A DNA stretch of 64,000 nucleotides, from positions 150,970,001 to 151,034,000 of the forward strand of contig NC_042999.1 of NCBI RefSeq assembly GCF_006345805.1. The letters are read 5' to 3'. Below, one piece after another: positions 1-64,000 of this stretch. The first letter of the stretch is position 1, and the number at the start of each line of letters is the position of its first letter. The position numbers and the translations under genes were made by a program. Source of the stretch: Octopus sinensis (taxonomy: Eukaryota). The notes below the pieces were generated by a model, which did not search any database, was not told the origin of the DNA, and saw nothing but the letters and a program-made list of their open reading frames with translations.

Positions 1-1396
1 TGACCATGTGAGTCCTATGACCAGAGAAACAACAACAGCAATAACAGCAAAAATATTTAAGGCTAAGTTTGTACAAATGTGAATACAATCCAAATTGATA
101 TAAAGGAGTGCAAACTAGTTATAAAGACAAGTTACACTTGACTTTATATTTCAGTGTTAATGAAGATGGCCTCGTTATGAAACTGAAGGCAATGAAGAGA
201 TTTTGGACAAAGAATTAGATCCAGTGGTTGGTTGTTTGTGACTGAGGGTTTTGGCGATTGCATAAGAAGATGGAATTTTTTATTTTTATTTAATTTATTT
301 ACCATTCCACAGTTCTTCATTTTTAACCTTGCCTACAATGTTCTGCATAGTGGTTGTGGTGGTGGGGTAAGGATGATAACAGTGGTGGCCGTAGGGGTTG
401 TTTGAGGATGGTGATGGTGGTGGTGGTGGACTAAGCTGCTACTGTCACTGTACCACCGCTGCCGTTGCCGCCATCATCAACACCATCACCACCACCACCA
501 CCACCACCACCATCATCATCGTCACCACCATCGCCATCAACACCTGAAAACATGATATTGTTTTTGCTGTCTTCAATGAGATTGTTTAAGCAAACAAACA
601 AAATAAACAAATACATAAATATACAGAAAGTGTGTGTGTTTGTTTGTGTGTGTGTGGAATGGGGTAGATGAACTAAATGAGAAGGGGAGAAAGCCTTGGT
701 ATTTGTGGTTGTCCTGTTTATGTAACTATCTGACTGATCAACCTTATTTCTGATTTTGTTTACTCAGCTTTCCACAGGGATCTTTCCATGGTTTAATGAT
801 GGTGGTGCGATGGTGGTGGTGTTGTTGTTGTTGGTGGTGGTGGTGATGATGTTGGAAATGTTGATGATGATGATGATGATGATGATGTTGGTGATAGTGG
901 TGGTGGTTGCCTTTTTTTTTCTGTGCTTTTTCTAAAACATTTGTTGTATTGGCTCTTGTAAATACATTTGTAAGATCTTGTTATTTCTGGGCGGGTGTTT
1001 GATTTCTCCATGTGTGTGTGTGTATGTGGTTAGGGTCAGTAGTCAAGCAGTCAAGGGGTGGTGGCATCATCTAGATCAAATTACCAGCCACAGTTGTTGC
1101 AAAGGGTTCAAATTAAAACGGCTCACTACAACACCTGTCTGTCACTTTATCAGGACAAAATCTCCATAAGCTTGTTTGGCAAATCAGAAAGAAAAGATTT
1201 TTAAAAAGTAAAGTAAAATAAAACTGAGAACTTATTCAAATTAATTTTGCTGTTCAACTGTCATGGCTATGTGATAAGAAGTTAGCTTCCCAGCCACAGT
1301 GAAACCTTAGGCAATGGTCTTCTACTATAATCCCAGGCCAATCAAAGCCTTGTGAGTGGATTTGAGTGATGGAAACTGAAAGAAGCCCATTGTATG

Positions 1397-1453
<57 letters not shown>

Positions 1454-1895
1454 CCCATCCACACATGCAAGCGCACACACACACACACACACCCATCACA
1501 CACCCATCACACACTTTCTGTATATTTTGTCATTGTATTCACTGCGGTGTTTATTTTGACCATATCACACGGGCAGCTGTTAAGCGTGCATTTTAAGCTG
1601 GTCGTGTGCATACATGCATATATATGTATGTATGGGCATTCGTGTATGTAAGTATAACATATGTTCCATATATATATATATCTGTATTTATGTGCTTATC
1701 TGGTATATTCAACTGATGAAGGCAGAGCTTCTCCTATGCAAAGTCAGAAATCCAGGATCTTGAATTATCCAGAAAAATCTTTTTGTAGTTTATTTTGTCT
1801 ATCTCTCCTAGTGCTATATGAACATTTGATGTGGCCTTAGGGTCAGGGTTTTGACTGCTTTTCAGCATCGTGGTATTTCTCAGATACCCTAATTT

Positions 1896-1958
<63 letters not shown>

Positions 1959-2422
1959 GTATGTTAATTGATGATGATGATGATAATAAAAATAAATGAG
2001 TAGCAGATGTTACACATTTATATTTTACTCACCTACCCTGGAATCTGCACTTCGGATGTATTTGGAAAGCATCTTTATATAAAGTACGTCTGAACAAATA
2101 AGAGCAGACTTATTCACTAAGTTGGATCATGCCATCTGCATACACTGGAAGAATAATTGGTGCAGAAAATTCTATGTAGTGTTTGATATTCACCTAATAT
2201 TATCTGAGTGTGTAAATTAGTTCGTCCTAACAAGGTGCCTCAATTAAAGCACCTAATTCAACTGAATCTAAATTACATGGGGAGTAGACAGACAGCCGAC
2301 AACTGATGAAGGGTCATTCTTTGTATTACTTGTCCTTTTTATTCTCTTGTTATTTGTATATTTAACTCATTTGTTTTCGTATTTCATGTTGTTTACTGTT
2401 GGTGACGTCCTGTAGCCATATA

Positions 2423-2480
<58 letters not shown>

Positions 2481-2485
2481 CACTT

Positions 2486-2685
2486 TTGTTTCAGTCATAT
2501 GACTGTGGCAGTGCTGGAGCACCACCTATAGTCGAACAAATCAACCCCAGGACTTATTCTTTGTAAGCCCAGTACTTATTCTATCGGTCTCTTTTGCCGA
2601 ATCGCTAAGTTATGAGGACTTAAACACACCAACGTCGGTAGTCAAGCGACAGTGGGAGTACAAACACAGACCCACAAATACACAC

Positions 2686-2718
<33 letters not shown>

Positions 2719-2875
2719 ATGGGCTTCTTTCAGTTTCCGTCAACCAAATCCACTCACAAGTCTTTGGTCGGCCCAAAGCTATAGCAGAAGACATTTGCCC
2801 AAGGTGCCTCACAGTGGGACTGAATCTGGAACCATGTGGTTGGTAAACAGGCTACATACCACACAGCCACTCTTG
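2486..2875 (-). mobile_element. SINE family A (tRNA-derived head, internal TA/TG microsatellite)
   Basis: A-box-like tggctgtgtggta, B-box-like ggttcagtccc, shared body and tail gactgaaacaag. Confidence 0.85.
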
Positions 2876-3291
2876 TGTCTATATATATATATACATTATA
2901 CATATATATTTGTGTGTTTGAGAATTGCATTAATTCTTACAAAATGAAACAGAATTAAATACTTATAATAATGGATGAACAGTAATCTTATTCTTTTATC
3001 TCTTTTACAGATACACCACACGCTTATTGGATACAAACTGAAAACTTTGTTCTTTAAAACTAAATCTGTTGCAGTCTACCCTTTACTGTCTTTCCTACCA
3101 TATGTCTCCAGGGAAACATCTTATATTGCCATTCTCCAAGAGGAAATCCATGCATTTTTATGATCCTATTGCAGTCTACTATGACTTGGCTGCCAAAGCA
3201 TGTAGATGTTACAGTTTTGTATGGTATGTATACTGACATTCTAATTCATCTTTATCATACAGAAAATAGAGGGAGTCAGGGGTCATTTAGC

Positions 3292-3729
3292 TTAACCCTT
3301 TCATTACCAACCTGACTGAAACTGGCTCTGGTTCAGTAGTACAAATGTCTTGTTTTCATAAGTTTTGAATTAAAATCATCCACCAAAACTTAGTCACAAT
3401 TAATGATAGCTAAGTTATTTTACTAAATTCTTTGTTATATTTAAAATTGATTAAAAGAAATACAGAGTATCTCAACTGAAATCTGGTAATGAAAGGGTTA
3501 ACAAATGATTAATTTAACCCTTGCGATACCAACCTGGTTGAAACTGCCTGTGGCTTTGTAGTACAAATGTCTTGTTTTCATAAGTTTGGAATTATAATCT
3601 TCCACCAAACCTTACTCACAATTTATGTTCCTAACACTAGCTTAATGATAACTGAGTAGTTTTACTAAATTCTTTGTTATATTTAAAATTATTTGAAAGA
3701 GCATCTCAAAATAAATACAATAATGAAAA
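3292..3729 (+). mobile_element. Tandem pair of piggyBac-like MITEs (~210-230 bp each)
   Basis: TTAA-CCCTT...AAAGGG-TTAA ends on the first copy; second copy follows after a short spacer. Confidence 0.75.
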
Positions 3730-4325
3730 CCTTGTTTTTCAAGTAAAAGAATCTCTTATTCTATTTCCTGCAGAGCTAAAAGACAATTTGGTGACAGGCA
3801 ATGATTAAAAAAAAGCACCGCTGTTTTGCATTCATTTCTATTTTTCATTTATTAAATGCAACATGTGCATGCACACACATGTGCACCATAGGTTTCCATT
3901 TAGTTTCTGTCTACCAATTCCACTCATATCATATTAATTAATTTGAAGCTATTGCAAAAGACATTTGCCCAAGGTGCCAAGCATCTGATAATAAAGATGT
4001 AGAAAATTCATTCTTTGCTATCTTCATTGGATTTGGCACACTGTTGGTTCCAGCTGATCCTATCAACAAAACAGCCTGCTCATGAAACTAGTGTGTTAGT
4101 AGCTGAGCATTCCACAGACACATGTGTAGCCTTAACAGAGTTGTCGGGGAGATTTAATGTGACAAGGCTGGCCCTTTGAAATACAGGTATTATCTGTTTT
4201 TGCCAGCTGAGTGGACTGGAGCAACATGAAATTAAGTGTCTTGCTCAAGGACACAATGTGCTATCAAGAATTGAACTCATGACTTTATGATTGTGAGCTC
4301 AGTACTCTAGCCACTAAGCCATGTG

Positions 4326-4368
<43 letters not shown>

Positions 4369-4439
4369 TCTCACTCACACACACACACTCACATATTTTC
4401 ACCATCACTTCCTCCTCCATAACCCTGTCCATGCAAGCA

Positions 4440-4703
4440 AAAGAGTAAATTGGATCCATAGTAATATTTTAAGGGTCCATGGAAAAATTTTGCTTTCAAT
4501 GTATCAGTTGCAAGATACAGCTGGGATTCTTTCCCTAATGTTTTATTTACTTCAACCTATATAAGCTATGAAAAACAAAATAGGGATTTTGAAAGAAGTA
4601 TCTGTGAAATTAGTTTTTTAATATCAAATGGCTTGGTGTGGGGTTGCTTTAATAAAATAGGAATCAAAGGAGTTCATAGATAAAAAATGGTTGAGAACCA
4701 CTG
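4440..4703. mobile_element. Partial hAT (MER5/Charlie-like) MITE
   Basis: Right end aaaaaatggttgagaaccactg; left end not identified. Confidence 0.55.
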
Positions 4704-5509
4704 GGTCAAATAATGATGATAATGTTGATGATGTTGTGTTGTTGACATGAAAAAGTGACTGAAGATGGATGTAACATAGTTGTGGTGAGGAGACCAGCAT
4801 GTTTCTTGAAGTCATCCTTACTGCTCAGTTGGTACCCCATGGTAATTCCTTCTTCATTACAGCAACTAATTTAGATATTTGTTTGTTTATTCATTTATCT
4901 AATAAGATAGACAACAAGGAATGTAACTGAAGTGACAGTGCCTTGAATGTTTGCATCTCCTTTTGATATACTCATCCCTGCTTCTCCCTCACCCTTATCT
5001 CCTGATAACCTACAGAAATAGGATAGGCCTTGCTCTGATGCTGCACCCAAAGCCTGGATTCTAGCATCTAAAGTGACCTTAAAACATGGGCTAAACCAGC
5101 TAACTGACCTCAACATTTCATTAAATTAAAGAGACATTTGTAACATTTTTCTTTTCTTAAATGTTGTTTAGTGCTTTAGATCACGTTTAGTCGTGGCCAT
5201 GCTGGATTACTGCCTCTAATAGTTTTTGTATATTTTTTATTTTATTTTATTTTATTTTATTTCTTCCTTGTTGTTTTCTCTTTATGACAAACAGTCTGGT
5301 TTTAAACTTTCTACAAATGAGTGTAATTTGAACCATAACTAAAACTGGTTCCTATCTCCTGTTTGGTTCATTTTTTAAAAATTTCTGTTTCTATTCATTC
5401 TTTGAAAATGTGAAGGTTTCTCTTCTAAAATATAAGGAGTCTTACTCGACACTTGTACTTTCACTTGTAGTCACAGACTGCTACAGCAATGTCCTCAAGT
5501 CGTTAATAT

Positions 5510-7865
5510 TGTTGTCATCATCACCACCACCACCACCACCATATTCATCACTATCACCAACATCATAACTGTCGTCATCGCCACCCCCACCATCATCATT
5601 GTCATCATCATTACCACCACCATATTCACCACCACTACCACTACCATCATCATCATCATCATTGTCATCACCACCATCATTGTCATCATCATTACCACCA
5701 CCACCATATTCACCACCACTACCATCATCATCATCATTGTCATCACCACCATCATTGTCATCATCATTACCACCACCATATTCACCACCACTACCACTAC
5801 CATCATCATCATCATCATCATCACCACCATCATTGTCATCATCATTACCACCACCATATTCACCACCACTACCACTACCATCATCATCATCATCATTGTC
5901 ATCACCACCATCATTGTCATCATCATTACCACCACCATATTCACCACCACTACCACTACCATCATCATCATCATCATTGTCATCACCACCATCATTGTCA
6001 TCATCATTACCACCACCATATTCACCACCACTACCACTACCATCATCATCATCATCATTGTCATCACCACCATCATTGTCATCATCATTACCACCACCAT
6101 ATTCACCACCACTACCACTACCATCATCATCATCATCATTGTCATCACCACCATCATTGTCATCATCATTACCACCACCATATTCACTACCACTACCATC
6201 ATCATCATCATTGTCATCATCATTACCACCACCATATTCACCACCACTACCACTACCATCATCATCATCATTGTCATCACCACCATCATTGTCATCATCA
6301 TTACCACCACCATATTCACCACCACTACCATCATCATCATCATTGTCATCACCACCATCATTGTCATCATCATTACCACCACCATATTCACCACCACTAC
6401 CACTACCATCATCATCATCATTGTCATCACCACCATCATTGTCATCATCATTACCACCACCATATTCACCACCACTACCACTACCATCATCATCATCATT
6501 GTCATCACCACCATCATTGTCATCATCATTACCACCACCATATTCACCACCACTACCACTACCATCATCATCATCATTGTCATCACCACCATCATTGTCA
6601 TCATCATTACCACCACCATATTCACCACCACTACCACTACCATCATCATCATCATTGTCATCACCACCATCATTGTCATCATCATTACCACCACCATATT
6701 CACCACCACTACCACTACCATCATCATCATCATTGTCATCACCACCATCATTGTCATCATCATTACCACCACCATATTCACCACCACTACCACTACCATC
6801 ATCATCATCATTGTCATCACCACCATCATTGTCATCATCATTACCACCACCATATTCACCACCACTACCACTACCATCATCATCATCATTGTCATCACCA
6901 CCATCATTGTCATCATCATTACCACCACCATATTCACCACCACTACCACTACCATCATCATCATCATTGTCATCACCACCATCATTGTCATCATCATTAC
7001 CACCACCATATTCACCACCACTACCACTACCATCATCATCATCATTGTCATCACCACCATCATTGTCATCATCATTACCACCACCATATTCACCACCACT
7101 ACCACTACCATCATCATCATCATTGTCATCACCACCATCATTGTCATCATCATTACCACCACCATATTCACCACCACTACCACTACCATCATCATCATCA
7201 TCACCACCATCATTGTCATCATCATTACCACCACCATATTCACCACCACTACCACTACCATCATCATCATCATCATTGTCATCACCACCATCATTGTCAT
7301 CATCATTACCACCACCATATTCACCACCACTACCATCATCATCATCATTGTCATCACCACCATCATTGTCATCATCATTACCACCACCATATTCACCACC
7401 ACTACCACTACCATCATCATCATCATTGTCATCACCACCATCATTGTCATCATCATTACCACCACCATATTCACCACCACTACCACTACCATCATCATCA
7501 TCATTGTCATCACCACCATCATTGTCATCATCATTACCACCACCATATTCACCACCACTACCACTACCATCATCATCATCATTGTCATCACCACCATCAT
7601 TGTCATCATCATTACCACCACCATATTCACCACCACTACCACTACCATCATCATCATCATTGTCATCACCACCATCATTGTCATCATCATTACCACCACC
7701 ATATTCACCACCACTACCACTACCATCATCATCATCATTGTCATCACCACCATCATTGTCATCATCATTACCACCACCATATTCATTACCATAACCATAT
7801 TCACCACCACCACTTCCATCATCATCATCATCACAGCCATCACCATCACTATGATTATCATTATT
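5510..7865. repeat. Minisatellite, ~78-bp unit built from CAT/CAC/TAC triplets, roughly 28 copies
   Basis: Unit ccatattcaccaccactaccactaccatcatcatcatcattgtcatcaccaccatcattgtcatcatcattaccacca. Variants differ by whole triplets. Confidence 0.97.
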
Positions 7866-8751
7866 AATAGTTTCAAATTTTGGCACAAGGCCAGTATTTT
7901 TGAAGGTGAGTGTAAGTGACCGATTAAATATACTACCCAGGTGAGCTGCAACTGGATTAGAACTCAGGACACAGAAAACCAATATAAATACTGTAAGACA
8001 TTTCCTCCAATACTGATATAGCTGTCCACTGCTGTAAATTGGTTCTGAATATACAAGCCCCTAAGAGAATGGAAAACAGATTGGACTGTGTCATGGTTTG
8101 AACTCTTGACATGGGATATCAGAGTAAATCCCATGAGGCACTTTGTCTGGTACCCTCATAACTGAGAATTCCGCCATTTAGGAGACAGAGTTATTTGTAT
8201 TTTTAAGAGGGTGGAGAGAGATATGAAGGAGATTTGACTGTTATTTCCAACAGGATGTGTGATCATATAAAGACCCCCTTGTTGGCCCAGGTGACCCTTG
8301 CCTTGGTGCACAACTTAGAATTCCAGTGACAGGCACTTCATTTATCTAATGTCAGAAATCTAGCTCCCTGAAACCACTTGACTGCCAGTACGGCTCACTC
8401 CCTCTCAGACATCACACTACATTCAGCTACCCACTACATATTTCTCTCTGTATCTCTCTCCCACTTCGGCTGTTTTTCTCTCTCTCTCTCTTCCTCTCAG
8501 CCACTATTCCATGCTTCTCTCAGATAATCATGACACCCCTCAATCACCATATTGTTTGCCCTCCATCCTTCTTTCAACCACCTACCATATATTTGCCTGT
8601 CTGCCCAGATCTCTCTCTCTCTCAGTCTGTCCCTCTCTCTGTCTGTACCTTTCTCTGTCTCTCAGCCACTATCCTGCACAAAATATACTGTCTCACCTAT
8701 TTCAATCACCAACAGCATGTTCTTTTATCCATGATACCATACACATACACA

Positions 8752-8906
8752 TAGGAGCGGCTGTGTGGTAAGTAGCTTGCTTACCAGCCATATAGTTCTG
8801 GGTTCAGTCCCACTGTGTGGCACCTTCGGTGTCTTCTACCATAGCCTCCAGCCGACCAGAGCCTTGTGAGTAGATTTGGTAGACAGAAACTGAAAGAAGC
8901 CCATTG

Positions 8907-8998
<92 letters not shown>

Positions 8999-9342
8999 CG
9001 TGCTCGCTTAACCAGCGGGGGGTGGCGTCATTCGAAGGCTAAAACAATGCGAACGCATTGTGACCAGCGATGTGTAACTACATCTGATGGACTGGTCGGT
9101 CACGTGATGATGACGTGATATATGTATGTGTGTGTGTGTGTCTGTATTGGTTCCCACCACCATCACTTGATAACCGATGTTGGCTTGTTTACATCTCTGT
9201 AACCTAGCGGTTCGGCAAAAGAGACTGATAGAATAAGTACTAGGCTTACAAAGAATAAGTCCTGGTGGGGTTGATTTGTTCGACTGAAGCCAGTGCTCCA
9301 GCCTGGCCGCAGTCAAATGACTGAAGAAAATAAGAGAATAAA
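8752..9342 (+). mobile_element. SINE family A with long (TA)n and an internal 125-bp insert
   Basis: Same consensus as 30443-30825 and 56076-56478. Confidence 0.85.
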
Positions 9343-10384
9343 AAGATACATACACACATGCATACACCCACATGTACTCACATGCATACATGTGCACACA
9401 CTCGCATACCACCTCCGCCACGCTCCACTGCCACTACATACACATACCCCCCACCCACCCACCTCCACTGCGCACAGAGGCCCACATACCTTCAAGCTAT
9501 CACACATGCACGTATACAAAGACAAGCTCATTTTTCTCAATTACAACACATACATAAGCACACACACACACACACACGCATTTATCTCAGCTGTTTACTG
9601 CATCATACTGAGAGTATCCTCCAGTACTTTGTACTGTACACACCCACATACACAGCTATCTCCAGACCACCATCCTCACACACTACCAAGTCAAACACAG
9701 ACGCCCTGCCCCCATGGCCAACTTTATACATCTTTTAAATACCACACAAATGCATCCCTCTCTCAATAACTGTACTACGCAAGCAGACACACACACACTC
9801 TCACAATCATTCATATATGTGCACAGATTCAGATATACACACACGGACACAAATACACATGCACACAAACACACACACACTCGGACACACACACACACAC
9901 CTGCACACACACACACACACACAAATGCACAAGCACACACATACATGAACACAAACACACACATGCACACAAACACACACACATATTCACATGCACACAC
10001 ACACATACTCACACGCACACACATACTCACATGCACACACATGCAAACACGCATACATACAAACACACTCATACATCCTTCCCTCATCTGCTATATGTCA
10101 TACACATGCACACACACACATCCATACACACAAACACATGCACACATCCTTCTCTCTCCCCTGCTGTACTTCATAGGCCCTCTCCCCCCACACATTCTCA
10201 CAAACATTCACATACATATATACAAAAGAAGAGACAGATACACACACCCCACTTTGCCCATACCTATATCATCCCCACCTCACGGCCCTTACCTCATAAT
10301 TACCTCACACCACTCATCTCACATCTATAAATTAACACATGTCTAACTGAATGGCAAGCAACAGCTGACCCCCATCTCTCTCTC

Positions 10385-10611
10385 TTTTATTCTTTTACTT
10401 GTTTCAGTCATTTGACTGCGGCCATGCTGGAGCACCACCTTTAATTGAGCAAATCAACCTCAGGACTTATTCTTTGTAAGCTTAGTACTTATTCTGTCGG
10501 TCTCTTTTTCCGAACCACTAAGTTACAGGGATGTAAAAACACCAGCATTGATTGTCAAGCAATGTTGCGGGGTGGGGGAACAAACATATTTATGTGTGTG
10601 TGTGTATGTGC

Positions 10612-10648
<37 letters not shown>

Positions 10649-10905
10649 ATACTGCCAGATCAAATTGGAGCCTGGTGCAGCCTCCTGGCTTCTCAGACCC
10701 CGGTCAAACCGTCCAACCCATGCTAGCATGGAAAACGAACATTAAACGATGATGATGATGCTGATGATATATATATATATATATATATACGACGAGCTTC
10801 TTTCAGTTTCCGTCTACTCACAAGGCTTCAGTCGGCCCGAGGCTATAGTAGAAGACACTTGTCCAAGATGACACACACAGTGGGACTGAACCCAGAACCA
10901 TGTGG
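10385..10905 (-). mobile_element. SINE family A, interrupted by a family D fragment and by the LINE; head resumes at about 14070-14090
   Basis: gaaccatgtgg at the left junction and ttaccacacagacactcc at the right junction. Confidence 0.85.
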
Positions 10906-13900
10906 CCTCTTACCATCTGGCCTCAGTTAAAGCTGGGCGGGAAAATCGGACCACCTTCCGAACACGCCCAGGCTTACCGTCCGATGTACGTCCGAAGCTA
11001 CGTGTAGTGGCTTCCCTGAATAGGAACTCAGCTCTACAGGAAAGCTTCAGTCTTCGGGAAGATGGACAAATCTGGAGATTTGTCAAGACTGCTGAAACGT
11101 AGAAGAGAGATACCAGCTGGTCTGAGTGCTCTCTACCCACAATAACTAAAAAGACTACAGCAACTCAGGGAAACTAAGCCAGAACAACCTGCCATCCTCT
11201 ACACACCATCATAAACTGCGAGCAGGGTACAAATTGTTGTCCTTAAATGCTCGCAGTTTATGCAACAAAATACATTTGTTCAACGCCTACGTCAGAAGTG
11301 TTGACCCTGACTTCATCACTGTCACGGAAACATGGGCGCATTCCTTACTCTGTGATGGGGTTTTCAACATTACGGGGTACAACCTCTTCCGTAAGGACCG
11401 CACTAACCGCCGTGGTGGTGGTGTGATGGTCTACGTTCGTTCAAATTTTTGGTAATTCCTTGTGCCGATTTGAACGAATCACAAGAAGAAGTTTTTTTCT
11501 GTGACGTGCGTATGACCATGTCAACACTCCTGCTTGGCGTTGTTTATCGTCCCCCAAGTTACCATCGGGACACACAGCTTTGCAATGTCCTCCGAGCTGC
11601 TGCCAGGAAAACAGCCACTTATGTGTTTATTGCAGGCGATTTCAATCATCCTGAGATCGATTGGGAGACCTTCCATTGGCCACAGAGTGCAAACGATTTT
11701 GTTGAGCTTGTGCTGGACTCAAACTGGTCACAAGTAGTCACCTCTCCAACAAGAGGTGACAACACCTTGGACCTGCTCTTCACCACAACTCCTGAAGCGG
11801 TTATCAATTGCACTACGGAGGAACCTCTAGGTGACTCTGATGATGCTATGATCATCGCCAATCTGGCTCTTGTGGGCAACAAAAACCTGAACCATCTCCA
11901 ATCTGCTTCCTTCGATTGGAAGAGAGCAGATTGGAACCTGTACCACACTGAACTACAGCACCCAAACTGGCGTGAATTCTACAACTCTGGAGATGTGAAT
12001 ACTATACTCCAGAGTATCCTGGACTCAATATGGGCAGCATGTGCAGCATCAGTGCCACGTAAACAAAAAAAGAAGAACCGCCCCAAAAGGGCAATTTGGG
12101 AAACTTCAGCGGTCCGACTTGCCAGGAGGGAACGTCGGACTGCTGAACGGGAATACAGGTTGCATAAATCAGACACCAACAGGAAGAAGCGGAATAAATC
12201 CTCCAACCATCTCAAGCAAGTGACAAAAAAAGCAGTGCTTGAATTTGAACAGTGCATAGCAGCCAATCCTGACAGCAAGGTTTTCTGGAAATATGTGCAC
12301 TCAAAGCAGAGACCTCACTCTCCAGTGGGCCCTCTTCGCAACCCTCACACAAACCAGATCACTGACGACCCCAAGGAATGCGCAGAACTCATTGCCGAGT
12401 GCTATGCAAACATATTCACTGTTGAAAGTCAAAATGTACCATCTTCACCATCACTAACAGCAAACTCCATAACAACTATGGAATTTACACCTGCAATGCT
12501 GCGACGTCACCTTCAAAATAAGCGCAACTATGCCTCCCCTGGTCTCGATGGAGTTACATACCTGCTTCTCAAACGTGGCAGGCACTTCCTTTTACACCAG
12601 CTTTCTATTTTCTTCCAGTACTGTCTCAACAATGGTGCTACTCCGGAGCAGTGGAAAACTGCCAGTGTCGTTCCTCTGTTCAAAAAGGGCGACCGCACAT
12701 CACCTGTCAACTATCACCCAGTCAGTCTCACTAGCTGTATTGCAAAACTGATGGAATCGTGTGTCAGAGAAACACTCTGGAACTTCTGGAGCTCTCACAG
12801 TCTCATCCGACCCTCACAATATGGATTTGTCCCTAACTCCAGCTGCAGTGACCAGCTTGTCGAGTTCCTTGAGGACATTACTCAGATTACTGACAGTGGC
12901 TCATGGGTGGATGTTGTCTACCTTGACTTTGCTAAGGCTTTCAACTCTGTGCCACACAAAAGGCTTATGGTGAAACTCTCTGCAATGGGTGTGGGGGATG
13001 ACCTTTTTAACTGGTTGAAATCCTTCATCCTCAGCCGAAAGGAGGTAGTCACAGTTCTAGGACAGCACTCTACACCATATGAGATGTCATCGGGTGTACC
13101 ACAGGGATCTGTCCTTGGTCCCCTCTTGTTTGTGGCATACATTAACGACATAGATGCCAATTTAAAGAATGCCACAGTATTGAAATATGCAGACGACATC
13201 AAGCTGTACCTTGAAATCAAGAGGACAGATCCTGATGTCTACAACTCTTTCCTGCAATCAGACCTAGACACAATGCAGCAATGGATCACAGACTGGCAAC
13301 TGAAACTGTCTGTGGACAAGTGTACCACCATGCATTTTGGGAGAAAAAACCCTGCGTTCACTTACTCCCTCCACAACACTGATATCAAGAAATCCTCTTG
13401 CAAGCGTGACCTAGGCATCACTGTCAGCAGTGATTTGCATTGGTCAAAGCATATCTCTAAGATTGTCAGGAAGGCCGAGGGTGTCTTGGCATCACTCAGC
13501 AGGTCTTTTGTTAGCCGCTCTCCAGCCATCTATTTAAAACTGTATACAGCTATGGTACGACCACACTTGGAATTCGCATCATCAGTTTGGAACCCCTATC
13601 TTGCACAGAACATTGACCTCCTGGAATCTGTCCAGAGACGTGCAACCAAACGCATACCCTCCATCAGACACCTACCATATTCTGAGCGCCTTGTTTCCCT
13701 GGGCATGGATTCACTGAAGCTCCGGCGTTTGGCGACTGACTTGGTAAACACCCACAAAGTTATCAACCACCTCACCAACAACAACACTGAACACCTTTTT
13801 GATCTCCATGTGTCTAACACACGTGGACATGCCTACAAAGTCAGAAAACAATACAGCTCCCATGACTTTCGGAAACATTTTTTCACGCTCAGAGTTGCTG

Positions 13901-14072
13901 AAGCATGGAATAAACTGCCTGCGTCAGTTGTTGACTGCCATGACACTGCATCTTTTAAGGCCCTCATGCTTTCCGAAATCCGCCGAAACTACACCTGATT
14001 ATATATACACTTTAGATGAGTTGTAGTGCACCTGAGCACTGTACACAATTATTATTATTATTATTATTATTA
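10906..14072 (+). mobile_element. 5'-truncated CR1-type LINE retrotransposon (possible ORF1 tail, APE endonuclease plus reverse transcriptase ORF2, short 3'UTR, (ATT)n tail)
   Basis: APE motifs LNARS, TETW, RGGGV, GDFN, LDL. RT motifs PGLDG, DFAKAF, GVPQGSVLGPLLF, YADD, DLGI, VRPHLEF, VQRRATK, FFTLRVAEAWNKLP. Tail (ATT)n at about 14048-14072. It interrupts a SINE. Confidence 0.95.
11234..13998 (+). pseudogene. LINE ORF2 (endonuclease-RT) split by a single -1 frame change at about 11443-11455
   Basis: ORF 11234-11455 holds the APE N-terminus; ORF 11449-13998 (849 aa) holds the remainder. The APE SDH motif reads SDD. Confidence 0.88.
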
Positions 14073-14906
14073 CCACACAGACACTCCTTCATCTGATCTC
14101 TTTTGTGGCATATCTTACCACCTATACATTTCCCCAAGGTGGGGCAGTATATATCTATAGCTGTTTCTTCTAACCACTCTGACAACAAAGTATATATTTT
14201 AGAAACCTTATCAGTGACCATCACTCCTTTAAAATACAAATATAGCAGCCAGAGTCTTGATATAATTTCACCTTTGGTTTCTATTTTAATAAATGTACCT
14301 ACCCACCCTTTGTACACCATTTATGTTTGCGCACATTTTTCTATCTACAATGTATGTATTCATATCTATAGTTACTCGACATTACAAAATTATATTCACA
14401 TGCCTAAACATTTACTTATCTGCGGTGTGTGTGCTCAGATGTGTGAGTGTGTTCATGTGTACATGTGAATGTGTGTTTTAGGTGTGTTGAGTTTATACGA
14501 AGTTGAGAAATGATTTCATAATGAACCAAGGTGCATATGTACCTTCGCAAGAAGCTCTAGGCTTTTGAGTTACTCCTGTAGTAATTTCTGGTATTGAAAG
14601 GTTATTTGTGTGATTCCATTCTGTAGAAGAGCAAAAGCTTAAGACTTCAAAGACTCTGCCATTTTTACTAAGCATCAAACTAAAATACCTTGCTTGTTGT
14701 TCCGGCATCTCTTTCTGTCTTTTGTTTTGTATATTGTTTTTGGTTTTGGATTTTGTACAGTTTGGAACTCTGTGTGTGTGTATGTGCGTATGCACACGTT
14801 TGTATGTGTGTGTGTGTGCATATATATTAATATATGTATGTCTATATATGTGTACATATCTCTCTCTCACTCTCTTCATCTATCTATCTGCCTGGGTGTA
14901 TGTGTG

Positions 14907-14938
<32 letters not shown>

Positions 14939-15013
14939 CATATACATATATATATACATATATATATATATACATATACATATATATATATACATATACA
15001 TATATATATATAC

Positions 15014-15053
<40 letters not shown>

Positions 15054-15733
15054 TTTATTTAATGAGTTTCACGTTCCCGTTTGCCGGACAGTTTTTGTTA
15101 ACAAAAACTGTCCAACGAACGGGAACATGAAACTCCGAGTAACAGGTTTTGTTGAATTTCTGCTGCTTTTAAATAAAGCATATTACTCTACCACTGGTAT
15201 TTGAGTACTCTTTTTTCCACTTGTTTCACATTTATTTGTTTACTCCGGTATATATATATATATATATATAATCATCATTGTTTAGCATCAGTTTCTCATG
15301 CTGGCTCAAGGTGGATGGTTTCACAGGAACTAGTAAAGCCAGGGGCCCACACCAAGCTCTAATTGTCTGTCCTGGCATGGTTTCTATGATTGGATGCCCT
15401 TCGTAACACCAACCACCTTTACAGAGCATCCTGGGTGCTTTTTATGTGGCACCAGCACCAGTGTTTTTTTTTATGAGGAAGCAGCACCCACACCAGCATG
15501 TTTCTATATGGCAGCCCTTCTGGCTTGCCAGCTCCTATCAAACTGTCCAACCCATGCCAGCATGAAAAATGGACATTAATTGATGATGATGATAACACTC
15601 ACATACATACACACACACACACATATGCACATATACATACTGTACATATATTTTTACAAACACACAAAAGCACAGACTTACATATATTTATACTTACACA
15701 ACACACACATATATACATACGTGCATACATGCT

Positions 15734-15781
<48 letters not shown>

Positions 15782-17149
15782 TGCATATGTTTACATTACA
15801 AATATATACGCGTGGATATTTGTGTGTTATCTATTGAAAGAATGTGTGTTTATTTAATTATATAACAATCTCATTCATGAAAGTACATGCACTCGTAGAC
15901 GTACACACTTAAATACATACAGATAAGAATATATGTGTGAGGGACCCTACCCACTCACACACACACACATTCTTGCACACATTCACACACACATTCTTGC
16001 ACACATTCAATCACACACTCTTGCACACATACACACACACACACACTCACACTCTTGCACACATACACACACACACTCACACTCTTGCACACATTCGCAC
16101 ACACACACACACAGATGCTCTCATGCATGCGCGCACACACACACACACATCATCTGCCATAAAACATCAAGAACACCAAAATATTTAAGGCAGCCTGCTA
16201 CTCCTTGCAAAAAGCAAGATACAATAGTGCCTATGGGGTGGTGGGGATGAGGGCCTGCGCAAGGCCCACCCAGCTGGATACATCAAAGGTATCAATAGCA
16301 CGGATGGTATGAATGCATTCATACCTTTTTTTTTTTTAAAAGTGCATGACTGTTGCTGCTGAGGTATTTACTTTCAAATCTTCCATCAGATGAAAACAGG
16401 ACCCAAATACATGCTGTAAAAACCACAGGGTGTGAGGGACCCCTAGCTGTTGTCACAGCATCCTTCTAGGAGTGGGGCACTCTGATGTAAAAGCTACAGT
16501 TTCACATGATTGTTGGTCATCTTGCTTTGACCTGTCACTAGGTACTAATTATAGAGATTGAGAGTAGTTCTCGTGTTGTACAAGTGTCCATCACCATAAT
16601 CCAATGATGTACTGGTTTCTTTTTATGGTGGCCTCATTTGTGATTCCATTTACTGAAACTCCTATGGTGCTGGAAGAATTGGAACATGTACAGACTTAAC
16701 CAGTTGGAAGCACACCATAAATTACGATTTTTGTTTGTCACCTATGCTTCAAACCATGCAGATTTGCAATGGGACTGAATAGTCAGCTGAGAGGTCATGG
16801 ACAGAAAGTCAGAAATGTACAAGGAAGCACACAGAGATGGCAATCACCTGTGAATATGGAACAATCATTGTGTATGTGTGTGTGTGCATATGTGTGTGTT
16901 GTATTACAATGGCCTCTGCTCCTCTGAACTGGTTAACTCTTAATATCTCCACCAAAGCTCACTTGATACTACTTCTCCTCTCCTTCTTACTCTGTCACAC
17001 CTCCCAGATTCTAGTCCTTTTCCCTTGGAGATACAACCCACTAATATTTCCCCCTCCCCTTCATTTATGTTCTTTATCTGCAGACATTAACAGCCTTTAA
17101 CATTATTCGCCAATACTATTATCAAAGATATTCTGCAACACCTTGAATC

Positions 17150-19110
17150 TTTCCCTTTTCTCGGTTGCCATTAATATGGCTGTCACAGAATCAGATCCAC
17201 TGGAAACCAACTGTCTTACGGTATTCACTCGTAGGTCCTTGCTTTTGAGAAGTCCAGTGGAAGAAATGTTGTTGCCTTAGATATCTGTTTCTTTACTACC
17301 CACAAGGGGCAAAACACAGAGGGGACAAACAAGGACAGACAAACGGATTAAGTCGATTATATTGACCCCAGTGTGTAACTGGTACTTAATTTATCGACCC
17401 CGAAAGGATGAAAGGCAAAGTCGACCTCGGCAGAATTTGAACTCAGAACGTAACAGCAGCCGAAATACCGCTAGGCATTCCGGCCGGCATGCTAACGATT
17501 CTGCCAGCTTGCCACCTTAGATATCAGTAAAGCTTTCGACTATGTCTGACATGTAAATCTGCTATCAAGACTTCCCACGAATGGACTGCACCCATCTCTT
17601 ATTTCTTTGATTGGTAGCTTCCTCTAAGACCACACCATTGCGGCATCAATGGAGCTCTTTCTCTCCTCTACAATAAATGCCAGTATGACTAGCCCTCTTT
17701 TTCCTTCTCTATGTCAATGACCCATCTAACATCACCCACTCTTTTATGCTGATGACTCAACCTTCGTTTCTTCCTAACCTTCCCTAACCATGTGCAACTT
17801 GGCACAGGGTAAACTTGTATTGATCCCATAAATGTAATCTTTGAGTGCATCCTACTGTGAGGCCGTGCCAGTCTTTTACCAGTAAAAGCTTTTATTTATA
17901 TGGAGCAGAATGATGTTATAATGGAAGGAAGGTTTACGATATCAGGAGAATTCCGCCTTCTCCCATTATATCTTGTTCTTCATGTAGTTCGGGCCCCAGC
18001 AGGCGAAGAAAGAAGTCTTTAAGCACAAATGCAATTTACAATCAGTTTATTTACAAGTTTCACAGAACAGGTGAAGTGTGTTGCTCTCAGCAACCGTCTC
18101 AAGCTGTGTGCATGGTGTTGTATCTCCATTAGTGTGGGCACATTGCCTCTGGAGGTACAACATGCAGACAGGCCCAGCCAGTGAAGTGTGCTCAGCAAGC
18201 GCTGCTGCAAAGAAGTGGAAAGAGAGGAATTACCCTAGGCGTACGCTACAGTGTAAAGAATTTATTGTTGATTCTTCTGTGGGTCATACAGGAACAATAT
18301 TAGCAGGATTGATGAGTGGGCGATGGGGTATTGTAGGGTGAGAAAAGAAATAGGGGTTGAGCAAAAAACCTGAAGTCCTATTCATATCAACAAAATGCCA
18401 TTGTGTTCCTCTGCCAAACATAAGCTGCATTCAACTGGAGCCCTCTCAGTCATTTCAAGTACTGAACCTTACTATTTCTGAGGATTTTTCTGGTAAACAC
18501 ACGTCTTTAACACAACCAGAGTAATATCTTAAAAATTGTAACTTTTCTTTTGGACCGGAAAATATTTCAGCCCTTAACTGTTTCTAGCACTCTACAAAAC
18601 TCAAGTGAGACCCACAAGGGAATATTGATCTTATATTGAGGACAGTGCTGCTGCTGCTACACAGACATTTTTTACTGTATTCATAAAAGGGCCACTTGGC
18701 TAACTTGAATTCAGTTATTCTCAGACACACTCTTACCTCTACTCTACACTCACACTACTTTCTCTTCATCTTTTCTGTTGCTACTGTAATGGTCTCTGTT
18801 CCTTGAAACTGGCTGGTCTTGTACCTCCTTACCACCCACTCTTATCTCCACCTTTTGTCATGCCAGTCCTTCCTCCTCAGAACATGATCATCTGGATGCC
18901 GACGACTGCTCGGTTCAAAGCCTCCCTTGACCACAAGTGGCCTGAACCCTTTACATGAACACCACCCTGTACATAACTCCATGTCCCCCTACATGGCCTT
19001 GCTTTTTGCTTTTTGAGCCAAAAAATTAACTAACTAACTAACTAAATACCTCCCACCACTTTGTCTTTACTGCAAATGTTGACTTACAGCAGTTCAAACA
19101 GAACATTAAC
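17150..19110 (+). mobile_element. Old, heavily decayed non-LTR retrotransposon RT relic with later insertions
   Basis: Remnants of VVALDI/SKAFD (split by a SINE at 17286-17515 with duplicated cttagatatc), YADDST near 17745, LYKTQVRP near 18590. Confidence 0.6.
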
Positions 19111-21760
19111 AGTTATGAGTTCACTGGTCTTGATGGGCCTACAAAGGACAAAGGCAATGCCTGTTTCTTCAGTTTTAGCAGGTGTAAAAAAACGAAAGAA
19201 ATAAAAACAAAAACCTATGGGTGTTTAAACAAAATAAACCTCTTCCATATCCAAGTCTGGGAGGACCTCTAAAGGTTAACAGTACTCTCCCTTATTTCTC
19301 TATTGTATAAAAATTTTTTATTACAAACATCCTAGATTATGCTGAGTTAGAAAACATCTGCTTGGTTTATAAATTTTTCTTTATTGAAAATTTTCGGTCC
19401 CTTAGCATACCCTCATGTTCTGTCGGCCCTTTTTGCTATTGTTTATTGCTGTTATAGCAGACTTCTTTCAGAACATTCTAGATATTGCACCCCCTTTCTA
19501 TTTGGATAAAAAAAAATAAACATATGCAGTGCTTGCTAGACTGATGTGTCAACCTGTACCCTGTTTTCTTCCATTAACTCAAGTTGCAAGTGTAAAACAT
19601 GTGAGAGAATGTTTGCATAGTTAAATGGCTTGCAAGAAAGAGTAGAGAAAATCTCCATGAAGCCACACCCTGATATTCAACTCTTTTGTTATTTACACTG
19701 CTTTTGTTGACTTACACTGCTTTTCCTTATTGTCATCATCATTTAATATTTATTTTCCATTCTAGCATAGGCTGGATGGTTTGCAAGAGCTGACAAGCCA
19801 GAGAGCTGCACCTAGCTCCAATTGTCTGTTCTGGCATGGTTTCTATAGCTGGATGCCCTTCCTAATGTCAGCCACTTTACAAAGTATACTGGGGGCTTTG
19901 TACATGGTACCAACATGAGTGCTTTATATGTGGCTCTGGTACAGGTGCTTTTTATGTGACACCAGCACAGGTGCTTTTTATGTGGCACCATATCTATGAC
20001 AACATGTCTATGAAGAAACTTTCTCTTAAACAAAAACTGCAGCATCATACCTTGCAGTGGTGTTTATAAACTGGCACTCCATCGGTTATGACAACAGGGG
20101 TTCCAGATAATCTGATCAGTGGAACAGCCTGCTCATGAAACTAACATGCAAGTGGCTGAGCACTCCACAGGCATTCACTCCCTTAATGTAGTTCTTAGGG
20201 AGATTCAGTGTGACTCAGAACGTGACAAAGCTGGCCTCTTTTGTATTACAAGTACAACTAATTTTTGCTAGCTGAGTGGACTGCAGCAATGTGAAATAAA
20301 GTATCTTGCTCAAGGAGACAACATGCTGCCAGGAATCGAACTCAATACTTTACAGTCATGAGGCAAGTATCCTAACCACTAAACCAGTACTTTGTAGTAA
20401 AGATTGTTTGCCAACATAACATGGCAGTCCCTTGTTTGAAAATATAAGGACACAGATTGTGTTGTATAGTCAGCTGGAGATGATGTCTCCTGGGGCTAAA
20501 TGACAGCAACATTTGTCCTAAACCAGGACTGCCATGTTATGTTGGCAAACAATCTTTACTACATGGGTTGATGTAATTGATTTACCCACTCACCCGAAAT
20601 TGCTGGCATTGTGCTACAATTTGAAACCATTATGATATTAATAATATTTAGTAAATAAATAATAGATTCAAAATATGCAATAAAAGTAGTTCTGTAATTT
20701 AGATATTATCAAAACCTCATGCTTAACATATGCGTATTGTTCAAATGCCAGAAGCTGCAGTTTTTTGACTGGGAATCATCCCTTTAAATATATTTCAGAG
20801 CTAGGTAAAATAAATTTGTGTGAAAAGTAACAACTAGAACAACATACACAGAATTTCTCCATAATTGTAGCTTATCACTGTCACACATTCATTTCACTTC
20901 TGAATTAATAATATCATATACTATTCCAATTTAAAATTAGAAGGGTTTGAATTTGTCTTTCTTTTCAGAGTTGTTAAAATAAATACCAGTGGTGTATTGA
21001 GGTAATTTGGTTGCTATCTGTTGTCTTCTTCAACAATTTGGTCTTGTGCCTAGGTAAAAATATTAATAGAGTCCATATTAAGAAAACACCAATTCATATT
21101 CCATTTCCTTGACTAAGATATTTAATTCCCAGCTGTCCATTCCTCAAACTGCTAATAGGAACCATAATGGTTGGCACACAAGTGGGAGTACCATACCACT
21201 TCCCTATTTTGACACTTAACATAATATGAACAATATAGTTTCCAACTAGCAATAACCATGCCTCGGATAACCCTCATTGGCTATGGTACTGTCTCTGTGC
21301 TGAGTCCAAATTTTCCTTTGATATTGCACAAAGTAATAGGAAATCATTTCAGCTTTTTCTTTTATAAGTTAGTATAAAATAAGGAAGTATAGTACCCAAG
21401 ATCTCTGTAGATCTTTTTTGTTAAGTTATCCTGAAATATGTAGGACCACCAAGGGTTTATAATATTTCTGTGACACATTCAGTAGAAAAGCATCTTCTGT
21501 ATGTGCTGGTATTTAAGACACGCTCTGGCATAAGAAACACTCCTATTTTACATGTAGATTAAAAGAAAAAAAGAAGTAATGCGTTCCCTTATATACTTAT
21601 TGAAAGATGTTTTAAAGTGGTTTTGTAGGGGAGAATGTATGATTCAGTGTATTTAAATACAACTCTATGACAGCATACTGGAATAAAGTATGAAATCATA
21701 AACTTATCATAAATAAATTATGGTGTATAAATATGATATTACAGTTTTATCTTCTTTTAG

Positions 21761-21997
21761 ATGAACTGTGTAGTTGTTCATATTTTGGGCAAAAGAATTG
21801 CCATATGAGATGTAAAACTCCTATTTCAGGCTGTGATGTTTTGTGTTACCACAATCAGCCACCAGGGTCACACACCATTGCTATGGTTTTGTTATCATCC
21901 ACTTGATGCAAATAGCTGAGAAGCAGATGAAAGTTTAACATTCCTGTCGCTCTTCTGAGAGAATTTACATTCAGATAATTAAAAGTAGTTCTTAAAG
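21761..21997 (+). other. Candidate non-coding 5'UTR exon of the UGCG-like gene
   Basis: ttttatcttcttttag| ... AAG|gtaatg around non-repetitive sequence. Coding exon 1 has an acceptor 9 nt before its ATG, which suggests an upstream exon exists. Confidence 0.4.
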
Positions 21998-23197
21998 GTA
22001 ATGCAGTCATTAATTAATGTAAGACACATTTCTGGAGAAGGAGGGTATGAGATGATGTGACCTCTTGACATAACTGCTGATATTTGTGATAATTTAAGTT
22101 ACTTCCGATATTTTACCCAGCAACTAAAGTGAGAAAACAGCCATGGCCAATGCCAGTGTTGCATGTCCAGCCCATTTAAGAGTACCCTTAATGCATCGAG
22201 TGATATGATATGCTTGAGAAGACTTGTTGAGTCAAGTAAAACCAAAATCATAGCTGTGACCAGTGTCCCCTGACTGGCTCCTGTGCCAGTGCTACGTAAA
22301 AAGCACCATCCAAACATGGCCAATGCCATTGCCCCTGACTGGCTTCCATGCCGTTGGCTCATAAAAAGTACTATCTGAATGTTATTGATTCCAGGGTCAC
22401 TTGACAGGCTCCCATGCCAATGGCACGTAAAAAGCACCCACTACACACTTGGAGTGGCTGGCATTAGGAAGGGCATCCAGCTGTAGTAACATTGCTAGAT
22501 CAGATTGGAGTCTGGTGCACCTGTTAGCTCTCCAGACCTCAGTCAAACCGTCCAACTCATGCCAACATGGAAAATGGACGTTAAACGATGATGATGAATT
22601 ATTGTACCTTGAGGTTCCATAGCCTTTGACATTTTGGTCTCCCATCCATAATATGGCCATATTAGATACAGGGCAATTTTGGAATATATTTGAAAATAGA
22701 GAATACATGTCTTATACACTGGCAAGTATAGTAGATATTTCATTGTATAATTGCTGTTTTGCTGTGTGTGTTGTGGTATGTTAGAGCAAAGGTAGTGTGT
22801 TTGAACAAACAGTAAAGTGCAGTGCCAGGTATTTCATGTTACTAGATCTAGTTCAGTGCATTTTGTATATGAGTTCAAATCTCTTCAAATTTTACTTTTC
22901 TTTTTTAACCCTCCTGGGGCCAATGAACTTACCGCCTACCAGTTCTAAACCTGAAATCGAATTGACCAACTCTCAAAACAAATAACAATTAGCCTTCTAC
23001 CTAATCACTAGAAATCAATATCTTGTTATGTTTTATATATGTTTGTTATTATTTATCTTTTGTATTGTTTCTATCACGATACTAATTAGCTGTATTTGTT
23101 TCCTTCATTACACTAATTAGATGTATGTCCTTACTTGAGGACTAACTTGTCCCCTTGTGTCCTAATCCGAAATTTCTCTCTTTTTCAGTGGTCAGTA

Positions 23198-23301
23198 ATG
23201 GAAGAGCAGGTGTATGCTTATGTTTTGTTCTTCTTTGGATTAATTGGTTTAATAATCTATTTCTTCACTGCCTTTGCCCTGATGGTGTCCTTGTTCAGTG
23301 G
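23198..23301 (+). CDS. UGCG: UGCG-like coding exon 1 ([35 protein letters not shown], signal-anchor helix)
   Basis: Acceptor tctctctttttcag ends at 23188, ATG at 23198, hydrophobic stretch, donor GG|gtaagt. Phase 2 matches exon 2. Confidence 0.85.
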
Positions 23302-26300
23302 GTAAGTTGGTGTCTTTTCTGAAACATTTCTTTATTGTTTTCTAATCAATTCCAAAACAAAACTAAACTGTCCAATCATTGAATGGATGGCCTGACAGAA
23401 CTAAATAATTGGCTGTCATTTGATATACATGGTGTCCATAAATTATCCTTACTATTTGAAAAATTCAGAGAGATAAAGTAAAGATAACTTAGCAGAATTT
23501 ATTGGAAAACATAGGCAAACAATGATTCTATGATAAAAACTTCTTGTTTTAAAGTGATCTAAATTAGTGATTCCCAAAGTGGGTGGTACTCCACTGGAGG
23601 CAGTGGAAAGATCCAGTGGGGTGTTGAAGAAAAATGGGGTGATAATGGGGTAACCAAAACGGGGCAATGGATGTAAAAAAAAAAAAAATAAAAAAATAAA
23701 AGGTTCATTAGGTTAAGTTCATTTTTGAAATTCTGTTTTAAATTTGCTGCAGAAAATGGTCTATCACTGTGATGGTGAGTGAGGGGGCGGGGGGCACATA
23801 GGAACGTGGCACTCTGAAAAAGTCTGGGAGCCATTGATCTAAATTTAAATTTTTTCTCAAAATTTTATGTTAATTTATGTTACAAACACCAGCATAATAA
23901 TGAACTTATTTTATTAAATTCATCGTTATTTAAAAAATTAACTGAAATAAAGGCAGTGTATTTCCACAGAAATATGGTAACAAAAGGGTTAAAGTGATCT
24001 AAATTAAAACTTTCCATCAAAAATTTATGTTAATTTATGTCATAAGTACTGGCATAATAAAGACTGTTAGATACTTCTTTATTTTAAAAATTAATTACAA
24101 AAAAAAAATGGCTGTGTATTTCAATAAAAATATCATAACAAAAGGGTTAAGAAATGGTGGTGTTGAGTGGAGAAGCTCATTTTAAGCTCATTACCTATAA
24201 ATCTATACTGGCTCAAGGTAATGGCAACTTTGATAAACATCAAAGGTTACTGCAATGCTGGAGTATACACTGTTGTTTGTTTGGAATTAAAATATGATAG
24301 AAATTTCCTGGGAAGGTGATTATAATCAATATCAAGCAACAACCTGGTTCAGGCATTTAAGAAAAATTTTAAATCTTCTGTAGATGGTTTTAGGTATTTC
24401 AGTTTATTTTATGTATTGGTTTAAATACCATTGATGAGGTATTGATTTTGGATTGTTATAATGTCTCGTTTACATCCCTTTCTTTCTATGTCAGCCGCCT
24501 TTGTTTATACCAACAAACAAACCCGCTATTAGAGCATGACGAACTGCCTGGAGTATCTGTGATTAAACCATTGATGGGAGTTGATCCGCTTCTGGAGGAG
24601 AACATAGAGAGTCACTTCAAAATATGTTACCCACAGGTAGGTAGAGTTACTTCCATTTGCTTTTGGGACATTTCCAATCTCTAACATTGCCAACATAAGG
24701 ATGTACACATATGCATGTGTGTGTATGTATGTGTGTGTGTGTGTGTGTGTGTGTGAGAGATCATCATCATCATCATCATTTAATGTCTTGTTTTCCATGC
24801 TCCCATGGGTTAGACAGAATTTGTTGAGGCAGATTTACTAGGGCTGGATGCCTTTTCTTTCACCAACCCTTACCTGTTTCCAAGATAAGGATGGACACAT
24901 ATGCATACATGCACACACACATATACATGTGTGTGTGTGTATGGTGTGTATCATCATCATCATCTTCATTCGATGTCTTCTTTTCCATGCTCCCATGGGT
25001 CGGACAGAATTTGTTGAGGCAGATTTTCTATGGCTGGATGTCCTTCCTATTGCCAGTCCTCACTTGTTTCCAGGTAATGTAATATGTCCCATGGCCAAGA
25101 CATGTTTTCCACGGAAGACTGGAAACAAACAACATTGCTTGTATGATGGTGATGTCAAGACATGAATACACATTTACACACACATGAACACACAGGCATA
25201 TGTTTAGCTGTCCTCTCACCTGTTTAGTTATCCTCTCACTAGTTTAGTTGTCTTTTCACCTGTTTGTTTGTCTTCTAACCTGTTTGTCCTCTCACCTGTT
25301 GGATTTTCCTTTCACCTATTTCGTTATTCTCACCTGCCTAGTTGTTTTCTTGTCTGTTTGTCTTCTCACCTGTTGGATTGTCCCTTCACCTATTTGGTTG
25401 TCCTCACCTGCCTAGTTGTTTTCTTGTCTGTTTGTCTTCTCACCTATCAGTTTGTCCTCTCACCTGTCTAACAATCCTCTTACCTGTTAGTTCATGCTCT
25501 TGCTGTCCAACTTGGTCACCCATTCTCTCTTAAAATATTTTATGCAAGTAAGGTAAACCATACAAAGTGTGAGGACAGAGCTGTTTGCAGAGTTCTTGGT
25601 AAGCTTAATCTGTGATACATTTTCTGCATCACTGATTAAGATACCTGATTAAAGATGATTATGGTTAAAGATTATGTAAATATTTTCATATGAAACAATG
25701 CAAGACCACAACCCTGTAAAAAAGGAGCACTTCGTTGGTTACAACGACGAGGGTCCCAGCTGATCCGATCAACGGAACAGCTTGCTCATGAAATTATTGT
25801 GCAAGTGGCTGAGCACTCCACAGACACGTGTATCTTTAACGTAGTTCTTGGGGAGATTCAGCATGACACAGAGTGTGACAAGGCAGCCCTTTGAAATACA
25901 GGTACTACTCATTTTTGCCAGCTGAGTGGACTGGAGCAATGTGAAATAAAGTGTCTTGCTCAAGGACACAATGTGTCACCAGAAATTGAACTCATGACCT
26001 TACGATCATGAGCTGAATGCCCTAACCACTAAGCCACGTGCCTTCACAGAATATTTGTATAAAACCCTATCTTGTACCATCTCATTAAGAAAATATGATT
26101 CAACTACCTCACATGAAGTCTTCATGACATGCCTTAACTTCTTAATAAATAGTTATCAGCTGTTTGTTTCATTCAAAAACATTATTCATTCTCATTAAAA
26201 ATATTGTCTACACCGGTGCACTTACTCTAAGCGTGACTCTCAAATTCATATTACTGTGAAACATGAATCATACGGGGATTGTTCATTTATCTACAGGTGC

Positions 26301-28701
26301 ACACTTGTCAGTGTGTGTATGAATGTCCATCTGATCTACATCATTTGTTTCTTTTAAAGACCTTTTATATATAATTTGATAATTTCTAAGTTTAGAAAAT
26401 TTTTTCCTCAAAAACACACACGTACACACACACTCCTTCTTGTAGAAGAGCATAGGCATGGAATTTCTTTTTTATTCTTTTACTTGTTTTAGTCATTTGA
26501 CTGGCTATGCTGGAGCACCACCTTTAGCCAAACAAATCAGCCCCAGGACTTATTCTTTGTAAGCCTATTATTTATTCTATTGGTCTCTTTTTGACGAACT
26601 GCTAAGTTATGGTGATGTAAACACACCAACATCGGTTGTCAAGTGCTGGTGGGGGAACAGACACACACACACATACACACACACACACACATTTATTTAT
26701 ATATATATATATATATATGAAGGGCTTCTTTCAGCTTCCACCTACCAAATCCACTCACAAGGCTTTGGTCGGCCCGAGGTTATAGAAGACACTTGGCCAA
26801 AGTGCCACGCAGAGGGACTGAACTCAGAACCATGTTGTTGGTAAGCAAGCTACTTACCACACAGCCACGTCGAAGATCCTTCAATTTTTTACCTGAGCAT
26901 TAAACATACCTTGTTTGTTGTTCCCCCACCTGTCTTGTTTTCTTTTGCCAACTTAATGCCAAAGTTCGTGGTCATTGCCTCCGTGAGGCCCAACACTCAA
27001 AAGAATCTTGGCCGCTTTGCCTCCATGAAGCCCAACACTTGAAAGGAACTCAGCCACCTCACCTCCATAAGACTCAGCACTTAAAAGGATCTCAGCTACT
27101 TTGTCTCCATGTGTCCTGGGAGCTCGGCCACTTTGCCTCCATGAGACCCAATGTTTGAAAGGAACTCAGACACCTCGCCACAGGGTTGGCAGAAAGTCAC
27201 CCAACAGTAAATCAAAATTCCATAAATACTATCTGTAATTCTGTATTGACTCAAATTGGAAAATATAGCACTAAAGAAGGACTTCAATTTGAACAATCTT
27301 CATCATGTTTCATATTTGGATGCTTTTATTAAATTCATTCAGTTGTTAAATGTAAATAAATCTTGGAATTAAATGGTTTTGATTTAGTGTTGGGTGACTT
27401 TTGGCCAGCCCAGTATATATGTATGTATGTAAGTTTGTGTGTGTGTGTAGTTTTGATCTTTTAAAACCTAAATCCCTTTTTCTTAAGATTCCACCACATA
27501 CTTTATGTACTCGTCAGTGTCTCAGCACTTTCATAGACACCACTTTCCAGACTAATGAAATGCCAAAGCTTCTCTTCGTACCTCCAGGAACCACAACAGC
27601 TGTTCATGGTCTTCAGTTGTCTTCTGTTGTTCTACTGCATGCCTGTCACCATTAGAATATTGGTTCTAAAGTGTTGAGTAAGAGTAATCATAATTTTTTA
27701 TGATTGAAATAAAACTGGAATCTTTCAAGTAGACAATAAACTGAATGGTTAGTTACTTATGGCAACAGTACTAATAAAACCATTGACACCACCACCACCA
27801 TCACCACCACATATATGTATGTATATATATGTGTATGTATGTATCTGTGTGTGTGTCTTTGTGTTTATCTCTCACCACTGCTTTACATCCCCATAAGCTG
27901 GTATGGGTGGACACTTTGATGGGATCTGATGGGTCCAAGGACTGCATTGTACCCCTGCTGTCTGCTTTAGTTTCTACAGCTGGATGCCCTTCCTGACACC
28001 AACCACTTTACTGTGTGTAGTGAATGCATTTTTGGTTTTTTTCATACCACTGGTCCTAGTAAGGTTGCTATGGAGATCACAAAACTACAAATCCAGGGTA
28101 GGGTGAAGAGTTGTGTGATTTAAATATGAAAGAAGAGAGGGAATGGCTAGCAGGTTCTTGTGGTTGAGGAGTTACATGGTTACACACCATTTGGCTATCG
28201 ATACTAGATATGTTTGTACGTGGGCCTTAAAAACATGTTCTCCATTTTAAAGACAAGTGGGAATTTGTGGAGAAAGATCCAAGCAGTTACTTTGTGCAAG
28301 TGAAGTGATTATATTCCGGTTCCAATTATCAACTTCTTGTTAAAGAGAATATTCGCTATAGTGTTGAATGATGGTTCAATGGATGTAGACATGATGGTGG
28401 TGATGCTGGTGATGGTGACAGTGGTGGTGGTAATGTTGGTTGGTGGTGGTGGTGGTGGTGGTGGTGGTGGTGGTGGTGAATTTGGTGTTAATGATTGTGG
28501 TGATGATGATAATTATCACAGTTCTTCTCGTTGTTGTTCCATTTTCATTCCAGTTATGTTCCAAGATGAATAGCCATTATTAATTCTTTTAAATGATATT
28601 GTTTTCCCCTGGGTAAAAACCTTCAACAGTATCACCTTTTGAGCAAGTGTCGAAAGCAAGGACACTTTCAAATTTCTTGATTTCATTTTACCATGTTTTT
28701 G

Positions 28702-28732
<31 letters not shown>

Positions 28733-29080
28733 TAATAGACAGGCCTAAGGCAGAGAAATTTGCTACAAGGGAAGCCAATCTTCTCTAACGAACTCTTTGA
28801 TGTAACAGAGTCGATGCTGGGATGTGTTTTTATTTTGTTATCGTTCAGTAAACAAAGCTGACCTGGGAGCGAAGGCGTCATGGCTTTTAGGGAAAGCAAT
28901 GCAAAGACGGAATTAAATGAGTGTAAACAAGTGACAAGTGTCTGAACAGATGAATTAGAGGGTTTGGTTAGAAGAAGGAAAGAAGAGAAGGGGAACTTGC
29001 TCATTCCAGTTAAAGAGCTCTCTCTGCTATGTAGAATGTGTAAAATTATATATATATATATATATATACATATATATACA

Positions 29081-29112
<32 letters not shown>

Positions 29113-29526
29113 TATATGTATTGATAATAAGGAGAGTGAAGAATTTGAACATTCAAACTATATAAACAGGAAGTTTGAATGTTCAAATTCTTCATTCTCC
29201 ATATTATCAATGTTGTACTTTACATGCTAAGTAGCCAGGAAAAAAGTGTGACATCGGATCGGAATTAAAGGAAATATATATATATTTATAAAAATTTGTG
29301 CTGCATCTCATTTATATGGAAAAAAAGTCTGGGTAGAAAATGCTAAAATAATTTTATAAAAAACATTTCAGTGCCGGTTTCAGTCATTGAGACATTTTCA
29401 ACTGTAAGTATGGAAAACAATTAAATTTTGGAAAAATTAAAAGAAAAGTTTTTTAAAAGAATATTTGCATAGTATTCAAATACAAGGGGCATTTTCTTTG
29501 TTTCAGCCTGTCTCTGTCTCCTTTAC

Positions 29527-29559
<33 letters not shown>

Positions 29560-29570
29560 TACACATATAT

Positions 29571-29617
<47 letters not shown>

Positions 29618-29618
29618 T

Positions 29619-29650
<32 letters not shown>

Positions 29651-30301
29651 GTATATTTATATATATATAAATAGATGTGTGTATTTTCCCCTTGTTAACA
29701 ATTAACACGGAAAAAATAGATAAATAGTTACCAGAGTAGCAAAAAATCACACAAGTAAAAAGGTTGTAACTCTTTGTTTTTAAAGGTAGAAACTCTGGGT
29801 TTATGTGAAATATTTCGTGTGATATATATAAATAAATAAATGGAGTTAAACGCAGGTGTTATTAAAATTCTTTTACTTCTGACATGTTTCGAAGATATCA
29901 CTGGTATTATTCCAAAGGAATAAAATGGTGTAAAACAATGTAATCTTCTCTTTAGGGAAATGAAGAAATGAAACTCATCAATAAGACATTTTAACAGAAT
30001 ATGATTGATATGTATAGTGATTAATTGAATGCTATTAAGTTTGTTTAAAAAAAATCGTTAGAAGATATAACGTCAAAGGTAGCCTATATAAGTGATATCT
30101 ATCATTATATATAATTTAATCATTAATTGTCTTCTTACATTTCACATTCACTAGATATATCTTTTCCCAAGACTATAGGGTTTTATTTAATTTACATATC
30201 GTTATATATTTCTCATTCATTTGGTTTTTTCTTTCCTTTACCCCTCCTCTTTCTATTAAATGATGAGATCAAAATTGATGATATATGTATGTGTGTGTAT
30301 G

Positions 30302-30332
<31 letters not shown>

Positions 30333-32559
30333 AGCTAAAAGTCCTCAATCATCAATTTTGCAGTTGCTGGCACTCTGTCAGTTACGATGACAAAGGTTCC
30401 TACTGATCCAATCAATGGAACAGACTGCTTGTAAAATTAACGAGCAGGAGTGGCTGTGTGGTAAGTAGCTTGCTTACCAACCACACGGTTCTGGGTTCAG
30501 TCCCAATGCGTGGTACCTTGGGTAAGTGTCTTCTACTATAGCCTTGGGCCGACCAAAGCCTTGTGAGTGGATTTGGTAGACGGAAACTGAAAGAAACCTG
30601 TCGTATATATATATATATATATGTATGTGTGTCTGTGTTTGTCCCCTCAACATCGCTTGACAACTGATCCTGGTATGTTTACATCCCCGTTACTTAGCAG
30701 TTCGGCAAAAGACACCGATAGAATAAGTACTATGGCTTACAAAGAATAAGTCCTGGGGTCGATTTGCTTGACTAAAAGGCGGTGCTCCAGCATGGCCACA
30801 GTCAAATGACTGAAACAAGTAAAAAAGTAAGTGGTTGAGTACTCCACTGTCTCATGTTCTCTTAACCCTTTGAGCCTGTAACACTGGTTTACTGAATGGC
30901 TTATTTTTCTCTATACTGTAGCACTGGTGGAGTGCCAGGCATATGGTAAAATAAAATTCAGGAGGTCAGGGCTAAAAGGGTTAATGTAGTTTGGGAGATT
31001 CAGTGTGACACAGAATGTGACAAGGCCCTTTGAAAACTCAATTTGGCAGCTAATTGCACTGGAGCAATGTGAAATAAAGTGTCTTGTTCAAGGACTCAAA
31101 ACGACACCAAGACTTGAACTCACAACCTTAGAATCACAAGCTGAATACCCTAACCACTAAGTCTTATACCTTCACAATTTTGCTGTTAGATATATATGTA
31201 GATTAAAACATTCTGTAAGATTAACAGTCCTCCCACAAGAATTTCTATTAATCACATTTAAGGTGTGCTGCTTTCTCTCATGGGGGCCAGTCTCCTTGTC
31301 TCAGTTATTCTTATTTGTTAGTTAGAGAAGACAAGAAACTAATGATGTGGGTTACTTTAAATCCTTTTCCCTTCCTTTGTGCTCTTAAGGGATGGTCATT
31401 GATGGAAATAAGATTGATGTAGGTGTATTGTTTGTAGCCACTTCCATTTTAAAAATAAATTTCATATTCTACATTATTTTGTTAGTCTTAGTTTAACATC
31501 TCTCTTGCTATATATATATATATATATATATATATAGCTACATCCAGGCGTGGTAATGTGGGAGTTTCCTTCCCAGCCCCATGGTTCCAGGCTCATTTTA
31601 CTTCCTGATAGTCTGGTTGATACTACGACACTGTGCTATTATTTAGTCTTAATTAAATATCCGCCTATACATAGCTACAGATAGTTGTGGCTGCGTGGTA
31701 AAAAGTTTGCTTCCCAATCACACGGATCTGGTTTCAGTGCCACTGCATGGCACCTTGGGCAAGTGTCTTCTAGTATAGCCATGGGCTGACCAAACCTTGT
31801 GAATGGATTTAGTAGATGGAAATTGAAAGAAACTCACCCATCCATCCATCCACCCACCACTCAATGAATCTATCCATCCATCAGTTATTGAATCAATCAA
31901 TGAAGCCATCCATCCATCCATCCATCCCTCCATCCATTCATCATCCATCCATCAATGAATCAGTCAGTGAATCCATCCATCAATCAATGAATCAATAAAT
32001 CCATCCATCCATCAGTCAATGAATCAATTAATGAATCCATCCATCCATCCATCAATCAAAGAATCAATTAATGAATCCATCCATCCATCCATCTATGTAT
32101 GTCTATCTTTGTTAGAAATCAACTCCTTCCTCAGAGGAAGAATTTAAATAATTGAAAACAGAAGAGAACATGTATGTGTGTGTGTGTGTATCTATGTGTA
32201 TATCTTTGTGTTTGTCCCCCACCACCGTTTGACAATAACTGGTGTTAGTGTGTTTACATCCCCATGACTTAGCAGTTTGGTTTGAAACTGACAATAAATG
32301 TCGGGCTTAAAATATAAAAGGTGATCAGTTTAGTTAAAATCTTTGGAGGCAGTGCCCCACCATGGCCATGGTTCATTGACTGAAACAAGTGAATTATACA
32401 TGTCGTGGCTGTGTGGCAAGAAGCTTGCTTCCCAACCACATGGTTCCGGGTTCAGTCCCACTACATGGTACCTTAGGCAAGAGTCTTTCTGCTATAGCCT
32501 CAGGCTGACCAAAGCCTTGTAAGTAGATTTGATAGACGGAAACTGAAAGAAGCCCATCC

Positions 32560-32619
<60 letters not shown>

Positions 32620-32925
32620 TTCAAAATGCGATAAAATAAAATTAATTATTATAGCTGGTGTTTCTAGCACAGGCCATATATTATTCATATATAAGTACAT
32701 TAAAGGCGAAGTATGTACTAGAAACACAGAAGCTTGATAAATTTAGTGAAATGAAAATAAAAACATTTACTAACTCTGTTTCATCTTAGACTGCAGTTTC
32801 GCCTTTTTCAGCAATAAAAATAATATTTATTTACTCAGGTAGGCTCTTCAGTAAGATTCCTGTTATTATGAAACGCAACTCGATAGACACATGTGCGTCT
32901 ACTAAATTGCTCTTTCTAAATTGCT

Positions 32926-32981
<56 letters not shown>

Positions 32982-33175
32982 TTATATGTGTGTGTGTCCC
33001 ACCATTGCTTGACAACTGATGATGGTGTATTTATGCCCCCGAAACCTATCAGTTTGACAAAAGAGACCAATAGATTAAGTACTAGGCTTACAAAGAATAA
33101 TTCCTTGGGTTGATTTGTTCAACTAAAGGCGGTGCTCCAGTATGACCGCAGTTAAATGACTGAAACGTGTAAAAG

Positions 33176-33214
<39 letters not shown>

Positions 33215-33609
33215 AGGGTACAGAAAGTGTGTCTATAGCCAGCTGGAGGAGGTGTCCTCCTGGGGCTACAAACTACAGTAGCATCCACCCTTAGGGGTTA
33301 GCCATATTCAAATGGCAAATATACGTCACGATGTGTTGCTGCTACTGTTTATAACTCGCTCTGAGATTTATCATTATATCTATATATTACATATAAAAGG
33401 TATGACCACTAAGAAAAGATTGTTCTCAAGAAAATTCAGCAAATGCCAGAATGTACCTCTAGCATAATGGATGTCCACTTAGTGGTGATCCCTCATATAT
33501 GTATGTAATATAATTTTTCTGAATCTTCAGATTTTTCAATATGCTAGACCATTGGTTTTAAATTGATATTAATCAAATTAATATTCAATTTTTCACCGTT
33601 ATTTAAATT

Positions 33610-33645
<36 letters not shown>

Positions 33646-34018
33646 TATTTGAAAGTTTATGAGAATTACTTAATACAGTTTTGAAGTGTAAAAATGATTC
33701 TTAAAAAGAAATTATTTAAAAAAAAAAATGTTAGATCTTTTACACATGCGTGCACACACACACATGTGTATACACACATGTTCACACATATATATACCAG
33801 GCCCTTGTAGGCTAGAAGCATGGAATGTTTCCAATGCAGCACTCATCCAACACTGTTGGATTCGAAACCAGTTACCAAATTATTCAGGAGTAGAAAATTC
33901 TGGTTTCATAACAGTAAAACCGTTGTGTGGGTTTAGCAAAGATTAAAATATAATCCATGTAAGAAGACAAAGAAAGACTGTGTTAAGGATTTTCTTTGTC
34001 TTCTTGTTCAGATTTCAT

Positions 34019-34058
<40 letters not shown>

Positions 34059-37000
34059 CTCAAAGATGGGTGAGGTTATTTTACTAATCTTTTATAGTTC
34101 CTCCACTGTGTAGCATTTTCCTTTTTCCACTTCTGGAATAAATGCTGGATACGGTATCTTTGTTTTGAAGAATGAAGTGTATTTAGTGATAGTGGTACTT
34201 GTAGGCGGTTGTGATAGCTGTGGGTGGTGATAATAGTTGTGGGTTGTGGTGATAGCGCAGGTAGCTGGGATAGTGGTTGTAGCAGTTTTAGTAACAATAA
34301 TATGGGTCAGTGGTTAGAGTGTCCAGCTTACGATTGTGAGGTTGTGAGTCTGATTCCTGGACTGGGCTGTGTGTTGTGCTCTTGAGCAAGACACTTTATT
34401 TCATGTTACTCCAGATCACTCAGCTATAGAAATGAGTTGTGATGTCACTGGTGCCAAGCTGTATCGGCCTTTGCTTTTCCCTAGGATAACATCGATGGCA
34501 TGGAGAAAGGAGGTTGGTATGCATGGGCGACTGCTGATCTTCCATAAAACAACCCTAGGTTGTGTTCGCCGGTAAGGTGACTTTCCACCCAGACTTGTAC
34601 CCTGGAGGGGGATCCTCTTAGGTGCACCCATGGTTATTCGTGATCGACAGAGTCGTACAATATGATAATAATGAAATTACTGTGTATAATGCTCAGGTGC
34701 ACTACAACTCATTAAAGGTGCATGTATAGTACATAGAATTATGTACAAAAGTCGGGAAAGGGAAGAGTGTATATCATGTGTGCATGCATATGGTATGGTG
34801 GGGATATCAGGTGTAGTGTTGGCAAATTTCAGGAAGCATGGAGGTTTTAAAGGATGCAATGTCTCAGCAGCTAACAACTGATGCTGGTAGTTTGTAATAG
34901 TAATTCTTTCTGCTGTAGACACGATGCCTGGAATTTGGGGGGATGGGTTAAGTTGATTACATTCGACCCCAGTACTCAACTGGTACTTATTTCATTGACC
35001 CTGAAAGATGAAAAACAAAATCAACCTCAGTAAAATTTGAACTCAGAACGTACAGACATGAAATTCTACTAAGCATTTTGCCAGGCATGCTAGCACCTCT
35101 GCCAGCTCACCATCTTAGTAGCAATAATAATGATAAGTAATTTTGGTGGTGATAGCAAAGTTCTCCTTTGTTTCTTGGCAACTTTTTATCACATTAAATA
35201 TAGTAACACTAACATTATTAATAACACTAACGTAACTATTATTTATCTATGGAGATACGAAGCAGTTTAGTTGTTGTTGTTGTTATTTTGCTCCAAACAG
35301 GCCTATGATCAAAAGCCTTCCAACTCTGACCAGCCTGTCTTTTATTTCGACTTACTGTAGGTAGGATTGCAAGTCTTCATCTTCGGTAGATTTTCTTCTA
35401 AGACAAAATTTCAGTATTCCAGGAGAAATTAAGGGATTCTTTATGAGATTTATTCTTCTTAAGAGTGATTAAAGTTGATTATAAGAATACTCTTTAATTA
35501 ATATAAGGCTATTAATTTCATGTCATGTGTATGCACATGGCTCAGTGGTTTCAATTCCTGAACTGTGTGATGTGTTCTGTTCTTGAGCAAAACACTTCAT
35601 TTCATGCTGCTCTTGTCTACTCTGCTGGCAGATATGAGTTATCCTGTGAGGGTCTGGCATCCCATCCAAGATAGAATATATACATATATCAGATTGGAGT
35701 CTGGTGCAGCCATCTGGTTCACCAGTCCTCAGTCAAATCGTCCAACTTATGCTAGCATGGAAAGCAGACGTTAAATGATGATGATGATATATATGCCAGA
35801 GAAACTGGGAAACCAGCCCTATGCTCCTTACAGAGTAATGTGGATTAACCAATTTCATGTAATTCAAGAATCCCCTGTATTACAGAAGAGTTGCACTCAT
35901 AAAAATCTTGCTGTAACATGGAGTTCCCTAACATGAACCTAGTTTTCACATTGCTTCCACATAATATGAAAGTTAATGTCAAAAAAGGGACAGTGTTACA
36001 GAACTCTACATCACAACAACATTTTCAGGAATACAATATTTTCGTATCAAGGGGGATTCTTGTAAACTGGGTTTTATACTTGCAGAGCTGATGCCTGGAT
36101 GTTCAGCATCCCAGGCTAGTCTTATGTTTACCCTCTTCTCACTGTTGTATATTGTTCATCCCTTCTCTCTGCCTTACAATGAGTGACCTCTTCTTTCTGT
36201 GTTACAATATGTTCCCTTTCTCTTTATCTTATCATGTGAAACCCTTCCTTGCAACCCTACCATAAGCACACCCCATTCTCTTAGTCTCATAATGTGTGCC
36301 CTGGGCCTGTTAAAAGGAGGGTTCAACTAGTACATTAAACTGGGCCTTGGAAAGTCAATATCTATGGCATCCTAAAAAATATCATAGCCCTCACTTTAAT
36401 ATTCAGAAGAATCTCTCACCTCCAGAACCCTGAAAAACAGTTGTTCTACATTGTAAAATTTCTCTCAGAAACCCTACATTATATCTCCCCTTCTCTCTGC
36501 AAGTCAGTTTGTTCCTGCTGTTCCTGGTTCTACATTGTGCATCTCCTTTAACAATTTTTTCTACAAATTTCTCTAGCCATCATCTTCTTTACACATAATG
36601 AAGAATGTAGTTGAAAATCTCTTATTAACATGAGCACAAGAAATTGGTGTTATTATATGTATCACTAAGGTGGTTAGCTGGCAGAATCGTTAGCATTGCT
36701 GGACGAATTGCTTACTGGTATTTTGCCCATCACTATGTTCTGAGTTCAAATTCCGTCAAGGTTGACTTTACCTTTCATCTTTTCGAGGTTGATAAATTAA
36801 GTACCAGTTACATACTGGGGTTGATCTAATCGACTGGCCCCCTCCCCCAAAATTTCAGGCCTTTGGCTTGAGTAGAAAGGATTATTATTATTAAGGCGGC
36901 GAGCTGGCAGAATTGTTAGCATGTTGGATGAAATGCTTAGCGGTATTTCGCCTGTCGCTATTTCTGTGTTCAAATTTTGCCGAAGTTGACTTTGCCTTTC

Positions 37001-37975
37001 ATCATTTCGGGGTCGATAAATTAAGTACCAGTGAAACACTGGGGTCGATGTAATCAACTAGTCCCCTCCCCTAAAATTTCAGGCCTTGTGCCTATGGTAG
37101 AAAGGATTATTAAGTCAGCAAGCTGGCAGAATCGTTAGCATGCTGGACGAAATGCTTAGCGGTACTTCGTCAGTCGCTACGCTCCGAGTTCAAATTCCGC
37201 CGAGGTCGACTTTGCTTTCATCCTCTCGGGGTTGATAAATTGAATACCAGTTACGTACTGGGGTCGATCTAATAGACTAGCTCCGTTCCCCAAAATTTCA
37301 GGCTTTGTGCCTTTAGTAGAACGGATTATCTGTATCATTGAGTAAATCTGATAATCTGCTAAAATTTTAAATGTTCCATGTCAAATCATAGGACAGATCA
37401 TAACACCATATTACTCTCTCATCATCCCTGCTTCACCTACCTCTATCCTTCATCCTCCTTTCTTTCCAGGGGTGAAATTTCCTTCAAGTCGGTAAGGTTT
37501 TGGCAACAGTAATAAAGCTGAGATGAGTAGTCTCCCTTAGATCGAATTTTTTTTTTAATGTGTTGGTGGCTGGAAGAGGCCGTTCTATTTTTAATGTTTA
37601 TTTTATGCTAAAACAAACAATAATTGATTGATTAATTAATCAATTATTGTTGTTGATGTTGTTGTGGTAAATTTTCAGAGCAACACCCGCACGATTTTCT
37701 CTAAGAAAAAAAAGAAAGAAACTCGGATTTTTTGCTTGGAATCAAGTACCCTGACCTACATCTTAAATGATTATTCTGGAGCATATTCACCATCTACTTC
37801 AATTACTACTTATTTGCTTGGTAGATGGTCAGACTATCATTTAAAGATGTTTTTGTTAAATATTGTTATTGATTTTGTTGAAAAAAAGCCGCAATAATTA
37901 TGCACCAACCCAATATATACACATGTATATATGTGTGCGTGCGTGTATGTATGTATGTGTGTGTGTGTGTGTATG

Positions 37976-38017
<42 letters not shown>

Positions 38018-41000
38018 TATACATATGTGTGTGTGTATATATATGCATGTGTGTGTGTATATATATGCATGTGTGTATATGTATATAATATGTCTGTGTG
38101 TGTGTTTGTATGTAATTTTTACTGCTGTATGTCTGTAAAAGACATATATATATAAATCAAATCAAATCAAATCAAATCAAACCAAAATAGATGATCATCA
38201 ATGGAATTTGTATCCTTGTGGTACCAGTGCCGGTGGCACATAAGAAAACCATCCGAACGTGACCGTAGCCAGTACCGCATCGACTGGCCTCCGTGCTGAG
38301 GGCACGTAACAAACACCATCCGAGCGTGGCCGTTCGCCAGCCTCGTCTGGCACCTGTGTCGGTGGCACATAAAAAACACCACCCGAGCGTGGCCGTCTGC
38401 CAGCCTCGTCTGGCACCTGTGTCGGTGGCACATAAAAAACACCATCCGAGCGTGGCCGTCTGCCAGCCTCGTCTGGCACCTGTGTTGGTGGCACATAAAA
38501 TCACCCACTACACTCTCGGAGTGGTTGGCATTAGGAAGGGCATCCAGCTGTAGAAACACTGCCAGATCTGACTGGCCTGGTGCAGCCTTTGGGCTTGCCA
38601 GACCCCAGTTGAACCGTCCAACCCATGCTAGCATGGAAAGCGGACGTTAAACGATGATGATGATGATTAGTGAGAAAACCAATAAATTGCTGCTCTCAAA
38701 CTAAAAATACCTCTTGGTATTTGTTTTGCTACATTACTCAAACACTCCCCTATTAGAAATTATCCCACCTCTATTGTTTTCTCTGATAATATCCGTAATC
38801 ATTTGTCAGATGCTATAATTGTCATTCTAACCCATTTTTTGGTTGGACCTTAAAATAACATTGTTAAAATTCTATCGTTTGTTTTTAATTGTAAAATACT
38901 GCGTTTAACGAATGTGATGTCTAATTTCAGCTTGAAATCCTGTTTTGTGTGCAAGATGATCAAGATCCAGCCATTGGTGTGGTTAAGCGCCTGCAGCAGA
39001 AATACCCAAAAGTTGACTCACACCTTTTTATAGGTAAATAATGTCTGTGAATGGCATTGTCATCATCTTTTACTTGTTTCAATCATTTGACTGTGGGCAT
39101 GCTGGAGCACCGCCTATTAGTCGAGCAAATCGCCCCCAGGATTTATTCTTTATAAGCCTGGTACTTATTCTGTTAGTGTTTTTTACCGAGCTGCTAAGTT
39201 GTGGGGACGTATATGCACCAGCATCAGTTGTCCGGAGTTGCGGGGAGCTCACAGACATACATATATATATATGATGGGCTTCTTTCAGTTTCTGTCTACC
39301 ACATCCACTCACAAGGCTTTGGTCAGCCTGAGGCTATAGAAGACACTTGCCCAAAGTGCCACGCAATGGGACTGAACCTGGAACCATGTGGTTGGGAAGC
39401 AAGTTTCTTACCACACAGCCACACCTGCACCTATATATATCTATCATCATCATTCTCTTCTTCAGTTAACATTTGTCTTCTATGCTTGCATGATTTGATA
39501 GAAGTCAGGCAAGCCAGAGAGCTCTACCTGGTTTCCATTATTTGCTTCAGTATGGTTTCTATGGCTGGATGCCCTTCCCATCACTAACTACTTTACAAAG
39601 ACATGAATGTAGAATGCTATGCAAAGCTTGTCAACAGTTATTGGCTACCTGATGTCATCATACAGTGGAAATGCTTCTGTTACTGGATATACACTAGGAA
39701 TTCTGTAGTGTTTATTAAAATGGATACATGATAGAAAATGGAAGGAACAGCATTCTTTAATTAAAACCTATATAATTGTTTCGACACATTTTTACACCTG
39801 TTGTACATTGATGAGATGTTGTGCAGTCATTATAGTAATAATCCGTTCTGCTATAGGTACAAGGACCAGTCAATTACATCGACCCCTGTGCGTAACTGGT
39901 ACTTAATTTATCGACCCTGAAAGGATGAAAGGCAAAGTTGACCTCAACAGTATTTGAACTCAGAATGTGAAGACAGACAAAACACTACTAAGCATTTCTA
40001 CCAACTCGTTGCCTTTTGTTATTATCATAATAATCCTTTCTACAATAGGCACAAGGCCAGGATTTTTGGAGGAAGGACAAGTCAATTACATTAAGCCCAG
40101 TACTTAACTGGTACTTAATTTATTGACCCCAAAAAGATGAAAGGCAAAGTCAACCTCGGTGGAATTTGAACTCAGAACATAGTGGCCGATAAAATACCTA
40201 TTTCTTTACTACCCACAAGGGGCTAAACACAGAGTGGACAAACAAGGACAGACAAACGGATTAAGTCAATTACATCGACCCCAGTGCATAACTGGTACTT
40301 AATTTATTGACCCCGAAAGGATGAAAGGTAAAGTCAACCTTGGCGGAATTTGAACTCAGAATGTAACGGCAGACGAAATACCGCTAAGCATCTCGCCCGG
40401 TGTGCTTACGTTTCTGCCAGCTCGCCGCCTTCTGTCATCATCATAATAATGATTACATAACATCTCACTTATGTACTACTGGTGTAACAATGTGTTGAAA
40501 CAATTGTAGGGATTTTAAATAAAAAATGTTGTTCATTCCATTTTCTGTCATTTATTTATACATGCAGAAATGCTTGCATGCATTCATGATGGGCTTCTTC
40601 AGTTTCCTTCTCTCAGTTTTCACTCACAAAGTATTTGTCAACCTATAGCTGACAATCTCCATGCAGTGGAATAAAACCCCCTAAATGAACTTCTTAACCC
40701 CACAACTATGTTTACACCTATATCCATACCTGTTCTTCTTAATTTATTATCTTCTGATTGAATATAATATAACCTTTTCTTCCCCTGATAATTCTAGGTG
40801 ATAAGAATGAAATTGTAAATCCTCTGGTGAAGAATATGTCTCCTGCTTACGCCGCTGCAAAATATGGTTACATTTGGGTCAGTACAAGCCGCATCAAAGG
40901 TTTGTGATAAGCTTCTGTCTTTTATCTTTTACACGTTTCAGTCATTAGATTGTGGCCATGCTGGGGCACCACCTTGAAGAAGCTTTAATTGAACGAATCG

Positions 41001-44000
41001 ACCCCAGTACATATTTTTTTAAAACCTGGGAGTTATTCTTTTAGTTTCCTTTTGCCGAACTGCTAAGTTATAGAGATGTAAACTCATCAACACTAGTTGT
41101 CAAGTGTTGGACAAATGCAGTCACACACACACACGCATGCACACACACATGCGTGCGTGACAGTCTTCCTTCAGTTTCTTCCTGCCAAATCCACTCACAA
41201 GGTGTTTTTGTTGGCCTGAGACTATAGTAGAAAAAAAACCTGCCCATAGTGCCACTCAGTGGGACTGAACCCAGAACCATGTAGTTGGAAGCAAACTTCT
41301 TACTACCAAGCCATACTTATGCCTATTTAATTTACACACACACACACACACACTAATATTGAACAGTGAGCATGAGTACATAAATATTCTTTATTTGTGG
41401 ATTAACAAGTCTACCATTGATTTCATGCCAAGAACTCCCAGTAATTATCAAACCTGCCAAATGAGACATTAATACTTGTCTCCATCTTGGTTAAATAAAT
41501 TATATACATATATATATATCATCGTTTATCGTTTAGCATCCATTTTCCATGCTAGCATGGGTTGGACGGTTCTACTGGGGTCTGTGAAGCCAGAAGGCTT
41601 CATCAGGCCCAGTCAAATCTGGCAGTGTTTGTACGGCTGGATGCCCTTCCTAACGCCAACCACTTCGAGAGTGTAGTGGGTGCTTTTTACGTGCCACCCG
41701 CACAGGTGCCAGACAGAGCTGGCAAACGGCCACGAACGGATGGTGCTTTTTATGTGCCACCGGCACGAGGGCCAGGCAAGGCTGGCAACGGACATGAACA
41801 TCATCATCATCATTTAACATCCGTTGCCCATGCTGGCATGGGTTGGACAGTTTGACCAGGACTGGCAAGCTGGAAGGCTGCACCAGACTCCAGCTGGATG
41901 CCCTTCCTAATGCCAACCACTCCGAGAGTGTAATGGGTGCCTTTACATTACCACCAGCACGGGTGCCATTTGTATGACACTGGTATCTGCCATGACTGCA
42001 ATTTTGCTCAGCTTGATGGGTCTTCTCAAGTATGACAAGTTGAACCCTCAAAAGGAGCTCAGCTACTGTTATATATATATATTCTTTTACTCTTTTACTT
42101 ATTTGTCATTTGACTGCAGCCATGCTGGAACACCACCTTTAGTCAAACAAATTGACCCCAGGACTTATTCTTTGTAAGCCTAGTACTTATTTTATCAGTC
42201 TCTTTTGTCGAACTGCAAAGTAACGGGGATGTAAACACACCAACATCGGTTGTCAAGCGATGGTGGGCGGACAGACACAGACTCAAATAACATATACATA
42301 TATATATGATGGGCTTCTTTCAGTTTCCATCTACCAAATCCACTCACAAGGCTTTGGTTAGCCAAAGGCTATAGTAGAAGTCACTTGCCCAAGGCGCCAC
42401 ACAGTGGGACTGAACCCGGAACCATGTGGTTGGGAAGCAAGCTTCTTACCACATAGCCACTCTTATATAAATAAATTAGAAAAAAACCACCTTTTATCAA
42501 TTCAAAATGAAAAATTAAATTACACCATCTATTATTATTATTATTATTATTATATATACTCTTAAATATTTAATAATACAATTTGTTATATATTTTTCTT
42601 CTGTTTGTTTTCAGCTAATTCTGATATTCTTTACGACATGGTTGGTAAAATATTGAAACCAAACGTTGGTCTTGTTCATCAAATGCCATTTACAACTGAC
42701 CAACCAGGCTTTGCAGCTGCTGTGGAAAAGGTAAAAGCATAATTTTAAAATATTTTTTGTTTCATGCTAACATAGAAAACAGATGTAAATACAAATGAAT
42801 TCTCTGTAACTTCTTAATTTAAAGTGTTCTGTTTTTTTCTCTATGAATAAAACGTTGCTGTCTTTCTTGATTCCAGGTTTACTTTGGCTGTGTTGTACCA
42901 AGATATTTCTTAGCCTTGAACTATCTTGGTTTTAACTGTTTTGTGGGCATGTCATACCTTTTGAGGAAAGCTGCTCTTGATGAAGCAAAAGGCCTTTCAT
43001 GGTATGGCCGGTATTTGGCGGAAGACTACTACTTAGGAAGAGCCATACGAGATCGGTAAATTAACTTATTTATTTTCTCAGCTGTTGTTAGAATGTTCAC
43101 TTCTCAACTACATGGTTTCCAGTTCAGTCCCTCTCTGTTGCGCAAAGAGGAAAACTGAAGAAGTCCTTTGTCTGTGTGTAGCTCCAGTGAAGTTATACAA
43201 TGATACTCAAGCATTCAACTAGGTGTGCATTGCATCTTATAGCAGAAACAACTGTGAGCTAATGAAGTTCAGAGCATAATTTTTTATTCCTCGTCATTTT
43301 AATTTCTTATTACTACTTTGCACATGACTGATGCTTCATTCTGAGTTCTAACACCAGCTTATTAGTATTGCTATGCCTTAGCATCATTTAACATCTATTT
43401 CCCATGCTGACCTGATTGGGACAATTTGACAGGAGCTAGCATGCGAGAGAACTGCATCAGGCTCCAGTTGTCTGTTTGACACTGGCAAAGGTGATGGACT
43501 GCCAGTTGGTTACAACAACGAGGGTTCCAGTTGATCAGAACAGAATAGTTGACTATAAATGTGGTGACAGTGGCAGCAATTATTGTTGTTGTTCATTATG
43601 TCCGGAAATTGATTTTGTGCCTAGTGAGAGAAAGTTGTGGTGAAAGAGTACAGCAGGGTTCACCACCACCTCCTGTCGGAGCCTTGTAGAGCTTTAGGTG
43701 TTTTCGCTAAATAAACACGATGCCTGGCTTGTGAATCGAAACTGCAATCTTACAACCATGAGTCCGCTGCCCTAACCACTCGGCTATCGTGCCTCAACTA
43801 CACACACACATATACATACAAACAAACAGACTGACAGGGACACAGGCAGATATAGAAAGGAAAAGAAAGATAATAGGTTGACAGGTAAAATTGATAACTA
43901 ACTTTGTTTAAACTAATTTGTAATAAAATTTTATCAACTAATTAAGATCTTTTATTTCTAATTACAGTGGATACAGTTTAGTGATATCAGCATTCCCTGC

Positions 44001-47000
44001 TCAGCAAAATGTTGGTCTCCTGTCAATGGCAAATTACAAGGACAGAATGGTCAGGTAATCTATAATCATTCAGTACAATCATTCTGTTTTGTCTATGCAT
44101 GACCAGATCAGGTATTAGGTGTTTTTGTAAGATGGTTCTCATCCAATGTGCCAACCATACCTTTGGGATTACCAATATAGTAATTGCCATCAGAAAGCCA
44201 CCCAGAAGATGGAATTTCTGCTAGTAATAAGAGTAATGATCTGTTTTACTACAGCAGGGGTCTCCAGACTGGTTGATATCGACCCCTGGGGGCCGATGGG
44301 ACTATTTAAGGGGTCGATAAATGCACATGTACTTAATTATTATTATTAGTAGTATTTGTTTACTTTCTTGTACATGCCTGGGGGTCGATGAAGGGATCAA
44401 TGTTCTAAAATGTTTGGGCCCTTGTACTATAGGCACTGAAATTTTGAGGGAAATTGCTAATCGATTACATCAACCCCAGTGATCGACTGGTACTTATTTT
44501 ATTGACTCCAAGAGGATGAAAGGTAAATCAACCTCAGCTGAATTTGAACTCAAGACAAAGATGGACAAAAACATCTTGCAGCATTTTATCCATGATGCTA
44601 ACGATTGTGCCAGGTCACTTTCTTAATAATCCTTTCTATCATAGACAGAAGGCCTGAAATTTTGGGGAAGGGGCCATTCGATTGCATCGACCCTAGTGTT
44701 CAACTGGTACTTATTTCATCGATCTTGAAAGGATGAAAGGCAAAGTCGAATCTGCTGAATGCTGTGAAATATTTTGCCCAGCATTCTAACGACTCTGTCA
44801 GCTCACCGCCTTGGTCACTGCTTCAGTAAAAACCACTCGTTTTTAGTAATAACTGATCAACAGTGTTCAACACACATGCTAACTTACGGAGTAACGAGCA
44901 AAATTATAATATGGTGATTAAGGGCAGTGAGTTGAAAGAGTCGGTATAACACCAGGCAAAATGTGAGAGAATCGGTAGAACACTGGGCATACTATGAGTT
45001 CTAATTCTGTTAGAGCCAGCGTTGTTTTTCATTCTTACAGGATGGAGTCATTGCTATGACAACCGATGTAGGCTTCTTTACGTTCCCATCAGGGCCGGTT
45101 CAGGATACTAGCAACTCGGGCAGTCGTCCGGGGCGTCTTGTGCTAGGATGCGCCAAGTAGGGCGTGACAAAGACAAGGAAATTTCCACGACTGTCAGCTT
45201 GTACAAGCCGAAGTTCAGCTTGTCCGGGACGCCAGTAACTCTAGGGCCGGACCTGGTCCCCATAACTTAACCGGAGGGCGGAGGTCGATTTGTTCGACCA
45301 AACAGATCAAGGCAAGCAGTCTGAAATAAGTGAAAGAAAGATGACATTTTAACGCAAATTTTTTATTTAGATCTTTTCAAAACAAAATAAGTTTGTGTTG
45401 TAGAAGCCAGAGTAGTCTCAGTTCAGTTTGATAGCAAAATGATTTTCGCCAGCGAAGTAGAACGTGTTTAGGAGGCTGTTTAATCAACAATATTCTACTC
45501 TCAAAACGAGTGGCCATGTTTATATACGCTCAACACCCTGAAGTATATGTTGCTCATAGTAAAGTAGTTTTACCTGAGATTCGAAACTGGCTATTCTATT
45601 TTCTGAGAATACAGTTCCTATCACAACCGCCATCAACAAAAAAGTGAAAGCAATAACACGTTAATAGTAAAAATTTCTGAATTTGTTATAAGAGTTATCT
45701 CCCCTGACCACAATTATTTTAAAATCGCAATTTTTAAAATCATTCTACGAAACCCGTTTTTCAAACATGCTGTTGTTATCGTGACAGATTTCCAATAGAA
45801 ATCAAATTTGGTTTTAAGCTGAAGCCTTTAGATACTATTGTATACATTATTGCTTCTGCTTTTCAATATAGTATGTGGTTTCTTGAAATATTAAAACGTA
45901 ATATTTTTTTTAAAATCACACTGTAATAATCCTTTCTACTCTAGGCACAAAGCCTGAAATCTTTGTGGGGAGGGAGCCAGTCGATTAGATCGACTCCAGT
46001 ACACAACTGATACTTAATTTATCTACCCCCAAAAGGATGAAAGGCAAAGTCGACCTTGGCGAAATATGAACACAGAATGTAGCGAAGTATTTCGACCAGC
46101 GTGCGAACGATTCTTTTCATTTCTACTCTAGGCACAAGGCTCGAAATGTTGGGGGTGGGGGCCAGTTGATAAGATCGACTCCAGTACGCAACTGGTACTT
46201 AATTTATTGACCACGAGAGGATGAAGGGCAGAGTCGACCTCAAAGTGAACTCAGAACGTAAAGACGAAATACCTATTTCTTTATTGCCCACAAGGGGCTA
46301 AACACAGAGAGGACAAACAAGGACAGACAAACGGATTACGTCGATTATATCGACCCCGAAAGGATGAAAAGCAAAGTCGACCTCGGCGGAATTTGAACTC
46401 AGAACGTAATGGCAGACGTTAGCCCGGCGTGCTAACGACTGCCAGTTCGCCACCTTAAATCGCACAGTAATAATGACGATTTTTATTTCCAATATAAACA
46501 CAAGAATTGAGAGGGAATTGTCAGTTATATCACGCCTGGTGCTGATATTTTATTTATTAGCCCTAGAAGGTTGAAAGACAATGTTGACTTTGGTAGGATT
46601 TGAACTCAGAATATAAAAAGCCAGAACATATAATACAAGACATTTTGTCTCACATTCTAACGAATCTGCCAATACACCAGCTATCAATAATCCCGTCTAC
46701 TATAATCACAAGGCTTGAAATGTTGGGGGTGGGACTTGTTGATTACATTGACTTTTAGTGCTCGGTTGGTACTTATTTAATCGGTCCCATAAAGTTGAAA
46801 GGCAAAACTGACTTTGGTAGAATTTGAACTCAGAATGTAAAGCCGGATGAAATGCTGCTAGACATTTTGTCCAGCTTGCTGCTTTACACCACCTATTAAT
46901 AATGGTTCAAATTTGGGCTCAAGGCCAGCAATTTTGGGGGATGGCGATAAGTCAATTACCATATTCTAACATGTATAAGGAACCCTTTTTTGCCAAAAAT

Positions 47001-50000
47001 TAGGTGAAAAAAATATAGGGGTTTCTTATACATGGATAGTAATTATAATCCCTTATAAAACCGTTTTTCCAAATTTTAAGCCCCCAAAATTAGGGGGTTC
47101 CTTATACACATTAAAATATGGTACAAAAACCCCGGTGCTCAAGTGATACATACCTTATCAATCCCAAATGGATGAAAGGCAAGGTTGACCCTACTGGAAT
47201 TTGAACTCAGAATGTAAAGACAGTGGAAATGCTGCTAAGCATTTTGCTTGGCATCCTAGCAATTCTCCCAACTCACTGCCTTTTGCCACTGTCCTTAACC
47301 CTTTTGATTCCAACCCAGCTGAAACCGCCTCTGGCTCTGTAATACAAATGTCTTGTTTTCATAAGTTTTGAATTAAGCTCTTCCACCAAACCTTAGTCAC
47401 AAGTAATGTTCCTTACACTAGCTTAATGATAACTAAGTTATTTTACTAAATTCTTTGTTATATTCAAAATTAATTGAAAAACACAGAGCATCTCAACAGA
47501 AATATGGCAACAAAAGGGTTAACAAATTATTAATTTAACCTTTTCAATACCAACCTAGCTGAAACCGCCTCTGGCTCTGTAGTACAAATGTCTTGTTTTC
47601 ATAAGTTCTGAATTAAAATCTTCCACCAGACCTTGGTCACAATTTACGTTCCTAATACTTGTCTTTGTCACGCCCTACTTGGCGCATCCTAGCACAAGAC
47701 GCCCGGGCGACTGCCCGAGTTGCTAGTATCCTGAACCGGCCCTGATGGGAACGTAAAGAAGCCTACATCGGTTGTCATAGCAATGACTCCATCCTGAAAG
47801 GATGAAAAACAATGCTGGCTCCAACTGAATTAGAACTCAAAATATGCCCAGTGTTCTACCGATTCTCTCATCTTGCCTGGTGTTATACCGATTCTTTCAA
47901 CTCACTGCCCTTAATCACCATACTATAATGATAACTAAGTTATTTTACTAAATTGTTTGTTATATTTAAAATTAATTGAAAGAAAGACAGAGCATCTCAA
48001 CAGAAATATGGTGACAAAAGGGTTAAAATATATAATAGAGAAACAAATCTTAACCCTTTTGACACCAACCTGGCTGAAACCACTTCTGGTTCTGTAGTAC
48101 AAATGTCTTGTTTTCATAAGTTTTGAATTAAAATCTTCCACCAAACCCTTGTTACAATTTATGTTCATAGCACTAGCTTAATGATAACTAAATTATTTTA
48201 CTAAATTCTTTGTAATGTTTAAAATTAATTAAAAGAAACACAAAGCATCTCAGCAGAAATATGGCAACGAAAGGGTTAATGACAATACTGATTTCTTAAC
48301 AGAGACTCGTTTTGTGTCAAATTTTGAGAGAAAAAGTTTAGTTGATACTATCAACCCCAGTACATAACTGGTATTTATCGATATTGAAAGGATGGAAAGC
48401 TAACTTGGCCTCAACCCGGTACTAATCTTGGCCTCATGGGCTATTTGGCAAATAGTTATGCGTCGATCTTCCAAAATGGCAGCCTCAACTTGACGGACAG
48501 ATGCCTCATCAATGGCAGAAGGGGGGGGGGGGCGACCAGATCTGGGAGCTGTTTCCACAGGGTTCTGACCATGTTTGAATTCACGATGCCAGCATTTTAC
48601 AAGGTCATATGATGGGGCATCATCACCATAAGTTACTTTAATTTCATCAAAAGTCTCCCATAGTGTGCGTCCTTTCAAATACAAGAACCGGATCACTGCT
48701 CGACACTCAACAGGCTCCATTTCACACTTGACTCAGTTCAAACACCTGTAAATCAGAAACCATAATTAGTTCAGAGCTGTAATTTGCCACTTAATCTATA
48801 GAGATATAAATAATTGCACATGCAAAATTTCAGCTAGATCAAACAACTGTAAGTGGGTCAGGGGCATTACTTATTGAACGCCCCTCGTACACTGGCACTC
48901 TGTTGTTTACGATGATGAGGGTTCCAGTTGATCTGAATAACGGAACAGCTTGCTTGTGAAATTAATGTGCAAAAACACACATATATACACATATACATAC
49001 ACAAAAACACATATAATGGGCTTCCTCATAGTTTGCATCTACTAAATTCACTCACAAGAAAATGACCAACCTTTAGTAAAAGTCACTTGGCCAAGGTGCC
49101 ATGCAGTGAGATTGAACCTGAAAGTACGTTGTCACAAAACCAAGCTTCTTCACCATGCCAGTGCCTGATTATTTATTTTTCTCTTTTGTTCTCCCTTTAC
49201 TTCCAGATGGCTGCGATTACGTTTCAGTATGATTCCTTTTGTTACAATTATCATTGAACCCTTAACTGAATGTCTACCACTGGGTCTTTATGGATCGTGG
49301 AGCATCCATCACTTTCTTGGTGTTAACCCTTATTATATATTTTCATTCCACATCTTAGGATGGTTGATTATAGATTATTTACAATTAAAGAATATACAGG
49401 TGAGTACATTAATTTCATTTTAATTATAAAAATATACAGGTGAGTGAGTACTTGTTGTCTTCATACATGTCCTCATTGTTTTAATATTCACTTTTCTATA
49501 TAAGGTTTCCATTCTTCATAACCAAACACATTTTACATCATCATCCAATGTTTTGTCTCTGAAAATTTTTTTTTTTTGGTGAACTGAGAGGCTGGTTTAT
49601 TAGAGACCCACCTCCATAATGTCACTTCTCTCTTTTTTTTATTTTTTGGACCAGGAGGAGATAGTGAGGTAATAGGGCCTTGCTTCGGTTAAGAGTAAAC
49701 ATGATAAATTTTGTCCTATTGTCCTATGCCATTGAGGTAGATCTATTGGCTGGATCTACCTCAATGGCATAGCAACCGAGGTAGGCAGGTGCAGCCCACC
49801 CCAACCTTTGGGCTGGTTGGTGCCCATTCTCCCTTGCTATCATGAGGCTTTTTCGTAGCTGGATTTTCTATGGAGAGCATGCCCCTGCTTACCCCCAACC
49901 TCAGTTCCTAGACATGGGTGGTCCTGAGACCGAGGCCTCTACCACGATTTTTAAGAAATGTGGTGGAAAACAAGCAATTAGAAATGAATAACACTGCTTG

Positions 50001-50558
50001 TATGACAGTGACACTCATTTACATCTATCATGCAATGTCAAGACAAGAAAACCCAAACACACACATGCACACACACATACATACGCATTACTTACTTACA
50101 TACATACATGGCTCTCACATGCGTACATAAGCACCTGTGCTGGTGCCATGTAAAATTCATCTATGTCAGTGCCACTTAAGAAGCACTCATACTAGCACCA
50201 CATAAAAAGCATGCATGCCAGCATCATGTACAATGCACCTGTGCTGGTACCACATAAAAAGCACCCAGTACACTCTGTAAAGTGGGTGGTGTTAGGAAGG
50301 GGATCCGGCTATAGAAACTATGCCAAAATAGATGACAAATACACACAAACACACATAAAAATATACCACATGCTATAATGTGATATAGAATATAGGATAT
50401 AACACACGCAACCATTATTATGTCTTCTAAGCAACATTATATCCATTTTCAGTTAACTTTCCTCCCTTTTAATATTTTCTGTTGCCCTCAGTGTTTGACT
50501 TTGTGTTTAAAGCTGTTTGTGTGAATATAAAACCATTTGGATTATTAATCAACATCTT

Positions 50559-50589
<31 letters not shown>

Positions 50590-51503
50590 TGCATGTGTGT
50601 GTGTGACTGTGGATTTGTTTGGGTGTAAGATTGTGTGTGTGTGTGTGTGCGTGCGTGTGCATGCATGTATTTGTGTGTGTGTGCATGCGTGTATTTATGT
50701 GTGTGCGTGCGTGTGTGACTGTGTGTATTTGTTTTGGTGTGTGTGTGATTGTGTTTTTATTTGTTTGTTCGTGTGTGAGATTGTATGTGTGTATTTGCAT
50801 GTGTATGTATTTGTTTGCATGTGTGTGTACTTTTATGTGCGTGTGTGTGTGTGCATATGTGTGTATTATATTTAAACAAGAATATTATTGACAGTAACTT
50901 TGAAATTTCATCCCATTAAGCCATTGTTAGCTGCCTGAAATATAACTGAAAGCTTGGGCAGGGGAATACATCATACAATACAACACAAACATTTAAATTG
51001 ATAAGATTTTTCTAAAAAAAATAAACAGTTTAAAAAAAGCAACTATTTTTCTGCCTCATTTAATTAAATTAAAGGCCTCAAAACACTTTCAACATTTACG
51101 TTTATCACTTTATTTCATAAATAAAATAGTATATAAAATAATTTATTGCATTTTAACTCCATTAAATTTTGTTCAAAGCAGCATCTCCATATTCTTTTAA
51201 TCTTTTTACCCATCAAGAAATCACTACCAGCTTTTCTGTTGTTGCTATTCCTTGTTATGTATTTTCACAAATTAATGTGTATAATGTTATTTTGTTTTTC
51301 TCTTCTTCTAGCGGACGGGACTGGCATTTTCAAAACTTACTTTTGTGATGGCATGGCTTTGTCGAGAATTGATGACGTTAGTGATTGTAATAGAAGCCTT
51401 TTTAAAGCCACAACAAATTCAGTGGGGTAAAAGAACTTACAGAGTTGACTTCAACGGACTTACACATCTTGTACAAAACAACAGACCAACATTAAACGTG
51501 TGA
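23198..51503 (+). CDS. UGCG: Ceramide glucosyltransferase (glucosylceramide synthase, GT21)-like gene, 9 coding exons, 405 aa: join(23198..23301,24495..24636,38931..39033,40798..40899,42615..42730,42877..43055,43968..44054,49207..49399,51312..51503)
   Basis: Exons assembled by hand. All introns are GT-AG with compatible phases; total 1218 nt, no internal stop. Translation shows UGCG motifs: N-terminal TM helix, [76 protein letters not shown]. Orthology versus paralogy is untested. Confidence 0.93.
23565..23836. mobile_element. hAT (Charlie-like) MITE
   Basis: Ends tagtgattcccaaa / ctgggagccattg; exact 8-bp TSD atctaaat at 23557-23564 and 23837-23844. Confidence 0.85.
24495..24636 (+). CDS. 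UGCG: UGCG-like coding exon 2 (RLCLYQQ...[31 protein letters not shown])
   Basis: tctatgtcag| ... CAG|gtaggt; GT21 motif PGVSxxKPLxGVD. Confidence 0.95.
25205..25490. repeat. Degenerate ~20-bp tandem repeat (tctcacctgtt...)
   Basis: Motif recurs more than 10 times. Confidence 0.7.
25723..26047 (-). mobile_element. SINE family B
   Basis: Reverse-complement match to 55372-55689. Confidence 0.85.
26472..26868 (-). mobile_element. SINE family A
   Basis: Full-length similarity to other copies. Confidence 0.85.
26970..27180. repeat. Degenerate ~42-bp minisatellite, about 5 copies
   Basis: Recurring ttgcctccatga..cccaacacttgaaaggaactcagccac. Confidence 0.75.
29875..29961 (-). ncRNA. Degenerate hammerhead motif (core CUAAAGA instead of CUGANGA)
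   Basis: Minus strand AUUUCC CUAAAGA GAAGAU...AUCUUC GAAAC AU GUC^AGAAGU; stem II perfect, stem I imperfect. Confidence 0.55.
30443..30825 (+). mobile_element. SINE family A nested in a family B SINE (30368-31155, - strand), which also holds a small TTAA MITE at 30862-30984
   Basis: Family B sequence resumes after the insert at aagtggttgagtactccac. Confidence 0.85.
31836..32095. repeat. Compound (CCAT)n/(TCAA/TGAA)n microsatellite inside a family A SINE
   Basis: Direct reading. Confidence 0.85.
32611..32928 (-). mobile_element. ~320-bp hammerhead-bearing element inserted in the (TA)n tract of a SINE
   Basis: Flanked on both sides by (TA)n. The host SINE 5' half (32402-32565) and 3' half (32990-33178) lie on either side. 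Confidence 0.6.
32783..32857 (-). ncRNA. Minimal type I hammerhead ribozyme motif (Penelope/retrozyme-like)
   Basis: Minus strand reads AUCUUA CUGAAGA GCCU-(36 nt)-AGGC GAAAC UGCA GUC^UAAGAU: 6-bp stem I, full core, 4-bp stem II, short stem III with palindromic loop, GUC cleavage site. Confidence 0.8.
34676..34893 (-). mobile_element. 3' fragment of the same CR1-type LINE family
   Basis: Reverse complement resembles 13913-14047, including atgagttgtagtgcacctgagca. Confidence 0.8.
36666..37330 (+). mobile_element. Three head-to-tail SINE family C copies (core gcctttcatcctttcggggtcgataaattaagtaccag, resembling the Meta-type SINE core)
   Basis: Units start near 36667, 36892 and 37111, each ending ...agtagaaaggattat. 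Core-domain identity is from memory. Confidence 0.85.
38185..38668 (+). mobile_element. SINE-like family D with (ATG)n tail and three internal 63-bp tandem units; other copies near 15272-15590, 19735-19990, 22120-22597, 24761-25160, 41518-42030, 50120-50330, 55890-56040
   Basis: Shared tggttggcattaggaagggcatccagctgtagaaac...catggaaagcggacgttaaacgatgatgatg. Units start at 38315, 38378 and 38441. Confidence 0.8.
38931..39033 (+). CDS. UGCG: UGCG-like coding exon 3 ([35 protein letters not shown]; D1 motif)
   Basis: ctaatttcag| ... TAG|gtaaat; matches EVLLCVQDHDDPAI of the mammalian enzyme. Confidence 0.95.
39066..39430 (-). mobile_element. SINE family A just downstream of exon 3
   Basis: Full-length similarity. 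Confidence 0.85.
39838..40430 (-). mobile_element. Tandem SINE family C array
   Basis: Three repeats of the core. Confidence 0.8.
40798..40899 (+). CDS. UGCG: UGCG-like coding exon 4 ([33 protein letters not shown])
   Basis: attctag| ... AAG|gtttgt; aligns without gaps to [33 protein letters not shown]. Confidence 0.92.
40922..41322 (-). mobile_element. SINE family A (older variant) just downstream of exon 4
   Basis: Full-length similarity. Confidence 0.8.
42083..42463 (-). mobile_element. SINE family A
   Basis: Full-length similarity. Confidence 0.85.
42615..42730 (+). CDS. UGCG: UGCG-like coding exon 5 ([38 protein letters not shown])
   Basis: tttgttttcag| ... AAG|gtaaaa; VGLVHxxP and GFAA motifs. 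Confidence 0.95.
42877..43055 (+). CDS. UGCG: UGCG-like coding exon 6 ([11 protein letters not shown]...GMSYLLRK...[15 protein letters not shown]; D3 motif)
   Basis: ttgattccag| ... TCG|gtaaat; AEDY retained (GAC at 43024-43026). Confidence 0.95.
43968..44054 (+). CDS. UGCG: UGCG-like coding exon 7 ([29 protein letters not shown])
   Basis: ctaattacag| ... CAG|gtaatc; first part of the RxxRW motif. Confidence 0.93.
44255..44424. mobile_element. hAT MITE
   Basis: caggggtctccaga / tttgggcccttg ends; 8-bp TSD tactacag/tactatag; inserted in a family C SINE. Confidence 0.75.
45090..45255. mobile_element. GC-rich hAT MITE
   Basis: cagggccggttc / gggccggacctg ends; 8-bp TSD gttcccat/gtccccat; inserted in a family A SINE remnant. 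Confidence 0.8.
45925..47283 (-). mobile_element. Tandem SINE family C array (about 5-6 full or partial units); another at 44433-44812
   Basis: Repeated gaaaggatgaaaggcaaagtcgacc...gaatttgaactcagaa. Confidence 0.8.
46959..47121. mobile_element. Tc2/pogo-type MITE
   Basis: TIRs ccatattctaacatgtataaggaaccc / gggttccttatacacattaaaatatgg with TA on both sides; splits a family C SINE at its TA. Confidence 0.85.
47295..48279 (+). mobile_element. Three tandem piggyBac-like MITEs; the middle copy is interrupted by an inverted duplication
   Basis: Copies at 47295-47522, 47535-48026 and 48050-48279, each TTAA-CC(C)TT...AAGGG-TTAA. Further partial copies at 23845-24150 and 52330-52548. Confidence 0.8.
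48410..48889 (-). mobile_element. Mariner transposon 5' fragment (TIR plus N-terminal HTH of transposase, ORF 48720-48400)
   Basis: TA + cgaggggcgttcaataagtaatgcccc terminus; [17 protein letters not shown]...YGDDAPSY...W..EFK.G...PRSGRP. Confidence 0.9.
49207..49399 (+). CDS. UGCG: UGCG-like coding exon 8 ([24 protein letters not shown]...DYLQLKNIQ)
   Basis: Long pyrimidine tract ttccag| ... CAG|gtgagt; W of RxxRW, EPxxEC, DYxQL. Confidence 0.95.
51312..51503 (+). CDS. UGCG: UGCG-like coding exon 9 ([21 protein letters not shown]...[15 protein letters not shown]...LNV*)
   Basis: tcttcttctag|; matches the FSKLDYAVAWFIRE...ISWRTGRYRL pattern; TGA at 51501-51503. Confidence 0.92.
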   Translation, partial: RTGLAFSKLTFVMAWLCRELMTLVIVIEAFLKPQQIQWGKRTYRVDFNGLTHLVQNNRPTLNV

Positions 51504-51520
51504 CAGTCACATCAACATAT

Positions 51521-51526
51521 AATAAA
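51521..51526 (+). terminator. Candidate proximal polyadenylation signal AATAAA
   Basis: 17 nt after the stop codon. The hexamer is common in AT-rich DNA, so this is weak evidence. Confidence 0.3.
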
Positions 51527-54500
51527 AAACAATCATTTTACTGAAGACGTGGGGTGGAAAAAATATTCCAGTCTCTATAAATTCTTCTTGATTTCACTTT
51601 CCATTCAAACTATTTCCTCAGAATTATGAAGAAACTTCTTGTGTATTTTGCGAAGAATGCCAATGAATTTTTGGTCAAGAAAATACAAAGAAACAGAGAA
51701 AGAAGGAAGTCATTTTTGTATGCTGAAAAATTTGCTTCATCAAAGGTTCTGCAAGATAGAATCTATATTTTAGTTTTTGGTTTGAGGATACAACTTGCAT
51801 TTATAAATTATAGAGAATGTCTACTGTTATACATAACTTAGATATTATATGCACTGAAGGTAATACAGCAGTGCAATTCTCTTTCATTTACCATGTAATT
51901 CTCTTCTGCTCTTCAAGTTATTTTCTCTTATTCTTAAAATGGTCAAATATCTGAATCTTCCATCTATTTTTCAAAGCATCTTTTACATTTTCTGGGGTTT
52001 TTTCCTTCCTTTTGGTACTTCAAGAATCCCTAATTTATAAGACTTTTACCAACAAAACTATTTTTAGAAAAAAATCTATTTGAAAATAATAATCTCTTCC
52101 TAAGAAAGAGACAGATAGAGTGAAGTGGGGGTCTGTCCTTCCTATTTGAAAGATATATTTAACTTCCTAAGCAAGTCTTTCCACATCTTGATCATTGACT
52201 TTATATGTCAGATGGAAAGATATCCACATGGCATGCTAATCCTCTTGGATATGACAATGGACAGGATCTGTGAGAATGATATAATTAATTCGGTGATCGA
52301 AGTGTTCTAAGTGGTTATTTAATCTTTTTCATACCAAGCTGCTACTTGAAACCACTCTTGGTTCCATGATACAAACTTCTTGTCTGAAGTCATCTGAATA
52401 ATATCCTCCCATCAAATTTTTCATGCGAATTATGTTCCAAATATCAGTTTAATAATGACCAAGTTATTTTACCAAATTCTTCATTATTTTCAAAAATAAG
52501 TAAAACAGAACTAGTCTATTTCAACAGAAATATTTTAATGATAGGTTAACGAATGAATGGTCTCAAGGTTCTTCCTTAAAAAATAATTTTAATCTCCAAG
52601 TAAATTATTTTCAAGTAAATTTTATCATTTATTTTTATGTGTAACATAAAATATTTCACACTTCTAAAGATGGTAAGCCACAGAAATTAGAATTTTCAGG
52701 CTGACTACAGAAAATATATTTTAACATTATACTATAGCTTGGTCATGAATATGAACATCTACTCTTGCTCAAATTTATTGTTTTGGAAATGTGAGGTTTG
52801 TAATGACTTTTTTTTTAACGATGGTAAAATCATCATGTCATAGAAGTAAGCCCTTAGTTTTTTTAAATGATAAATGTTTCAGTGATATTGAGTCAACATT
52901 AGTTGACAGAATTAGTTTAGGCTGTTCTACAGTGTGATTGCATCTATCATAATCTAGATCTGTATGAGGACTTAGTCTCAATACTGAAAACTAGTGAAAC
53001 ACTGGTTAACTAGAGATTGGCTCCTAAAAGCATAAGTGACTAAGACAGTAGGGTACTGGATATCTGACTAAGAGGCCAGATTTTAACATCTCATCAACAT
53101 TTTGTGGTGTCCATAGTTAATACTTGGCTTTTCATAGTTACACTCACCTAGTTGCAAGGTGACACCTGTTGGAAGGTACCACATCTACTTAACTTTGAGG
53201 TGGTACATAGTTGTGAGATGGCTCCTAGCTGTAAATTAGGTGTAACATTTTCCAGCAAGATACCAGATATCACCTTGTTACTAGGTGCCACCCAGGTATT
53301 TACCAAAGTGTGACTTTGTGACTGTAAAATAGTACCCAGTTAGAAAGGGGCACTGAGTTGCAAGATGGTACCTAGATGTGAGGCAACATCTAACTTTGAA
53401 ATGATACCTAGCTACTAGAAGGTGAATATATGTGGCACTCTGTTATGATGATGAGGGTTCCAGTTGATTCAATCAACAGAACAGCCTGCTCATGAAATTA
53501 ACATGTAAGTGGCTGAGCCCTCTACAGACATGTGTACCCTTAACGTAGTTCTAGGGGAGATTCAGCATGACACAGAGTGTGACAAGGCTGGCCCTTTGAA
53601 ATACAGGTACAACAGAAACAGGAAGAAAGAGTGAGAGAAAGTTGTGGTGAAAGAGTACAGCAGGGTCTGCTACCACTCCCTGCTGAAGCCTCGTGGAGCT
53701 TTAGGTGTTCTCGCTCAATAAACACAACACCTGATCTGGGAATCGAAATCGCGATCCTATGACCATTAGTCAGCTGCCCTAACTACTGGGCTATTGTGCC
53801 TCCACGAAGGTGAATCTAACATACCACTGTATTCAGTGGTAACAACAGAACTGCCAAATCCACAACTGATTAATTAACTTGCTCTACTAAACTCAATTCC
53901 TCTTGTGAGAGAAGTTATGTATAATAGATAAATGTTCTCTCCAGGAAGTTATTTACCTCAGATATAAATACTAGTTCTATGTATCTTTGTGATCGAAATG
54001 GAGTGAAGGAGGTTATCTTTTAACCTACTGCTTACAATGATAAATTGTGCCTTGTTGGGTATTTATTTATAGCAAGAAGACTTGAACCATTGAGGACTAA
54101 GTGTCTTAGCCAGGGACACGGCATGGCTGATATGACAAAGGACATTAACACTTCACTTGATAAACTGTAACTTTGATATAAATTGAGGCTAAATGTTAAT
54201 GAAATTCACAAACGAAGGTGTATTTTTGCCACCACTATTTCCTACCCTACCTTCACACAGCTCACATCTGCAAGCAGTGGGAGCACTATCCAACCGAAGA
54301 CTGTTTCATGAGCATACATTGTTGACTTAACATTTTTCTCTCCCCTGATTGTCTCTTGGAGAAGGATGAACTCCACTAAATTAACACACCATAATTAGGG
54401 GACCATTACATGCCCCTTTTTGCAATTTCATTAGATTGAGAGACTTACCTGATTTTTACTTTCTCCCTCTCTCTCTCTTTCTACCTCCCTATACTCCCTC

Positions 54501-55371
54501 TCTGTCTATCTCCCCTCCAACACTTTCTCCACTCCTCCTCTATCCTCACCTCCACCCCTCTCTCTGAAGAAGTCTATTGTTGTAATGTCCTGTTTCTTCC
54601 ACCAACCTACATGAACTTTATCATGACTAAACATTTTGAGAGTTGCTCATACATAGAAGAAATTTGATAGAATTTGTTGTTTTCTGTTAAGATTTTTATT
54701 TATTTTATTTTATTTTATTTCATTTTATTTTATTACTATTATTTTCTTTTGTGTTGTTCTCTTTGTAAATAAAATATAAAAAAGACAGTTGAGTTTTAAT
54801 CAACTGTTGGACAAATCCTCCGAATTTTTATTTTTAATAAAACACTGACTCTGCTGCTTCCAGCATTTGAAGAGAAAAGAATGAGAGAGAGAGTTAGATG
54901 TATGTGTGTGTATGTGTGTGTGTGTGTAGGCATGGCTGTGTGGTAAGAAGTTTGCTTCCCAACCACATGGTTCTGGGTTCAGTCCCATTGTGTGACACCT
55001 TGGGCAAGTGTCTTTCAATTATAGCTCCAGACTGGCCAAAACCTTGTGAGTGAAGTAAGTGGATTTGGTTGAGGAGAACTGAAAGATGCCTGTGTGTGTG
55101 TGTGTGTGTGTGTGTGTCCTCCATCACTTAGTGGTTCAGCATTAGAGACTGATAGACTAAGTATTAGGTTTATAAAAAAAATTAGTACTGGGATTGATTC
55201 ATTTTGCTAAAATATATATGCCCCAGCATGGCCGCGGCCTTCAGGCTAAAACATTTTTAAGGAAGGATTTAAGGATATATGCACACACACACTTTAATAT
55301 ATATATTTATGTGTCTGATCTGGCAGTGTTTCTACAGCTATATACATGTATATATGAATGTATATACATAT

Positions 55372-55689
55372 AGCATGGCTTAGTGGTTAGAGGCATTCGG
55401 CTCGTGATCGTAATGTCGTGAGTTCAATTCCCGGCAATGCATTGTGTCTTAGAGCAAGACACTTTATTCTACATTGCTCCAGTCCACTCAGCTAGCAAAA
55501 ATAAGCATTACTTGTATTTCAAAGGGCCGACCTTATCACACACTGTGTCATGCTCAATCTCCCTGAGAACTACATTAAGGGTACATGTGTCTGTGGAGTG
55601 CTCAGCCACTTGCACAGTAATTTCATGAGTAAGCTGCTCTGTTGATCGTATCAGCTGGAACCCTCAACATCATAACTGACGGAGTGCTC
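55372..55689 (+). mobile_element. SINE family B (tRNA head tggcttagtggttag...gagttcaattccc, body gagcaagacacttta); other copies at 4035-4328, 20071-20385, 25723-26047, 53433-53805 (all - strand)
   Basis: Pol III A/B boxes and a shared ~310-bp body across copies. Confidence 0.85.
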
Positions 55690-56075
55690 CTATAAGAATT
55701 AAACTTCTTATAAATTTTAACACCTTGTCTCCTCCATTTTTAACAAAATTGATGGGATATATTGAACTGCATTCCATAAATACATCATACATTATATACA
55801 ATTACTACTTTCATATCTTTGCAAATTTACACCTGTAAACTACCAGCAAACTATGAAGAATCAACATAAGAAATCTTTTTTGGAATCACTCATTACACTC
55901 CTGGAGTGGTTGGCATTTGGAAGGGCATCCAGCTGTAGGAACCATGCCAAATCAGAGTGGAACCTGATGCAGCTCTCTGGATTACTAGTTCCATTCAAAC
56001 CATGTAACCCATGCCAGCATGAAGAGATAGATGTTAAATGAGGATACATATATATATATATACACATATACATAT

Positions 56076-56478
56076 AGGCACAGGAGTGGCTGCATGGTAA
56101 GTAACTTGCTTACCAACCACATGGTTTCGGGTTCAGTCCCACTGCGTGGCATCTTGGGCAAGTGTCTTCTGCTATAGCCTTGGGCCAACCAAAGCCTTGT
56201 GAGTGGATTTGGTAGATGGAAACTGAAAGAAGCCCATCGTATATATGTTTATATGTATATATATATATATATGCGTGTGTGTGTCTGTGTTTGTCCCCAT
56301 AGCATTGCTTGACAACCGATGCTGGTGTGTTTATGTCCCCATTACTTAGCGGTTCGGCAAAAGAGACCGATAGAATAAGTACTGGGCTTACAAAAGAATA
56401 AGTCCCGGGGTTGAGTTGCTCGATTAAAGGCGGAGCTCCAGCATGGCCACAGCCAAATGACTGAAAGAAGTAAAAGAG
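56076..56478 (+). mobile_element. SINE family A
   Basis: Full-length similarity, head ggcacaggagtggctg. Confidence 0.85.
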
Positions 56479-56869
56479 AGTATATATATACACACACACA
56501 CACACACAGATAAAATGTGTAAAAGTGTTTGAGAGAGAGAGAGAGAAAGGAAGAATTATGGTTTAATATCGTGTCTTATGCTTACAGGTTCAGCCACTCC
56601 AATAAAGTGGCTTCATTAAAAAAAAAAAGTAAGCCCAAAACAAATTGGGATTTTTTTGTTTTGTTTTAATTTAATCTGTGATTATTAAAGAAACTGGAAA
56701 AAAAACTGTTTATTTTCCATCTATTTACAAGAACAATGTTTCTTCTCTTTGTGGGTTATTCACTACCATATTTTAGAAAATAATATTGATTTAAAAAAAA
56801 AAAATTCTTGTAATACCAGATTGCCTCTTTTCAAAATTTTTGATATTATATTTATGTGTGTGAGTGTGT

Positions 56870-56870
56870 G

Positions 56871-56901
<31 letters not shown>

Positions 56902-56971
56902 CATTTATATATGTGCATATATATGTATATATATATAAATGTATGTGTATGTGTAGTTATATATACATATA

Positions 56972-57007
<36 letters not shown>

Positions 57008-57079
57008 CATTTATATATGTGCATATATATGTATATATATATATAAATGTATGTGTATGTGTAGTTATATATACATATA

Positions 57080-57115
<36 letters not shown>

Positions 57116-57257
57116 CATTTATATATGTGCATATATGTATATATATATATATATATACATTTATATATGTATATATATATATATATACATTTATATATGT
57201 ATATATATATATATATATACATTTATATATGTATATATATATATATATATACATTTA

Positions 57258-57291
<34 letters not shown>

Positions 57292-57300
57292 CATACATGT
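56870..57300. repeat. Compound (TA)n/(TG)n tract with higher-order duplications
   Basis: Direct reading. Comparable simple-repeat fields at 410-540, 795-910, 9350-10150, 14905-15052, 15950-16150 and 50560-50865. Confidence 0.9.
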
Positions 57301-57949
57301 GTGTATGTGTATTAATACATGCATGTTTATGTGTATGTGTGTCTGTGTATGGTTTGTGCATTGTGTTTGTCTGTGTTTGATAGTTTCGTATGTCGACTGT
57401 GTCTGTCTGTATGTGTGTGCGTGTATGTATTTTTGTGTGTGTACCTGTATGTATGTTCATGTGAATGCTTACCATTCTTTACCTATATGCTTCTAGGCTA
57501 AATTTCTAAGTGTACATGCCCACCTAAGAGTCTGTTTGTATGCATATGTCAGTCTATAGCATTGTTTGCTAATTATGCTTCTGTTTGTAATACACCTTCG
57601 TGTGTGAATTTAAGGCATGTTTCAGAGAAGCTTCTAGTAATATCATTGTTTGTGCAACTTTAATTTAAAAAAAAAAGAAAAAAAAACTAACATATTTTTA
57701 TAAATGTATAAAACAACAATAAAATAAATATTTGTAAATTACTCCAGAAATGGCCTTACTCTGACTCAACTGGAAAAAAAATCTTTTAAAATATTTCAGT
57801 GAAATGTAATGTTAATGATAATAATAATTATAATAATTTATTCGAATTTTTATTATTTATTATTTTTTTTTTTTTTGCTGTTGCTCTTTACTTATTGAAT
57901 TCTTAATGTTTGCTTTAAACTCAATCTTGTATGTTAGTTATTTCTTTTC

Positions 57950-59590
57950 TTCTCTAGGCACAAGGCCCGAAATTTGTGGGGAGGAGGAAAGTTAGATTGA
58001 CCCCGGTACGCAACTGGTTCTTAATTTATCGACCCCAAAAGGATGAAAGGCAAAGTCGAAAGGCGGAATTTGAACTCAAAACGTAGCGGCAGACGAAATA
58101 CCTATTTCTTTACTACCCACAAATGGCTAAACACAGAGAGGATAAACAAGGACAGACAAACGGATTAAGTCGATTATATCGACCCCAGTGCGTAACTGCT
58201 ACTTATTTAATCGACGCCGAAAGGATGAAAAGCAAAGTTGACCTCGGCGGAATTTGAACTCAGAACGTAGCGGCAGACGAAATACGGCTACGCATTTCGC
58301 CCGGCGTGCTAACGTTTCTGCCAGCTCGCCGCCCTAATTTCTGTTATTTCAATTAATTTAGGATCTCTCTGGGAAAATTATCCAGGACCTAAAAAAAGAC
58401 CCGAAAAATGAATTTGAAATATTATGTTGTAAAAATTCAATTTTTTTTGCAAAGAGTTTAAAAATAATGATGAGCTTATTGTATACAATGCTCAGACGCA
58501 CACTATAAAGTCATCAGGAATGGTTAAAAGAGAGGACAGAGAGCAGACATAAAAGTCAAGTAAAGAAAGAGCAACAGAAGCCAAACGTCGAAGGCGGCGA
58601 GCTGGCAGAATCGTTAGCACGCCGGGCGAAATGCTTAGCGGTATTTCGTCTGCCGTTACGTTCCGAGTTCAAATACCGCCGAGGTCGACTTTGCCTTTCA
58701 TCCTTTCGGGGTCGATTAAATAAGTACCAGTAACGCATTGGCAGAATCGTTAGCACGCTGGGCGAAATGCTTAGTGGTGTTTCGTCTGCCGTTACGTTCT
58801 GAGATCCAATACCGCCGAGGTCGACTTTGCCTTTCATCCTTTCGGGGGTCGATTAAATAAGTAGCAGTTACGCACTGGGGTCGATATAAGTTTGTCTGTC
58901 TTTGTCCTCCCTGTGTTTAGCCCCTTGTGGGTGGTAAAGAAATAGGTATTTCGTCTGCCGTTACGTTCTGAGTTCAAATTCCACCGAGGTCGACCGATTA
59001 AATGAGTACCAGTTACGCACTGGAGTCGATGTAATCGACTCAATCCCTTTGTCTCCTCTATGTTTGGCCTCCTGTGGGCAATAAAGAAATAAATAGAAGC
59101 CCAAAGTGCGTTTACAGAATCCAGAATAAAACGCAAAAAGACAGAAAAGTGGACAGTAAAAGAGCCATAAAGAGGAAAGGGTGGAGTAATGTTTGCGTAT
59201 TTGGGGAAAAATGGGATTTTTGAAGGATGCAGTGTTCTGACAGGTAAAAATTGTGTTTTGATAATTCTAGGTGCGAAAATATGTTTCTGAAAGTCATGGG
59301 TACCGTGCTGTTTATATGCATTTTTCATTTCCAGACTTTCGTGAGAAACCCCTCTGACCATGAGGAAATATTCTTTTCTACTCTAGGCACAACGCCTGAA
59401 ATTTTTTATGAGGGGGGGGGGATTCGATTAGATCGACCTCAGTATGCAACTGGTACTTAATTTATTGTCCCCGAAAGGATGAAAGGCAAAATCGACCTCG
59501 ACGGAATTTGAACTCCGAACGTTAAGACAGACGAAATACCGCTAAAGCATTTCGCCCGCCGTGCTAACAATTCTGCCAGCTCGCCACCTT
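57950..59590. mobile_element. Cluster of SINE family C copies in alternating orientation (- 57950-58332, + 58590-59095, - 59372-59590)
   Basis: CpG-rich, closely similar copies. Confidence 0.85.
59170..59345 (-). mobile_element. Decayed 3' ORF2 fragment of the CR1-type LINE; likely tail remnant near 58475-58505
   Basis: NAYKQHGTHDFQKHIFAPRI resembles HAYKVRKQYSSHDFRKHFFTLRV of the long copy. Confidence 0.65.
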
Positions 59591-60822
59591 GACCATGGGG
59601 AAATATTACCTTGTTTAGTGGCAGGTTAGTGTTGAAGACGGCAGGAAGATGTCCTTCCTGCCTCAACGAATTCTGTCTGACCCATGCAAGCATGGAAAAG
59701 TGAATGTGAAAACGACGAAGATGTTAGGATATTGATTCCTCCTCCTTGCTACATAGATACAAATTGTTGGGAAGAGTTAAGTTTGGCTGTTATAATTTAT
59801 AATTTATCAGTTTGAGAAGAATCGAAAGCAAAGTCGATGCTGATGAGATTTTTAACTGAGAAGGGATATAATTTACTACTACAATTAGTTCTGTTCAACT
59901 CTCTATTTGTTCTCCAGGGTTAAATAAATTAATTAATGAAGATAATATACTGGAAATGGATAGGGAAAGAAGTGTTCGTGTTGAATAGTGTCAGTATTTG
60001 ATCGGTAGTAATTTCATTGTCTACAGAAGAATGAAAGTGAATCCGATGAGACTCGAACTAGAACGTAAAGGAATGTAATTAAGTATTATACGACATTTTG
60101 TCTGGTCTACGATTAACTCGATCACTCCATTTTGTATGAATAATTGTAGTAAAATTAAAATTAAATATCACGCAAGACTCAAAATAAAGTGGTACAACTT
60201 AAGGGAGATAACTCCAAGAGTTATGTCCCCTAGACTTTCAACTCCGATGAAGTTTCATGAAAAAAAAAGTTGGAAACTTTTGATTAACTGAAACTATCCA
60301 AGGAATTGGTTGAGAGAAGAATTGTTGGAAATCTTAAAAACACAAGCATCAGAGCAAGTCCCTTGCAGCATTTATTTCGGCTCTTAGTGCCGAGGTCATC
60401 TTTGCCTTTCATTCTTTCAGGATAGATAAAAAAAGAACCAGTCTGAAGAAATGGATTGGCGGAACTATTAAGACGTCGGATCAGACGATTTGCGATATCT
60501 GTTCCGGCTCGTAACTACCTGAGCTGAAATCCCGCTAAGATACTAACGAAGTCCGTTTTATTGCAAGTATTCGGCAAGGTGAAATTTTTATGAAGAGACT
60601 TGCACATTACCTTCTCTCTTAAATGTGATGAATGCTCTCGCACGTCATAAAAGCAGTCGATCGATATTTCTGAATAATACTGAATATACAGATTGGAGTG
60701 GAACTAGTCTTCAAAAACCAACCAGTGTAAGTAAAATACATGTTTCAGTTTTAGTGAAGCATATATACTCATACACACATATACACTCTGTATGTGTGTG
60801 TGTATATAGATATATATATATA

Positions 60823-61230
60823 TCTTTTACTTGTTTCAGTCATTTGACTGTTGCCTTGCTGGAGCACCGCCTTTAGTCGAACAAATCGACCCCAGGACTT
60901 ATTCTTGTAGTACTTATTTTATCGGTCTCTTTTGTCGAACCGCTAAGTTACGGGGACGTAAACACACCAGCATCGGTTGTCAAGCGATGTTGAGGGGGGG
61001 GGGCAAACACAGCCACTCAAACATATACACACACAAACATACATCTATACAAATATATACATATATACGACGGGCTTCTTTCAGTTTCCGTCCACCAAAT
61101 CCACTCACAAGGCTTTGGTCGGCCCGAGGATATAATAGAAGACACCTGCCCAAAGTTTCACGCAGTGGGACTGAACCCGGAACCATGTGGTTCGTAAGCA
61201 AGCTACTTACCACACAGCCACTCCTACGCC
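60823..61230 (-). mobile_element. SINE family A (CpG-rich, probably young)
   Basis: Full-length similarity. Confidence 0.85.
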
Positions 61231-61350
61231 TGATTATATATATAGATATATCAAATATGTATGTGTGTGTGTACATATGCGTATATGTACGTGTTTATAC
61301 ATAAATGCCTATACACATACAGACATGCACGCACACACGCACGCACACAC

Positions 61351-62120
61351 AGGGTGTTCTGGATGAATTTAACAGTTTACATAAAAGGGAAAGAAAACAA
61401 TATTCCCGGAAAAAATAAAACTATTTAAGAAACCTCAACTAGATTAAGGCTGGGAGATAACAGTTCACTCAAGATAGCCTCTTTCAGCTTCCATCACGGT
61501 CTCAAGTGGATCTGGGACTTGATGCATGCGTTTCTCACTGTGTCCTTGGGAGGATCTTTGAACAACCTCTTTGACCTTGGCCACTATCTCGGCCTTGGTG
61601 TTGCAAGGTTGGTGTCTTTCTCAACTGTGCCCCTCACATAATTATCCATGGGATTACAATCGGGGCAATTAGGAGGCCAGAAATTGTGTCTGGTGAAGTC
61701 TTAAAAATTCTTAGACAACCATTTTTCTCCGGAAGTATCGCAAAAAGCCGAATCCTACTGCCACATATGCTGCCTTCCAGCAGCACCCCTCTCTAGCCAG
61801 GAATTGACCAGACTTCAGCAGCTTCACGTAGCCATCTGAATCGAGCTGAAGGCCATGTTCAAAGGTGGTGTGAATTCCGGCGTGCCAACTCAGAATGCCA
61901 ACAGTGTCTTTTCCTGTTGGCGACGGCTTCGTAGTCAGTGTTGCAGCTGTCCATGACACGTTTTATAACATTCACAGAGCATTGAGTAGCAGTCATGACG
62001 TCATCATTTTGATACCCGGCACGAATCATCGTTATACAAGTAACTCTTTTCCAATATTCAGTTTTCCATGTCACCTAACTTTTTCTCATACTGTTGACTA
62101 TTCAGCAATGCCTCAATATA
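61351..62120 (-). mobile_element. Decayed Tc1/maT-like transposase relic
   Basis: Minus strand encodes W-Q-stop-D-S-A and FWPPNCPDCNPMD (QQDxAP and WPPxSPDLNPxD motifs); cagggtg terminus at 61350. Confidence 0.75.
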
Positions 62121-62722
62121 TACACACACGTACGTGGAAACACATGGCCTAGTGGTGAGAGCAGTGAACTCACGGGCGAGCGATTGCGGGTTCGAATCTC
62201 AGACCGGGCGATGTGTGTGTTTATGAGCGAAACACCCAAGCTCCACGCGGCTCCGGCAGAAGGTAATGGCGATCTTCTGCTGAGTCTTTCGCAACAACTT
62301 TCTCTCACTCTTTCCTCCTGCATCTTGCAGCTCACCTGTGTCTGACCGGTGTCCCGGTGGGGAACCTATACGCCAAGGAAACAGGGAAACCGGCCCTATG
62401 AGCCAGGCGTGGCTCGAGAAGGATCAAACAATAATAACACGCACACACATATATACACACATACACATGGAAGGTTTTTATAAGCCATTTAAAAAACACA
62501 CGAAAACCGTTAGATTCACTTCAGCATTTAAATTTAATTTGTCAAAATATTTTCGCTTTGTTACCTGACAAAATTCCGTGGTGCACGCAATTTAAATGTT
62601 GAAGTGAATCAAACGATTTTTTGTGTGTGTTTTAAATGGCTTATAAACATCTTCCACTCTGCAATTGATTTTGTTTCAGCACACGATCTCAGATCAAGTC
62701 ACTTGCTATGCAAGTACATCTG

Positions 62723-62760
<38 letters not shown>

Positions 62761-62824
62761 CCAAACATACTTATATACACGCTTATATATATGAACATAT
62801 GTGTGTGTGTGTAAAATATATACG

Positions 62825-63530
62825 TACGAGTTTCGGCTGAAAAGCTCATAGGCAGAGCAAGATAATCTCATGAAATCTAACCAAAAGTTTTACTTTTCAA
62901 CAGTTCCCTTGTGGTCCCCACACCTCTTCCGCCGGTAATGCAGTGTTTGGATCCCATTGGTGAAGAAGCTTTCATCCTGTTGGTCAAAAAAGTCATCAAC
63001 AGTAGATATGACGTCATCATCACTGCAAAACTGGTTCCCAGCCAAGCGTTTTTTTTTTCTCATGTTGGAGAAGAGTTGATAGTCAATTGGAGCCAAATTA
63101 GGAAAATAAAAATGGTGATCAACTAGTTCAAAGCCACAGTCACGCACAGCAGCCATTGAAACCAAGGACTTGTATGTTTAGAGCATTGTCCTAATGAAAC
63201 AAAAACCCTTTCGTCAGTTTTCCTGACCGTTTGGTCTTGGTGACCTTTTGTAACTGCCTCACCATATTTGCATAGTACTCCGTTAATTGATTTCCTATTT
63301 GCTTGACACGTTCACTCAACATTCAATATTGGTATTTCCAACTCTCATTGCAAATGGCTTCTTCAGTAGATCAACCACCTATTACCTTTCACCATTTAGT
63401 AATCACGATCAATGTTTTCCCCAGTTGTGGTAGTTGCAGGATGTCCAGACCTTGGGTCATCTTCAAGACTCTTCCTTCCCCTCCTTCATTCAGCTGCGCA
63501 CGTTTGCATTATTGATAAAGATGGAGCGTC
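62825..63530 (-). mobile_element. Decayed mariner element (3' TIR, transposase C-terminus and an EDDPRSG remnant)
   Basis: tacgagtttcggctgaaaagctcataggc terminus; GFELVDH..YFPNLAPIDYQLF (YSPDLAPSD-like), F.SDDDV, FF.NGI. Confidence 0.85.
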
Positions 63531-64000
63531 ATCCCCTAATCTTTTCTACTCTAGGCACAAGGCCCGAAATTTTGCGGGAGGGGACCAGTCGATTAGATCT
63601 AACCCAGTATGCAACTGGTACTTAATTTATCGATTCCGAAAGGATAAAAGGTAAAGTCAACCTCGGCAGTATTTGAACTCAGGACGTAAAGACAGACGAA
63701 ATATCCCTAAGCATTTCGCCCGGCGTGCCAACGTTTCTGCCAGCTCTCCTAATATAGATACCATGTCTATAGAAATGTTCTTGGGAGGTAAAGACTTTTC
63801 TGTTGGTACTAGATAACACCACGATGCCAAATTTTGTCTATTTTCAAGAGAAGTCGCTACTAGTTATTTTAAAAGTCAAATGTCAGCTTATCTGGAAAGA
63901 AAGAATGCAGTTGTTAATGAGATGGGTTGATGCTAGATTTCACAGCTCTAGCATCACTCCTTCATAGTTAGACTATGTTGTTTTCAATTCGCCGTCGTAT

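Follow-up and report, generated by a model that had tools for sequence, protein, structure and literature searches.

A type I hammerhead motif in a (TA)n-inserted, multi-copy repeat of Octopus sinensis, probably the truncated end of a Penelope-like element

Described hammerhead-bearing elements and the Octopus locus

Hammerhead ribozymes with a palindromic helix III have been described in the pseudo-LTRs of EN+ Penelope-like elements (PLEs) of Drosophila, rotifers, shrimp and mosquito (Cervera & de la Pena 2014, PMC4209133). In the same source, the usual metazoan type I form has helices I, II and III of 6, 4 and 2 bp, the last capped by a palindromic tetraloop, while the 'min-HHR' has no helix III or loop 3, a long helix II and an extra base between positions 9 and 10.1. 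Hydra-clade PLEs prefer (TA)n targets and carry a sense hammerhead about 100 to 200 nt from their 3' end; PLEs may also have a tail of 30-40 bp, and their target duplications are unreadable (Craig et al. 2021, PMC8557442). Hydra-1_Obim, from Octopus bimaculoides, is a TA-targeting, hammerhead-bearing PLE, whose letters, as given in that source, differ from those of the present repeat. In O. vulgaris, PLEs account for 6.83% and fall into 190 families (PMC13282606). The Poseidon element PAc of Anolis initiates internally, and its hammerhead is protein-assisted and proved dispensable for in vitro insertion (Frangieh et al. 2024, PMC11167929). Retrozymes are the subject of two further papers (Cervera & de la Pena 2020, PMC7229834; Li, Clavereau & Pollet 2026, preprint 10.64898/2026.07.22.740005).

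The stretch analysed here, called the window, comprises 64 kb of O. sinensis contig NC_042999.1. Near its middle, a hammerhead motif lies on the minus strand of an insert placed between two (TA)n tracts. The features of the locus are as follows.

32402..32565, plus strand: 5' half of the host SINE, with a tRNA-like head by eye (blastn: 11 other places in the window, about 150 bp, 76-88%)
32566..32610, plus strand: left (TA)n target tract (TRF)
32611..32928, minus strand (the structured strand): insert, a non-coding and apparently truncated copy of a multi-copy family (contig alignments; fold z)
32653..32734, minus strand: predicted long hairpin 3' of the ribozyme, near the 3' end of the insertion (z -4.91; plus strand -2.49)
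32783..32857, minus strand: type I hammerhead ribozyme motif (descriptor parse and Rfam RF00163)
32790..32797, minus strand: palindromic helix III, ACUGCAGU, predicted by cofolding to form an 8-bp intermolecular helix in a double hammerhead
32870..32915, minus strand: predicted hairpin 5' of the ribozyme (z -5.30)
32902..32929, plus strand: 14-bp tandem duplication at the putative 5' truncation point (TRF)
about 32929..32987, plus strand: right (TA)n target tract (TRF)
32988..33175, plus strand: 3' half of the host SINE (blastn: 10 other places in the window, 70-81%)

The motif has in common with the EN+ PLE hammerheads of PMC4209133 its type I architecture, the G10.1-C11.1 pair, a palindromic helix III and a predicted dimer; those hammerheads are mostly single dispersed motifs from truncated copies, as appears to be the case here. 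With Hydra-clade PLEs the repeat shares (TA)n targets, a subterminal sense hammerhead and copies ending at shared sites. The helix III of that clade, however, mostly has 3-4 bp and a loop of 1-3 nt, and the present one differs from all motifs of the clade in File S2 of PMC8557442. Metazoan non-LTR retrozymes, as described in the two papers above, resemble the insert in being non-coding, low in GC, highly folded and a few hundred bases long, with a type I hammerhead, and mobilisation by PLEs is probable for both. They are defined by tandem repeats and circular RNA, neither of which was seen for the present copy, which is partial. As for PAc, the AT-rich target, the putative internal start of reverse transcription and the occurrence of copies with and without a 3' extension are common to both; in PAc the start site lacks homology to the target and the hammerhead contains the beginning of the ORF, whereas here the target matches over 4 nt and the ribozyme is followed by no frame. 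The frame from an AUG after the cut site was considered and rejected, as it meets a stop after four codons.

Layout and predicted folding of the hammerhead motif

On the minus strand, the motif extends from 32857 to 32783, and cleavage is predicted between 32789 and 32788, after the C at 32789 (C17). Helix I (6 bp) is made of 32857-32852 and 32788-32783, the core CUGAAGA occupies 32851-32845, and helix II (4 bp, 32844-32841 with 32804-32801) encloses 36 nt. The GAAA of the core (32800-32797) is followed by C-UGCA-GU (32796-32790), in which a helix III of 2 bp is closed by UGCA, so that GUC stands at the predicted cut. An earlier reading, made from the sequence alone, had proposed this core and these stems, and both the exact parse and Rfam bear it out: the match to RF00163 (Hammerhead_1) scores 36.3 bits on a 1-kb stretch, above the gathering threshold of 34 (E 3e-7), and CUGANGA, GAAA, NUH and the three helices are all present. 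The same sequence-only reading had called the hammerhead minimal. An intact type I hammerhead it is, but not a min-HHR as defined in PMC4209133: helix III is present, no extra base follows A9, and helix II is short with a long insert. It also differs from the PLE hammerheads of that paper in having no ORF linked to it here. Judging by its helix sizes and short palindromic helix III, set against the description in that source, it has the usual metazoan type I layout.

Four descriptors, run on both strands, found no other type I match in the 64 kb of the window. To estimate chance occurrence, order-3 Markov sequence trained on the window was generated (38.4 Mb); a strict descriptor with 6 + 4 Watson-Crick pairs had 0 matches in it, and a loose one 37 (0.06 per 64 kb). 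A fast Rfam scan of the whole window missed the hammerhead and gave just a U4-like sequence. The latter, at 21160-21306 on the minus strand, resembles U4 snRNA (61 bits) with a degenerate 3' part, and is probably a pseudogene.

Predictions differ for one and two copies of the motif. The active fold of the monomer is predicted at -8.3 kcal/mol, 5.9 above the minimum of -14.2 kcal/mol, a fold that has the core paired to loop III and would be inactive; the probability of helix III in the monomer is below 0.001. For two copies, the cofold minimum is a double hammerhead (-33.5 kcal/mol), the 8-nt palindrome being paired between the molecules with probabilities of 0.58 to 0.70. At the level of prediction, this agrees with the earlier proposal that the palindromic stem III permits cleavage as a dimer. 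Among Xenopus hammerhead dimers that had been predicted, 8 of 9 did not cleave (10.64898/2026.07.22.740005). The 36-nt 'loop' II is predicted to contain an inner AU-rich hairpin. An on/off switch, in which GUUUC at 32874-32870 would pair with the core as in a minimum-energy fold, was considered and dropped because most relatives differ at 32873. Over the whole insert, the minus strand has a fold z of -4.09 with three hairpins; as in non-LTR retrozymes, it would be a non-coding, low-GC, highly self-paired RNA.

The insert, its SINE setting and its relatives

The insert is 318 bp long with 30% GC and lacks a long frame, in keeping with the non-coding element of about 320 bp recognised earlier. 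Its placement within the (TA)n of a SINE was also recognised correctly: TA tracts lie on both sides and SINE halves beyond them, so that the insert interrupts the TA tract inside a SINE, the halves of which occur 10 to 13 more times in the window. No published description of this SINE was found in the literature. At the same spot, 8 of the 11 other SINE copies have the simple tract alone, and 3 hold unrelated sequence. In the copies at 8759-9325, 10392-10905 and 31684-32399, the microsatellite inside the SINE either contains an unrelated insert or is expanded as (CCAT)n.

The further suggestion that SINE-borne microsatellites serve as special landing sites fared less well. It relates to one case, while (TA)n targeting is general for PLEs according to PMC8557442, a second TA-flanked PLE-like fragment (15053-15248) lies outside this SINE, and the SINE copies with something at the same spot carry sequence unrelated to the insert. 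Since 10 of the 33 TA tracts in the window lie within this SINE (two of the ten flank the insert), landing in one of them needs no special rule.

The fragment at 15053-15248 (plus strand) consists of a long hairpin followed by a hammerhead 3' core, helix III and cut-site letters, the letters being as in Hydra-2_aJap and Hydra-2_aMil of File S2 (PMC8557442) and standing 107 nt from the end of this fragment. Its hammerhead 5' core is not intact. From its letters, it is likely to be the truncated end of another PLE family. Another TA-flanked segment, at 29069-29526, has a long near-perfect inverted repeat close to its start.

No second copy of the ribozyme-bearing element was found in the 64-kb window. 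In public sequencing data, parts of the stretch were contained in 20 of the 24 runs listed, from 8 studies with three organism labels; none was listed as RNA. Contigs of four runs (X3, X5, X6 and X9) were aligned to 32600-32940 at 80% likeness, and 68, 521, 175 and 58 contigs, respectively, aligned. Contig depths ranged from below 10 to above 1,000, and summed depths reached 550,000, depth being here a sum over contigs and not a copy number. The ribozyme repeat is a multi-copy family with subfamilies, as the sequence-only reading had surmised in assigning it to a mobile, ribozyme-bearing family of the Penelope or retrozyme kind. The depth profile of X9, which is guessed to be an RNA run, follows that of the DNA runs, and this run therefore gives no information on expression. 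Exact 20- and 25-base motifs of the element had 0 matches in metagenome contigs. Core-pattern matches at 3 loci in viral contigs were set aside as chance, having no matching helices and no likeness in the flanks.

Summed depth peaked at 32732-32767 in all four runs; compared with the peak, it was about 4 to 11 times lower over the hammerhead and 13 to 87 times lower at 32876-32911 in each of them. All four runs have pieces that stop matching at 32919, with other sequence beyond, and loose ends lie behind 32919 in X5 and X6. Past this 5' end, record 8 of X3 continues for at least 71 nt, whereas in the window a repeat of the last bases follows and then TA. At the opposite end, the left tract finishes with ATAT, four letters that the family itself has at this place: loose ends are found before 32607 in X5, X6 and X9, where at least 10, 5 and 3 contigs continue with family sequence, and one X3 contig (depth 304) extends about 100 nt past the 3' junction. 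Because relatives continue past both ends, the 318 bp are not the unit of the family, contrary to what had been supposed.

Diverged copies, with 5-7 other letters, join TA at the same left junction (records 9 and 10 of X5, record 17 of X6); other junctions were with TA at 32621 and, in X9, with (GAT)n at 32703. The window copy, these three records and the end at 32621 amount to a (TA)n insertion bias of the PLE type. Head-to-tail tandem units are absent at this locus, and no head-to-tail joint was seen among the joints listed for the four runs, where a joint through sequence absent from this copy would not map. For differences, the alignment tables list 40 rows of 47; for loose ends, 24 of 85; and for pieces, 32 of 824.

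Among the difference rows listed, variable positions numbered 0 of 31 in the core, helix I and helix III, compared to 38 of 277 elsewhere (P = 0.013); against the near neighbourhood, core conservation had P = 0.058, and P would be 0.14 if two of the 7 further rows fell in the core. The fourth pair of helix II (32841) is lost in 10-88% of depth, a share that varies with the run, and a one-sided C-to-U wobble occurs in this helix at 32843. On the 3' strand of helix I, one variant is compatible with a wobble, and one deletion touches the last pair. Two-sided changes in helices I or II were not found among the 40 difference rows listed. In one contig, the hammerhead core is decayed. In the 3' hairpin, the pairs 32723/32662 and 32717/32668 vary on both sides in such a way that pairing can persist, these changes being assigned to one X3 subfamily through matching depth values alone; several other variants break pairs.

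Origin of the insert

With a probability that we put at about 0.58, the insert is a truncated copy of a hammerhead-bearing repeat, from the 3'-terminal (pseudo-LTR) region of a PLE, that arrived by target-primed reverse transcription. On the plus strand, the order is TA, the 4-nt overlap, the 3' part of the family and the hammerhead, after which the sequence breaks off raggedly with a slip; this is the order expected if a nick in TA had primed the reverse transcription of an RNA of the minus strand, and from the polarity of truncation we infer that the hammerhead strand would be the template strand. The cleavage site is 178 nt from the 3' junction, a position near the 3' end of the presumed template strand like that of PLE hammerheads. 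A GIY-YIG nuclease of the PLE may have nicked the TA tract, and the nicked end, matching ATAT over 4 nt, may have primed synthesis inside the RNA at 32610. Synthesis would then have run through the hammerhead and stopped near 32919, a short slip duplicating the last bases. The ribozyme is predicted to cut transcripts that are tandem or precursors, either as a double hammerhead or assisted by protein; the lone copy of the window, without a partner there, would cut poorly by itself.

What favours the truncated PLE end is the gradient of depth from 3' to 5', which, together with the extensions past both ends, fits 5' truncation with an optional 3' tail. Divergence of the 5' part between subfamilies could, however, also give such a gradient, and the extension of about 100 nt, seen in one contig, exceeds the 30-40 bp tail. 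Nor is an RT or GIY-YIG frame linked to the repeat, the loose ends showing 30 letters each: among the longest 148 of 258 non-repetitive frames of the window there was no PLE-type domain, and the sole RT was of an APE-type LINE (11407-13998). Priming by ATAT is at odds with the PLE studied in vitro, which initiated at a site non-homologous to the target (PMC11167929). The helix sizes and the strongly folded minus strand suit retrozymes equally, and the insert could, somewhat less probably, be a partial monomer of a non-autonomous non-LTR retrozyme, that is, of a longer non-coding unit that would form tandem arrays elsewhere, be transcribed, cut by double hammerheads and made circular, and return to (TA)n through a PLE enzyme acting in trans. 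Its helices have the sizes usual for metazoan type I hammerheads of retrozymes, its GC content is low, and family sequence on both sides would be expected of a piece taken from a circular or tandem template; dispersed monomers are common in such families (10.64898/2026.07.22.740005), and retrozymes are already known from a mollusc (PMC7229834). The steep gradient is nevertheless unlike arrays of whole monomers, no joint linking the two ends was among those listed for the four runs, a neighbouring copy is lacking in the 64 kb, and no loop-loop contact is obvious by eye in the 36-nt loop II. The two readings share a mechanism, since the preprint derives retrozymes from PLE terminal repeats and places both in a single lineage. 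A more specific version, in which a young retrozyme present in several octopus species forms a three-hairpin circular RNA, borrows the Penelope enzyme and pairs an internal AUAU with nicked (TA)n, strikes us as rather unlikely; if true, it would be the first cephalopod retrozyme found in print and would give a sequence-level account of TA targeting, unlike the homology-free start of PAc.

It is improbable that a carrier other than a PLE (a LINE, Helitron or DNA transposon) moves the unit with the hammerhead as a passenger. An APE-RT LINE frame and a mariner fragment do occur in the window, and target-site duplications would be unreadable inside TA, but the insert has ragged ends and lacks both terminal inverted repeats and a poly(A) or simple-repeat tail that would be its own, and a subterminal sense hammerhead combined with TA targeting is what has been published for PLEs. 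Least credible of all is a chance or single-copy motif, or a ribozyme domesticated by the host at this locus: the want of another copy in the window speaks for it and nothing else does, against the chance tests, the position in a SINE microsatellite and the hundreds of aligned contigs, by which the single-copy version is refuted.

Returning to the truncated PLE end, it would most likely represent a new family within a well-described class, TA targeting and a 3' hammerhead having already been published for PLEs. PMC8557442 was the only literature on point for octopus together with the hammerhead ribozyme and retrozyme or Penelope; a search for short sequence motifs of the element or of the SINE found none in the supplementary material of PMC8557442, of PMC13282606 (in a file that does not include the O. 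vulgaris repeat library) and of PMC4209133 (files other than file 1), where line breaks may mask matches. The interest of the locus is modest: with an intact hammerhead, a high-copy family and readable junctions, it lends itself to testing whether PLE-type (TA)n insertion uses microhomology priming. It also offers material for asking if PLE terminal repeats gave rise to the retrozymes of molluscs, an origin that has been proposed for those of frogs.

Other features of the window include a LINE at about 11150-13998 (plus strand), with APE endonuclease and RT, made of an open frame of 863 codons and an upstream frame with the start of the endonuclease; the closest database proteins are 52-81% identical. 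A fragment of a mariner transposase with a Mos1-type HTH (Pfam HTH_48, E 3e-10) lies at 48403-48732 on the minus strand. Finally, positions 5513-7849 hold a 2.3-kb array of a 78-bp CAC/CAT-rich unit, with 97% matches over 20 copies, that is open in five frames.
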